A stretch of 64,000 bases of DNA, taken from NCBI RefSeq assembly GCF_000143415.4, contig NW_003314271.1, positions 2,609,729-2,673,728 on the forward strand, written 5' to 3'. Under the pieces are notes generated by a model that did no database searches, was not told the DNA's origin, and worked only from the letters and a program-made list of their open reading frames with translations. Position numbers and translations under genes: made by a program. This document shows positions 1 through 64,000 of this stretch, piece after piece; the stretch's first letter is position 1; each line of letters begins with the position of its first letter. The stretch is from Selaginella moellendorffii. Taxonomy: Eukaryota; Plantae; Lycopodiophyta.

Positions 1-885
1 AGGGAATAATGGATTTGATCCCAATACATAAAGTTGACATTAAATGAATGGTAATTGTGAAGATAAAGTCAAAAGTTTGACAACTAGCATCTTGAGACTC
101 ATGAAAACATAGAAATTTGAATTAAAGAAGCAAAAGAAGAGAACTTGGAGAAGGGGAAAACTATTTCTAATCTATTGTTAAATTCACCAACTCAAACCAA
201 GAAATACGAGAATAATGAATGTTTCAGGATAGAAACAACATTGAAAAAGATGCTGCAACAAATCCTAAATGCTATCAACTCCACAATTTAATCTCGTGTG
301 TGATGAGGCAAAAGGGAATTTGTTAATCATCCACCACTTCAATACAAGTTTAATGTTATGTTAGTTGAAGGAAATTGCTATGAGAAAGTAAAAACTATAG
401 GTTGATGAAGTTTGCATTCCATATCATTGCTTATTTTCAATCCATTAAGTCTAATCTTTTTTTTAAAGTTTTAAGCAACAATAGTGCCAGTGAAAATTTT
501 TGGAGATCCATAAAAAAGAATGAAACTAAAATGAGGAAGAAGAAATGACTTATTTAATTAAATAGCCTTTAATTAGACTAGATGTTTTTGTTTTGTAGAA
601 CCAGAAGTGCTACATCATTATAAAAGCTAAGGCAAGCATAAAAATAAGGATATTACTCCTAAAAGTGATCTATATTACTATAACATATACAAAGCTGGTT
701 TTTTATTTGATATCATTATGTGTTGAAAACTTTGGAAAAACACTGTCGATATATGGTCTTAAACTCTATTAGAATTGTGCCTTGCTCATGTATTAGTTGC
801 TTTAAGACTAAGGCCATTAGATGGGAACAAAGGTTTGATTACAATACCTCTAATTATCATTTTGCAATTGATTATCACAATAAAT

Positions 886-1079
886 TGTAAGCTCCTGAAT
901 TTGTACTTCCTGGGAAGTCACCCAACCTAATATTATTTAAACCTAAAAACATTTAACCTCAAGTATCCCAAAACTATTAACCCATTGAAAAACGGGGTGC
1001 ATTCTTGTTCATAGGCCCTTTCCTTTTATATTTGAACTTCATGGATCGTCTTTTGAATCGTTTTCTTTTATTGCTTACA
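886..1079 (-). mobile_element. Solo LTR (~194 bp) of a TRIM-like family (family B)
   Basis: Termini TGTAAGC...GCTTACA; flanks TAAAT/CAAAC are compatible with a 5-bp TSD after C>T decay; homologous to 2750-2860, 17372-17567 and 57669-57843. Confidence 0.65.
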
Positions 1080-2749
1080 CAAACAAAATTAATAGCAGTT
1101 GTGAGAGATGTTAGATTTAAATGAAAAAGTAAAAAATCTTTGACATTGTTATGAAGACGATGGGGGAAATATTCTTTGAAGGTTACATCACCTCACAAAA
1201 TATTAATTATGACCATTTAGAACTTCAATGCATAAGCAAATACTTAGAGCCTTGATATATAGGCAGACTTAGAGTCTTAGACAATTACTACAATTTATTA
1301 GTGCACTCTTGATCAATATTGCTAAACATGCTAGTGAAGTGCTCAACAAAGAGATTGAAATCTTAAAGAACATAATCACTTTTTTCAAAGAGCATGAAAA
1401 ACCTTAAAAGAGGCATCCTAATAAAAAGAGATCTGATAGGCCCATACAAGAAGGCAGAGTGAAATATCAACTAAGTTGTATAACAATTCAAAGTCTGACT
1501 TGGTTGAAGAAGCCATGGAATTTAGACCACATGCCATCAAACTTTACTAGCATACCAATCTTTAGCTTTAAACTAGTAAACCATTGATAAAGTCGAAAAA
1601 TTTGTTAGAGTTACAAGTGAAGTGTCATATTATATTGCTTCAACATTTTATATGACTTTTGTAGAGTATCAAGATCTAACTGGAGGTGAAGAAAAGAATC
1701 TAAAGAAGCTATAAATATTTAAGAATTAAATTGTTAAGAGCTCATCATCGAGTGAAGGGGAGATGACAAAACTATTAATAAAATATTTTTAAAAATGGAG
1801 AAAAAAAAAAGAGTTGTATCCAATATTTTGAATACAAAGTTCTCAAAACACTACTTTTATAAAGGTTCTAATTTCCAAAAACTTATATTTGGGTTTATAC
1901 TAATCCCAAATGCCCATCCATGCATATAATAAGTCTGGAATTCAAACCCTGTTAATAGAAGTTTAGGGTTCAATTTCTATCATAGCCAATAGTGGTGAAT
2001 ATACTCTTTAGTAAATATAGAAAAATTGGCAAATACATGATATCTATGAATTAAACCTAAAGATTTAGGGGGAATGAATGTTGTGGGGTGTGGTATATGA
2101 GGAGAAGTTGAATGCTTAGCAATCTACCTTGAATTACATTCTCAACAATAATGATCCCATCATGTACCTCAATTTCTTTTTGAAGACACAGATAGAAAAC
2201 ATTTCAAATGACCACTTTGAGGATGCAATTAAGAATTATATGGCTGTAGTGGTGTACTAAGAGCTATTTGACAAGCTGATCATAGTAAAAAATGCACTTA
2301 GGGAAGGCTTTAGGCACTCAATGGTGATAGAGGCATGACAATGGCCACACTAGATTGGCATGCTATAGAGGTGCTAAGCAATATTGGTATTAATGCATTG
2401 CTTCCAAGTCTTCCATGCATAGTGATCACCATGATTGATATTCTCAAGTGCTTGCGCTTTGATCAAGATTTTGTGGAGCAGTGGGAATGGATTAGGGACA
2501 TCATATAAGGTACTTAATTTCACTTGGTAGATATCTTTCTCATGTTTCTTCCTCCAAAGTTTAATTCCAAGTGGCTTATAAACTTTTATAATTATATATG
2601 TGATTCTTCAAAGTTTAGATTAGGAGAACCAATCTAGATTGTATGCAATAAGGAAAGCAAGGACTCATGAAGTTATCCCCGCTCCTTGAGATATGAATGA
2701 CAAAATAGAATTCCCTACATTCTACCAAACCAAAAAATATATGGAATAA

Positions 2750-3070
2750 CATGTAACCCCAAAACCTTTAATAGATTAAATAAAAAAGTGCACTCTTATT
2801 CATGGGTTGTTTCCCTCTATATTGAATCAATTTATCAAATTATTCTTTTTAGTTGCTTATAATTCATCATACTTTTTTATAAGTTCACATCTTATGAATG
2901 GAAGTTGAAAGTTGCAACTTTCTTAAGAGCCTCACACTTTACTCCTCAAGTCTAACTTAGCTAGACCAAACTAGACTACCAAATGTCATGGTGTGATTCC
3001 CTTAGCTAATTGATAGAATTGAACCTAAGACCTCTTTAATACCAAATATAAACTCTTGAGTTTAGTTATT
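2750..3070 (-). mobile_element. Decayed TRIM family B element (partial LTR, ~185 bp internal region, start of second LTR)
   Basis: LTR-like end TTGCTTATA at ~2859; internal part ends CTCTTTAATACCA, the reverse complement of a degenerate tRNA-iMet PBS TGGTATCAGAG, just before a TATAAACTCTTGA LTR start; internal part matches 17280-17370. Confidence 0.5.
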
Positions 3071-4361
3071 CTCTTTAGTTATTTACATATTAATTTAAAT
3101 ATTCTTCAATAATCATATAACCATTGTCCTCTATATTATCCTTCTTGATTTATTTACCTATTGCATTTGTCTTTTTGCTAAAAGCCTTGTGAATAGCAGC
3201 CTTTATTGATAGAATGACAAACCCACCACCTTTGTGTAGCCAAATCTTTGCTTTGTATGTAAAGTAAAAACTTCTCTTGAGGTTTGCTCTCTAGGGAAAC
3301 CCTTAACCTGTTCCATAAAGCAAGTGCAAGAAGGATTGAAGCATGTAAGAGAAGTATTAATGCAATAAAAACAAAGAGAAGAAGTTTTGCATACCAAGCA
3401 TGGCACCTCTCGAATCTTTGAATATACCAATTTATATCCCCCACCAAACTACATATAATAGGTAGTTTTGCCCCATCCTTGCTCACCCAAACGCTTGCTT
3501 TTGAATTTGTACTTTAATAGCTACTTTATCTGATAAGCAAAGTGTATCTTACAACTAGAATTTGGCTTTCAATGTATATAGAATGAAATGCTTTATTATT
3601 GTGCTTACCAAAGCAAGTTTAGAATTGCTTTCAAGCCTTTTTGGCATTGCCACTAATCCCACCTCACTCTACATGATTGAGTCCTTGTAACTTACCTGTG
3701 GTTAATACTGCAGGAAGGAGAAGAGAAATGGTTACTATAATCTGATTTCATAAACTTAGTGAACTCATCATAACACCATCATCAATATAAGGAGTAGTTC
3801 CTATAACATCATGTCCCAAATTCCCAAACCCTTGTCCCAACTACCAACTCTTTGCCTCAGCCTTTTCATAGGTGGGAATGTGAGCATTTGTGAGAGCTCA
3901 TATGATACGAGCCCATCAAAGTTAAATTGGAGTTGGCAAATTGAATGGCTATGATGGAGTTTTATGCCTTATGCATTGATGGGGCCATTGGAATGGCATC
4001 TAGATAAAGAATATCCTTAGTAGATTCCACCCCACATGGAAAAAGTAAAGACCTATGGGCAAGCACATGGCTTTTTGACACACGTTAAAACAACTGCATC
4101 TACAAATTGCACGCCATAACAGTACAATGGAATGTGCTTTAGAATGAACCTGATGTCAGGACTAAGAAGAAAAGTGAGTTGGAACAACGTTGGAGTGAAA
4201 CTTGAATGCTTAAACAATGGAGCCGTTGGATTGTGAGGTGATTAACTAAGAAGTCTGACTAAAGTTGACTAAACATTCAAGCCTTCTAACGCCAAAATGC
4301 CCCCAAAACAAACATTCAGTTTCATTCCACCCGTCATATCAGGACTTAGCAAGATCTTTGT

Positions 4362-5126
4362 TCACATTACTATGGAACCCCCTGTTTTCCTCCACATCGT
4401 ACCCAACCAGTCAATCATCCCCGAGACCGTTCTTCTTCTTTGCTCGCAGCTCTCCCTGGGCTTGCAGAAAGCCCCACACCCGGCACAAGCAGTCACCCCA
4501 TAGGCATGATCCAACACAAGCTCTCCTCTAGCTGATAGAGTCCATTGCCCACGAGAAGCGTGATCCTTCCTCCACCACACACGAGGCCCCGAAAGTCATC
4601 GAATGAATGATCCATATCGATCTCCCTCTCAGTCCCAAAGCAGGACTCGTATCTCTTTGGAAGTGGAACCTCCTTCCAAGCACTGGCCTCCACCTCCAGG
4701 CTCATCAACCGGGCATCATTGTTGCCAAGTTTCTCCATGAAATATGTCACCCCGTGTGGTATTGGTTTGTCTTTGATTCGTTCATAGTCTCCGGCTGATA
4801 ACGACGATCTTGAGGAGCTCGTTGGTTCTTTCGTCCACCAGCATGGAGATGATCGAAGTCCTGCAAGCTTTGCTTGGCGACCTGGGAATGCTCCGGTTCC
4901 ATCCGCTCACTGGATGAGATCGAGCTTGCTGTTGGTTCCCATGCGCACCAGCCACTGCGAATAATCCACCACATACCTCCGCGTGAGGAAATTCGCGGGC
5001 AGTTTGAATTGAACCTGTGCCAGGAGCCCAGCCGGGGAAAGCACGTCTGCCCTCCCCCACCATCAAAAACCAGCGCTCGCGCTTCATCGCCCATGCACCG
5101 GAAGAGATCCAGAGAGCGCCAGCCAT
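4362..5126 (-). pseudogene. Frameshifted F-box-associated/kelch-like beta-propeller gene relic
   Basis: Fragments in different frames: VCGGLFAV...SHPVSGWNRSIP (like the xCNPxTxxWxxLP motif) and LMSLEVEASAWKEVPLP; no F-box domain or continuous frame. Confidence 0.4.
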
Positions 5127-5265
5127 GCCAAGATCAAAGAACCTAGATTAAAAATCTTTCATATAAAGGCTTGGCAAATTAGTTAATTTTGTTTCATTTG
5201 TTGCCTAGCAAGTATTTAAAATAGAAAATACGCTGAACAGTAATAGCCAACAAATATTACACAGA

Positions 5266-6276
5266 TCAAAGCAGTGGTGTGCTTCCATACACCCTGTCAT
5301 TAAATAGCTTCATGACAGACTCTGCGGAGTCCACAGAAAGATCAGTTGTCTCCATTATAGACTCCCGGCTCGACCTTGAAATGGCTTCCAAAGATCCCAC
5401 TCCCTGCACAAGCTGAGATGCAGTAGCTAGAAAGAAACCTTATGGTCCAAGCACTCACTGAATGGGCGTCATGGAGCTCCAACTTTGGAATAGAGGAGAC
5501 ACATGCCATCCGCGCATCCTCGGACTGAACAAACTGCTTTCTCTGCAGAAAAGTGTGGGAAAAAGAAACACAAAAATAAATCCTATCAAAGCACCTCGAG
5601 ATCAACCATTCCAGTGATGCCTTGGCGCTTGCATTCTGCTCAAACGATGTTAGAGCAAGAAGCAAAGGATGGGATTGACACCACCTGCGTGAACAAAAGC
5701 AATCCGGATCATTTTCTCCAGCGCCATATGCTTGCTCGGTACCGGAATAAAAGCTGGTTTGTCACCATCGAAACCAAGGCTGGAAAAGAGCAAAAGTTAA
5801 AAAACACAGTTGTAAATAGTAGCAGGCCACCTGAAGTAGAACTCCGAAAACACGCTGTAGTCAGACTCGGACGAGAGTGTGACGATGACATAGGAATTCT
5901 GGAAAGTCCCTCTCATCTTTAGAATCCTGCGTAGATACATAAAAGTCAAATCCTAGACGAGGCAAAGCTCGGACAGATCACCTTTCGGCCTCGCATGCAA
6001 GCTCCTTGTGAACATCGTCCACCACGACAAAAGCGATGGACACTCCTGCGTTGCTGAGAATAAAGTCCTAGAGCCATCCAGCCAAAGTATGAAATAAGCT
6101 AGACTACAAGACAAAGAAGACTAAAAGAACACGCAAGGAAATAGAGATGGAACCGGAGCTATGGCAGAGAATCTGAGACGATAGGAGGCCGCCTGGAGCA
6201 GCGCGCTAAGCGTGGACACGGCGTCTTGCGGGTGTGACTGGCGCCAGAGCTCGCTGCAAATGCAAACTCCCGCCAT
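5266..6276 (-). CDS. PTD: PARTING DANCERS-like meiotic crossover protein (ERCC1-like, SHOC1 partner); multi-exon
   Basis: Spliced translation MAGVCICSELWRQ...SYRLRFSAIAP|DFILSNAGVSIAFV...|ILKMRGTFQNSYVIVTL...|KPAFIPV...ALEKMIRIA...|VSSIPKLELHDAHS|LVQGVGSLEAISRSSRESIMETTDLS follows the Arabidopsis PTD pattern along its length; GT-AG introns. Confidence 0.85.
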
Positions 6277-8443
6277 GGAAAGATTTGAAGGCGAGACGAG
6301 CTCGCTCGATCGAAGCAAGGAATCACTCAGCGATCCCCACGATGGCCTGCGAGGCCCTGCAAATCGCGATCATCCATTAAACCCTAGAAACCCCACATTA
6401 CATTACACAAGAAAATCACCGTCAAACCAAAAGGGCAAAGGCTCGTATTTTGAGAGACTTAAAATGTGGTTGGAAGTTTGCTCGTCATGCAATAAACTGC
6501 TGGAGGAGGAAGTTTTCGGTCCTTTTCACTATGATGCGAGAAAGAAGAAGAGCCTTTTGGCAGTGGTGGCAGCCAAATCCTGCCTATGTTTCCTATGCCT
6601 TGTTTGCTGGCTCTCGCTTTTGTCATTGGACCTCTTTTCCATTTTCTATAAATTCCTTGTAGGCCCTCTGGTGTTCTTGTGACGCTTCAACTGCGGCTAC
6701 GACTCTTCAACGAGCGGAAGGAGTTGAATGGAATAAACTGGCAGGAGAGAAAGGAGAGGAGAGGAGTGACGATTCTTCAATATTTTTCCAGTTGAGCACC
6801 GACGAACAGGAATGGTTGGTTGCTGATAGAAATAGAGAAAGGATGTGTTCGCTTTGCTACCAAAGGCTATATGGCAACACCCAGACAAACACACACTAGA
6901 ACAAGTCAGGCCATGCATAGAAAACGTTTGAGCCGGGAGAGCCTCCAAGCCCGAAAGTGGTCCCGGAGAAGAGGGTGCACGAATGTATGGCTATGGAGGA
7001 CGCTTCGTAGATAGATGGGGTGGAATGGAACCTTTCACGCGATGGGTCGATAGAACCTTTGCCCGTATGGCCTGGATGGATCGCTCTACATGCTTGCCAA
7101 CGAAAAAGCTCTTTTTTACTTTGGCTGTAGAAAAAGGTGGGCGAGTGATCAGTGAGGAATGAATCTGGAGGGGTAAATGGTCGATCCCAGGAAGATTTTT
7201 GGGTGGTGGTGGTGGACAAATTAGATTCTCCAACGCATATGATGCTCGTGATGATTCAAAGTGTGTCCTCTCTAGTGAGGAGCAGTGCTTGTTTCTTACA
7301 GGTCAACACCCCACCTCTGCAGTAAAAATCACGCGACCTTTAGCCTTTGGGGAAAAAAAGAGGAAAAAGCAAAAAGAAAACGATTTCCTTTTTTAAGAAC
7401 AACAATCTCAATCTCAGCAGTGCATGATCTTCTTCTACACCAGCACGAACACGAAAGAATTATATTGACATCATAAGAGAAATTTTTGTTTCTACCTGTT
7501 TAGATAAATCATTACTCCATCCATCCATCGATCGATCAATCGATCTCGAAAAAATATCTAACACCCCAGGCCCTTGGGTGTTTTGGATGGAGATGGATGC
7601 GCGTGGAGCAGCGTTTGGTGGCGCTCCTCTCACTCAGTCTTTTGTGGCAGGCAGGGGCTATTTATGAAGAAGCAGTCCTTATGAGCTGTGAAAGCTCTGG
7701 CTTCTCTCGTCCCCTTCTAGCAAAACAAACACACACACACACACACTCTTGACATAGAACAAACACTCCCCTTTCTTTTTTGTCCATGCCCTTGTAAATG
7801 CTGCCCCTTCTCGCCTTCGTACACGTTTTCCTTCCAAAGTTGATCACTCATTCATTCTCCTTTGGATCCATTCATTCTAAATTCCGCCTCTCTATACCTT
7901 GTAGAGTTTCCCGAGTTTCTTATTTCTACGCTTATAATTCGCGGTTTATCCTTTTCTTTTGCCTAATTTTCCATATTTTTGGGATTAAATATTTGTTGCT
8001 GTTTCACTTGAGTGACTTTCCTAATCAGGAACTGAGCACATATAAAAGCCGCAGTAGTTTCTCTCCATATATAAGTGCGGCAGTTTGTAGTACTCTCGAG
8101 TACTCGCTTAATGGTTTTGCTCTGCTAGATCTGACTACTCTCCCTTCACTCTCTCCGTTTTCTCGATCCTCTCGAGGGAAAAGGTTGCATTGATTCCACC
8201 ATTCTCGTGCGCTAGAAATTCTCCGCACCCCTCTCTTCTCCCGGTAGTACACAGCGCATCAAATCCCTCTCTTTCCAGATCTTGAACGACATATGATTGC
8301 CCAAAGTTTGATCTTGTCCTGGATGACTTACCTTTCCTGGCTGGCTCTCACTCCACCAAGTCACTAGATGATCACCATCATTGATCCTGGCTCCTTGCAA
8401 ACCGCGAAGAACACACTTTAGTGGAAAGAAAGAGAAAGAATCT

Positions 8444-10428
8444 ATGTACGATCGGCCCATGGATCCGCTCCAGCTGCTGCCACTTCTCCTCGTCGTCATC
8501 GCTGCGGCTGCGGCCGCCTTGTCCTGGGGAGCAAAAAAAGCGGCGGAGTTTTTGTGGCGGCCAGTCCATCTGAGACGGCTGCTGCGGATGCAGGGGCTGG
8601 AGGGTCCTCGTCCCAAATTCCTTGTAGGAAACATGGACGAGATCACGAGGATGAAGGAGACAGCCTTCCACCAGCCCATGGAAATTGGGGACCATAATCT
8701 CCTCCAGAGAATCTGCCCATACTACTTGGAGTGGTCCAAGCTCTACGGTAAGTTTGCACCTCGGTCATGATTCATGATACTCCTCCAATTCTTCTTTCTT
8801 CTCTCTTTTTGTTTTGTGCTTGTAGTGATTTTTCTATTCCTGCAGGACGAACATTTGTGTTTTGGTGGGGGACGGAGCCCAGAATCACGGTGACAAGGCC
8901 CGACATGATCAAGGAGATACTGTACTCAAAAGCAGCACACTTTGGAAAATCAGCGCTGCAGCGAAAAGGTGGAGCCGTGCTGCTGGGCAATGGCCTGATC
9001 ATGGCGAACGGCAGCGACTGGGCTCATCGCCGCGCCATCGTCTGCCGCGCTTTCAAGATGGACAAGATCAAGGTATCATCGAGATTGCTAAGTTCGTAGT
9101 TCTTCTCTCGCGCGTTTTTTCCTTTCGAAACTTCTTTCCAAAGTTACCAAGGTAGAAGAACGATTGAAAGATTTGGATCGCAGGAAATGGTACCCTCTAT
9201 GCTGGAGAGCACCAAGAATCTCATCCGGAGATGGGATGCTCACTTGGAGCTCAACGGGGGAGCTCCCTGCGAGGTGGATGCTTATCGCGACCTGGCTGTT
9301 GTCACAGCCGATATCATCGCTACCACGGCGTTTGGGAGCAGCTATTCGGATGGGATCAAGCTCTTCCACACATTGACATCCATCCAGAAGCTGTTTGTTC
9401 AATCCAATAAGTATCTGTGGCTCCCAGGAAGCAGGTACTATACAATACTTTTACATACTCTTTCTTTTTCTTTTTCCTCTTTCTTTCCTTCCTTTTCCTA
9501 CGTGCGTTTTACGTAGATTCAATGCTTTTCTTACCAGGCTTCTCCCGACGAGAACGAACAGAAAGATCCGCAAGCTCCAGAGGGAGATGCAAGCTTTGCT
9601 CCAGGATCTCATCAAGGCTCGCCTCTCGAGCCCGTCACTGGGCACCGATCTACTGGCTTTGATGCTCTCTGCAGTCGAGGAGGATCCCGGCAATAAGGTG
9701 CAATCATCCAAGTTCAAGTTCACAATCCAGCAGCTGATCGAGGAGTGCCAGACTTTTTTCTTCGTCGGGCACGAGACGACGCTGATGCTTGTGACTTGGG
9801 CAATGATGCTGCTGTGCTTGCACCCGGAGTGGCAAGACCTCGCCCGCAAGGAGGCGAGACAAGTTCTCCAAGAGTCAAATAGAGTAGTGAACGCGGATAC
9901 GCTCGCAAAACTGAAAACGGTACGTATACCTAGTCTAAAGAACTCTCCATATCATATCCCCACCAAAATGTTCACATGATTGTTGATAATTGCCATGACC
10001 AGGTGGGGATGATCATCAATGAAACGCTGCGACTGTATCCTCCAGCCCCGAATCTAGTCCGAGCAGCACTCCAAGACACTTGCGTGGGCGATCTCTACGT
10101 CCCCAAAGGCACCACCTTTTGGATCCCCATTCTGGCCCTTCACCAGGACAAGCACCTCTGGGGCGAAGATGCTCACGAGTTCCGGCCACAGCGGTTCAGC
10201 CAGGGCGTATCCAGGGCTTGCAAAACATACGATTTCCTCCCCTTCTCTTCAGGACCCAGGATATGTGTGGGCCAGTCCTTCGCAATTATGGAGGCCAAGC
10301 TTATTTTAGCCATGATTCTCCAGCATTATCACTTGGGTCTCTCGCCCCGCTACAAACACTCGCCGGTTTCTTCCGTCACCCTCAAGCCAGGGTTGGGAAT
10401 GCAGCTCATGATCAAGCGCTGTGACTAA
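8444..10428 (+). CDS. Cytochrome P450, CYP72 clan (closest in motifs to CYP735/CYP715-type); 5 exons
   Basis: N-terminal TM anchor, GPRP hinge, I-helix FFFVGHETT, ETLRLYPP, FRPQRF, heme motif FSSGPRICVG; five-exon layout typical of the CYP72 clan. Confidence 0.92.
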
Positions 10429-12239
10429 CTTGTTTAGATTTTTCTTTCTGCTTTGAAAATCTGTAGACTATGATGAAGACTATGACTACACTGTATGGTC
10501 CACGGACGAGAACATAAGAAGCCAAGGAGAACAAAATCTTTGGTCACAAATGATCAACAACAACCTTTTATTCGTAAGGAAAAAAATAATAAAAGGATAA
10601 AATCAAAGAACTTACAAACTATGAGTATATGTTATAGGTGTATGACAAAAAAGGCAGCAAGTACTTTTCTTCATGAAATTTCTTAAGTTACTTTATTATT
10701 AAAAATGATATTCATTCTAACGTAGTCTTAGACCATATCAACATAAGATGCCCTTTAGAAAATATATATATAAATTATAAATAGAAGATTAATCTTAATG
10801 AATAACAATCATTAGATAGTAGAATAAAGCAAATATCAAGGTACATTAGCTATGTTTTTATTGGAGGTCAAACATCTCCAACATTTCGATATTCCATTTC
10901 TATATTCTATACACTTATATTGGTGGAGGTGAAAAGCAACTTTGATTGTCCCTGCAAGTGTTTAGATTTGGGATTCTACTTTAGATCTAGCTTTTGCATT
11001 GTTTAGATTTCCTTTTTCTTATAGCTTTTTCAATTTCTTTTTTTTTTGCTTTTATCCTTTTCATTGAGTAGCAACTTCCTCCTCCTTTGACTCTGGAGCA
11101 ACAATTGGTGCAATTGCTTAATACTATGCAATTGCAATTGAATAATTAAACTTAGTTGATGGTGGTATTCATGTCGCATGGTACAACTCTTTCTGCTCTT
11201 GTTGTCAATCCTTGAGTCCAGTTAAAGTTCTTTCGTGGAAATCTTGGGATGATGTGTACCATTAGTTCAATTACTTCACGGTAATTACTATATATCATTC
11301 TTGGGATGATGTTTGGCGTTTGCCACATGTCTCTAAGGGATGGCATTGCAACAGTACAGTGGTTTGGGTGCAGCCAGTCATGAGGATTGAAGCATTCTCC
11401 TAAACATCTTTAAACATGCATTTGGATATGCTGACAATTGTGATAATGCCTTTCAAAAATTGTATCATCTCCATTAAAAACCATTTAAGTTCATGATACA
11501 ATTTGGCATTCATATCTAAAGTCTCTTACTTTATGTAAAGCCTAATATGTTGGAATAGATCAAGTTGGGAATGTTGTAATTAGCACTTTGTTAAGATCTT
11601 ATAAAACTTGTGCATACACTTGCTCTAGCCACTTTTGACAATGTTCTTCATTAATCACAATTTTATGAGATATTGCCTTTTTCACTTTTCGTTACATGTC
11701 TTTTAGCTCCACTTTCTGTGGGAAATGGTTCTATTCCAATAGAAGTTGATGCTACTGCTGCCCGAATTCAAGGACAAAAGTGATTTTTCGGATTGGCAAC
11801 CTCTATTTCCTTGGTAAAGATTTTGGCATCAACAATGTCCTATTAGTATTACTGTAGTGGAAGATTTAGACATTAAGATGTTTCTAGGAAATGAAGAGTC
11901 ATACAAGTAATGAAGGGTCTTTGTGCAAATATATCAGTTCCATCTTTCCTCGAGGAGTATTATCAAAGGGTTCACTTGGTAGTAGTTCATCTAGTGTTTA
12001 CTTTCCAAGTTCATTTTTATAGCAAAAGGTCTTTTATTATTCTCTCTATGTTGGTTGATATAGGTTTAAATTTATCTTCTATTGCTATATGTTACCATCT
12101 ATATTTGTGTCATGTGGCAGAGCTAGTTTTCATTTTGTATGACAACAGCCATACACATACATGTGCATAGGATAATATAGACTTAATTGTATATGTAAGC
12201 AATTTCAAACTTGAGTTGCAATCATTGCAAGTGGTGCCA

Positions 12240-13620
12240 AATCAAGCTTTTGACCTCATCTTTAGTATAAATTAATTGCGGCACAATCATGCCAAATGTG
12301 ACTTTGAGGCATCTCCCCCTTATCTCATACTTCCTTATATTGTTTTCATTCCTCTCACTTTTATTCCTCTTAGTCATGTTACTTTTACCTTTATTTCCAT
12401 CACTTTTGTCTCTCCATTACTTATTCCTTTGTTTCTTCTTCCCATCCCTCTAACAGTCTTTCTATTATAATGGTTGACCGGCTTATGAAGCAAGATTCTT
12501 ATTTGTTGTTAGATCAAAATTTTACATGCAAACGTTAAAGAGATGTTAGAAAAGAGTGTTATTCGAAAGTCGTGGAGTCCTTAAGTGTGTGAACCTTATC
12601 TTGTGACATAGTTTGATGGGAGTATTCATTTTTGCATTGACTATCATTTGTTAAATGAAGTGATGATCCCAGATGTGTACCCTCTTCCTCACATTATAGA
12701 TCTCTTGAATTATCTAGGGAGAAGTCATTAATTCACTAAGTTAAATCTTGTTTTTAAGTACTGGCAAGTACCAATAGCCAAAGAAGATATTTCTAAAATT
12801 GTTTTTTATAACAGGCCTTTTCCACGGTCGATTGCTAGTAATGAATATGTGATTATTGCTTCTAACTACTTGACTCATTGGGTGGAAGTTAGTGCTCTTA
12901 TTAGTGCATTTGCCACTACTATTAATTACTTCCTTCTCAATCAAATAGTGTTCTAACATTGTTATCTAGAGTAAATTTTTTCAAATAATAATCCTGCATT
13001 TATGGCTGAGGCATTTCAGGTTTTAATATCTTGGTTGGGGATACACCACCCTTTTTGAGTGCTTATTATCCATAGTCTAATGGTTTAGTAGAGCAGCTCA
13101 TTCAAACATTCAAAGGGATAATCATGAAATATGTGAACTTTTAGTATTCGGATTAGAATGGTTATTTACTGTCTCTTCAATATGTGTATATCACAAAGAG
13201 TGTAGGGTTTTACTAGTGTTTCACCAAATAAACTCTTATATGGTTATGATCTGATACTACCAGTGGAGTTGAGGTTTACCTTCATGATTACCACGAGCTA
13301 CTGATGCTAGATCTTAGGATCAGTATTTGGTGAATGTTCTTCCATTTATCTGAGTAAAGTCTACTAAACATCTGGGCCATATACAAGTGGGAAAAAATAG
13401 TGCTACAATTTCCATCATTGCCACCTACAAAGTATAAAGTGGATGACTTGGTGTTAGTCTATTTTCCTAATCTTATGGTATGTGGTTTGGCTAAGAAGCT
13501 TCTTGTTTAATGGAAGGGACCATATCAGGTGTTGTGGCAAATTGAACTACAAGTTTTTGAGATTTGTGTAGGTAAGTTCAATGTGAACTTACCTGCATAT
13601 AGGCTTAGGTTTGGTAGGCC
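12240..13620 (+). mobile_element. Degenerate Ty3/gypsy pol (protease, N-terminal RT, integrase) with internal deletion
   Basis: FDLIFSIN*LRHNHAKCDF (protease); DGSIHFCIDYHLLNEVMIPDVYPLPHIIDLL...FTKLNL...YWQVPIAKEDISKIVFITG (RT); NNPAFMA...AYYP*SNGLVEQL (integrase). RT-before-IN order is gypsy-type. Confidence 0.85.
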
Positions 13621-16600
13621 TAAATCACTAGGCCTGAGGTTTAGCATAGAACAATTTTTACATTTCATTTCAATTTCTGTACATGTGAAAGTTGGATGCA
13701 AAGATTAGATAAATTTTAGAAATTATAACTTTGAAAATCCAATTTTTAAATCTTATGGTATATCATTTTTTTAAATATCTTTTGGACATTCAGCTGAGGT
13801 GGTAGCATTATTTAAAATCTGGGGTGCAATATCCTGTTAGATGCCATGTGGCCAGAGGGTTTAGAGTTTAGCTTGCCACTCTGATTGTGTGATTTGTGGC
13901 TTGCTTACATTCTCCTATCTTCTATTGGGCAATCACAAAAGTAACTCTACAAGCAAGTAGGCTTATGATGAACAACAAGATTCTTGTATAGACCAAAGCC
14001 AAATTGATGGAGGGCTATAAGATAGGTTTGAAAAGAAGTTAATTGCATCACTATTTATCTATAGGCTAGATTTGTATGTATCCCATAAAAAGTGTGCAAA
14101 AGGTTGAATCACTCCTTTGTTAAATTCTTCTATAACATGAGAACTTCAAAATTTCTTATGGATGGAAAACTAAGGGATGTAGCCATACTAAGAGCTGTAT
14201 TGACTCACATTTATCCCGAGTGAGTTCAACATTGGAGACTTGAACTAATTCTTTGCATCCTATTCAATGTTGAGACAGTAAAAGAGTTATCTTTTACATT
14301 TCTTTATATGAAATAATTGTCATTGATTTTTGAAAAGCACTACAAGCTAGAGCCTCAGGGGCTTTACTTACATAACATCATTGATGGTGGCTTGTTAAAC
14401 AACTTATAATTCTTTTTTTTTCTATGCAAAAACTCACTATATAAGAAGCATGGTTGTTACAATGATCAAGGGCCCACTCTATATAAATGCTATTGAGAAA
14501 TACAGAATGGTCAAATGTATATATGGTGCATGATTGGGTAGGGGAGTTCAATGACATGGGAGGGCAAAATTCATATTGTTCATCCATGCACAACTAGGTT
14601 AAACTACCTCTTGAGAATAAGTGTGTTTGTTCCCAATGAATTGAGCACTTCTGGATTATGGAGATATAATGCAAGGTGATATGGTATTGGATCTAAACAA
14701 AAAATTGATAACAAACTAACTCAAATTACCCAAATCATAAATTTTTATTAAAATAACTGCAGAATTTTGAGTTTTTGTTAATAATAATTGATTTTGATAA
14801 ATGAAATTTTAAAAGTTTTGACCAATTCCTAGTACTATTGTAGCATGCAATAACCCTACTTCAAGACTATGCTACTTACCATAGAGTGTCACTTTCTTAT
14901 TGATATAAGCAACAAGTGGCATATTCATAGCATACTTGAGGTTTTTATGTCAATTTCTTGTAGTGGCTTGAACATATCAACACTTGAAATCTAGACATGA
15001 TCACAAGAAGGCATGGATATTATGCTACACACATCTACTTGAGAGTTCCAGCCAAACAAGCACAACTTAAGGTAAGGTACATTGAAATTGCATGCATCTA
15101 ATCCAAGATTCTATAGTTTAATAGTACTGCTACAACAGAAGATATTATCCCACAAAATGGTGTTTGAGAACCCCACACACTTATACATATGGATAAGGTA
15201 TGGGAGAATTAATACATCTCTGTGATATTGTGTTCAAAAGTAACATTCAAAGTCACCATTTCCATCAAATACTGGTATTGCACTATACACTCACACATGA
15301 GTTTCTATAAACATCCATCATTGCTTGAACTTGGTGTGTACTTGGAGTCTCCTACAGCATCCCTAAGGAAAGAAAAGACACATACATGACTCTTCTTTTT
15401 GCTTAGAGGCCTGTGTAGCTCTACAATTGAAATTAGTACTACATATATTTATTATAATAAGAATATTGACACGTTGCTACTCATACTACCTTGCTCAACC
15501 CATATATTGCTTCTCTCTCAATGCTCCAAACACTGGGCAATTCTCAATAGCACACCAAAACTTGTGTGCAACTTGCTTTACATCTCTTTAGTGCTCTTCG
15601 ACTTGTATGGTTGAGGAGCACGTGAGTGCCTTTGGAAGGTAGGGGTTTGTATGTGGTGATGTGGTGGTGGTGGAGGAGAGACCTTGTAGCTTGCATATAG
15701 CTTGATAGTCATATATTGGCCATAACTAAGATATTATATATTGTAGCTCCTTTGTTGTGAATGCACGCACTATAGACTAGAACCACTCCTTCATGTTCAT
15801 CAAGATGCTCACCCCAGAGCAAATCATAAGCCACTCCTCTATGAAGAATAAAAGCTTATAAGTCAAAATGAGGGAGAATTGCAATAGACTCTACAAGCAC
15901 AACATGAAATTACATATTGCAAAGCTAGTCTAGATATGTTGTAAATGATGTATATCATCTATTGGTTGGTAGGGAGAGATACTGTGACAATATGATACTT
16001 GAATCCAGTGTACAACACACTTGTCACGATTTTGGACTCAGAAAAGAGAATCTAATGCTCTTTGCCACTTCCAATGTCTCATACACTTTAGCCCTGCTTG
16101 ATAGTCAATAGGAGTGGGATATATATTCTTTAATGCACTCATTCTTTCACTGACTCAAGGTTCTCTGCTAGCCTAGGACATCTTCAACTTGTACACATCA
16201 CATGGAATCCACAACATTCCAAGCAAGGAGTGTAGAAGTGCAGGTCCCTCTCAAAAATGCACCATTATACATGCAATATCTATTACACATGCATTGCATA
16301 TTGCATGCAACAATGTGCATTTGCTCTCAACTTGCAATTTCAACAAAAAGACGTGAAATATAAGGATGCCAACTACATATATTTGGTGCAAGGACATGCA
16401 TTTAAGTGTAGCAAAGAAGTTTGACAACTACAATACCTTGTTATATTCATCTTTGGGGAAGTCATCCTTGCATAGAACAATGACATGTGAGGTTTTGCCT
16501 CCCTTGTGGCATGTAAAATATATACACAAAATGAAGGGAAATTGGCTCTATGCAGCTTCAAACACTTGTGTTGTCAGCCTGCCAACATCTTGCATCTTGT

Positions 16601-17235
16601 TCTCAACAAGCATTTAACCTCTTAAGAATCAATAATAGACAAAGTACATGTGCTCTTTGAATAGGGACAAAAACCCATATACTCAATGCCTAAGTAGACC
16701 TGCAGATACTAACATGAGAGGTGAAGAGCATTGACAATGGAAAATTTAAATGACATGCTTCGTATGAATGACTTGCTGCATATGTCGCATCAAAATAGTC
16801 ACCCAAGGAGATCATGATGTAATTTTTGCAACCTCACTTAGTGCAGCCTCATGGAGCTCTTATTATGTTAGTGCTTCTTCCAATGGGTGCAAGAGGCCTG
16901 AGTGATTAGGAGCTGTTGTTTGAAGAGATGCATTGGGACCACAAGTTTCCACCACTTGATCTACCAAGTCATGGTGAGCTCTTTCACTTTTATAGCAACT
17001 GAATCAAGAATAGGCTCCCAAAAAGTTGCATCTGGAGAGCCATATTCTTCAATGACCTCTATCAAATTTGCCGCCAGACATGCGACCAACTTGCACTGAA
17101 TCTCAGCACCTTTGCCAATGCCAAGGCATAGCTCAAGGTAGCTCAAGGCAATGATGCCACTCCAAGGCTGCAATAGTGATGTCTGAAGTCCTCACTTTAC
17201 ATATCCCTTTTCACAGCATCTAGATGCGCTCACAT

Positions 17236-17567
17236 TGATACCAAATGTAAGTTTTTGAATTTGAACTTCCTGAGAGGTTAGTAAACTAGACTTGCTAGAT
17301 ATTAATTTCAACATATAATGTGATTCCTATAACCAACTAATAGAGTTGGACCCAAGACCTCTCTATATGAAATATAAACTCTTGAATTTGAACTTTTTAA
17401 AAGGTTATCCAACTTAATATTACTCAAACCCAAGGATGCTTAAACCTAAGTACTCTAAAACCCTTAACCGATTGAAAAAAAAGATGTACTCTTGTTTATA
17501 ACCCTTTTCTCTATATATTTGAAGCTTTATGAACTATTTCTCGATTTATTCTTTTTAGTTGTTTACA
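17236..17567 (-). mobile_element. TRIM family B remnants (PBS plus LTR start, internal segment, full LTR)
   Basis: GATACCA-AA-TGTAAG (reverse-complement PBS next to LTR start); second LTR ~17372-17567 ends TTGTTTACA and is homologous to 886-1079. Confidence 0.55.
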
Positions 17568-20500
17568 AAAGTAAGGCACTAAAAGTGAGGTGCATCCATG
17601 TATTAAAATATTTCTCACTCACATTCCAAGCTCATAGCATGCTCATTCACAGCTATTAATTGATCTTCAACACCTCCATTGATCACTTCACATGGATTGA
17701 TTGAGCAAAGTGGGGTCTCTATAGGATTGTCTTTATTAAAAAACATTGTCAATCACTTGTGGTTTATAACAATAGCAATGGCTAGTCCAACAAACCTAGC
17801 AAGGATGAAGGTGAAAAACAGAAGAAAGAATCACTCACCAACATCTACAACCTACTCTTACAGATAATCTTTAACTAGAACTCATCCTTCTCCTTTTTCC
17901 CCCTTTTTCTTCTTATTGTTTTGATTGACATGGTTTGATTCCTTCTTTTTCCTTGTAGTGAGTATGCTGGCACTACATGCAAGCCATTAGCAGCAAGCCA
18001 GTGGCAATGAGCTGCATAAGTAATATGATCTGTAACTAGAATTGAATTAATGATCTTGATTACTTGTTGATGTGGCATTTAGACAGTGAGCATTTATGAT
18101 CCATGTAGATAGTGACTTGGCATATTGATGTGGCAAAACTATGATTATGTGAGAAAGTGTAATGGCAAATTCATAATTAAAAATGTTTGAAATTTAATGT
18201 GTAATGAATGGCGAGAGTCTCACTTTTATAATTCACAAGGTTAAAAATGTGATGTCAATTATAATTCTATTGTGAATTTTCAAGAATCCATACCAATTCA
18301 ACTAGATTTTCAGTGATAAAGATTTTTCTTGTGATCTGATATGATTGATGCCCCTTTTAGTGTGTTCAGCTCCATTTCCCACCCACCTCATCTTCATCAC
18401 TAATATTGTCTTGCTCTTTATATGCCTCATCAATATGCAGTAGCACAGGTGGAGTGTACACTTAGAACATGTAGAGTCTAGGTTGGACATCATCTATATC
18501 CAATGCAAGAGTCTTATATGAGAGTGCTAAGAAGAACTATACTAAGGTGCATAACATAGCTGTACTCAACTCAAGGCCATTTGTGGAAATGGAGTATGTC
18601 TTGGAGAAGCATTTGTATAATGTATTTATAGAGTAGATAACCATTGATTCTTTATTTTAAATTTATTTTCTTCTCTATGGCTATAAATGAGATTTAAAGT
18701 ATTATAGTTTGTTTTGAATCTATGCACAATCCCAAGAAAAGCATAGCTTTTCCAATATCTGATTTATTCAATTGACACATAAGTAATCCTTTCTTTAGGT
18801 TTTTTTTCTTGTAACATTGTATTTCCCTTTAGAATTAAGCTCTCTCAAAAGATTTTTCCTACATGCCTCTTTTGACATCGATTGACTCATTACATTCTTA
18901 TCACAAACATTTTATGTAACTTATAATTTCTAGCCCTTCAAGTGGAAAGGTCTTATTGTTGTCTCCATAGCCCAGTTTAGTGTCAGATACCTCACAACAT
19001 AACATAATTGAGCAATATACATACTCTAAACTAATATATTGATGAAAAATTAAGACGCTTATAGTATTTTTTCATGGTTGGCTTGATAAAATCCAAGCTA
19101 TCTAGAACTGATCACTAAAGATGTTAGATTGCCAAAATTCCACCCATAGCTGAGTGAATTTCTCACTATAAATTGTACTCTTAAGGCCCTTAGCAATAAC
19201 TCTACTTCACACATGAGGGAGTAACTTGTGTTATATATTTGTGTGGTACAAAGTTGGGAAGTCTTCTAAGAGGATTGAGACAGTTCAAGGGAGAATTTCA
19301 CAACCTTCTAATGGCAATATAATGGCTCTCATCAATAAAGAAGTGTTTTTTATCTCTTTCTTACAAAAGTATGACAATGGGGCAATTGGGGCAATTGCAC
19401 TTAGCACCTTAAAGCCCTTATTCTACTAGTTTTAGAGTGGCTTATAACTGGTAATGTAAATATAGTAGCCCAAAGTTGTCCCCTCCAAACTTCATTATCA
19501 CAACCTACTCAACACAACATAAAATTTGGCTCCTTAGCTTGATCAATTAGTCTTTTCAGTTAGTAAGTGAGTTGGGTAGCCTTAGAATCACTTGGCCTCT
19601 CCTATTGTAGCCACTTCTACATTTCTTGGAGGAGTTAGTTGGACCAAGCCACATGGCAGATTTGGATATTCTAGGGATATATAAATGAATTTGAGTCTGA
19701 CTATTGAACATATCTTGGGTTAATGGTATATATATTATCATACAATATCCTATAAGAGCTCAACAATAAGTAAAACTCTTAAGCAAAACTCTCAACAACA
19801 TTTATTTGGCAAAACAACTCCTTTATAAAACTCTCTAGCAAAACTCCACAAATACAAATGTTTTGCATTGCTCTTGGGCCATTCATCTCCAATATATGAT
19901 TCCATTATAAAGCTTAAAGCCAACCTGTAAACACAGATATATGTTATATGTAGTAGTGTTTGCAATAAAACTATTCTTTGCAAAACAATATTCTGAAAGC
20001 TTTTTAACTCTAAAATCACAAGACTATAAGCACTATTGCCATGATCATAGTAACTATTTAATGTTGTATGTAGCAAATCAAATTTATTAATTTTGTCACC
20101 ATGAAGATTTAATTGTTGATAGAAATTGTATGATGTTGGCAATCAATTCCACTATTTTCTTGAATATAAAATAATAAACAAGAAATAAAAATAAAAAGTA
20201 ATTAATGATACCTTTAGGTTTCTCACAAGAGGAGAGATTGATAAGAGTGGTCTAATAGATGACATAATAACATCTAAGAATGTGCACATGGAGATCTCTT
20301 GCCTGCCAACTACCCATAGCATGAAAATAATTCATTTGGAGGAGCAACACTTGGAGGTACAATACTTGGAGCTTGCAAACTTTCAAGCTCCAAACTTGGA
20401 GTTTAGAGAAGTTGAAATTAATAGTGTTATTTCAGAAATTTCTCACTTAATTAGAAATAGCTTGTTTTAATGTTTTCCCCTCCTCATGAAGGTGGTGACC

Positions 20501-21551
20501 TCTTCTTCCTAGCTTCCAGTGATTTCAACCTTGAGGAAGTATACTGCTTCTGCTTGAAGTTGGCGACATGCAGCATGTCCACTTTGTTGCCAAGGGACTC
20601 CTGAAGGTTGAGAGACATGTCTTGATGAAGCTCCATGGGCAAAACCTCCACATGAAAGATTGGGAGCTCCAATGGTGCAAGCTGTTTTTCCAATCCATGC
20701 CAAGGATACACATCAAGAAACTTGAAAAAATTGAAATGAACTTTTGTTTTCCTCAAATGAAACCATGTTTCTAAGCTTTGGAGATCAAATTGTAAGAGCC
20801 CCAAGTTTACTTGTAGCTCACAATGCTCTCTAGCTCATATAGCATTATTGTTTGTGTAATTGTTTTTCTTATTCCTTGACTAACTAGGTAAAATATGGGA
20901 AGTTCAATTGATTTATGAACAATTCATCATAGAATTTTATTATCAAGCTCAACTGGTTCATAAATTGGCTCATGACTATATGGATGTAAAAGAAGCTACA
21001 ACTCAGGCCCACATTACAGTGGTAGTGTGCAAGATTTGACATTGAAAAATTGTATAAAACCTCTATGCCATTTATATAGATTTTATTTTGTGTTTTTAAC
21101 TGTTTTAATGTTAAATTTTATTGAACATAAGAAAGCAAAGCAAATTATTATAAATATTCATATTTTATTTATATGGCCAGCTAAAATTTTATAAGAATTC
21201 AATTGAAAAGATAAAAACATACTTTTTATTCATTCCGATGCTTTAATATATCTTGAAATAATATATCTTTGCTTAGACAAAGCAAGAAGAAAAAAGGTGA
21301 TAAGTGGTCTTGCTTTTTCTGATAGTGTTAATGCATGCTCCAAAATTTTACTTTTTACTTGATAGTGGTCATAAACAATTTAACTATTTGACAGCACTTC
21401 CAATAATAAGCATGAGAATGGAGGGTTTAAATATGATATATTCAAGGATTTGAAGTGAATAATTCATTCATTAACTGTTTAGAGGGTCATTGTGGCACCC
21501 AGAGGATAATGCTATAAAGAATATACCGTACTTGATAGCCCTAAACTCGCG

Positions 21552-22356
21552 ATGGCAGGCGCAGTTGGATTGTCAAACGGAGGCGGCCTCAGGTTGGCGA
21601 TCTCCTTGTTCGTCATCTTCGTCCTCGTTTGCTTCATGGGCATCCAAGATCTGCGTGCTCACCGGGACAGGGAGTCCAAAAATGCCGAACTAGATGCCAT
21701 GTTCCGCGATCTCCAGGTACCTCACTTTTGATGTTTAGTCCCATCACCTACATGCTTCGCTTTCCAAAACCAAAAAATTCTCCTCCAAAACAAAACACAC
21801 ACATGTTTAGGATGCGAGAAGATCCCACGACGAGCTCCAGAAAAAGGCCTCGGATCTCAACGACGAGAAGCTGCAACTGGCCGCAGTCAAGTCCAACACC
21901 AGCACCATGCTGATCCAGTCGGAGCGCAAGCAGCAGCTTCTGGGCGAGGAGAAAACGAGGCTGGAGGCTGCTCTGGGTGACAAAGACATCCAGATCGCCA
22001 CACTCAAGGAGCAGCTCAAGGAGTTGGACGAGAGCGAAAAGGAGGTGGTCAAGCTCCGCAATCACTTGAAGGCTCTGGAGGACCAACTGGAGCTGTTCAA
22101 GGCAAACACGACGACTGGCTCCAGGCAGGAATCGCGCGAGGAGCCCAGGGAGGAGGCCCAGAAGCAGCAAGGCGAGGATTTGGATCACGGATTGGTGGCT
22201 GCGGATAAGGCCGAGGTCGGCGTCACGGAGGGTGATGCAGACCTCGAGGCAACCAAGAGCGAGGAGGTTGATGACAGGAAGCGGGAACAGCTTGATGGCG
22301 AGGGTGACAAAGTGGATGAGGATTTGGATGCTGCGAAAACGATCCAGGATGCCTAG
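21552..22356 (+). CDS. Uncharacterised type II membrane coiled-coil protein; 2 exons
   Basis: MAGAVGLSNGGGLRLAISLFVIFVLVCFMG TM segment, phase-0 intron 21717-21810, then long E/K/Q/L heptad region and acidic tail. Confidence 0.75.
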
Positions 22357-22516
22357 GAGGAGCTCCGGATAAGGTGGAAAGAAGATAGAATAGACAGAGA
22401 TGATGACACTTCAGACTAGCTAGAGCCAAGTCTCGCAGTTTTGGTGACCTGTTGTAAGTGAGTGACATTGTTAAAGAAGAAAGGAAACCAACAAACTTTA
22501 CCTTGTAGACACTGTT

Positions 22517-23840
22517 TCATTTCCATGGATCGTCCCAGTCTTTCGAGCTCTCTCTCTTTATAAAGTCGACGACAGCACGAACAGCCTCTTGGATCCGGTT
22601 GGTGAGGCTGTGATTGCCCCATATTTCAACGGCTGTGGCTCCCATGGCAGCGCACAACCTGCAGAAAAGAAGGGAAATAAGTATTACATCGTGGAAACAT
22701 GTTGATGCTTACCGCTTGACAAGGTTGTGCTTGTTCACGTAGTCCGGAACGTATTCATCGGCCATGGAAAAGATAACCTATGAAGCAAATTAATCGTAAA
22801 TGTTTTAGAGCAGATCCATCACACCTGGCAAGGAAGCTTTGACATATGCTCAAGCCTAACACGAAGCTGCTCATCGGAGAGGTCAGAGCTGAACATGTCA
22901 TCGTCTCCCATATATCCAGCAAGCGAGCGGAAACTATACCAAGATATAAACTCGAAAGTTTTCTCAAAAAGTTCTCATTGTAAAGTTCCATACCGATGAG
23001 CAGTGATAGGAGCAGCTGGTTCAGCCCCGCGGGGCATCAAATCCAATTCTCTTCCCTCCTTGATCATTTCATCAGCCAAGTCGATCATTGCGGCTGTCCC
23101 AGGCAACGTTGCTCTGTACTCTCTATCACTTACAGGAGCCTACGGAATAAAAGAGAAAAATGGAAGCACGAAAAACATACACAGCGTCGTGTTACCTGAA
23201 GGATAGCTCCTCGGACGGCTTTCATGCAAATCCCACCCTCTCGTAAGTAATAAACAATATCCTGTACTAACCGCAAAGTTGGAACAATAGACAAAAGAAT
23301 TCCAGTAAGTAGAACCTGACAGCCCGTGCTGTGCCCAAGCAGCACCACACCATGAGAATTTTCTTCGTTGATTAAATAGTTGATAAGCTGCTCCAGCTCC
23401 TGTGCATCCTAGAGACTCGAAAAACCCGAAGATAAACATTCACTCGCAGCAAAGGAGACGAATCTAAGCACCTGTTTCAAAGAAGAAGTTCCATAGCCAG
23501 AATACGACGACGATAAAAGGCACTGGACCAGCGACCACCTTTCACTCTCGAGAGCTTTAGCAAGAGGAAGTAGATACCTGAAATGCCGAAGGAAGAAACA
23601 GAAGAATCATTGTGTTAAAGTAGCGAATGCATTTAGAAAGCTACTCTGTCGCAAAGAAGCCGTCTGTCAATCCCCCGATGAAAATCACTTGCTGCTGGAA
23701 CGATCCAGTCCGAAAGGCAACCTTGTCTCGCAGCAAAATCCGCGCGATTCAATCCAAAACAAGCTAGAGAATCCCAATACCTGGACTGGCTTGGGCCCAT
23801 ACTTGAACAGCGTGCCCTGCATTTGCGTTTTCGGAGCCAT
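22517..23840 (-). CDS. UPF0613/DUF1749 alpha/beta-hydrolase; multi-exon
   Basis: GTLFKYGPKPVQ, FIGGLTDGFF, GHSTGCQD nucleophile elbow, LQAPVSDREYRATLP, GDDDMFSSDL, C-terminal WDDPWK. Confidence 0.88.
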
Positions 23841-24092
23841 GGCGACCTCCGCCGCCTCCGAAGTAGCTGCATTCCCCGTTGCTCCCGCCGAAAGATTGAC
23901 ACGGGCGGCACCGCCTGGCTCTCTCTCTCTCTCTCTCCCTCAAGAGCCCTAAATCCCTAAAAATCCTATAAGCATCTTTTTCAAACTCAGGAGCATATCC
24001 GGCATATTCTAAGAAATTATGCGCATCTATAGTTTAAATGTGATCCTTTGCTCGTGGTGTGTGTGTACATTGGCTCGTTTCGTCTCTATATG

Positions 24093-26751
24093 CTATTGAA
24101 TCCCCGTCTTCGCTGCTTTGCCATGGCCTCTAGAGCTATCGCTGCTGCTGCTACACGCCCCCCTCCCAATTCTCGGGCTCTCTCCTTCCTCGTTCGACAA
24201 AAACTCGCTACTGCTCGCCTCCCGCTTCCTATGGCTCTTGACGCTCTGGAAGTAGCCAACGCCACCACCCGGCTTAGCACCCTTTTTGCTGCCATCGCTC
24301 GCTTCCTCCGCGATCTCGCTCGAGCAATCATCGCGCAAGGATTTCTCCTCGGGTGCTGTGAGCTCGGACGATGGAAGCTCTTGCTGCTGCTGTTGTTGCT
24401 GAGATAATCCAGCTTCCTGTTGTTGGTGCTGCTGCTGCTGCTGCTGCCAGGTCCAGGGAGCTTGATTTTCCTGGAGGCACGGGATGTTCACCGCGGAGCC
24501 AGTGCTGTTGTTGCTACTGTTGCTGTTGTTTGCACTGTTGCTGCTGCTGCGCTTGTGGAACAGGAGATTTGCGATTGTCCGGTCGATGGGATTGGTCTCG
24601 GTTTCCAGCAGTGGATATCTGCACGAGAAAATTTGGTTCTTTTCGCTTTCAGTCACGAGAAAATGCAGACCAGGAAAGAACGACCTGATAGCTCTACTCA
24701 GAGAGTTGTCGCCCGCCGAGTTATTGGAGCCTTCGCTGCTGCTCGGGCCATCAGAAGTGTGACGAGTTATGGCGCTTCTCGCAAGCCGATAGAGCGCATC
24801 CCGGATGCAAATCCTCGTTCCTACGTCCAGCTGCGACAAACAAAACTTGTAAGAACCGGAGCAAAGCTACGGCGTGTCCAACCTTAGACATTATGCCGAG
24901 AAGCTGACTGACAACTGCGCTGTCCACAACTGTAGCTCGCGCTCCATCGCCATCTTCCGACTTCACATTCGCCTTGTCGTCTGCATCTATAGGCGTCTCG
25001 CTCCGAGCTCCTTGCTGTGGCGTGCACGGATCCATGGAAAGTCCACACTGCTTGGCCATCTGCTGGTGCTGCTCCGACGCTAATCTGTGCATCTTTTGTT
25101 TCCACCGCAGTTTCTCAATCTTCTCTTGAGGCGTCATGTTTGTTCCGGACAACGACGGCGGCGGCGGGGGCGCTAGTTTCTGCCTTGTTTCCTGGCCGAA
25201 CCTTTGTTGCTCGGCTTGATCGTAGCACATCATAACGGCTTGCGAATGCTGTGACTGCGCTGGTTGAATCATATAAGAAGAATGGTGGACTGGGCCAATG
25301 TACTGCGGCCTGTGATGCATGGTTCCCAGCACTGCCGGTCCGGTAACATGAGGATAGACCTGCAGAGTTGAAGCTACAGTTGGTTTTAGCTGCAACGGCT
25401 GGGACGAAGAAAATTGAGTTGAAGGTTGCTGTTTCGCATAACTGATGCCAGGTCTCTTCGGGTAAATTTGCTTTCTGGATCGCTCATCACTGCGTTTTCT
25501 ATTGGATGCTTGTCTCTTTCCTGGATGAGCCTGCCATAGTCATGTTACTTCAGAAAAATCAGTGCCATGAAAAAAAAATTAATCACCTTGTCTGTGTCAG
25601 AGACCTGTTGTTTCCCTTTTGGGGACAAGAGCGGCTCCATGGAATCCTCCGCTGGAGTCTTGCATATCGAAACAATGGTCAGCACAAGAAGAATTCAGGT
25701 GAATAGATTTTTACCGGTACCTTGTCAATGTCGCCTCGCTGCTCCTCGTGAGCTGCAAACTTTAGCTCGGCAGTCGAAAGATCAGTCGCTGCACTTTCAC
25801 CATCGGCAATGCTTGCGCATGCGTCCGAGTTCTTGTCAAAGCTCTCGCACGGAATAAACTCCATTTTCATGTCCTGGTCGTGCGACTTTCCCTTCATCGC
25901 TCTCAACTCCGGGCTGGCACAGGCCGCTTTGGCATTTGTTACCGGAGAGTTGGAGTCTGGAGACGAAGATGAAGCGGGCCACTGAAGCAAAGCATCGGTG
26001 GCATCTTGAGAAAATGGTGCTTCCTCGCTTCTGTTAGAAAAGTGAAGCAAAGAAACAAAAGTTTAGAACGAAACATGACGATGCCAAACTAATGCACACT
26101 AACCTAAGAAGCGTCAAGTTTCTTACTGAAATAGATTGTCCATGTCCTCGAGGTTCTCCCATGCGTAACTTAGTAGAGCACTTCCTTTTCCAGCGTCGCT
26201 TTCACCGCCAAACAGCGTCATCTCCTCCTCGCTTGGAACAGCCGAGAAAGCAAAGTGCCCGGCGTCGCCATCGTTGTACTCGTTAAGACACATCACCACG
26301 CCTCCATCCAGCAGTGGCAAAGCATCCGGTGACTCCTCCTTCAAATGGTTTCCAATGCCTGTGAGATTGTCTGGAACGGCCCCAAGCTCCCCTACGTTGA
26401 GACTGTCCCAGCTATCCACGTCCATGGTCGTGGCCTCGGCATCCATTTTCGATGTCTGTTCTTCCTCTTTTAACTCCTTCCAGAGCTTTGGGTCTTTCTT
26501 TCTTCTCAGCCACAATGACGGCGCCCGTTCGTCAGGCTCTGGCACGCTGTGATCGTCGCCACCGAAGTCATCCCAAGCTATTTCATCGAACTGTCACAAA
26601 CGAAGAACCCATTCAATCCGAGGCACTGAAGGAAAGTAATTGTTTTTGTTCTAAAGGTACTCACAGAAGACCAAGTGGATTTCGTGTCCAGTGCCTCAAA
26701 TCCTCGACCGCGAATGTGTTCATGGCCTCCTTTGCTCTCAAAATCTGTCAT
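24093..26751 (-). CDS. LNK: LNK (night light-inducible and clock-regulated) family transcriptional coactivator; multi-exon
   Basis: N-terminal IAWDDFGGDDHSVP, YAWENLEDMDNLF, MTPQEKIEKLRWKQKM, QLDVGTRICIRDALYRLARSA and ETETNPIDRTIANLLFH motifs; start codon inferred from splice phase. Confidence 0.88.
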
Positions 26752-27099
26752 TCTAGGCCTATTTCCCCATCGGGGGCGATGCCGCTAGGTCCAAAAGGAA
26801 CAGTAGCTAGATTCTTGCTACCGATGTGAGAGATTTAGGAGCTCCTACACTGTTTGGCGATCGAGAAACCCTCACCTCGCGCAAAATATTTTCCCAGATT
26901 GCAGAGGAATCCCTCAAGAAAAAGGCGGCCGGCGCATTCGAGCGCTATGCCGCCGCCGCAGCGCCGCTACCGCCTCTACCGCCTCTACCGCCTAGGAACG
27001 CGAAGAGCACACCGCCATCGCCGCCACATTGCAAAAGCCCGGGACACATTCCATGGATGGATGTGGTATCATCATCATCCATCGCAACATGGTAACACA

Positions 27100-27320
27100 T
27101 GCTCGTATCCACACAAACTGGTCCGACGTGGCGCCCATTTTTACTGCATGCCGTACGCACTGGGACTGGCCCATGGCCAGTCCGCCTGCCACGTGGAGTG
27201 GACGGATCTCGCAACGAGTGGCTACCATTCATCCTCGCGATCCTTTTATTGGCGGGAGATCTTCCACGTACTATTTGACTAGCGCTGACTTTCTAGGGCG
27301 GGTTTTAGGGCTCTTGGACG
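27100..27320. promoter_or_regulatory. Divergent LNK/PPR promoter region with G-box/ACGT elements and a telo-box-like motif
   Basis: GCCACGTGG (~27188), CGACGTGGC (~27124), TCCACGTA (~27263), GGGTTTTAGGG (~27300); G-boxes fit light induction of LNK genes. Confidence 0.45.
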
Positions 27321-27522
27321 CAATGGATGTTTCTTGAGCGCCCAGGCAAATGGTAAGGGCAGATTGCGAAGGGATCACAGATTTTACTTGCCTTTGAGCA
27401 GGATCGTACCGCATTCTTTGAATTTCTTTCGCTGGAAGCGAAAAATCGACCAAAACCATGCTGCAAATCCCAAGGATGGACGGAGTTTCGCTTCTTTCTT
27501 TACTTTGCTTGTAGCTCGCGAG

Positions 27523-29184
27523 ATGAAATGCTTTGGACGATCGGCAAAACGATCACAATGGCTGTGGCGGATTTTTCTCCGCAGCTCGTTCTCTGCGAGC
27601 TTGGATCAAGCGCTGGGCCGGCTAACGGCGCAAGGTAGCGAAGTAACTTCCGGTACTTACGCCTCGCTCGTCCGGCAGTGTGGCTCGCTGGGAGAATGCA
27701 AGCTCGTCCACCGCCATATCATGAGCTCGAGCAAGCATTTCCAGAGCACTTACCTGAGCAACTTGCTCATACAAATGTATGGCAAGTGTGGCTACCTGGA
27801 CGACGCGATCGCGGTCTTCAAGCAGCTCTCCAGCAGGAACGTGTACTCGTACAACATCATGGTGGCGGCTCTCGTCCAAAACGCTCGGCTCAATCAAGGC
27901 TTGCAAGTTTTCCAGGAGATGCTCTTCGACGGGATCAAGCCGGATGTTGTGAGCTTTGTCACTGTGCTGGGTGCCTGCTCCAGCGTTAAATCGGTGGCTT
28001 TCGTGTACAAGCTGGTCTACGCTGCCGGGCATGAATCCAACGTTGTCATCGCAACCTCGGTGATCAACCTCTATGGCCGGAGTGGTGGCGTCCGCCCAGC
28101 AAGAGAGCTTTTCGACAGGATGACAAGGAAGAACGCTGTGACTTGGAACTCTATGATAGCGGCTTATGCCCAGAACGGGCATGCCGTGGAAGCGATGGAA
28201 ACTTACAAGGTAATGGACGTCGAGCCGGACGAGGTCACGTTTGTCAACGTTTTAGGTGCCTGCTGGTCCGTGGATCAAGCGAAGAAGCTACACGAGAAGA
28301 TAGTTTTGCTCGGGTTTGAGACTGATGTGGTAGTCGGGACCGCGCTGGTGACGATCTATGGGAAGTTCGGCCTCGTCCAGGAGGCCGAGGATGTTTTTGA
28401 AAGGATTCGAGAAAAGAATCTCATCTGCTGGACGGCGATGCTGAGTGCTTATGTCGATCACGGCTTTCACTCGAAAGCTCTCGAAACTTATCAGAAGATG
28501 AGAACTCCGGCAGGCTCTGGTTTGAAGCTGGACGCGATTGTCTTCGTCAGTGCTTTGAACGCGTGCTCGAGCTCGAATGACTTGGACGTTGGGAAGCAGC
28601 TCCATGCCGACATGATCGCTTCCAAGATCAAGCTCGAAGGCGACGCCGCCGCCAGCCTCGTCAACATGTATGGCAAGTGTGGAAGCTTGGCGATGGCGAG
28701 AGAAGTTTTCGACAGGCTCGTGAAGCTGAGAAGAGACATCGTTTTATGGAACACGATGCTCCTTTCCTACGCCCAGAGCGGCCTCCGGAGCGAGGCAGTG
28801 GACTTTCTGTGGGAGATGACTTTAGACGGCACGCAGCCGAACGAGATATCTTTCACGGGAGTTCTGTACGCTTGCTGCCATGGAGGAGTCCTGGAGCAAG
28901 GACGCGAGCACTTCCAGGCCATGGTCCGCGAGTACGAGATCTCTCCAGTGTCCCAGCACTTTGGATGCATGGCCGATCTCTTTGCTAGACTGGGAAAGCT
29001 CGGCGAGGCTGAGGAGCTGCTGAGATCCATGCCTTACGAGCCCGAGTTCGTGATGTGGACCGCCTTGCTCGGTGCTTGTAGAAACTATGGTGACTCCGAG
29101 CGAGCAGCGCGTCTAGCCGAAAGTTTGTCTCCAGAGACATCGTCTTCTTACGTTCTTCTATCGGGCACTATGACGAACTTGTGA
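27523..29184 (+). CDS. PLS-class pentatricopeptide repeat protein ending in the E region, no DYW; probable organellar RNA editing factor
   Basis: Intronless tandem P-L-S motifs (LIQMYGKCG, VTWNSMIAAYAQNG, PDEVTFVNVLGAC), MWTALLGACR and SYVLLS, then stop; first ATG at 27523. Confidence 0.92.
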   Translation: MKCFGRSAKRSQWLWRIFLRSSFSASLDQALGRLTAQGSEVTSGTYASLVRQCGSLGECKLVHRHIMSSSKHFQSTYLSNLLIQMYGKCGYLDDAIAVFKQLSSRNVYSYNIMVAALVQNARLNQGLQVFQEMLFDGIKPDVVSFVTVLGACSSVKSVAFVYKLVYAAGHESNVVIATSVINLYGRSGGVRPARELFDRMTRKNAVTWNSMIAAYAQNGHAVEAMETYKVMDVEPDEVTFVNVLGACWSVDQAKKLHEKIVLLGFETDVVVGTALVTIYGKFGLVQEAEDVFERIREKNLICWTAMLSAYVDHGFHSKALETYQKMRTPAGSGLKLDAIVFVSALNACSSSNDLDVGKQLHADMIASKIKLEGDAAASLVNMYGKCGSLAMAREVFDRLVKLRRDIVLWNTMLLSYAQSGLRSEAVDFLWEMTLDGTQPNEISFTGVLYACCHGGVLEQGREHFQAMVREYEISPVSQHFGCMADLFARLGKLGEAEELLRSMPYEPEFVMWTALLGACRNYGDSERAARLAESLSPETSSSYVLLSGTMTNL

Positions 29185-29358
29185 GCTTTTCTCGCAAGAT
29201 GGAGGAAAGAACTCTTTGGTGGAACCATCGCAGTCGGGATCTCTGCCGGAATTTTGACACTTCGCTACGAGCTTTTTTGGTGGACGCGTGGACGACGATT
29301 TTTTTTTTTTCGTTTTCTTGGCAGCCTATGAGGTTTCCAGCGTCTTCGTAGCGGAGGG

Positions 29359-31966
29359 ATGGCGATAGCAGCCGGGGCGGTAAACTATCCACAGTTGCTC
29401 TCGGCAGTGGACAGTGCGAAGAACACCTCAAGGCCTTGCTTGCGCTCTGGGTTTTTGGTGAGTACCTTACGTTGTCTGGACTGACAATGCAAGCAGCTTC
29501 TTATCTAGTTTTCCTTGCTTTCAGGGAGCTTGCGGAAGTTTTACAAGCCATCCGGGACGAACCAAGCTTGCTTGTAACTCCCCATCTCAGGCAGCAGCTG
29601 TTGCTTCCTGGGATTTTGGACGATTTCTGAAGACTGTCTTCTTTTTCAACGAGCCGTCTTTCCCAAAGGTTTGCTTCAACGTAATCCGGTTTCGTATCTA
29701 AACTAACAGTGTCTTTCAGCTGGTGCAATCCATCACGGAAAGGTTTACGAAGTCTCGAGAAGCAGTGCCAATGGCAGACAGCAAAGCAAAGACCGGAGAT
29801 TTAGTTCTTGTCACCGGTGCAACTGGAGGCGTTGGGAAGAGAGTGGTGGATGTCCTGAGAAAAAAAGGCATTCCTGTTCGTGTCCTGGTAATGGAATTCT
29901 CGCATTCCAACTCTGTGTCTTATCGTTTTGACATGCAGGTCAGGAATACCGAGAAGGCTAGAACTTTACTGGGACCAGACACAGATATTGTGAGTATAGC
30001 TATAGATCATTGAAAACTGGTGGTAATCTACTTTCGTCTGGCAAGATCTCAGGTGACTGGAGATGTAACGAAGAAAGCTACACTGCAACCTCACTACTTT
30101 CATGGAGTGAAGAAAGTGATAAGCGCGGCCTCGGTTATTGTAGGACCCAAGGAGGGAGATACACCGGATAGGCAAAAGTACTCTCAGGTAATAAGAGACC
30201 ATTGCTTCTAGCTCGATCAATTCAATTTCTCATTTTTTATTGATACACTTTGCAGGGCATAAAGTTTTTTATGCCAGAGGTGAGTAGTCAGTTTTTTTGT
30301 TTGTTTTCCTATTCTTACTTTGATATTCCAGATTAAAGGCGATCCACCAGAAGCAGTGGAATACCAGGGAATGAAAAACTTGATTGATGCTGTAAAAGAT
30401 CATGTTGGACTGCTTCAAGGAAGGCTTTTGATTGGCTTCTATGGTAAGAGAGTGATATTGTTTATTCTTGCACAATTATGTCCCGTCTTGGTCGTAGAGA
30501 ATGGCATTCCTTTCGGGCCCGCGTGGGGATCTTTGGACGATGTTGTTATGGGAGGTGTGAGCGAAAGTTTTCTGCAAGTTGGCCGAGAGGGAGATGAGCC
30601 AGTTGGGATCTTCAGAGGTATTTTCAACTTCCCAGAAGAAACTGTGTAACAACTTCGCTCTTGTGCTGTATAGGAGTTGTCTCGACTGCAAACAATGGAG
30701 GCTTTGCGAGCATAAGAACAAAGGTGTAGTAGTCACTCCGGCTAAGAGCATTAGATCTCATGTATGGCTTGACAGAACTTTGATCCAGTGCTGGACTTGT
30801 CCGCGTACGACGGCCTGGAGCTCCGGCTCAAAGGAAACGGCCAAAGATTGAAGCTGATTGTCCGCGTTTCCAAAGATTGGGACGGAACCGGATACACTGC
30901 GAGCTTTGACACACAGAAGAACTCTTGGACACAGGTAACCGTCATGTTTCTTACCTTTTGCGTGGAAGCTGGAAACCACTCTCGTAGGTTCGGGTCCCAT
31001 TTTCAAGCTTCGTGCCAGTTTTTCGAGCACGAACTGTGCAAGACGCTCCACCGTTTGACGTCTCGAGCATCGCTTCGCTACAGGTATGTTCATGTAGGCA
31101 TTTTTCTCGACTTCCAGCTCCGTTTTGCCTCTCTTTGTAGCTCATGTACAGCAAGTTCGAGTACGATGGCAGGCTTAATCCAACCTTTGAACCAGGTTCG
31201 TTTGCGATTCCAATCGCAAGCATCAAAGCTTATCTCAATGAGCCTGTTACACCGAGGTATAGTCCCGAGTTTCGTTATAAGCTTTTGAATAGTTCTCTTC
31301 GTGCAGGTTTGTTCACGTAAGTTCTGCTGGGGTTACGAGACCGGACAGACCAGGATTGGATCTAAGTAAGCAGCCACCAGCAGTCCGGCTCAATAAAGAG
31401 CTTGGAGACATACTCACTTACAAACTCAAGGTAAACTTGCACGGGAGTACTTTGGCTCAAAGCTCGAGCTTATGAAGTCGTCTCTCAGGGAGAGGATCTT
31501 ATACGAGAGAGTGGGGTGCCTTTCACGATCGTCAGACCCTGTGCGCTTACAGAAGAGCCAGCAGGAGCAGAGCTACAGTTTGATCAGGGAGACAACATCA
31601 CAGTATGAGCAGTTTCAGTATCTCATTTGGAGCTGTTTCTCACATTTCTTTGATTGTCATTGCACAGGGAAAGATTTCGCGAGAAGAAGTTGCACGAATT
31701 TGCGTGGCTGCTCTGGAATCTCCCGCAGCTTGCAATGTGACATTCGAGGTAGAGTTTCTCTTCGTTTTCCCCTTCCCGATTCATGGCTTTTCTTTTGCGT
31801 TTCTCTCTAACAGGTGAAGAGCACAGTTCCTTTCAGTGAACCCTTCTCCATCGATCCCAGCAATCCTCCTGCCGAGAGAAACTACGAAGAAAACTTTAAG
31901 AATCTCAAGCAAGGAATCACTGGCAAGACGGGGCCAGTTCCAGAGGCCTACGCGGCTTCAAAGTAG
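29359..31966 (+). CDS. Plastid NAD(P)-binding Rossmann-fold protein with inserted CIA30-like domain (At4g18810/HCF173 family); many exons
   Basis: WDFGRFLKTVFFF, VLVTGATGGVG, GPKEGDTPDRQKYSQ, WGSLDDVVMGGVS, YSKFEYDG, VHVSSAGVTRP, VRPCALTEEP. Confidence 0.88.
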
Positions 31967-32071
31967 AGATTCAAAAATTTTAAAATAAAGGATTAGGGCT
32001 TGCGTGACAAATGCGCATCTTGCCACGTGTCTCTACGGGGACTAGAAAGAGCGACTTTTTAGGGCTCCTGG

Positions 32072-32980
32072 ATGGCGGCGATGAGGCCCGCAATGCGAGT
32101 GCTACGGCTCCAGGGATTCCCCATCTTCCGGCAGCTCCAGCTCGAGGAGCGATTGATGCACAAGACCGATGAGAATTGGTGCATCTTCAACAATGGGACA
32201 TCGCCTCCCACGATCGTCATGGGAGTGAGCGGGTAAGAAGAGATTCTCCCCAAATGCGCGCGTCTTTGTTGATGGATCCGTGCCCCAGGAGCCCGGAAGA
32301 GCTTCTGGATGTGGACGCCGTGTCCCGGGATGGAATCCCTGTCGTGCGACGCTTCTCCGGCGGCGGGACTGTGATTGTGGACGAAGATACGCTCTTTGTC
32401 ACGCTCATTTGCTCGCGAAAGGCGATTCCATCGCTGGAACTCTTCCCCAGGACTATACTGAAATGGACCGGGGAGCTGTACAAGAACGTTTTTTGGGACA
32501 ATCCAGACTTCACAGTTCACGAGCAAGGTACCGGAGAGATAAAAGAGTTTCTTTGGCGACTGTTCTTCGTGAGTGCTGGACAGACTATGCGTTCGGGCAG
32601 ACGAAGATCGCTGGAAATGCCGAGTCCATCTCCAAAGATCGCTGGCTCCACCACACTTCCTTCCTCTGGGACTATAGCCCGCCACGAATGGCTTACTTGA
32701 CTATTCCGCGCCGCGCTCCAGCGTATCGACTGGTGAGCGAGTTTTCGTTACTTCGTTCTATGAGCTTGAGCTGTATGTAAATCTCGCACAGGGCCGATCC
32801 CACGGCGATTTCATCTGCAAGCTCAAAGACTATCTCTCGTATCGCGAAGAACTTGCGGAGCTACTGGAAGACGCTCTCGGTCGCCATTTTTTCCTGGAAA
32901 GAACGAGGCTCGAAGACGTAGATGAAGAGGAGTATAAGCACCGGACACAGTTCGTCGAACTCCTTAGAAGTCCGATATAG
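32072..32980 (+). CDS. LPLA: Lipoate-protein ligase A-like; multi-exon
   Basis: QLQLEERL, TIVMGVSG, VRRFSGGGTVIVD, KIAGNAESI, WLHHTSFLWDY, PAYR..RSHGDF. Confidence 0.88.
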
Positions 32981-33269
32981 TGACGTGGACTCCGGTAGAT
33001 GCTGATAGGGAGTCCGAGATACTGACGTGTTTTAGTCCCGGATGGACGTTTTTGTTAACACCATTATAATGTGACTTTGCTTTGTTGATGGAATACTATT
33101 CAATTTAATTCAACAGTCGAATCTTATTATGCCTTTTCTACCCTTCAAAAGCCACGCTTTAAGTGGTCTTTTAGCTTTAGAGAAAGTGTGTTCTTGCTTT
33201 ACACCACCAATCCGAAGGGAAAAAAAAAAAGCAATATGCAGCTGCTGCCGCTTGGGCACCGCTTGAGCA

Positions 33270-34200
33270 TTAGAAGCTTGCTTCTCTTGTTGCAAACGTA
33301 CCATCCTCTTGTATAATCTCTGAGTAAGCACACGTCCAGTCTAGAGTTTTCCGACAGAAAAGTGACTTGCTCATCATCGAGATGGCTAGCATAATTGGCA
33401 CAACTGCCATGCTCCTGACCTCGAGCAGCTCCATCCGCCAGAACAAGTTACAGAATGATCCTCCTGACCTCGAGCTCCTTCCTGGGACGCCCGAAAATAT
33501 CCGATCCAACTCCTCCTCAGATTTAGCAGAACAAAGTACGTAATCGCTTCTCATGCTATAATACCGTGCAAAGCACCCCTTGCAGTCGGCTCCAAGTTCC
33601 TGCAGCCACTCCTTGAGCTTGCTGAATCTGAGGAAAGCAATCAGAAACACCAAGAGCAGGAACTCTTTGCAACGAACTGCAAAGTACGTACTTGGACATG
33701 AAATTCTCCCGTGACCATCGATCGTTGCTATGAGCCGCCGCTTCCTGCAAAAAGGAGAAGAGCTCTCTTTTACGTTAGCAACCATGAAGAATTGGGAGGG
33801 AAGTGGTACTTACAAAAACTGCCAGTCTGAATCAAGACAATGCTCTTGGTTGCTGTCTCGCTGGTGGAACGATCGAATCGAGTTTGTTAGTAAGTGAAGG
33901 AGCCTCAAGAAAAAAAAACGAGTTTTGAGGAGGAAAAATGGGGAAACAAGTACTCAACTTCAGAGATTTGGTCCTCCGCAACCACCAGCGTTTTCACTGA
34001 CTGTGGCAGCCGCTCGATCCTATTTCCTGGAAGAAAGAAAGGAAAACTCTCATTCAAGATTGTCATAAAGAGTTTACCGTCCAGTTCCATCGCGTAGTAG
34101 CTGAAAGGCGCTCTGGATCAAGCACAATCTCCAGCTGGAATTAGAGCAAACGAATGTCTGGATGAAGATCGTACCTGTTGGGGATCGACCCAAGAACACC
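33270..34200 (-). CDS. Hypothetical spliced gene or pseudogene, unknown product
   Basis: Coding-like segments separated by short pyrimidine-rich GT-AG intron-like spacers; telo-box-like motifs upstream; no recognisable domain. Confidence 0.3.
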
Positions 34201-34249
34201 ATAAACCCCAGTGCCGCAAAGCCCGGAGCTTTAGGGTTTAAGGGAGACG

Positions 34250-35140
34250 ATGCCGCGATCCTTTGAAGCGGTGTTTGCGCGCGCGCTCGAGGCAGTGGAG
34301 CGCAAGGCGGAGCACGACGACGATCTCGACTGGCAGGCATGGAACAATCGCGAGGAGTGCACCGTGGGTAAGCGCTGGAGCGTCGCCAAGCTCAACCGCT
34401 ACCTCGAGATATGGAAGCTAGGGGTGTCGTGCGTCATGCGCCCCGGCGGCAAAGTTATCGCCGTGGAGCGGCAGCACGAATCCTTCGTCGCTGGGTACGT
34501 GAGGGATAGATTCATGTCCAGGAGGAATGGGATGGAGCCTCTGGGGAGCAGGACGTGGGGACTACTCTACGTTCCATTTGCCCATCTCCCCAGGGGGAGC
34601 ATCAAGCTCCTCACCATGGAAGCCTTCCATGCCGCGCTCTACCAGCTCGAGCCCAACAATGGCAAGTACCTGACCAATCGCCCATGCCCGCGCTTCATCC
34701 TCGACATCGGCCAGTGCCAGACGCTGCCCGAGCTCCTCTCCTACAAGGACGCCTACTTCCATAGCCCCGGCTCCAAGGTCCAGATCTTCCTGGCGATCAA
34801 GTTGTACGTGAAGACGCAGCTGAGGCAGATGGTGGCGGTGTTGCTCCACCGATATGGCGATGCTAGAGCCATCTCGTTTGGAGAGGAAGCGCTACATCCC
34901 GTGACTGTGGCGTGGCTGGAGGAGCAGGGGATTCCATTGGCCGGAGTGGGACACGGCGGGGTGGAATGCGATCGACCAGGCATTCCGAGCTACGAGATCA
35001 AGCTTGACATCGCCAAGGTGCTCGAGGGTGGGGATGATGTCGACACCGTTCGGGAGAAGTGTGGCGACCATGTTACGCTGGATCTCTACTGGGTCAAGAC
35101 TGAGTTTCACAATAGCGCTCGTTTGCAACCCAAGGGTTAA
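34250..35140 (+). CDS. Intronless 296-aa Uma2-like (PD-(D/E)XK fold) protein of the Crinkler/Glomeromycota type, probably catalytically degenerate
   Basis: GC-rich long ORF; motif string PCPRFILDIG..QTL...YF.....QIFLAIKLY...ISFG..LH...GVG.GG..C..PGIP.Y.I...LDL matches my recollection of Uma2-like families expanded in arbuscular mycorrhizal fungi. Confidence 0.55.
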   Translation: MPRSFEAVFARALEAVERKAEHDDDLDWQAWNNREECTVGKRWSVAKLNRYLEIWKLGVSCVMRPGGKVIAVERQHESFVAGYVRDRFMSRRNGMEPLGSRTWGLLYVPFAHLPRGSIKLLTMEAFHAALYQLEPNNGKYLTNRPCPRFILDIGQCQTLPELLSYKDAYFHSPGSKVQIFLAIKLYVKTQLRQMVAVLLHRYGDARAISFGEEALHPVTVAWLEEQGIPLAGVGHGGVECDRPGIPSYEIKLDIAKVLEGGDDVDTVREKCGDHVTLDLYWVKTEFHNSARLQPKG

Positions 35141-37955
35141 CTAGCATATCCTAAGTAATTAGCAGCTAGCATATCTCTGCGCTGGAGAATTCCTCGCGAT
35201 TTCACCTTCTGCAGGCAGTGAATCCATAGGGCGTGCTGTGTTTGTGGCTTGCATCCTCTCCAATTAGCTGCTTTTCTCGCCCTCCTCGCCTAGGAACTCC
35301 TCTTGCTTGGATTCCAGCGCCCAGGTTTCTGATCTCAGTGGTTAAGTCCAGGGAAATGAAGGAAGACTTCTTTACTTTTCTAAAGTCCAAAGAACTAAAA
35401 GAGATAAGAGATCTCAAAACCAACAAGCGAAACAAAAACTCAAAGTATTTGGAAAGAATTCAAGAGATTTTTGAAGCTCAATGGAATAATCAAAGAGCTC
35501 ACAAGATCCGATCTAGTAAAAGAAATCACACAAACCAGGCTTGTGTACATTGATCTCCCGGCAGTGGACTTCTGCTATACTCTACCTGGATGTTCTTGCT
35601 TGGTCTGGATGTGAGAGTTGATTGATCTCTTGAGAATGATCGGGATGTTCTTCTTCTGGATGTGATAGGCTTAGTTGATGACAATGGACTTCTGCTATAC
35701 TCTAAACGTCGGGAACGCGATGAAAACCCGGAGTGGACCAGTGACTTTGGTCCTGGAGTGATCGGTGTTCCCGTCACACATCCAGGCGCTGATACTGGGC
35801 TCCAAGCTAGACAATACTTTGAATTACGGGGCTGGAATAACAGCGGCTTCGCTTCTCCCAATCAACCATGGGTATAATGTGGGATTCGTTAGATACGCTT
35901 GGAGGTTCCTGCTTCCCAAAGGGATCAGGCAGTTCGCGAGCTTCTTTACGAGTGTCGACGATGAAGAAGACAATGACGACAAGGGTCTGAGAGAGCCGTG
36001 GAAGCGTCGTTTGAGGTCATATGCAACACGGACGAAGAGCTATCGCACGGCAACTTTCAACTTCAGGAGCTAACAAGCAACCATCGTTTTGGTCTTGGCT
36101 ACGTCAAGGTATGGCGTTTCTACAGTATTTTCTTACTTGTTTGATTGTTCCAGAGGACAGATTGGGATCTTGCTTACAAAATGGAGCAGAAATGCAACAG
36201 CTCATTGCGAGATCGTGATTCCAGACCACGAATCCTCTGGCTGATCGTCCGATAGATCCCTATAATCACAATTATCAGACCAAAAACACGTTTCCCATGT
36301 TTTACAAAGGCTTGTCAAAGCTTGGGGTTGATTGACATCATCACTGCGAGCATCATTTCAAACAAGAACTTTGTTTTATCAGAGATAGAGTCAAGATATT
36401 TAGTTATGACTACTTGATCGAAACAAGAACGCCAGGGCGTTGGAGTGGTGTTGAAAGCTTTGATGCCATTTGTTCCCACCCAGGAATGCCCCGCTATGCT
36501 CTCCTGCTTGACTCCTCCTGGTTTTTCGGGAATCCTGCTGCGGCTGCTGCGGCTATGGCACCGCCTGCCTTCGTCCTGGACCTCTACTCTGTGCAGCGCG
36601 CTGCACACGGCTTCGCGTTTTGATTGTAAGGAACCGAAAGAAGAGCTCCAGACTTCTCAGTCGAGTGTTGCGAGCTGTGGCCTTCAAGTTGATATCAGCC
36701 TGGGATTATGTCTCGACAGAGAATTCCATCCGCCACTCACACGGTCTCTGGTAGTGTCATCGATCGATCGAGAGAAAGAGGGAGAGGAAGTGGTGTCTTG
36801 GTCGTTCGTTGGACATCCCGGTTGTGTGTCTGCCACGAGTTGCCAGTTTCTTTGTTTGAGATATTACTCTATTTAAATAAATTTGCTCCCCCTCTGGTCT
36901 TGATCGAACTGCGGCTTTGGCGCTGCGATCTCAGAGGAGCGTCAAGAGCGCCATCAAATTGGACGGGGTATGACGGATCCCAGATTGTCTTTGAGCTAGA
37001 GAGACTTACACTCGAACAACTGGAAGGCTTCGATCGTCCCAGTCTTCTCTTCTAGCCTTGTGCTTCTGGGCTTTGGCTTTGGCGTAGCAGGCTTGCGACA
37101 CTTAGTTATGTGATCCCTCTGCCATTTCGAAGGCCGACCGACTCTCGGTCATGTCACGGGCCTTTGCGACAAGAGCTCTCCCAGCACCTCCTTCATCACG
37201 TCCACGGGCTTGCAATCGGGCACCTGGCGTCGGTCTGTCCGGCCGCGTCAACCTGCATACGAGCTGAAGTGAGCTTTAATATAAACTTGATCTCTCCACA
37301 GCTCTCGCTCAATGCCTCCTCCCTGTAAAACCACATTGTACAACTACAACCTTGGCAAAATCCAAACAGGCACTCTGCTATTTTCTTTTCCTCCAGCGCG
37401 AGACACAATTAATTCTTCCGCCATACCAAAACATCAGGAGGATCTATATCACCTGAAGGCGTGATATCAGTGATTGAGAGCTTGCTCTAACCAGCCATTT
37501 CTCACGAGATCCCAGGTAGTCTTTTCGTCTAAACACATGCGGTAGCTATCCACGAAACGTAACCACAGAGTTTCTAGAAAACTCTGGATCACAAAAAATT
37601 CTCCTGTTACCACCGCTTGTTCCAGCGCCAGGGCCACCGCGAAGAAAGATAACATGCTAGAAATCCAGTGCGTGAGAATCGAAAATGGAGAGTAGCCAGC
37701 TTACCTGACCATGCGAACTCCGGAGTGAAGCTCCGGATACAGTGCCGATGGAACCGACCGGGACTTGGATGCGATTCCTGCGCAGTAACGCATTCCAGAG
37801 AACCCTAGGCCCGGGGATGCTCTGGAGCCTCGCTCCGTGGTCATTGTGGTCTTTAGCGACTAATTTTATGTATAAATGCAAGCCTATTAGTATTTCTTTG
37901 CAGGTGTTTAACTGACGGACTGTACCTATTAGAGAAGAGGGTTTTTATTATAGCT

Positions 37956-38601
37956 ATGGCGGGGAGCAGTGGTCTGGCGACAGCGGCCAAATATTTCAGC
38001 TCCGCGATGCGAAGGAACGCAGCGATCAGGCAGCCGCTGAGCGCGATGCGCACCAGGAGCGGCGGATGGGGATTGCCGCTGCCGCCGGAAGAAGAAGTCT
38101 CCGCCCCTGTAAGTTTTTCTTGCTCGATCTAGGATAATGTAGCTAGTTTCTGAGGAACCCGCGCAATCTGTGACCTAGGTAGAAATCGTGTGATGTCTCC
38201 CTTCTACTGTGATCCTTTGTTTTTATCTCAGGTTCCCGAAGAGTATGAGCTTTGGTGGGGAGGAGAGCGCGTTGACGAGGATCCTACTGACATAGATAAG
38301 GTATGCATTTTTTCTTCGATTTTCTTCCTGGTTCTAGCTAGATAGTGTTTTGCAGTGGGAAGCTCTTGGAATGTGTTGCGCTGGACTGTCTTTCTTCGCC
38401 ATACTCGGGGTTCTTGCACACTACCGAGCTAAATATTCTAAGAGGCCTTATGTAAGTGATCGTAGAGTTTGTGGTGTCTTCTTGGACTAACTTATATACT
38501 TTGAGAAGCCACTGCGAGAGTTTCCTTGGCTTGAAGAGTGGGATAGGCTTATCCCGGTGGAGGAGCGAGAGCAAAACTTCGATCATCCTCAAAACTACTG
38601 A
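37956..38601 (+). CDS. NDUFB8: Mitochondrial complex I subunit NDUFB8/ASHI; multi-exon
   Basis: Presequence, RTRSGGWGLP...VPEEYELWW, WEALGMCCAGLSFFAILGVLA TM helix, KRPYPLREFP; parallels plant NDUFB8. Confidence 0.72.
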
Positions 38602-38931
38602 TGTGGTAACTTTGCAAGCTTTCCAAATTCCTGTTTTGTTATGTTTCTAAATTTTCCTCCTCGAGACTTTCTGTCGTCTGGGAAAATCGCAGGAATCCGT
38701 CGTGATCTCCCAAGGGTTTTGCCTAGGTTCTTTCGCAGTGGTGGATCTCTGTGCAAATAAGAAATGAAAATAACTCGGATTCCAGGTGGTGTCTCTTCAA
38801 GTTCGTGTGATGGGAACATCAATAGGTGCTAGTGTGATGGAAGGGTGACCACCAACAGATTTTGCAGGCTATGGGTATATATCTCATCGTGGAGGACTTT
38901 TCCGCAATTTTTGTTGGATCTTCTCTGCGGA

Positions 38932-40848
38932 ATGGCTCTCAGAGCGGTGCTTTTCTGTGCTCTTGCTCTGGTTTTGGCGGAGCTGAGCTCGGCTCAAGCT
39001 GATGGTGGTGGGAAACATCTGGACGACATGATCGGGCAGCCTGAGGGAGCGGATTCGCTGCCGAGCGATGTGTTCGCCCCGCTGGAGAACAGGCTTGCAG
39101 AAGGTGGTCAAGTAGAGGAAGCCGATAGTTCGCTTCCGGAGGGGATGACAATGCCAGAGTCGGAAAGGCTTCAGCCATCTCCGGGAGGAGCTCCATCTCC
39201 GTCGACCGGGGATTCTTCCCCTGACAACGACGATGAGTTGATGAAGAAGGAAGCCTTGGCAAGTCTCGAAGAAGCACAGCTCTATCTCCAGCGGGCTCGG
39301 GTGATCGAGACGACGGAGGAATGCAAGGCCAGTTTGTACTCGGCCAACGGCGAGCTTGCATGGTGCGTGACTTTCTTGCTGGAGCTGAAATACAACGAGA
39401 CACTTGACAAGCTCGGCAACGCAAAGAGAAGCTTGGCGCAGTGTTCTTCCGCTCTCTCAATGGACAATTCGGTAAGATCTCGACCTTCGAGTTGGTAAAT
39501 ATTTTGTTCTCATAACTATTGACTTTGCAGGGTGATGCTACCAGACCTCTGCTATATCTCGTCCAGAAAGCACTCTCTCAGATAGACGAAGCGAAAATCA
39601 CCGTGAGCGGGCTAACACCACCTCCGAGTGAATTTCCCAGCACGGAATCGGTGGAGTTTGAAGGCAAGAAAGCATCGTTTCTCTTCATTTTTTAATAGTG
39701 ATATTTGCTCGCAGGTGTTGGAGTCCGGGACTCGTGCAAAGTGGACGGGACAACTTGCCAGTTCTCGAACTGTGGGAAAGGAAAGAAGTTGCCAAAGTGT
39801 GCTATCGGCTATGCTGGGAGTGTGACTGGGGGAGCCAGGGGTACCATGTACACGGTCACAAGCTCCGACGACAATCCATCTCGGCCACAGGGCGGCACCT
39901 TTCGTTATGGAGCTCAGCTGGCCAACGGGAGAAACGGAGGGGTTTGGATCACCTTTGCTCGGAGCATGACTATAGTCCTCCGCGACATGGTGTGGATCCG
40001 GAGCTCCACCACGGTTGATGGACGTGGAGTGAACGTCGTCTTTACCAACAAATGCTTCGTTCTCGGCGGTGTCAGCAACGTTATCCTTCACAACTTCGAG
40101 ATCTCTCGAGTGCCACAGACGGATACAATCCACATCTTTGGATCCTCGAGGGGCGTTTGGGTGGATCACATCACGTCCTCGGACGCGAAGCTCGGCCTCG
40201 TCTCGGTTGTCCAGGGATCGACCGACGTGACCATCTCAAACTGCTATCTTTCCAACAAGAACTTCAACATGCTGCTCGGTGCCTCGGATGCGGACTCGCA
40301 GGATCGAAACATGCGCGTGACCATCTTCCGGAACTGGTTTAGAGACTCGATGCAAAGGATGCCTCACTGCAGGTAACACAATCCTTCGCAAGTTCTTAGA
40401 TCGCTTTAGCTTAGTTCGTGCGAAAACTTCCACAAGAGTTTTCGTTCTTGCTTACATTCTTTCTTACAGGTGGGGATACTGTCACGTTGTCAACAATCTC
40501 TACACGAACTGGGGATACTACGCCATCGGAGGAAGAGCAAACGCACAGATCCTGTCCGAGAGCAACGCGTTCATTCCCGGCCGTAGGCGTGAGGTAACGC
40601 CATGGTTTCCAGGTGCCTCCAAAGCTCTCGATCAATCATCGACGATTCAGTCGAGAAACGATCTCTATCTTGGCGGTTCTACGTTCCATCAGTTCGTCCT
40701 CCTCGGGAAGAACTCGCAGCATCCAAAGTACGTTACGCCGCGCCATGCTCCTCCGGTTGTAACTCCAAATCGTCTCACAAAGATGATCCAAGCTTGCGCT
40801 GGCGCGCTCTATGGACAGAAGCTCCAGCGCTGCCTCTACTCGAGCTAA
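38932..40848 (+). CDS. Secreted pectate-lyase-family (PL1) protein with N-terminal acidic linker and PMEI/invertase-inhibitor-like helical domain; 4 exons
   Basis: Signal peptide; exons splice in frame (introns ~39472-39530, ~39664-39714 probably GC-AG, ~40373-40469); PL1 motifs TVDGRG, WVDH, RMPHCR, HVVNN.YTNW..YAIGG. Confidence 0.82.
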
Positions 40849-40986
40849 AATCGCTGTGCAAGAGCTTTTGATCCAAAGCTTTTCCAAAGCTTTGCTCCAT
40901 TTTAAAAGAACGGTCACGCGCTAAAACAAATTTAATAAAGCCAAGATTTTGGAGTCCAGGGCTTTAGGGCTTTACGCTTGGCGGCT

Positions 40987-43222
40987 ATGGCGACGAGGCG
41001 CTCCCTGATGGCGCCGATCCGACGAGCACTCCAGGTGAGAGAAATGCGATCGTCCAGCGCGCGTAATGTGTCCTTGTGCTGTGGAAGACACGCATTTCAA
41101 GGCCGATCTCCACTGCGGCGATCAATGCGGGGCAGCCGACGCCCGAAACGCATCCGGAGGTGAGATTTTGGATGAGCGATCGTCTCTGTTTTTGATCTCT
41201 TGTTTGTCAGCTTCTTGAGGCAGGGGAGATTATGCCCGGGATTTCGGCCGCCGAGTTCCACCAAAGACGGAAGAGCTTGATGTCGATTCTTCCCAGGAAC
41301 AGCTTGGTAGCGATAGGCTCTGCGCCGATCAAGACGATGAGTGATATCATTCCTTATCCTTATCGGCCAGACTCGGATTATCTTTACTATACTGGCTGCC
41401 AACAGCCTGGTGGAATAGCGGTGATCAAAGCCAATGGCGATCTTTGTATGTTCGTCTCTGATCCAGATCCCGAGGTAAGGCTATGATATTTTTTTTACCT
41501 GAAAAAACATGATCAGAAAAAAACAATTACAGCGGTCTGTGTGGGATGGAACTCTAGCGGACAAAGAAGCTGCACTGTCTGTTTTTCATGCCAACGAGAC
41601 GTATACAATAGCCGAAATTCCAAAGGTTCGTTATGTTCGTTCGCGCTTTGTTGCTGCTAACTTTCTTCACTTTATAGTATTTTGGTGAGATGGTCAAGTA
41701 TGCCAGCGGTGTATATTGTAACGAGAACATACTGAGTCCTACGTTCCGGAAGGTTTCGAAAATTCAAGAGGCCTTCGAACAGAACAAGTTGAGGAGCCTG
41801 TCTCCACATTCTAGCCAAATCAGAGTTGTTAAATCGCCCGCAGAGATCAGCTTGATGAAGCGGGTAGCGGATATTAGTTCACAGGTACGCGTGCGCTTGT
41901 TGTTAATGCACATGGATTGCCTAACTGGCTGCAATCTTGCAGGCATTCATACAAACTATAAAGACGTCAAAGCACTGGCCGCACGAACATTTGCTGGCTG
42001 CTACCATAGAGTACGAATCAAAAATCAGAGGAGCCCAGCGCATGGCGTAAGGACTATATTGCTAACGTAAACCTGGAACTCTTTGATCTTTAAGTGCTTG
42101 CTTTTTCCGTTCGCTACTAGTTTCTTCCTGCCGTTTCATATGTTGCTATGTTTCATACTTGCAGGTTTCCTCCTGTTGTAGGAAGTGGAGCAAATGCTAG
42201 CGTGATACATTACTCTAGGAACGACCAACGAGTGAGATTTCTTGCTCCAAAGTTTGGAGGCCGACTTTTCTTTTTTGTTGCTTAGATCCGGGAAGGAGAC
42301 TTGGTCCTTATGGATGCTGGCTGCGAGCTTCACGGATACGTCAGTGACATCACACGAACTTGGCCACCTTGCGGGTCCTTTAGCCCGGCCCAGGTCTGTG
42401 CTTGCTTCGTTTTCAACTCGTCCTTGAGCAAGATTACTTTATTGCAGAGGGAAATTTATGAGATTGTTCTATCAACAATGAATGAGTGCTTCAAGTTGTG
42501 CCATCCTGGTGCGAATCTACTACAGATCCACTCGCACTCTGTAAGCAGCTGTTACAAAAACGAGTTGTGATACGGTTCTGAAGGTACAGCTGCCTTACAG
42601 ATGCAGCTGTTGTCGAAGGCTCTGATCGGTCTTGGTATCAAAGGACAAGGACATTCCCCACCAGACGTTGGAAAATTTAATCCGACAGCTATCGGTACGC
42701 GATTGCAGTTTTCTTGTTCGAGTGACTTACGTGTTTTTCTTGGCTTGAAGGACACTATCTCGGGATGGATGTCCATGATTCTGGTGGAGTGTCACGGGGA
42801 GAATCCCTCCGCCCTGGTATGGTACGTACGTACACATTCTGTTGATCTTTCGTTTTGTGCTTATATGATACGTTCCTGTCAGGTTTTAGCAATAGAACCG
42901 GGCCTCTACTTTCCAAAGGACGCCGATGTCCCAGACAGGTCAGCAAAATTTGATGTATTCCCATGAGCCGATTGAGCAAGCCGAGCTAATCCAGGTACCG
43001 TGGCATTGGCATACGTATTGAGGACGAGGTTCTCATCACCGACAGTGGTTACGAGGTGATAATATGTTTTCTCGCTTGTGGATCCAAGCTAACTTTAAGT
43101 CGCTGTCCTCCCAGGTTCTTTCAACGTCCATTCCGAAAACGATAGAGGAGCTGGAGCTTTGCATCCAACAAGGTAAAGCCAAAGCCTATCCCCCCACTCT
43201 CGGGTCGTCCCAAGCTACATAG
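40987..43222 (+). CDS. ICP55: Mitochondrial intermediate cleaving peptidase 55 (M24B Xaa-Pro aminopeptidase family); many exons
   Basis: GQPTPETHPE, EFHQRR, PYPYRPDSDYLYYTG, MDAGCELHGYVSDITRTWP, HYLGMDVHD, IEPGLY, GIRIEDEVL. Confidence 0.9.
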
Positions 43223-46200
43223 CGTGAGGGGGTCACTGGAAACGTCAGTCATTCGCTAACAGCAACAATCCTTCTCTGTCAGGACCAAGCCCCGCGCATC
43301 CTTTGAGCAATTGTCGAGACAAGGAGGGATTGATAACATAACAGCGCTTTCGCCTGGCCTCTAGTTCATCAATCTCGCCCCGGATGATTGATGTATGATC
43401 GGCAGTAAGATCTTCCCTTTTCTGGCCATTTATTTTGTTTGGATGCGTTAGGTGGCTGAAAGATTGTGGGCAGTCTTTTTGGCTGCCCTTCATTGAGTTG
43501 AATGAATTCCCATACTTACATTGTTGTACAATTAAACTACAACAAAAAAAGGTTAACTCCACGGCTTAGGTTAACTCATTAATTCCGTTTTGCTACCTTA
43601 AAAACAGAATTAATTAAGTGATATGATGCGAATATTCTAATTCTCCATTTGGGCGGTACAGAACTGTAACGGCGCCAACCAAACCACAATGATAGCGTGC
43701 AGCGCGTCTTAATCATTATCCGAGCCGTGCGGTACGTTGACGTGGCTGTCGCCAATTTGAAGGTACGTCTACTATGTACGCTTTCTGGCTTTTGACAAAA
43801 TTTGAATTTAAAATTTTGAAGCTGCAGTACCGCGAATGCAGGAGAAGTGGAACAAGCCAAAAAAAATTTTACAGGCAGCTGGAAAAGGGAGCACTTCTTC
43901 CTCTGTTTTTTATTGTCGCTCTGCGAGTTTCTGCTCGCATAAAGTTTCCGGTGGCAATGGTGACACTTGGGTTGATCTCATTCTCCTTTCTTTTACCAAA
44001 AAGAGAGGAAACCAAATGAAATCAAACGCGAACTAAGTGTATGTGTGTGTGTGTGCGTGCGTGTGACTTTGTGTGGTGGGAGCGAGTGATGGCAATGTGT
44101 GGAGATTGAAAGCCACATCTGTGGCGATGGTTTTACAAAGCACAGAGAAATTGCGCAATCTCTGTGCGCTAGCAAACATCAGGCAAAGCTTACATATCTC
44201 TCTTTACTCGCAGCGCAGGCCGGGGGAATTGCCAGAGAGATCTTCACGAGTTGAGAGAGAGCCAAATTGCGGGACAGCGACCCGCGTCAAAGCTAGCTTC
44301 AACCGTTTGCTATCTCTCTTCCATCCGGAAAATTTTACCCTCTTTCATCTCGCCGAGAGAGAGCGAGAGGGAGAGCGAGCAAGTCAATTTCCATCAATCA
44401 AAATCCATCCATCTCGGGCCATCCGAGCCGATTTTTTCCGCGCTCGCCTTCAATTCAACCATCAACAGCAACAACTCTGCCACTCCAATCCTTCCTCCCT
44501 TTCTCTGATTTCCCTCATACTTTTCTTCCACCTCTCATTAAAAACTATCCGGAGGAGTACTTAATCCAGAGCTTCCACTTCCTCTTTTTGCAGGGAGAGA
44601 GAGAGAGAAAGAGAAAGAGAACGATCGATCGAAAGAGAAAGAGCTATTAAACGCCGCCAAAGGTTTAGTGTCACTGCTGCACATATGGGTAACAAACAAG
44701 TGGTGGTGGACTGGTGGCGAGCTTTGCGTTTATGGGAAAGCTCTGTGTGGAACCATCCACGGACACATCATGTTCCTTCCAGGCCTGAGAGCCATTTCTT
44801 TTTCTCCTTGAGCGCGGTTTAGTTGTTTGATCCAATCCAACTCAATCCATCCCCATCGGTCGACACATCATGTTACACCCGCTCTATCTTATCGAGTTCC
44901 AATTTGTCCTGCTCTGCGCGGGAGAAGTTTCATAAAACTTTTCATATTAGTTCTTCCTCAACACGGGCATTTTCATACTCGATCGCTGTCCGGTTGCGAG
45001 GGATCGATTGCATCAATGACACAAAGCGATGTTGAGAGAATTGGAGCTTGAATGGCTGCTGGTAAAGCTAGAACCGAGCCGACTGTTTTTATTGTTTTGA
45101 TTCTTTGTCTATGATCCAGTCCTCCTCCAGCTAGCTTGCTCGTGCTCTGGCCTTTATAATACCATTGTGTAACGTGCGCATCTCGCGTTGTGCATGCTTG
45201 CTTATTGCTTGGATTGCTTGGATTGCTTTCTTTCTCGCTTGCTTTCAATTCCCATCCCCTTTGTGCTTTCCATGCTTTTGGGGTCACGGCGATTGGCGAG
45301 GCTCCCACGCCACCTTTCCACAACAAAACCATGATCGCTCCTTGATCCATCCATTTGCATTGCCCATTCCAATCAATCAATCAATCAATGCCAGCCAGCC
45401 AAGGAACACGTAGACGACCAAGACGAGACGAGCGGAGAAAGAGAAAGAAGATTCCCCGGCGAGCGCGAGCTGGGGCGGGAATCTACACTGGAATAACCCC
45501 GTGCATGCGAGTCTCAATTACGATATGCCCGAGTTGGGCATGGGCATAGCGAGTGGGGTCGGCCGTCGGCATGCAGAGAATCTACCAGCAAAAGGATAGA
45601 TAGATTCGCACGTACGGAATCACTTTGCCGCGGAAGTACAGCATCTCCGCCAAAGTTCTCTTCCAAGGACAAGAACAGACATAGAACAAACAAAGAGATA
45701 AAAGAAGAAAGAAAAAAATCTTTCCGGGTCATCGATCATGATATGCTCTTCAAGAACAATGTTTGGAAGCCAAACTTTGGTGGCGTGCACGCCCCACCCT
45801 CCGTACAGTCCCCCTATGTTTTATACAATAGCTCTACTACAAGTGGGATTGATTCATCGCGCAACCAAGCGTTGTCTATTTAGACAATGCAGGATCCAAA
45901 GAGCCTTGGCCGCGGACACACACCATCAACTTAGCATAAGAAACACAATGCCCGTTTTTTAAAGTCTTGTAAATCGCGGTGGAGTGGCTGTCGATCTTAT
46001 GCCGAGCAGCACGGGTCCAGTCGAGCCATACACCGACAAGCCCAGCAACAGCAACAAAAGAGCCACTGCCATTGCCCTCTACTCAAATCCAAAGAAGAAA
46101 CAAAGAATTCGGCCCCCAAGGACAAAAACACACACACAACACAAAAAGAGAGAAAACACAACAGTGTTGTGTGTGTTTGTGTGTGTATTTTTTGGAGCTC

Positions 46201-46757
46201 CCCAGTCTCTGTCTGTCAATCTACCTATACAACAGAGGCTGGCTGGGCCAAAATAAACAAATAACAGGAAAATCGAATAAAAATTTGCAGAGAAGGAGCC
46301 AAACTTTGCATATCTCAGAGACACACCAATGGGATGCCAACTTTTTATGAATGCTATAGGCTACAATATCTATATTTCCTCATCACAGTACCACCACACC
46401 GTCAACTTTTACTAATCATGCGAATAAAACAACCACCAAACCAACAGCTTTTGCTTTGTTTTTCGCTCGTCACACTTTTGGTGTTCTTCCTTTCCTGGCA
46501 GAGTGAAATGCTTGAATCATACGTAGCGGATTCGCGTTGATTGGTCTGGAGCTGATCTTCCACGAATCTCTTGCGAGCGAGCGGAACGAGCCAACGAGAA
46601 GAATTGTAGTGCCCGCGATCGCAGGCAGTGAGACAAAGTCGTTCCGCCAAAACCGCGTTTGTGTGGATGGTTGCTCCATCGATTGTTATCCTCGCGCGTG
46701 AGTGAGAGAGTGATGGTGATCCTGGAGTTTGTCAGCGATCCTAGGCTTGCTATAGGC

Positions 46758-48269
46758 CTAGAAGTCTCTGGGATCCACGAAAACAGGGGAGCCCATGGGC
46801 AAATCCATCCAATTCTCACCCGAATCGGGCGTGGCAGTGACGGTGGCGCCGGTGTTCTTGATCCCCACCAAGTCCTTGACACACCACAGATCGTCCATGG
46901 TGGACAAGCTCTTCCAATGCGGCACCGATCCGAGCAGAGGGTCCGCCGCCCCCATCTCCGCCGCCACCACCGCGCAGCCATTCCGCCGCGCCACATTCCT
47001 CGCGTTCTTGCACAGCGCCGCCACCAGCTCGCCCGATCGCGCGCCGCCGCCCGCGATCCCGAAGAGGAAGTGGATCCCAAACGGCTGGAACACGTCCGGG
47101 AAGGAGGAGATTCGCAGCCACGGCAGCGCGCGATCCAGCGCCCGCGACGCCGCCGCCGCCGCGCGGATCCGCCACGGCGCGCCGCTCACCTCCAGCGTGA
47201 AGATCTCGTTCGTCTTCCACACGCTCACCACCGCCCACGAGCTAAACACCCCCTCGAGCAGCTTCTTCACGGAGACTTGGCGGCGGGGATGGCGGCGGTC
47301 CAGCGGCGCCGCCATGCCCGAGCTCGGCGTTGATTCGGCCTTGAGCGTGGCGAGCCAGGTCCCCGCGCAGCAGCGGGCGTTGCCCACGATGGAATCGATG
47401 TCCGCGGCGGGGAAGAAATCGGTGGCGCCGCTGTAGCAGCGGTAGATCTCGGCGGCGTCGGCGGGCGCCAGGCGCGTGAGGCGGATGTGGGAGGGAATCG
47501 ATTCCCAGTGCTGGAACACGGGGTGGACGAGGATGCTGGGGCTGCGCACCGGGCGGAATTGGAGCTTGCCCACGAACAGCCCCGACGACGCGACGTTGCT
47601 CTTCTCGGTCATCATGTAGGCGTAGGCGGCGCCCTTGTCGCGGCACCACTGCTCGATCCTCCTCGCCAGCGCCAGGCCGATCCCTTTCCTCCTGAAACCA
47701 GCGATCAGTCATCGTCAGAGAAAATCGCCAAGAAACAAGGAAGCGAGAGAAGAATCTCGTCCTGTCAAGGGACAATCAAGAACAAGGGAGAGGAAGCGAT
47801 GGAGGGAAATTCCTCTCGATCGATCGATACCTGTGGAGCGGCGACACCCGGAGGCCGAGAATGTAGGCGCAGCGAGCGCGAATGGCCGATTCCTTGCCGC
47901 TGCCACCGCTCAGCCGCTTCCTGCCGCACACCATCTCTTTGATCCCCGCCCGGATCACTCCCACAATCTCCTCGCCAATCTCGGCGACCTGGAAATCAAG
48001 AACATCAAGAAACCATCCATGGCGGCCGAGAAAAAGGTAATGGAAGCCCGATCGATCGACCGGTGGAGGAGGAGGGAATTGGAATTGGAGGAGGGATTCC
48101 CTACCAGCATTGTGTAGAGCGCGAAATGCCGCACCCTCCCCAGCGGATCGCCCATGGAATCCGCGAAGAGCGACATGGAACCGCTCGGCCCGGCGTCGCA
48201 CAGCCGCTCTAGCTCCTCCACTCGCCTCGCGTCGCCCAAAGGATCATACTTCCTCACGCGCAGCTCCAT
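46758..48269 (-). CDS. HLS1: HOOKLESS1-like GNAT N-acetyltransferase; 3 exons
   Basis: VEELERLCDAGPSG..SLF.D.MGDPLGRVRH, YILGLRVSPLHRRKGIG, DLWCVK, C-terminal FVDPRDF. Confidence 0.9.
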
Positions 48270-49347
48270 CTCTCCCTCTCCCTTCCACGAAAGAAACAAA
48301 TCCAAAGATTACTCCACCACGATTCCTCTCTCCTCTCTCTCGCGGGAGATATCCTCGCAAAAAAGGAGTGGCTCGCTCGTATCGATGTCGCGAAAATCCT
48401 CTCGACGCTAGAAAAGATCGCTTGGAGCTCTCTGTTGGAGAGAGCAAGCGTGGCGCTGGCTACGCTATATAGCAACGCGGGACAGCAAGAGAACAAACAA
48501 GCCACGCTAAAAAAATAAAAATAAAATTAAAAACCAGGACCAACACAACACAAAGCAAGAAGAAGCAAGCAAAGCCAAACCGAAGACTGGCGATGGACGG
48601 GCATTTTTTCGGTACTACAAACCAAAGGACTGATTCATTGCACTGTATGCAGCAAATGCCCGCTGAAGGCATCTGCGGCGCGCGGGGATTGGACAGCAAC
48701 TCGCCCGTGGCGCAGGCCACACGTCTTACAACACATGGAGAATTTTAGGGCTCTCGCCTCTGCGTGTGTGGTTTTTCTCCCCATGAATGTGGGGATATGA
48801 TATGATACCGGGCGGCATCCGGGGGCGGGCAAGTGCACGTTGCGGGGTGGAGCGACTCGAACGCCCGTCGTAGCCGCTCCGTGCCCTAAAACAACGTACG
48901 GACAGCGGAAATTTTTCCCCCTTGCCGAGCATCAAGGGGGCGGGAACAATGATTTGTGTTCGTTGCTTTTGTTCCTCTGGAACGAGCAAGCAAGCAAAAT
49001 GCCGTGGGGAAGGATTGCTTTTGTGTCTTGGTGGTAGCAACGAAAAAAAAAAAGGCTAGCCTAAGCTTATACCTATATCCTTGCTATCTATCTATCTGTC
49101 TATCTATCTATCAAGAAGGTACTACTCTGGAATTTTCTTAGGGATAATCAAGCCATGCGTCCGTATACTTTTTCGCGCCAATGAGAACTTTGACCCGTGT
49201 TTGACTCATGTGAAGTGGCGCAACGTTAGCGTCGTAGGCTAATTTCCAGCAGGTCGCAGGATCGACTCTGATATGCTAACAGAACCATGCAGGTTAACAC
49301 TAATGAATTCGTATATTCGTTTGCGAGGAAGGAAGATATTCGCCCCT

Positions 49348-49913
49348 TCACGAGCTTGGGTCCTCGGGGATTTTCTTCTTGCCGAAGAACTGGAGCGCGA
49401 ATGCCAAGCACAGCAGCAGCAGCGGCACCACGTACTTCAGGAACACGCTCGGCCGATCCGCCGGATCAATCGCGAGAGGGCGCATCACGGGCTCCTCCTC
49501 CTCCTCCTCCACCGCGGATCGCTTCGCGGGCCTGGAATCCTTGTCGCCGGCGTAGCCCTCCACGAATCCCACCAGGAATTGCTCCATTTGCTCCTTGGCA
49601 CTGTCGCTGTGCCCGACCTCCTCGAAATCTTGACTCGCGTCTTTGCCTATAAGGAAGGAGATGAAACATCGATCGAATTTGGGAGATTTTGTGGAGAAAT
49701 CCGCGGTTACCTGCGACGGCCAGCAAGGCATCCTCGCCTCCGGGATGATCCACCAGGAAATTCGTCACGTCATACACCTATGGACGCCATAGCTAAGCTC
49801 AGCACTCTTTTCTTCTTGGGTGATTAGCAGCTAATTACCTTGCCATTTATGATGAACCAGCAGTCCGTCGCGGATTTGTGCTTGGCGACCTCTGCCGCGC
49901 TGAGATCGCCCAT
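49348..49913 (-). CDS. CB5: Cytochrome b5, tail-anchored; 3 exons
   Basis: [37 protein letters not shown], C-terminal TM segment. Confidence 0.92.
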
Positions 49914-49988
49914 GAATCCAATCGCGAAAAAAAAAGGATCTGTAAACCCTTAGCATTTTAACATTTTATTTCCACCCTTTTAGGGTTT

Positions 49989-51007
49989 ATGGGCGCGCTA
50001 CTACACAAGTTCTTTCTGGATCGTGGTCGCGCGATCGCTCCGGATGAAAATGCCAGCGATGGTGTGGATTCGGTGCTTCTCACGGGGCCATCTTGCTCGT
50101 AAGCTAGATGTCGCTCTTGCGATCGCCTTCTTTTTTCTTTCTTTTTCTCTAGAGGAAAAACGACGCTGCTCTTCCACTTCGCGATCAATCTCGTCTCCGA
50201 GCAGGGATTGTCCAACGTTGTGATCATTTGCAAGCGCAGTAGCATGGAGAATGATCCTCCATCTTTACCAGAGGCATGGCATTCTTTCTCTTGCTTTCCT
50301 TCTCTTTGAATGAATGTGAGATTCTATCAAGCAGGACTTGGACACCCAGCACTTGCGGAGGATTTCGTTCAAGTGAGGGCTCCATATCGATCGATCGATC
50401 CAAAGTTCCATCTGTGTATATAGGTACGTGAGCGACGACGAAGATCTGGACAAGTACTTTGCCGCGTTCCATCTCGCAAATCCATTGCCGCAAGCAGTGA
50501 TCATCGACAGCTTCTCGGAGTTCTTCGAGGACTGGTAAGCTTGCGCCGAAATTCCTTCCTCTCGCTTGAAAACTTTGTCTCTCTCACGCAGGATTTACGA
50601 AGACGATGGAGGCGATGGACAGCCTCTGGAAGTTGCCATGGTCGACTCCCTCGCACTTTGCCTGAACGCAATGGAACACGCAAGGTATAGCTCTTAAATC
50701 TCTTCTCCAGTTTATAATCTCAAGCTTTGTAGCAAAGAATCTCCATCGGAGCAGGCTTGCAAGCTTGTGATCTCGGATTTATCAGACGAAGCTGCGAGCT
50801 ACATGTACATCTACAAGAAATACCTCTCTCGAGTCTTTGTCATCAAAAGTAAGCTCAAGCTTCCTTGTTCTACGATCTTCCGTTCGCCAAATTGCAGGGG
50901 TAGACTCCTCAAAGTTTTTCTTGTCCGAGGAGTGCAAAGAAAATGCTGGCTACGCTCGCTACACATTTAACGGCGGACCAGTTCAACTTGATGAACTAGT
51001 CGTTTGA
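49989..51007 (+). CDS. Small RecA/RAD51-like P-loop protein, SWSAP1-like; multi-exon
   Basis: Spliced VLLTGPSCS|GKTTLLFHFA (Walker A), VVIIC, RISFK|YVSDDEDLDKYFAAFHL, AVIIDSF (Walker B), LALCLNA, YIYKKY. Confidence 0.7.
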
Positions 51008-51106
51008 TCCAAAAGTCCAAAATCTTAGAAATCGAAGTGGACTTTTGGAAATAAGCTTTACACAAACTTTAATTTTTTTAATTAAAAGAAAAGCGTTAAA
51101 GAGAGG

Positions 51107-51178
51107 AGGAGGAAGCCAGAATTGAACTAGCGACCCATCGGACTGCAGCCGATTGCTCTACCGCTGAGCTATACCTCC
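51107..51178 (-). tRNA. tRNA-Cys (GCA)
   Basis: GGAGGTATAGCTCAGCGGTAGAGCAATCGGCTGCAGTCCGATGGGTCGCTAGTTCAATTCTGGCTTCCTCCT folds as a cloverleaf; anticodon GCA, U73 discriminator, A/B boxes, downstream T-runs. Confidence 0.9.
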
Positions 51179-51243
51179 ATTACTGTAAATCATAACTAAT
51201 CACTACAATAATAAATTTTGTGCGTTATAGGAAGGGAGAAAAT

Positions 51244-51906
51244 TCAGAATTTGGAACGAACACGAGCGATCGTTTCCTTGTCGAGAAAAAACGTTTTTTG
51301 CAGCACCTCGTCTGGAACTTGGGGCCCAAACATGGACCTCGCGATGAACTGGATCCCCGGAAACTGGGAGTTGAGCGTGACAATGAGCTTGGCACGCGAT
51401 CCCCCGGTGCTCATCTGCCAGTGGAGGAGACCCCTGGGGACGATCATCACCTCTCCTCTGCGGATCACTTTAGCGAACAGCCTGCCGGTGGAGCTCACCA
51501 CCGCCGCGTAGACACTGCCCCTCTCTACGTAGACGAGCTCCGAGGCGCGGGGGTGGACGTGAGGGACAATGATCCCTCCCACATCGATGTCGAGCCTGGC
51601 CACGGAGAGGCCCAGAGTGTTGAGGCCCGGGAAGCGCTGGACTGTTCCAAAGATTGCGCCAGCGCGGTCGATGCTGCTAATGTTGGCCGACGGCACCAGG
51701 CCGGAGTAGACAAAGTCGTCCACGGTGACGAGCGCCGGGTTCTTGCAAGGAAAGCCGGTGATGTTGACGCCGGCGGTGAGGTCCGCGATGCAGAAGTCCT
51801 GGAGAGGATCCGGGTCGGATGATACCACTGACAGAAACACGACTGTCACGATCGCGAACGAAAGCAGTACTGGAGTTCCCAACGAATGCATCCTGAAAGA
51901 ATCCAT
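51244..51906 (-). CDS. Germin-like protein (cupin), secreted, intronless
   Basis: Signal peptide, DPDPLQDFCIAD, FPGLNTLG, PHVHPRASE and GLLHWQ metal-binding germin boxes. Confidence 0.92.
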   Translation of the reverse strand: MDSFRMHSLGTPVLLSFAIVTVVFLSVVSSDPDPLQDFCIADLTAGVNITGFPCKNPALVTVDDFVYSGLVPSANISSIDRAGAIFGTVQRFPGLNTLGLSVARLDIDVGGIIVPHVHPRASELVYVERGSVYAAVVSSTGRLFAKVIRRGEVMIVPRGLLHWQMSTGGSRAKLIVTLNSQFPGIQFIARSMFGPQVPDEVLQKTFFLDKETIARVRSKF

Positions 51907-52325
51907 CCTGGATGTAAGACCAGAGACGAGTGTTAGCGTGAGTGAAATGAATTGATGAGCTGCGCAAGAACTTTGAAAGCACCTGAAAATCGTGAGCGGA
52001 CACTCTCCAGGACATCATAAATACCACTGCAACCGTACCAAAGCTTTGGTTCAGTGCGTTCTCTGGCTGTCATTCCACCACAGTGGGGCGCAGCAAAGCT
52101 TATAGAGAATCTGCGAGCAACAGAAAAAGTGAACAGGATGATTTAGTTCAAGAGGCTACCTCACGACAATTGACAATTTGACACGGTCGACCGAGACAAA
52201 TTTATCCTGTAGGTCGATCGAATGTTTTAACAGGAAAACCATGAAGACAATAAACACAGTGGAGCATAACTTCCCAAAGTGGTCACACTATGGAAAGGAT
52301 GCTGGGTCAGGGAAAAAGACATATA

Positions 52326-52898
52326 TCACGCAGCTCTAGCTCCATGGGACTGGACAGGATCGAAACTTTGGGTTGCTCTAGATTCTATCACTTCCCTGAG
52401 TCGTCTAAGTTGCTCCTCCTGCCGTGTTCGTTGTTGCTCCTTGAGCGCCTCTCGCCTGCGATCTAAGAACTCCATCCTGTGGAAAGAAAGAAAAAACCAT
52501 CACTCTCACCGACAAAGGATCGCCCAACTCACTCTTTGGCTAGTCCCACGCGGAAGAATGCCTTCCTTGTCTCTGTCACCATATCCACGCCAGAATCACT
52601 GCGATCCTCGCTTCTGGAATACGTGTAAGGGTCATTTACTCTTCTACTGACACGAAAATGGAAATAGAAGATTCCATCAAGCCAAGACTCAAGAGAACAA
52701 CAAAACGCACAAACCTTACCGCGATTCTCCTGAGGACGACGCTGAATCGCCGCAAAGTGGAGTGGCATTCTTGTATTGCCTCACGCAGCGAGCCTGGAAA
52801 TATGGTCAACAGTGTTGAGATCCAAGAGAGGGGAAAGAAACCTGCTGAGAAATGTCGATCCCGGCGAGGCAAAGCGGCAGCCCCGACCCTAGCGTCAT
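52326..52898 (-). CDS. Small hypothetical protein (~135 aa) with C-terminal coiled coil; 4 exons
   Basis: Phase-consistent GT-AG splicing gives MTLGSGLPLCLAGIDISQQ|ARCVRQY...|RRVNDPYTYSR...AFFRVGLAKE|MEFLDRRREALKEQQ...*; divergent from GPN2. Confidence 0.55.
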
Positions 52899-53213
52899 CC
52901 CTGATCAAGATCGAATGCGATCGCCCCGCTGCAGCTGCGGAAGATCGGGAATGCACACCCGGAGAAGGCGATGGAGCTCCCACGGCCGCGATCGCGATGG
53001 CCGATCGGTGACGCTATGTCCTCGCCAAACCCTGATCTAAAGAGAAATTGGGAAGAACAACGGTGTTTTTTTTTCCTTCTCCCGCCGTTGTATTGTCTGA
53101 CAAATCCTGACCGTCCAATCCGTCGCCTAGTAATATTCCGTAATTAAATACTGCGCTTATCCTAGCCGTCCACATCAACAAAGAGCCCTAAATATTTTTC
53201 TAGGGTTTATGCG

Positions 53214-54744
53214 ATGGTGTTTGGGCAAATCGTCATAGGCCCGCCCGGATCCGGGAAGACGACTTACTGCAATGGTTTCCAGCAATTCCTCGGTCTCATT
53301 GGGAGGTAAGCGTCGCGCGATCGCGAATGCGGGGGTTTCTTATAGCGAAGTTTTGTGTCAGGAAAACCGCGGTGATCAATCTCGATCCGGCCAATGACTG
53401 GCTACCGTAAGTTTGCGCTAGAATGTGAGCAAAGAGTGATGGAATTGTTTTTTCAAAGGTATGAGTGTGCTGTAAATATTGCGGAGCTCGTGAGGCTGGA
53501 AGATGTAATGAATCAATACAACTTGGGGCCAAATGGAGGTGAGAGTTTGCTTTGGACTTGGTTTCTAGCTTATTTTCTGGAGTTTTTGCAGGTCTAATCT
53601 ACTGCATGGATTACTTGATGATGAATATAGACTGGCTCAAGAACAAGCTCAAGCCTTTAGAAAAAGGTACTGCTTTCGCTCAAATGCGGTTTCGCTCATG
53701 CTTGCCTTTTGGCTTAGATCACTACTTTCTCTTTGATTTTCCCGGTCAAGTCGAGCTCTTCACACTACACAGCAACGCCAAGAAAGTAATCGACGAGATG
53801 ACAACCAAGTGGGATTATCGGGTGAGCTCTCGTTTTACTTTTATTTCTAGATTTTCCATTGATACTCTGATTTTAGTTCTTATATCGCTGAAATTCGCAG
53901 CTTGTGTGCAGTTGGCCGCTGTCCACCTTGTTGACGCTCACTTGTGCAGCGATCCTGGGAAGTTTATTTCGGCGTCACTTTTATCACTAAACACAATGAT
54001 GCATCTGGAGCTTCCGCATGTAAACGTCCTCTCGAAGATCGATCTTATCGAACANNNNNNNNNNNNNNNNNNNNNNNNNNNNNNNNNNNNNNNNNNNNNN
54101 NNNNNNNNNNNNNNNNNNNNNNNNNNNNNNNNNNNNNNNNNNNNNNNNNNNNNNAACTTGGTGAGATCTTCGCTCGTTATCGCTATTTATCGATTTTGAG
54201 ACGCGTCTCATTCGTGCGAGACGTCTGCAGCGTACAATTTGGAGTTCTACACAGACCTTCAAGACTTGAGCTACTTGGTGGATCATTTGGATCAAAATCC
54301 CCGCATGGCTAAGTACAGGTAACGCTTCTATTGACCTTGCTTTCGAACTTTGAAGAACATACTCGCAGGAAACTAACCGAGGGTCTCTGTGAGCTTGTGG
54401 GCGATTACTCGCTGGTCAGCTTTACAACACTGAACATCCAGGTGAGTTTTTCAACCTCGTTTGCCGCTTGAATGTAGGAGCAAGAGATTTTTATTTACAG
54501 GACAAAGAGAGTGTGGCTGATCTCATGAAACGAGTCGACAAATGCAATGGCTACATCTTTTCAGGAATCGAAGGAAACATGAGAGAGTTCAGCAAAATTG
54601 CTGCTGGGCCTCTTAACTGGGACTACTACAGATATCCTTTTTTCCTATCAATCTGTTTCTATCGTTTCTTTGTTTCTAGTCCCTCCTTGATCACTGGCAA
54701 ATACAAATGCTGCTGTTCAAGAAAAGTACATGGACGACAGTTAA
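53214..54744 (+). CDS. QQT1: GPN-loop GTPase 2 (QUATRE-QUART1); many exons, last intron U12 AT-AC, spans an assembly gap
   Basis: [80 protein letters not shown]. Confidence 0.92.
54055..54154. other. Assembly gap (100 N)
   Basis: Run of N inside a GPN2 exon. Confidence 1.
54632..54704 (+). other. U12-type AT-AC intron
   Basis: 5' ATATCCTTT, branch-like TCCTTGAT at ~54684, 3' AC; removal restores [13 protein letters not shown]. Confidence 0.88.
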
Positions 54745-56255
54745 CCGTATGGTATATTGGCCTACTTGTGCTGCGTCTGGACTCATTCTGAAAAACAAAA
54801 ACGGGATGCTTACTCTGGCGGCTACACTTGCGAGTCATGGCTCGCTCGCACGGGTGGAGACTACCTACTGATGCAGCCAGCTTATCTAAATATGATTTGG
54901 GAAAGGCCAACCACCGCCCGCTCCAAAAATTCCACAGGCTTGAGTTTTCTTGATGGCAGTAGAGGGATGGTCTGTACTTGTTGGCACTCCACGTGGCGAT
55001 GATGTAGATGCTGCATGGAAGGTGCAAGGGTAGCTGAAATCTTAAATAGTGGAAGCAATAAGGGAATCTTGTGTTTGAGATGAAATGCAATGATAGACAA
55101 CCATGAACACTGGCTCTAAATCATAAAGAGAATTTTTTCTAAAGTGAGGAATTTTTGTGTAGGTTGCAATCTGGATCTTCCTGTTGCCAAATTTATGGTT
55201 CTGTGAGTCTTATGTTTGAACCCATTTAGTGAGAGAAAATTTAGCGAATATTCCACTTCCGGTCTAAGATGAGGTAAACTGCCGGAGTTTCTGCTCATGA
55301 ATGGGTGTTCGTTGCCCCTTAAACAACACACTAACAGGGAGATCTTCAAAGCTTGTAGTAGGCTTATGTACTTCAAGAACTATGGAGCTGTTTGCATTTG
55401 CATGATAACTTATCAGCAAATAACAGAAGTTGATAAGTAAGGGATATTGCAAAGATGTTTGTGCTGTTCTTCCCGGTAAATTTTGCAGTTGCCAGTGATT
55501 TCCAATTGGCCATTCAGGTGTTTTATCGTCAAGCCTCATCAAGAACATTGTTGTGAGACATCAAGCTCCAGTTCTTGTGCTCTAGATTTTCTACATGGGC
55601 ATCTACGAGTCCTGATCATTTTAACAAGTGTCACTATTTTTTACAAAGTGTGTTAAATATATGTGCCATCAAGAAAAAACATTTCCTTCACACCCAAAGT
55701 GGCATCTCATCTTGTCCAAAATTGATTACTCTAGAAGAAAGAGAATAAGAAATGAAGAAACACTGATTGTAAACCACTTCTATGTTTATGTCATGTTTTA
55801 TGGCATTGTACAAGCTTAGTGCTATTTATTTATTCTACCATCATTTCATAATCACAATAATTTGTTTCATGTTGCAAATAGCAACGTACTATTTATTAAT
55901 ATATTTAATAATCCTTAAATTTATAAAATTAATTAATAAAAATGTTTATAAAAGTTTGAAAATTATAAATATGCTTATAAATTATAAATACAAGATTAAT
56001 AAAATAAATAATAGATTATCTAAGAATATTCTAGATATATCCACTACCACCCCTACATTTTTGCTTAAGAAAACTAAAACCATTTAATATACACTACAAC
56101 CTAAGACCTCTTTTTTCTTTAAACTTATAGTCAAAACAATTTCAGCAATAAATAATTGTTTTTAGTGAAGATTACAATTTAACTTTTTGGTATATCCTTA
56201 AATCCCTTATGATTTATATATAAAAAAACTAGCAGTAGATAAAGGTAAACGAAAA

Positions 56256-57191
56256 ATGTGTCCATTTCTTTTGATGTTAATCATTTCTATTTTATTTAAT
56301 ACATGTATTTCAGTTGAGATTATTCGTGAAGATGAACAAGTAAATCCTATTCCCCATAATGTGAGAGGTTTAATACTTTCTTATATAATCAGAACTATAG
56401 AAATGGTTGGAGATAATACTCCTTATTACCCAGGGTTTGAACGCAAATTTGTTGATATTACTGCTGGAATTACTATAATTATAACATCTTTTAATCGTCA
56501 AGTTCCTTGGTATTACATACCAATGTGCAGTTTATTCCCCAGTTATGGTACTCCTAAGCCAGGTTTATCATTAAGATATATCCTTCAAAGAATATATAGA
56601 GACTTTATATTAAATGATAGTGAAATTTTAAAATGGGCTTTAACTGAATATATTGTTGGTAGATTCAGCATAATGTATGTATATGAGAAACCAAGTTCAG
56701 ATAATTTAAATGTATTTTATAGAAACTATAAAAGATATGAACCAGATTTTTATAAAAACTATAGTCTTTTAAATATTTATCCTAAACTTTATATAAATGA
56801 TGAAAATGAAAATGGTGATTGTAAATGGCGAAAAACTTGTATTAGAAGCTCAAAAGATACTTCTCATTTTTCTAATTTAAAAGGAGGGGATTTTCTTATA
56901 TCTCCAAATCTGAAATTTATGCTATATATGCAACTAGATTGTAACTTAATATTTTTTGAAGGAAAAACTATTTTATGGTCTACAAATACACAAAACAAAG
57001 GAAAAAATTGCTTTCTTAGAATTCAAATAGATGGAAATCTTGTTCTTTATGATGGTAATTTAAAAGCTTTATGGTCAAATAATTATTATAAAAGAAGTTT
57101 TCAACCTATGGCTGTATGTGTTGAAAATGAAGGTTTTATTGCATCTTGTAATATTGAAAAGTTTAATTGTATTTGGAAAATTCCAAATTAA
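56256..57191 (+). CDS. Secreted 311-aa protein: unknown N-terminal domain plus C-terminal bulb-type (GNA-like) mannose-binding lectin; intronless, very AT-rich
   Basis: Signal peptide; LYMQLDCNLIFF, LWSTNT, LRIQIDGNLVLYD..LWSNN; TATA-like element upstream and AATAAA just after the stop. Confidence 0.78.
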   Translation: MCPFLLMLIISILFNTCISVEIIREDEQVNPIPHNVRGLILSYIIRTIEMVGDNTPYYPGFERKFVDITAGITIIITSFNRQVPWYYIPMCSLFPSYGTPKPGLSLRYILQRIYRDFILNDSEILKWALTEYIVGRFSIMYVYEKPSSDNLNVFYRNYKRYEPDFYKNYSLLNIYPKLYINDENENGDCKWRKTCIRSSKDTSHFSNLKGGDFLISPNLKFMLYMQLDCNLIFFEGKTILWSTNTQNKGKNCFLRIQIDGNLVLYDGNLKALWSNNYYKRSFQPMAVCVENEGFIASCNIEKFNCIWKIPN

Positions 57192-57526
57192 ATAATAAAT
57201 AAATTTATTTCTCTGCAGAAATTATGGAGCTAAATTTCAAGTTTTTCTGTTTTTCAGTTTCTAATGAAATAATAAAATATTAAATAATAGTTTCTTTATT
57301 TTTCAGAGAAATATAAATATTATTTTGATATTAATAGACTACTAATGTTATAACCATATATGAGAGCTAGGAACAAATTGCATTGGTAAAACCTCCTTTA
57401 GAAATAGAAATCATCCTCTTTTTAAATTGTACAAAAGAGGTGCACTTTTTTTATTAAACCTCAATAGACTATCCATAAATACATACATATATATACATCT
57501 TTATAATAGGTATACATATACATACA

Positions 57527-57534
57527 TGTGTGTG

Positions 57535-57627
<93 letters not shown>
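57527..57627. repeat. Compound (TG)n(TA)n microsatellite
   Basis: Direct reading: about 8 TG units then about 40 TA units. Confidence 0.97.
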
Positions 57628-57631
<4 letters not shown>

Positions 57632-57668
57632 GTATATATGTATGTATGTATGTATATGTGATATGAAA

Positions 57669-57843
57669 TGTAATCTTTTTAATTCAAACTTTCTGGGAGG
57701 ACACCCCAGGGATGTTAACTCTCTATATCCCAAGACTTTGAACTAATTGGAAAAAATGGATGCACTCTTATTTATAAATCTTTCCCTGCTATTTTTAAAT
57801 TCAAATAAATTTTCTTTAAAGATGTTGTTTTTGGTTGATTACA
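57669..57843 (-). mobile_element. Decayed solo LTR of TRIM family B
   Basis: TGTAATC...GATTACA termini; internal similarity to 886-1079. Confidence 0.5.
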
Positions 57844-58956
57844 AGGTGGTGTCCATGAAACCATATTTGTTAAGCCAAAGTATAGTGTTATATCCAACCT
57901 TGCAATTATTTCTTAATTATGATAAATTCAAAGCAAACCAAGTATTTATATTATTTACTACTAAGTGAAACAATTAGTAGTGAATTAGAATTTGATGGCA
58001 ATCACAACAAAAGTCAATCAAAAAATCTAAATGAACTTACTATAGCCCGGTGACTCACTTGCAATTGTGAAATCCATAGATGTATCAACTTAATGGCTAC
58101 TTGGAATATTAACTCTTGATTGTGTCATCCACAATAACATTTTATTATAAAGGCCTTTATTGAATATATGGAAAAACTTCACATCTTTCTTCATCCTCGC
58201 AGTAAATTCATTACTAAAGTATGATAGTTTCATTGATGGGATATTTCTTGTAATCACTAATTTACTTTCATTTTTTTGCAAGTTCATCCTATTGTGACTC
58301 TTATGGCTTTTGTGTACAACGAAATCTTTGTGAATGTAAAACCCTGAAAATGCATTATCACTTCTTTTGTCCTTTCATTGACTTTTTATGGCCACTGCAT
58401 TCTCGATCTTTTTCCTTCTCTATCCTCTTTGCATACTGAAGAGTCATGTTCTTATTAGTAAACCATTTTCTTTTTTGGTCATCATTTAAAGCTAGTTCAT
58501 TCTAGGAAAACAAGTCATAAAATCAGATAAAAAAACATGAATAATATTTTTTATACCTCTAGAATACTTATTGCTCCATCAAAAAAAGTTTTTGGAAGAG
58601 GGAGTGATATTAAAGTTTTGAAAAAGGAATTTCTAATTCCCCTACCATGAAATCTTTGTTGTTGCAAAAATGCATTCAAAACAAAGTAAAAACACAATTG
58701 GAAAAAAATATCTAGCTTGTAAAATACATTGTAAAATTTTCATTCATTGTAAAATTTTAAGAGAAAATGAAAAATACCTAGATCATAGTTGTATTTGACA
58801 TAGATCCTATGCTAGCACTAGAAAAAGAGCCCTCTCCTCCATAGATTTATAAAAAACAAGAAAAAATTCTAGAATTATAAAATTTATATTTACAGGAATT
58901 TGAGCTATTAGTGAACTAGAATAGAAACTAAATTACAACCATGGATGAGGTAAGGG

Positions 58957-59440
58957 TGTAGTGTATGCGATCATGGAATAAGATTTGAATATATTGTCAT
59001 CGTGGATTTTTGAAACTTTGGGGATAAATGGGGATAAAATAACCACTAAAGGCTTTTTCATTAAGCAATTGCCTCTTTTCCAATTGACTTAAGGGAAGAA
59101 AGATAAAGTGCATTACATCTGGTATTAAAGAAAATGTCACATGTTTAATTCCTATTAATTGATAGCTATTTAAAATATAATATACCCTTGAGCAAAGTAT
59201 ATTCCTACCCCTAAATTTGAAATCATATGTATTAAGCATCCATGCATATGTCCTTCCTCTTGTGGGGCATTTTCATATATATTGGGCATCCATGTATATG
59301 TTTTTTCTATTATAAGGTATTCTTGGACGAAAGTATCCACTATAGGATTACAATATGGATGGATGACTAATTGTTTCATATAGTTTACATCATAGAAGGA
59401 TTGGTAAATTTAATATGGAAGTGGATATGTAAAATGTTTA
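58957..59440 (+). mobile_element. Old, decayed copy of TRIM family A (LTR, degenerate PBS, internal region)
   Basis: Collinear with 60855-61643; LTR 58957-59117 followed by TGGTATTAAAG. Confidence 0.85.
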
Positions 59441-60619
59441 GACGATATGGCAATTTAACCATATAGCATTATTTTATTTTTATATTTCACTAAGTTTTAG
59501 GCTTTGGGAGAAATTTATAAGGGGAACACCATCCTATCCCCCCCATTTTGGGTGTCATGTCACCAAAAGGGGCATGGAATCTAGGGTTTAGTTTCTCCCC
59601 TTTGGAAAATTTCCTCTCAAGGTGGAATATAGAACCCCACCTTAAGACCATTTAATGTCCATCTATATAAGATAAAATGATGCCACCTAAGCAAAAATGC
59701 AAAATAAAACTTTAATGTAAACAAAAAAGATATTAGGCCAATCCTAATTTTTTGAGTGATTAATGATCCAAAATAAAATGGCTTATTTTTTGGCAACCCC
59801 ATATACACCAATCAATTTTTGATATCTTTTGATATTCTAGGATATTCTACCATTTGTTATTCATTTAGATTAATTAAGTATTTATAATTTATAAACACTT
59901 TTAGTATATTTTAGTTTATTCTACCATCTAACAGTTGATATTGAATAAAATTAATCTTGTATTTATAAAATATAAACATGTTTATAATTATAAACTTTCA
60001 TTTGATCATTAATATTAAGCAAACCAAGCATTGTTGCATGTAACTATGCAACAAATTATTTAAAAGGGCCCTAAACACTATTCATTGACTATATTTAAGT
60101 TGCCTTAGATACCATTCAATCACCAAATAGTAAACTCACATTTAGTGTTAATTTGGCATTGGTCATTAAGAGATCTTTATAAATCTCAATTTTATTATCT
60201 CATGGCCAACTTTGGAAAGACTTAAGTGTTTAAGCTTGGATAGCTCATTTGATAAAATTGCATGTTTAGTTAAAGCTTTAGATTGAATATATTGAATAAC
60301 CTTAAAAAAGTTTTGCATCAACATTTCAATATTTTAACACTTGAGTCACATACATTTTTTTTGTGTTTGCAAAATTTTCTTTTCGCTCTTTAGTGGTCAA
60401 CCCACTTAAGACCCTTTTACTGAGTAAACTTTTAATTAAACTATGATAAATTTCCTGATTTTGAGATGCTAGAATTTAGATCTATACTTTAGGATTCTGT
60501 TCTCCATCATACTCCCTTATTTAAAAGTGCTATTGGCATATGGCATCTGGCATCTTTTATTCCATTTTGCACTGGCCCAATTTTTTTTATCAGGTTAGAC
60601 AAACTGTGGTTTCATTCCT

Positions 60620-62400
60620 TGCTAGCTTCCACTATACGGATTAGTGATACTTGCCTGGATGTTGAAAAATTTAAAATGTGCCTTCAATGTGACATAGGTG
60701 ATCATGTCATTCATCAGATTTCTTTTTTAAAAAGTCTGGATTTTTCTGCGGACAGGACCTTATGGGCAAGAAACTTGTTTCTGCAGGACATAATATCGAA
60801 GTTATAGTTTCATTGCTAGAAATGTCTTTGCGAGCAATTGTGGCATTGAAGTAGTGTAGCGCATGTGATCATCGGATTCCATTTCTCTCTATGAGAATAG
60901 GGGATCCTTGGAACCTTGGGGGATAAATGGGGATAAAATAGCCACTAAGGGCTCTCTCATCAAGCAATTGCCCCTTTTCCAGTTGGCTTAAGGGGAGAGA
61001 GATAAGGTGCGCTACAGTTGGTATCAGAGGAAATGGCATGGGTTCGATTCCCATTGATTAGTGGCTACTTAAAAATATAATATACCCTTGAGCAAGGTAT
61101 ATTCCTACCCCTAAATTTGAAATCGTATGTATTGGGCATCCATGTGTACGTCCTTCCTCTTGTGTGGAGTATCCACCGTGGGACTGCGGTACGGGTGGAT
61201 GACTAGTTGCCTCACATGGAATAGCTAGTCTACACAATGGAAGGATTGGTAGATTAAGTGCGGAAATGGAGGTGCTGGTTCCCCTTGGCTCAATAGGGGT
61301 TATTAGTCAATAGTCAATGAGGACATTGACATCTCTGAAGGGGGGGTGAGTGTAGCGCATATGATCATGGGATGAGATTTGGATATACTGTCACCGTGGA
61401 TCCTTGGAACCTTGGGGGATAAATAGGGATAAAATAGCCAATAGTTAATGAGGACATTGACATCTCTGAAGGGGGGGTGAGTGTAGCGCATATGATCATG
61501 GGATGAGATTTGGATATACTGTCACCGTGGATCCTTGGAACCTTGGGGGATAAATGGGGATAAAATAGCCACTAAGGGCTCTCTCATCAAGCAATTGCCC
61601 CTTTTCCAGTTGGCTTAAGGGGAGAGAGATAAGGTGCGCTACAAGTAGACATTCCCACTCCATGAACCGGACACTCTAAGCATATCCATGGCAGGAGATA
61701 TTGCTACAGAAGTCGGTGATGAGACCACTGAACCATTAGAGTCAGAAACAGATCAAACATCAACTGAAAGTGCAGTCAAAGATGTGTTTACAACCTTGAG
61801 CTTCAGGTAATCTCTATCCCTGCTTCATTGTAAGAGAGCGCCAGTGCTGCGAATTTCTTCTATAACTTTTCCACCTTATACACCAGGGATGTATGAAGGA
61901 CTGGGCATTCAATTACAAGCTTTTTACATTATACAGAAAGGAATCATACTTTTCAACCAGAAGCCTTGCAAGGGTATTGATTTCCTTGTAAAAGCCAAGA
62001 AGTGGAGAAAATTCCTGAAGAGGTTGCCAAGTTCCCTCTTGAGTACCACAGATCTCAACAGAGGCAGCATCCAAGTTGGCAAAAATTACAGTTATGGTAA
62101 CAAAGTTTTGAGTAATTTTGGACAAGGTATCAATGCTTTATCAATTACAGATCTTTATTACTGCTGCAACAGATAGAGATTGCGGCATTATCCATCTTGC
62201 ATTTGAACCGGTGGAGAAAGTTGCCAGAAATTACCTTCAACACATTACTGAAACTGAGAACAACACAATATTCACAGACTGTGAATGGCATTCTTGTGTT
62301 CATAAAAAAACAAGTTTAATGACAATATCAGCCTCAACACTTTGGCTTTTCTGCATTTTTGCGCCTTGGTGAAGGAGAGCTCAGTACTTTCAGATAGTAA
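60620..62400 (+). pseudogene. Fragmented BIG-type Sec7 ARF-GEF relic, interrupted by the TRIM
   Basis: QKGIILFNQKPCKGIDFLVKAKK (start of Sec7) and LAFEPVEKVARNYLQHITETE..FTDC (downstream BIG region); weak EKFKMCLQCDIG upstream of the TRIM; stops, frameshifts and large deletions. Confidence 0.65.
60855..61643 (+). mobile_element. Intact TRIM (terminal-repeat retrotransposon in miniature), family A
   Basis: 162-bp LTRs (60855-61016, 61482-61643) with TGTAGCGCA/TGCGCTACA termini; PBS TGGTATCAGAG at 61019; PPT GAAGGGGGGGTGAG; perfect AGTAG TSD; no coding capacity. Confidence 0.93.
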
Positions 62401-62839
62401 CAAACATCAAGTTGTTCCGCGCGAATTCATTGGAATCATCAAAAGACAGCAATCAGTGATTTTGAGAAGTAAGACAACTGTTATTACTCTCGTTACCACA
62501 GGCTGATGGTTCATTCAGATGAGATTGTTAGTAAATTTTCATAACAAATGACGAGTTTATATGCCCAAGCAGACGTATTTGCTTATGGCAAGGTCAGTAA
62601 GGAATCTCTCATGTTCTTTCATATCCCCGAGGAACCTCGAGCAGAAGGTGTTCTGGATTATTTGATTCCTCATAGAGTAAGTTCCTGAAGGTTCTTTCCT
62701 TGCAACTCTACAGTTACCTTGTTCTTGCAGACTTTCATAGGAAACTGTCCATCCCTAAGTGCTCTGTATTATAGATCCAGATTACAAATGATCAATCCAG
62801 ATTTTGATTTGATATCAAGTGATGTTATCAAATTATCAT

Positions 62840-63065
62840 CTATGTGCTGTTATCTTCAAAGATGTAGGCAATAACAGCATCAATGCAGGGAAATCCGCCA
62901 TAAGTGTGTAAGTTTTGGAAAGCACTGCCATAAGAGAAAGAGATTGAAAAACAATACAGAAAAAAGTCATGCATATGTACCATCATTCCCGCCCAGCAAG
63001 TGTCTGGGAAATCTGAGAGAAAAGCTTTCACACTCCCACTGGGACCAAGTATGGAAGTAAAAAAG
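62840..63065 (-). pseudogene. Possible ABCG transporter nucleotide-binding-domain fragment
   Basis: FTSILGPSGSVK resembles the ABCG Walker A region; later IAYIFED resembles the Q-loop; very degenerate. Confidence 0.3.
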
Positions 63066-64000
63066 CCAAATATTTTTTATGATCTAGAGCTACCTGCTAA
63101 AGAAATGAAAACAACATGAGCAAAGAGCAAGCTTTTTTTTTTCTTTCAAAACCTGAAGCTCGGGCTGTCTAGCTTGAAGGAAAGCTCTCTGGCTGCTGCC
63201 ACCATATCGACATGGCCATAGTGAGGAGTTTACAATGAGATTTCACCCCTCGCTGTGTCAGACAAATGACCCAACCTGCACAGAGTACCAAACTTGTAGG
63301 AAATGAGTACTACTTACATGAACAACCCCTGAAAATCAGTGTTGGCAAGGATGCATTCATGTCCCAGGCCATCTATGAGAAGATCCTCTGGTGTTTCAAT
63401 CCCACAAATAGCAACTACAACCAAAGAACCAACTTGAGTTCCTTCAACTCAATCATGAAGTAGATTGTCTCTTAATTTCTCTGAGTGACCAAGGTAGCTT
63501 GCAGGGAGACTTGTGATGCTACAAATATTAAACTTGGTGAATCAATCCTTTTAAGAGTGCCTTGGCTGGGAATTGAGTAGCATGTGCATGGCCTTGCCAC
63601 CAGTTTTCACCATCTATGCTTGGGTTACTACAAGCAAAAGCTTTGTTAGCTTCCTCTCAGAGATGAAAGAAAAACTCAAGCTACCTTCTGTAGTTCCATA
63701 GAGAAAAAGGACAAACAACATGTCATACATAAAAAAATAAAAAAGTTAGGATGATAAATTTAAATGATGATATTAAAAAATTTAAAAACTTTCACAATAA
63801 TCTTAATAAATTCAAATAATACAGATTTTTAATTACTGATAATGTAGCTACTGAATAGTTATATTACTATTACAGTAATACTAATGACATGCTTTGGAAA
63901 TTGGGATTAGAGCAGTAACAAAACAAAATGCAATTTTGTTGTGCATGATGACATTTTCACACTTCTATGATAATGCAGGTTTACTTCTTCTTTTAAGCAA

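Follow-up and report, generated by a model that had tools for sequence, protein, structure and literature searches.

The window analysed here, a 64,000-nucleotide stretch of Selaginella moellendorffii DNA, contains an expressed gene whose predicted product is a secreted two-domain member of a PL1 subfamily. Its sequence, its structure models, and analogy with known pectin enzymes suggest that the protein probably works independently of Ca2+, possibly in the manner of a pectin lyase, and that a PMEI-like domain is tethered to it in cis.

Gene model and protein layout

The gene comprises four exons (38932-39471, 39531-39663, 39715-40372, and 40470-40848). They join in frame into a spliced CDS of 1710 nt, in agreement with the single spliced gene postulated in the preliminary description, and encode a product of 569 aa. 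This product is letter-for-letter identical to S. moellendorffii XP_002968302.2, which bears the NCBI name “pectate lyase 1” (P0166 of our protein set). In each of four runs, belonging to four studies, one transcript contig covered all four exons and precisely omitted all three introns. Thus, a single mRNA carries both the lyase and the helical domain, and the anticipated continuity of one transcript across 39470-39715 was borne out by contigs spanning both domains. The gene is real and expressed. The signal peptide, the acidic and Pro-containing stretch, the helical Cys-containing domain, and the PL1 beta-helix that had been described earlier were all found in the translation. The features are as follows:

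38932-40848, + strand: whole gene; the coordinates coincide exactly with the ATG and the stop codon
38932..39000, + strand: signal peptide, aa 1-23 (MALRAVLFCALALVLAELSSAQA), from the translation; hydrophobic N-terminus followed by AQA; AF2 helix 2-21
39001..39222, + strand: disordered acidic, Gly/Pro/Ser-rich stretch, aa 24-97, judged by composition and AF2 pLDDT of 33-42
39223..39471, + strand: helices 1-3 of the predicted PMEI-like four-helix bundle, aa 98-180; AF2 pLDDT 92; best Foldseek and VIA-align matches are PMEI and invertase inhibitors
39322-39324 and 39442-39444, + strand: Cys131 and Cys171, the only invariant columns of alignment A1
39472..39530, + strand: intron 1, 59 nt, GT-AG, supported by the splice sites and absent from the contigs of four runs; it divides the N-domain between helices 3 and 4
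39531..39663, + strand: exon 2, with helix 4 of the N-domain (AF2 helix 184-208, to nt 39614) and then a flexible Pro/Ser/Glu linker (pLDDT 39-47)
39664..39714, + strand: intron 2, 51 nt, GC-AG (non-canonical donor), phase 1; the contigs skip 51 nt with a 3-nt ambiguity compatible with these coordinates, which are the sole in-frame solution
39715..40372, + strand: exon 3, encoding a Cys-rich cap and the larger part of the PL1 beta-helix, based on PF00544, the alignment to Jun a 1, the key-site table, and the MAFFT comparison
40122-40124, + strand: Asp361, in exon 3
within exon 3, + strand: WVDH, aa 373-376
40191-40205, + strand: LGLVS in place of DGLID, in exon 3
40263-40265, + strand: Phe408 in place of Lys, in exon 3
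40356-40372, + strand: RMPHC and two bases of the Arg444 codon, in exon 3
40373..40469, + strand: intron 3, 97 nt, GT-AG, phase 2, within the Arg444 codon; absent from the contigs of four runs
40470..40848, + strand: exon 4, with the remaining beta-helix (WGYCHVVNN, and YYAIGGR with the clade-specific Arg466), the C-terminal CAGAL...C segment, and the stop codon

The helical domain as a whole spans aa 98-208 (111 aa). The stretch at aa 24-97 is particular to this paralogue and is missing from its relatives in the alignment. Two haplotype copies differ at 11 positions, four of which fall in this stretch and one in the 111-aa N-domain.

The lyase domain and its active site

The PF00544 (Pectate_lyase_4) profile matched aa 314-478 (E 5e-29) with a score of 101.9 bits, the cut-off being 24, and the full-length AF2 model predicts a beta-helix of stacked short strands over aa 268-506, with pLDDT mostly above 90. 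The closest solved sequence was Jun a 1 (E 1.8e-47), followed by VexL (E 7.5e-36). With the canonical plant PLLs, represented by Jun a 1 (1PXZ), the protein shares the fold, PF00544, the signal peptide, the WxDH and RxPxxR motifs, the ‘CAIGFA’ cap, and YAIGG. It differs from them in reading LGLVS for DGLID, Phe for Lys, RMPHCR for RMPRCR, and AIGGR for AIGGS, in having lost a loop, some 20 residues long, ahead of the DGD motif, in the addition of the PMEI-like N-domain, and in belonging to a separate clade with 99% support.

The motifs R439-M-P-H-C-R444, in which Arg439 is the catalytic Arg, and W373-V-D-H are intact and invariant across the clade. The passage of PMC5487484 that cites Herron (2003) names four acidic Ca2+ ligands in PelC, namely D129, D131, E166, and D170. 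The corresponding positions here read Q-T-D361 and L384-G-L-V-S388, with one of the four acidic ligands retained; taken together, three Ca2+ ligands and the carboxylate-binding Lys are replaced by Gln, Leu, Ser, and Phe. Phe408 stands where the canonical ‘HxKvmLLG’ motif has its Lys, which we take to be equivalent to PelC K190; over the land-plant clade, the position is occupied by F or Y with one outlier, an Ile (P0206). Residues gained and invariant in the clade are His364, His442, and Arg466, and the invariant Asp416, Asp418, and Asp421 also remain near the motifs.

The earlier observations that WVDH and RMPHCR are intact and that DGLID has become LGLVS were confirmed in the translation and the alignments, and the proposed loss of the Ca2+ site agrees with the replacement of most ligand positions; the loss of Lys at Phe408 had been overlooked. 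The reading of QTDTI in place of DGDAI was correct as sequence, but the first Asp alone is lost, since the second is the clade-invariant Asp361. All sampled canonical PLLs have D-D at the DGLID positions, K, R-P-R-R, and S, and about 45 land-plant members of the clade share D361, H364, WDH, S/T388, F/Y408, R439, H442, R444, and R466. The altered site is thus not the oddity of one gene that it had been taken for but a conserved signature of a streptophyte-wide subfamily, and conservation throughout the family makes a decayed lyase unlikely.

Two groups of PL1 enzymes offered a comparison. The fungal pectin lyases (Aspergillus PLA/PLB, 1QCX; EC 4.2.2.10) resemble the protein in having a PL1 beta-helix without a Ca2+ site and with the catalytic Arg kept, although they are distant relatives in sequence (E 2.8e-6). 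They retain a single Asp (Asp154) and do not have the Lys/Ca2+ carboxylate-binding machinery. For fungal pectin lyase B, Arg176 has been described as the neutraliser and Arg236 as the base (PMC10992409). The counterpart of Arg236, R439, is kept here together with D361, and the other ligands are lost. Position 384, whose equivalence to PLB Arg176 is estimated from offsets only, is Leu here and Arg in the Adiantum, Closterium, Spirogloea, and Mesotaenium members; the fungal neutralising Arg has no conserved counterpart in the land-plant members, among which Adiantum alone has Arg384. The Vi-antigen lyase VexL from Burkholderiales (6FI2) has no Ca2+-binding Asp motifs, needs no metal and is insensitive to EDTA, works best at pH 5.5, and has a decorated galacturonan-type polymer as its substrate (PMC6003464). 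In the alignment, Phe408 and His442 occupy the places of its essential Lys195 and Arg235, and the VexL solution is therefore not shared by the spikemoss protein; VexL is also bacterial and periplasmic and has no PMEI-like domain.

The invariance of the catalytic Arg across the land-plant clade argues for retained catalysis. A beta-helix that had become a non-catalytic pectin-binding pseudo-lyase, with a wall-binding, structural, or signalling role, would agree with the disappearance of three of the four Ca2+ ligands and of the Lys, with the lack of a conserved substitute neutraliser at position 384, and with a related Closterium subgroup in which even the catalytic Arg is gone (MPLR). However, pseudoenzymes usually relax exactly such positions as Arg439, Arg444, Asp361, and WxDH, which are invariant in the approximately 45 land-plant sequences, and metal-independent PL1 lyases are known in VexL and fungal pectin lyase B, so that loss of activity seems rather unlikely to us. 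The several invariant Asp residues near the motifs, as well as the NCBI name, could also point to an ordinary Ca2+-dependent pectate lyase that binds calcium via other acidic residues (Asp361, Asp375, and the invariant Asp416/418/421). That the two DGLID Asp residues and the Lys are universal in the sampled canonical PLLs and bacterial Pels and universally non-polar or neutral in this clade makes such an enzyme highly improbable.

The N-terminal helical domain

AF2 predicted four helices in the N-domain with a pLDDT of 92. The best seven PDB matches in Foldseek were all PMEI or invertase inhibitors (CIF), with E from 2e-3 to 4e-2. Among 48,161 chains compared using VIA-align, 1x8z_A ranked first (Z 16.6, rmsd 1.8 A over 109 residues), 1xg2_B third (Z 15.7), and 1rj1_A fifth (Z 14.1), which placed all three PMEI-family cluster representatives among the top five; generic four-helix bundles scored nearly as well (Z 13-16, TM 0.6-0.77). 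As modelled, the first domain adopts a four-helix bundle like that of the PMEI and invertase inhibitors. It has in common with these inhibitors (1X8Z, 1XG2_B, 1RJ1) the up-and-down arrangement of the helices, at an rmsd of 1.8-2.3 A over 104-109 residues, and a pair of Cys residues about 40 apart.

This pair, Cys131 and Cys171, provides the only invariant residues in alignment A1, in which the mean column identity of the very variable N-domain is 25%. The spacing of 40-42 in the 23 members is presumably that of the second PMEI disulfide, which links helices 2 and 3, and the pair could bridge the same helices here. It is present, likewise at 40-42, in the Spirogloea and Mesotaenium homologues and not kept in angiosperm members. 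PMEIs further possess an N-terminal helical hairpin with the first disulfide. No counterpart of either was found in this protein: the structural alignments begin at PMEI residue 27-29, and there is no Cys pair upstream of helix 1.

Sequence searches gave a different picture. Pfam PF04043 did not match P0166 or P0166:95-230 at E<=10, and the exon translations and the whole protein yielded PF00544 only. Sub-threshold matches to PF04043 were obtained for the paralogue P0163 (15.9 bits) and for Spirogloea P0025 (16.5 bits; cut-off 29), in a like register of the profile (71-130 and 72-130), and one of the 23 members of alignment A1 matched PF04043. Pfam searches with ten clade members at full or nearly full length, and with N-terminal pieces of others, mostly returned no match or weak unrelated ones. 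No PMEI was found when an HMM of the N-domain alignment was compared with all PDB sequences (noise at E ~1), and phmmer of the two weakly PMEI-matching N-domains against the PDB returned nothing relevant. In the ESM Atlas, the language-model search had no usable match and the structure search returned generic microbial bundles only. The assignment of the N-domain as PMEI-like thus stands by fold, on the basis of Foldseek, VIA-align, and the Cys pair, but not by sequence, where PF04043 was not significant.

An architectural parallel is offered by the PRO-PMEs, in which an N-terminal domain behind a signal peptide likewise precedes a pectin-active beta-helix enzyme. The spikemoss protein differs from PRO-PMEs and PMEIs in that the partner is a PL1 lyase and not a CE8 esterase, in that the N-domain lies below the Pfam threshold, and in the processing motif: neither an RRLL/RKLL-type subtilase site nor a dibasic motif is conserved among the members in the inter-domain linker. 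Moreover, the fusion is already present in Zygnematophyceae, whereas in the literature PMEI-PME fusions appear only once moss and charophytes had diverged.

Since up-and-down bundles are common, the likeness to PMEIs could be convergent, and the N-domain could be an unrelated lineage-specific four-helix bundle, e.g., a propeptide or an oligomerisation domain. The failure to match PF04043 or PDB PMEI chains significantly would be expected in that case, as would the Z values of 14-16 reached by de novo bundles, ROP, and TTYH, the generic bundles from the ESM Atlas, and the missing hairpin and first disulfide. Convergence nevertheless appears doubtful in view of the PMEI family filling the top seven Foldseek positions and supplying all its cluster representatives to the VIA-align top five, the Cys pair with its presumed second-disulfide spacing, the two independent weak Pfam matches in like register, and the biological context, which is pectin. 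The preliminary description had named as its first option that the domain is a true PME inhibitor acting in trans, delivered with the lyase so that nearby pectin stays methyl-esterified. The PMEI-like fold and a lyase seemingly built for an uncharged substrate are compatible with that role; however, a domain in which two Cys residues alone are invariant is a poor fit to a conserved PME-binding surface, and the N-terminal hairpin is absent. Inhibition in trans is accordingly given little credence here.

Distribution and proposed function of the subfamily

Members of the subfamily range from bryophytes, lycophytes, ferns, and gymnosperms to early-branching angiosperms, Ranunculales, and Proteales. 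Core eudicots yielded no member, and among monocots members were found in Acorus only; a search with a eudicot query yielded just 65 proteins at E<=1e-70, none of them from core eudicots or grasses. The subfamily is missing from model plants, with no members found in Arabidopsis, rice, tomato, and poplar, and is not described in the searchable literature; Marchantia and Physcomitrium have one or two copies each. On the phylogenetic tree, the land-plant clade (SH-aLRT 95) was sister to a Zygnematophyceae clade (95), and both clades together had a support of 99 and were separated from the canonical PLLs by a branch of 0.62. The Zygnematophyceae homologues from Spirogloea and Mesotaenium already carry the N-domain. 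The subfamily arose before land plants. We found no description of a fusion of a PMEI-like domain and a PL1 lyase in the searchable literature, but among plants other than the model species the architecture is common.

Poplar PLL group V, CAZy PL1_12, and ‘Clade 5’ have likewise been called divergent PLLs, and one paper states that group V-type PLLs have no Ca2+ site (PMC6852159). Identity of our clade with these groups was rejected on the basis of the papers' descriptions, according to which they have no signal peptide, keep the functional residues, and are present in Arabidopsis and poplar. Candidate group V sequences from Fraxinus, Nyssa, and Actinidia, assigned here by an Arg at position 364, keep DGDAI, DGLID, and Lys and cluster with the canonical PLLs.

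Returning to the Ca2+-independent lyase that we favour, we infer that the beta-helix would still be a beta-eliminating lyase working without calcium. Because every group that neutralises the free uronate carboxylate has been lost, the most likely substrate is homogalacturonan in a methyl-esterified or other uncharged form, as with the fungal pectin lyases, and the enzyme would perhaps act at acidic wall pH. Type-I pectin methylesterases have a PMEI-like PRO region, whose function is considered in PMC8990755; on that analogy, the tethered N-domain may cover or regulate its own beta-helix cleft in cis as a chaperone, an autoinhibitor, or a targeting module. Such control might protect freshly synthesised esterified pectin in the Golgi from the lyase. 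With a pTM of 0.63 and a disordered linker in the full-length AF2 model, a docking of the N-domain on the cleft is hypothetical.

A broader scenario can be put forward tentatively, and we consider it unlikely as a whole. The subfamily would be the plant kingdom's own Ca2+-independent pectin lyase, acting on methyl-esterified homogalacturonan and checked in cis by the PMEI-like domain, and the PMEI fold would have arisen or been recruited first as the partner of this lyase in the common ancestor shared by land plants and Zygnematophyceae, at a time when neither PRO-PMEs nor free PMEIs existed; the loss of the subfamily in core eudicots and most monocots would then mark a changed remodelling of pectin.

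Plant pectin degradation is usually described in terms of polygalacturonases and Ca2+-dependent pectate lyases, whose action requires that PMEs have first de-esterified the pectin. To our knowledge, pectin lyases, which attack the esterified polymer directly, have been found in microbes alone. The family offers a concrete candidate for such an enzyme in plants. Alongside the PRO-PMEs, it is also a second case in which a PMEI-type domain is joined to a pectin-active beta-helix enzyme, and it makes the PMEI-like fold older than land plants. Its absence from Arabidopsis, rice, tomato, and poplar would account for the family never having been studied, and the one or two copies in Marchantia and Physcomitrium make genetic tests feasible.

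Gene structure and protein architecture

The locus was resolved as a single four-exon gene on the plus strand (38932–40848), whose joined open reading frame of 1710 nt encodes 569 aa. Introns 1 and 3 are of the GT-AG type, and intron 2 uses a GC donor, with no other solution preserving the frame. The product is identical, letter by letter, to XP_002968302.2 (P0166), recorded at NCBI as "pectate lyase 1 [Selaginella moellendorffii]," and was shown to be a predicted secreted protein of two domains with a flexible linker between them.

Features of the gene (window coordinates) and of its product (residues)
38932–39471, plus strand: exon 1, spliced frame
39531–39663, plus strand: exon 2, spliced frame
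39715–40372, plus strand: exon 3, spliced frame
40470–40848, plus strand: exon 4, spliced frame
Residues 1–23: signal peptide
Residues 24–97: acidic, Gly/Pro/Ser-rich stretch, disordered in the model and not present in relatives
Residues 98–208: four-helix bundle, confidently modelled
Residues 209–231: linker, disordered
Residues 232–569: PL1 beta-helix (PF00544, 101.9 bits)

A search of public runs returned about 18 that matched the locus, from 8 studies, and the majority contained 0.72–0.86 of its sampled words, as expected with introns and flanks absent. Contigs from four runs, each of a different study, were aligned to the locus; in every run, one contig spanned all four exons, and the stretches it skipped, of 59, 51, and 97 nt, coincided exactly with the introns predicted. 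Thus, the helical domain and the lyase share one mRNA, and the preliminary description of one in-frame spliced gene was borne out.

In contigs of two runs, 38605 was joined to 38666, corresponding to a 60-nt GT-AG intron (region 38576–38694), which other contigs crossed unspliced. The join connects an upstream exon, containing the stop (38598–38600) of the adjacent plus-strand ORF, to the 5' leader of the lyase gene, and reflects either an intron in the 5' UTR or read-through from, or overlap with, the 3' end of the upstream gene. The gene next downstream opens, at 41232–41483 on the plus strand, with PF05195 (aminopeptidase P N-terminal domain, E 6e-19); it is an unremarkable neighbour that showed no functional link to the lyase gene.

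The second-haplotype copy, P0285 (XP_002976075.2), differs from P0166 at 11 residues. At aa 445, immediately after RMPHCR, Leu replaces the nearly invariant Trp445; 4 of the other 10 substitutions lie within the disordered stretch. The 2011 gene models at the locus were fragments of 232 aa, which may be why the architecture was overlooked by earlier family studies.

The N-terminal domain

The proposed PMEI-like nature of this domain was supported by fold and cysteine pattern, and little by sequence. A Pfam search of P0166 gave no PMEI match in the N-domain, and a profile of 23 N-domains found no PMEI among PDB sequences. Weak Pfam PMEI matches, in the same profile register, occurred in only two distant members, P0163, a paralogue from Selaginella (profile 71–130, E 0.014), and Spirogloea P0025 (profile 72–130, E 0.0095). 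Only two columns of the N-domain alignment are invariant, Cys131 and Cys171, spaced 40–42 in all non-angiosperm members and likewise in Spirogloea and Mesotaenium; the angiosperm members have lost the pair. In PMEIs and invertase inhibitors, the second disulfide bridges helices 2 and 3 and has the same spacing, about 40 residues.

AlphaFold2 run on the N-domain alignment produced a four-helix bundle (pLDDT 92, pTM 0.82). Foldseek against 350,542 PDB chains placed PMEI/invertase-inhibitor structures at all of positions 1–7 (E 2e-3 to 4e-2, TM 0.46–0.76). In an independent all-against-representatives structure search, the best match was AtPMEI1, with Z 16.6 and an rmsd of 1.8 Å over 109 residues; kiwi PMEI (Z 15.7) ranked third and tobacco CIF (Z 14.1) fifth, with unrelated bundles also scoring Z 13–16. 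An ESM Atlas search returned generic bundles only. The alignments to AtPMEI1, kiwi PMEI, and tobacco CIF all begin at PMEI residue 27–29, and, unlike PMEIs, the P0166 domain has neither the N-terminal hairpin nor the first disulfide. On balance, we consider it quite likely that the domain is a genuine PMEI-type homologue.

In Spirogloea muscicola (P0025/P0158), the PMEI-like domain is separated from the lyase by an extensin-like linker, about 116 residues long and 59% proline.

The lyase site and its distribution

Among solved structures, the lyase was closest to Jun a 1, an allergen of cedar pollen (E 1.8e-47), and next to VexL (E 7.5e-36), with classical bacterial and fungal enzymes ranking far below. 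Comparison with Jun a 1 and sampled canonical plant pectate lyase-like proteins (PLLs) agreed with the preliminary description that WVDH and R439-M-P-H-C-R444 are unchanged and that DGLID is replaced (L384-G-L-V-S388). DGDAI had been read as QTDTI; its first Asp is indeed Gln, but the second persists as Asp361. Beyond the losses noted earlier, the Lys of "HxKvmLLG" is Phe408. In addition, a loop of about 20 residues upstream of the DGD motif is absent, His442 replaces the middle Arg of RMPRCR, and Arg466 replaces the Ser of AIGGS. As judged from these aligned residues, the site has lost the carboxylate-binding Lys and three of its four calcium ligands of the PelC type, and it retains the catalytic base.

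When exon 3 was used to scan 1.84 billion representatives exhaustively with HMMER, only 38 proteins reached E<=1e-30; the top-scoring ones are 500–570 aa long, and in them the lyase likewise begins near residue 200. Scores dropped sharply between the clade and canonical PLLs in word searches with the Ginkgo and Coptis members (with Ginkgo, at least 333 bits for the former and at most 198 for the latter). Among only 65 proteins found with a eudicot query at E<=1e-70, there were no core eudicots and, except for Acorus, no monocots.

Members of the land-plant clade
Mosses and liverworts: Sphagnum, Physcomitrium, Marchantia, Riccia, Calypogeia
Lycophytes: four Selaginella paralogues, Diphasiastrum
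Ferns: Adiantum, Ceratopteris
Gymnosperms: Ginkgo, Taxus, Cryptomeria
Angiosperms: Amborella, Nymphaeales, magnoliids, Acorus, Ranunculales, Proteales, Trochodendrales

The land-plant members share D361, H364, WDH, S/T388, F/Y408 (with one outlier, Ile in P0206), R439, H442, R444, and R466, where the equivalent columns of the canonical PLLs sampled read D-D, K, R-P-R-R, and S. The invariance of the catalytic Arg across this clade argues against a decayed enzyme. When 85 lyase domains were placed on a maximum-likelihood tree, the clade (SH-aLRT 95) was sister to one of Zygnematophyceae (Closterium, Spirogloea, Mesotaenium; support 95), and the two jointly (support 99, branch 0.62) stood apart from canonical PLLs. 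The algal sisters are intermediate, with Arg at position 384 and the second DGLID Asp still present.

A subgroup of 900–1050 aa proteins (Closterium P0007, P0204, and P0207, plus P0010 and P0011) contains two lyase-like stretches, with the catalytic Arg changed to Met (MPLR); these are probably non-catalytic derivatives. Closterium gene models P0210, P0212, and P0089, which combine a ubiquitin-conjugating enzyme domain (PF00179) with a lyase domain, are probably fused predictions. P0211, labelled as transcriptome of the alga-eating amoeba Leptophrys vorax, clustered with a Closterium protein (SH-aLRT 99) and most likely originates from prey RNA.

Possible mode of action and relation to known families

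The residues lost suggest that the lyase would work without calcium, a reading with precedents inside PL1: VexL, whose pH optimum is 5.5, is insensitive to EDTA (PMC6003464), and fungal pectin lyase B has Arg176 in place of Ca2+ and Arg236 as base (PMC10992409). However, the essential Lys195 and Arg235 of VexL align to Phe408 and His442, and most land-plant members carry Leu at the Arg176-like position; at the level of aligned residues, neither solution is present in the clade. Since uncharged residues have taken the place of all groups neutralising a free carboxylate, the substrate would most simply be one whose C6 group is already uncharged. Candidate substrates would be methyl-esterified homogalacturonan or a uronate protonated at wall pH.

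Type-I PMEs have a PMEI-like PRO region (PMC8990755), and by analogy the N-domain may act in cis on its own beta-helix, which would be sensible for a lyase capable of attacking pectin in the esterified form that the Golgi produces. This role is opposed by the absence of a conserved dibasic processing site and by the highly variable N-domain surface; the full-length model (pTM 0.63, disordered linker) was uninformative on docking.

Phylogenies of PLLs recognize five clades (McCarthy 2014, PMC4108027; Bai 2017, PMC5487484; bioRxiv 10.1101/2024.12.04.626843), including the divergent "group V / Clade 5 / PL1_12," which lacks signal peptides, is present in Arabidopsis and poplar, and reportedly retains the functional residues. 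Identity with this group was rejected on those published descriptions; by our own assignment, candidate group V members retain DGDAI, DGLID, and Lys in the alignment, unlike the present clade. Reviews of the PMEI superfamily place the earliest PMEI-type domains in PRO-PMEs, dated after the moss/charophyte split, and nowhere mention a lyase fusion. A full-text search of open-access literature for fusions of a PMEI-like domain with a pectate lyase gave nothing relevant; such a fusion may be described elsewhere.

The preliminary observation was confirmed and its interpretation supported in part: the PMEI-like fold and the loss of the calcium site stood, whereas their reading as a peculiarity of one gene did not, and the lyase with the remodelled site should be regarded as a streptophyte-wide subfamily, hitherto unnoticed in the literature searched.
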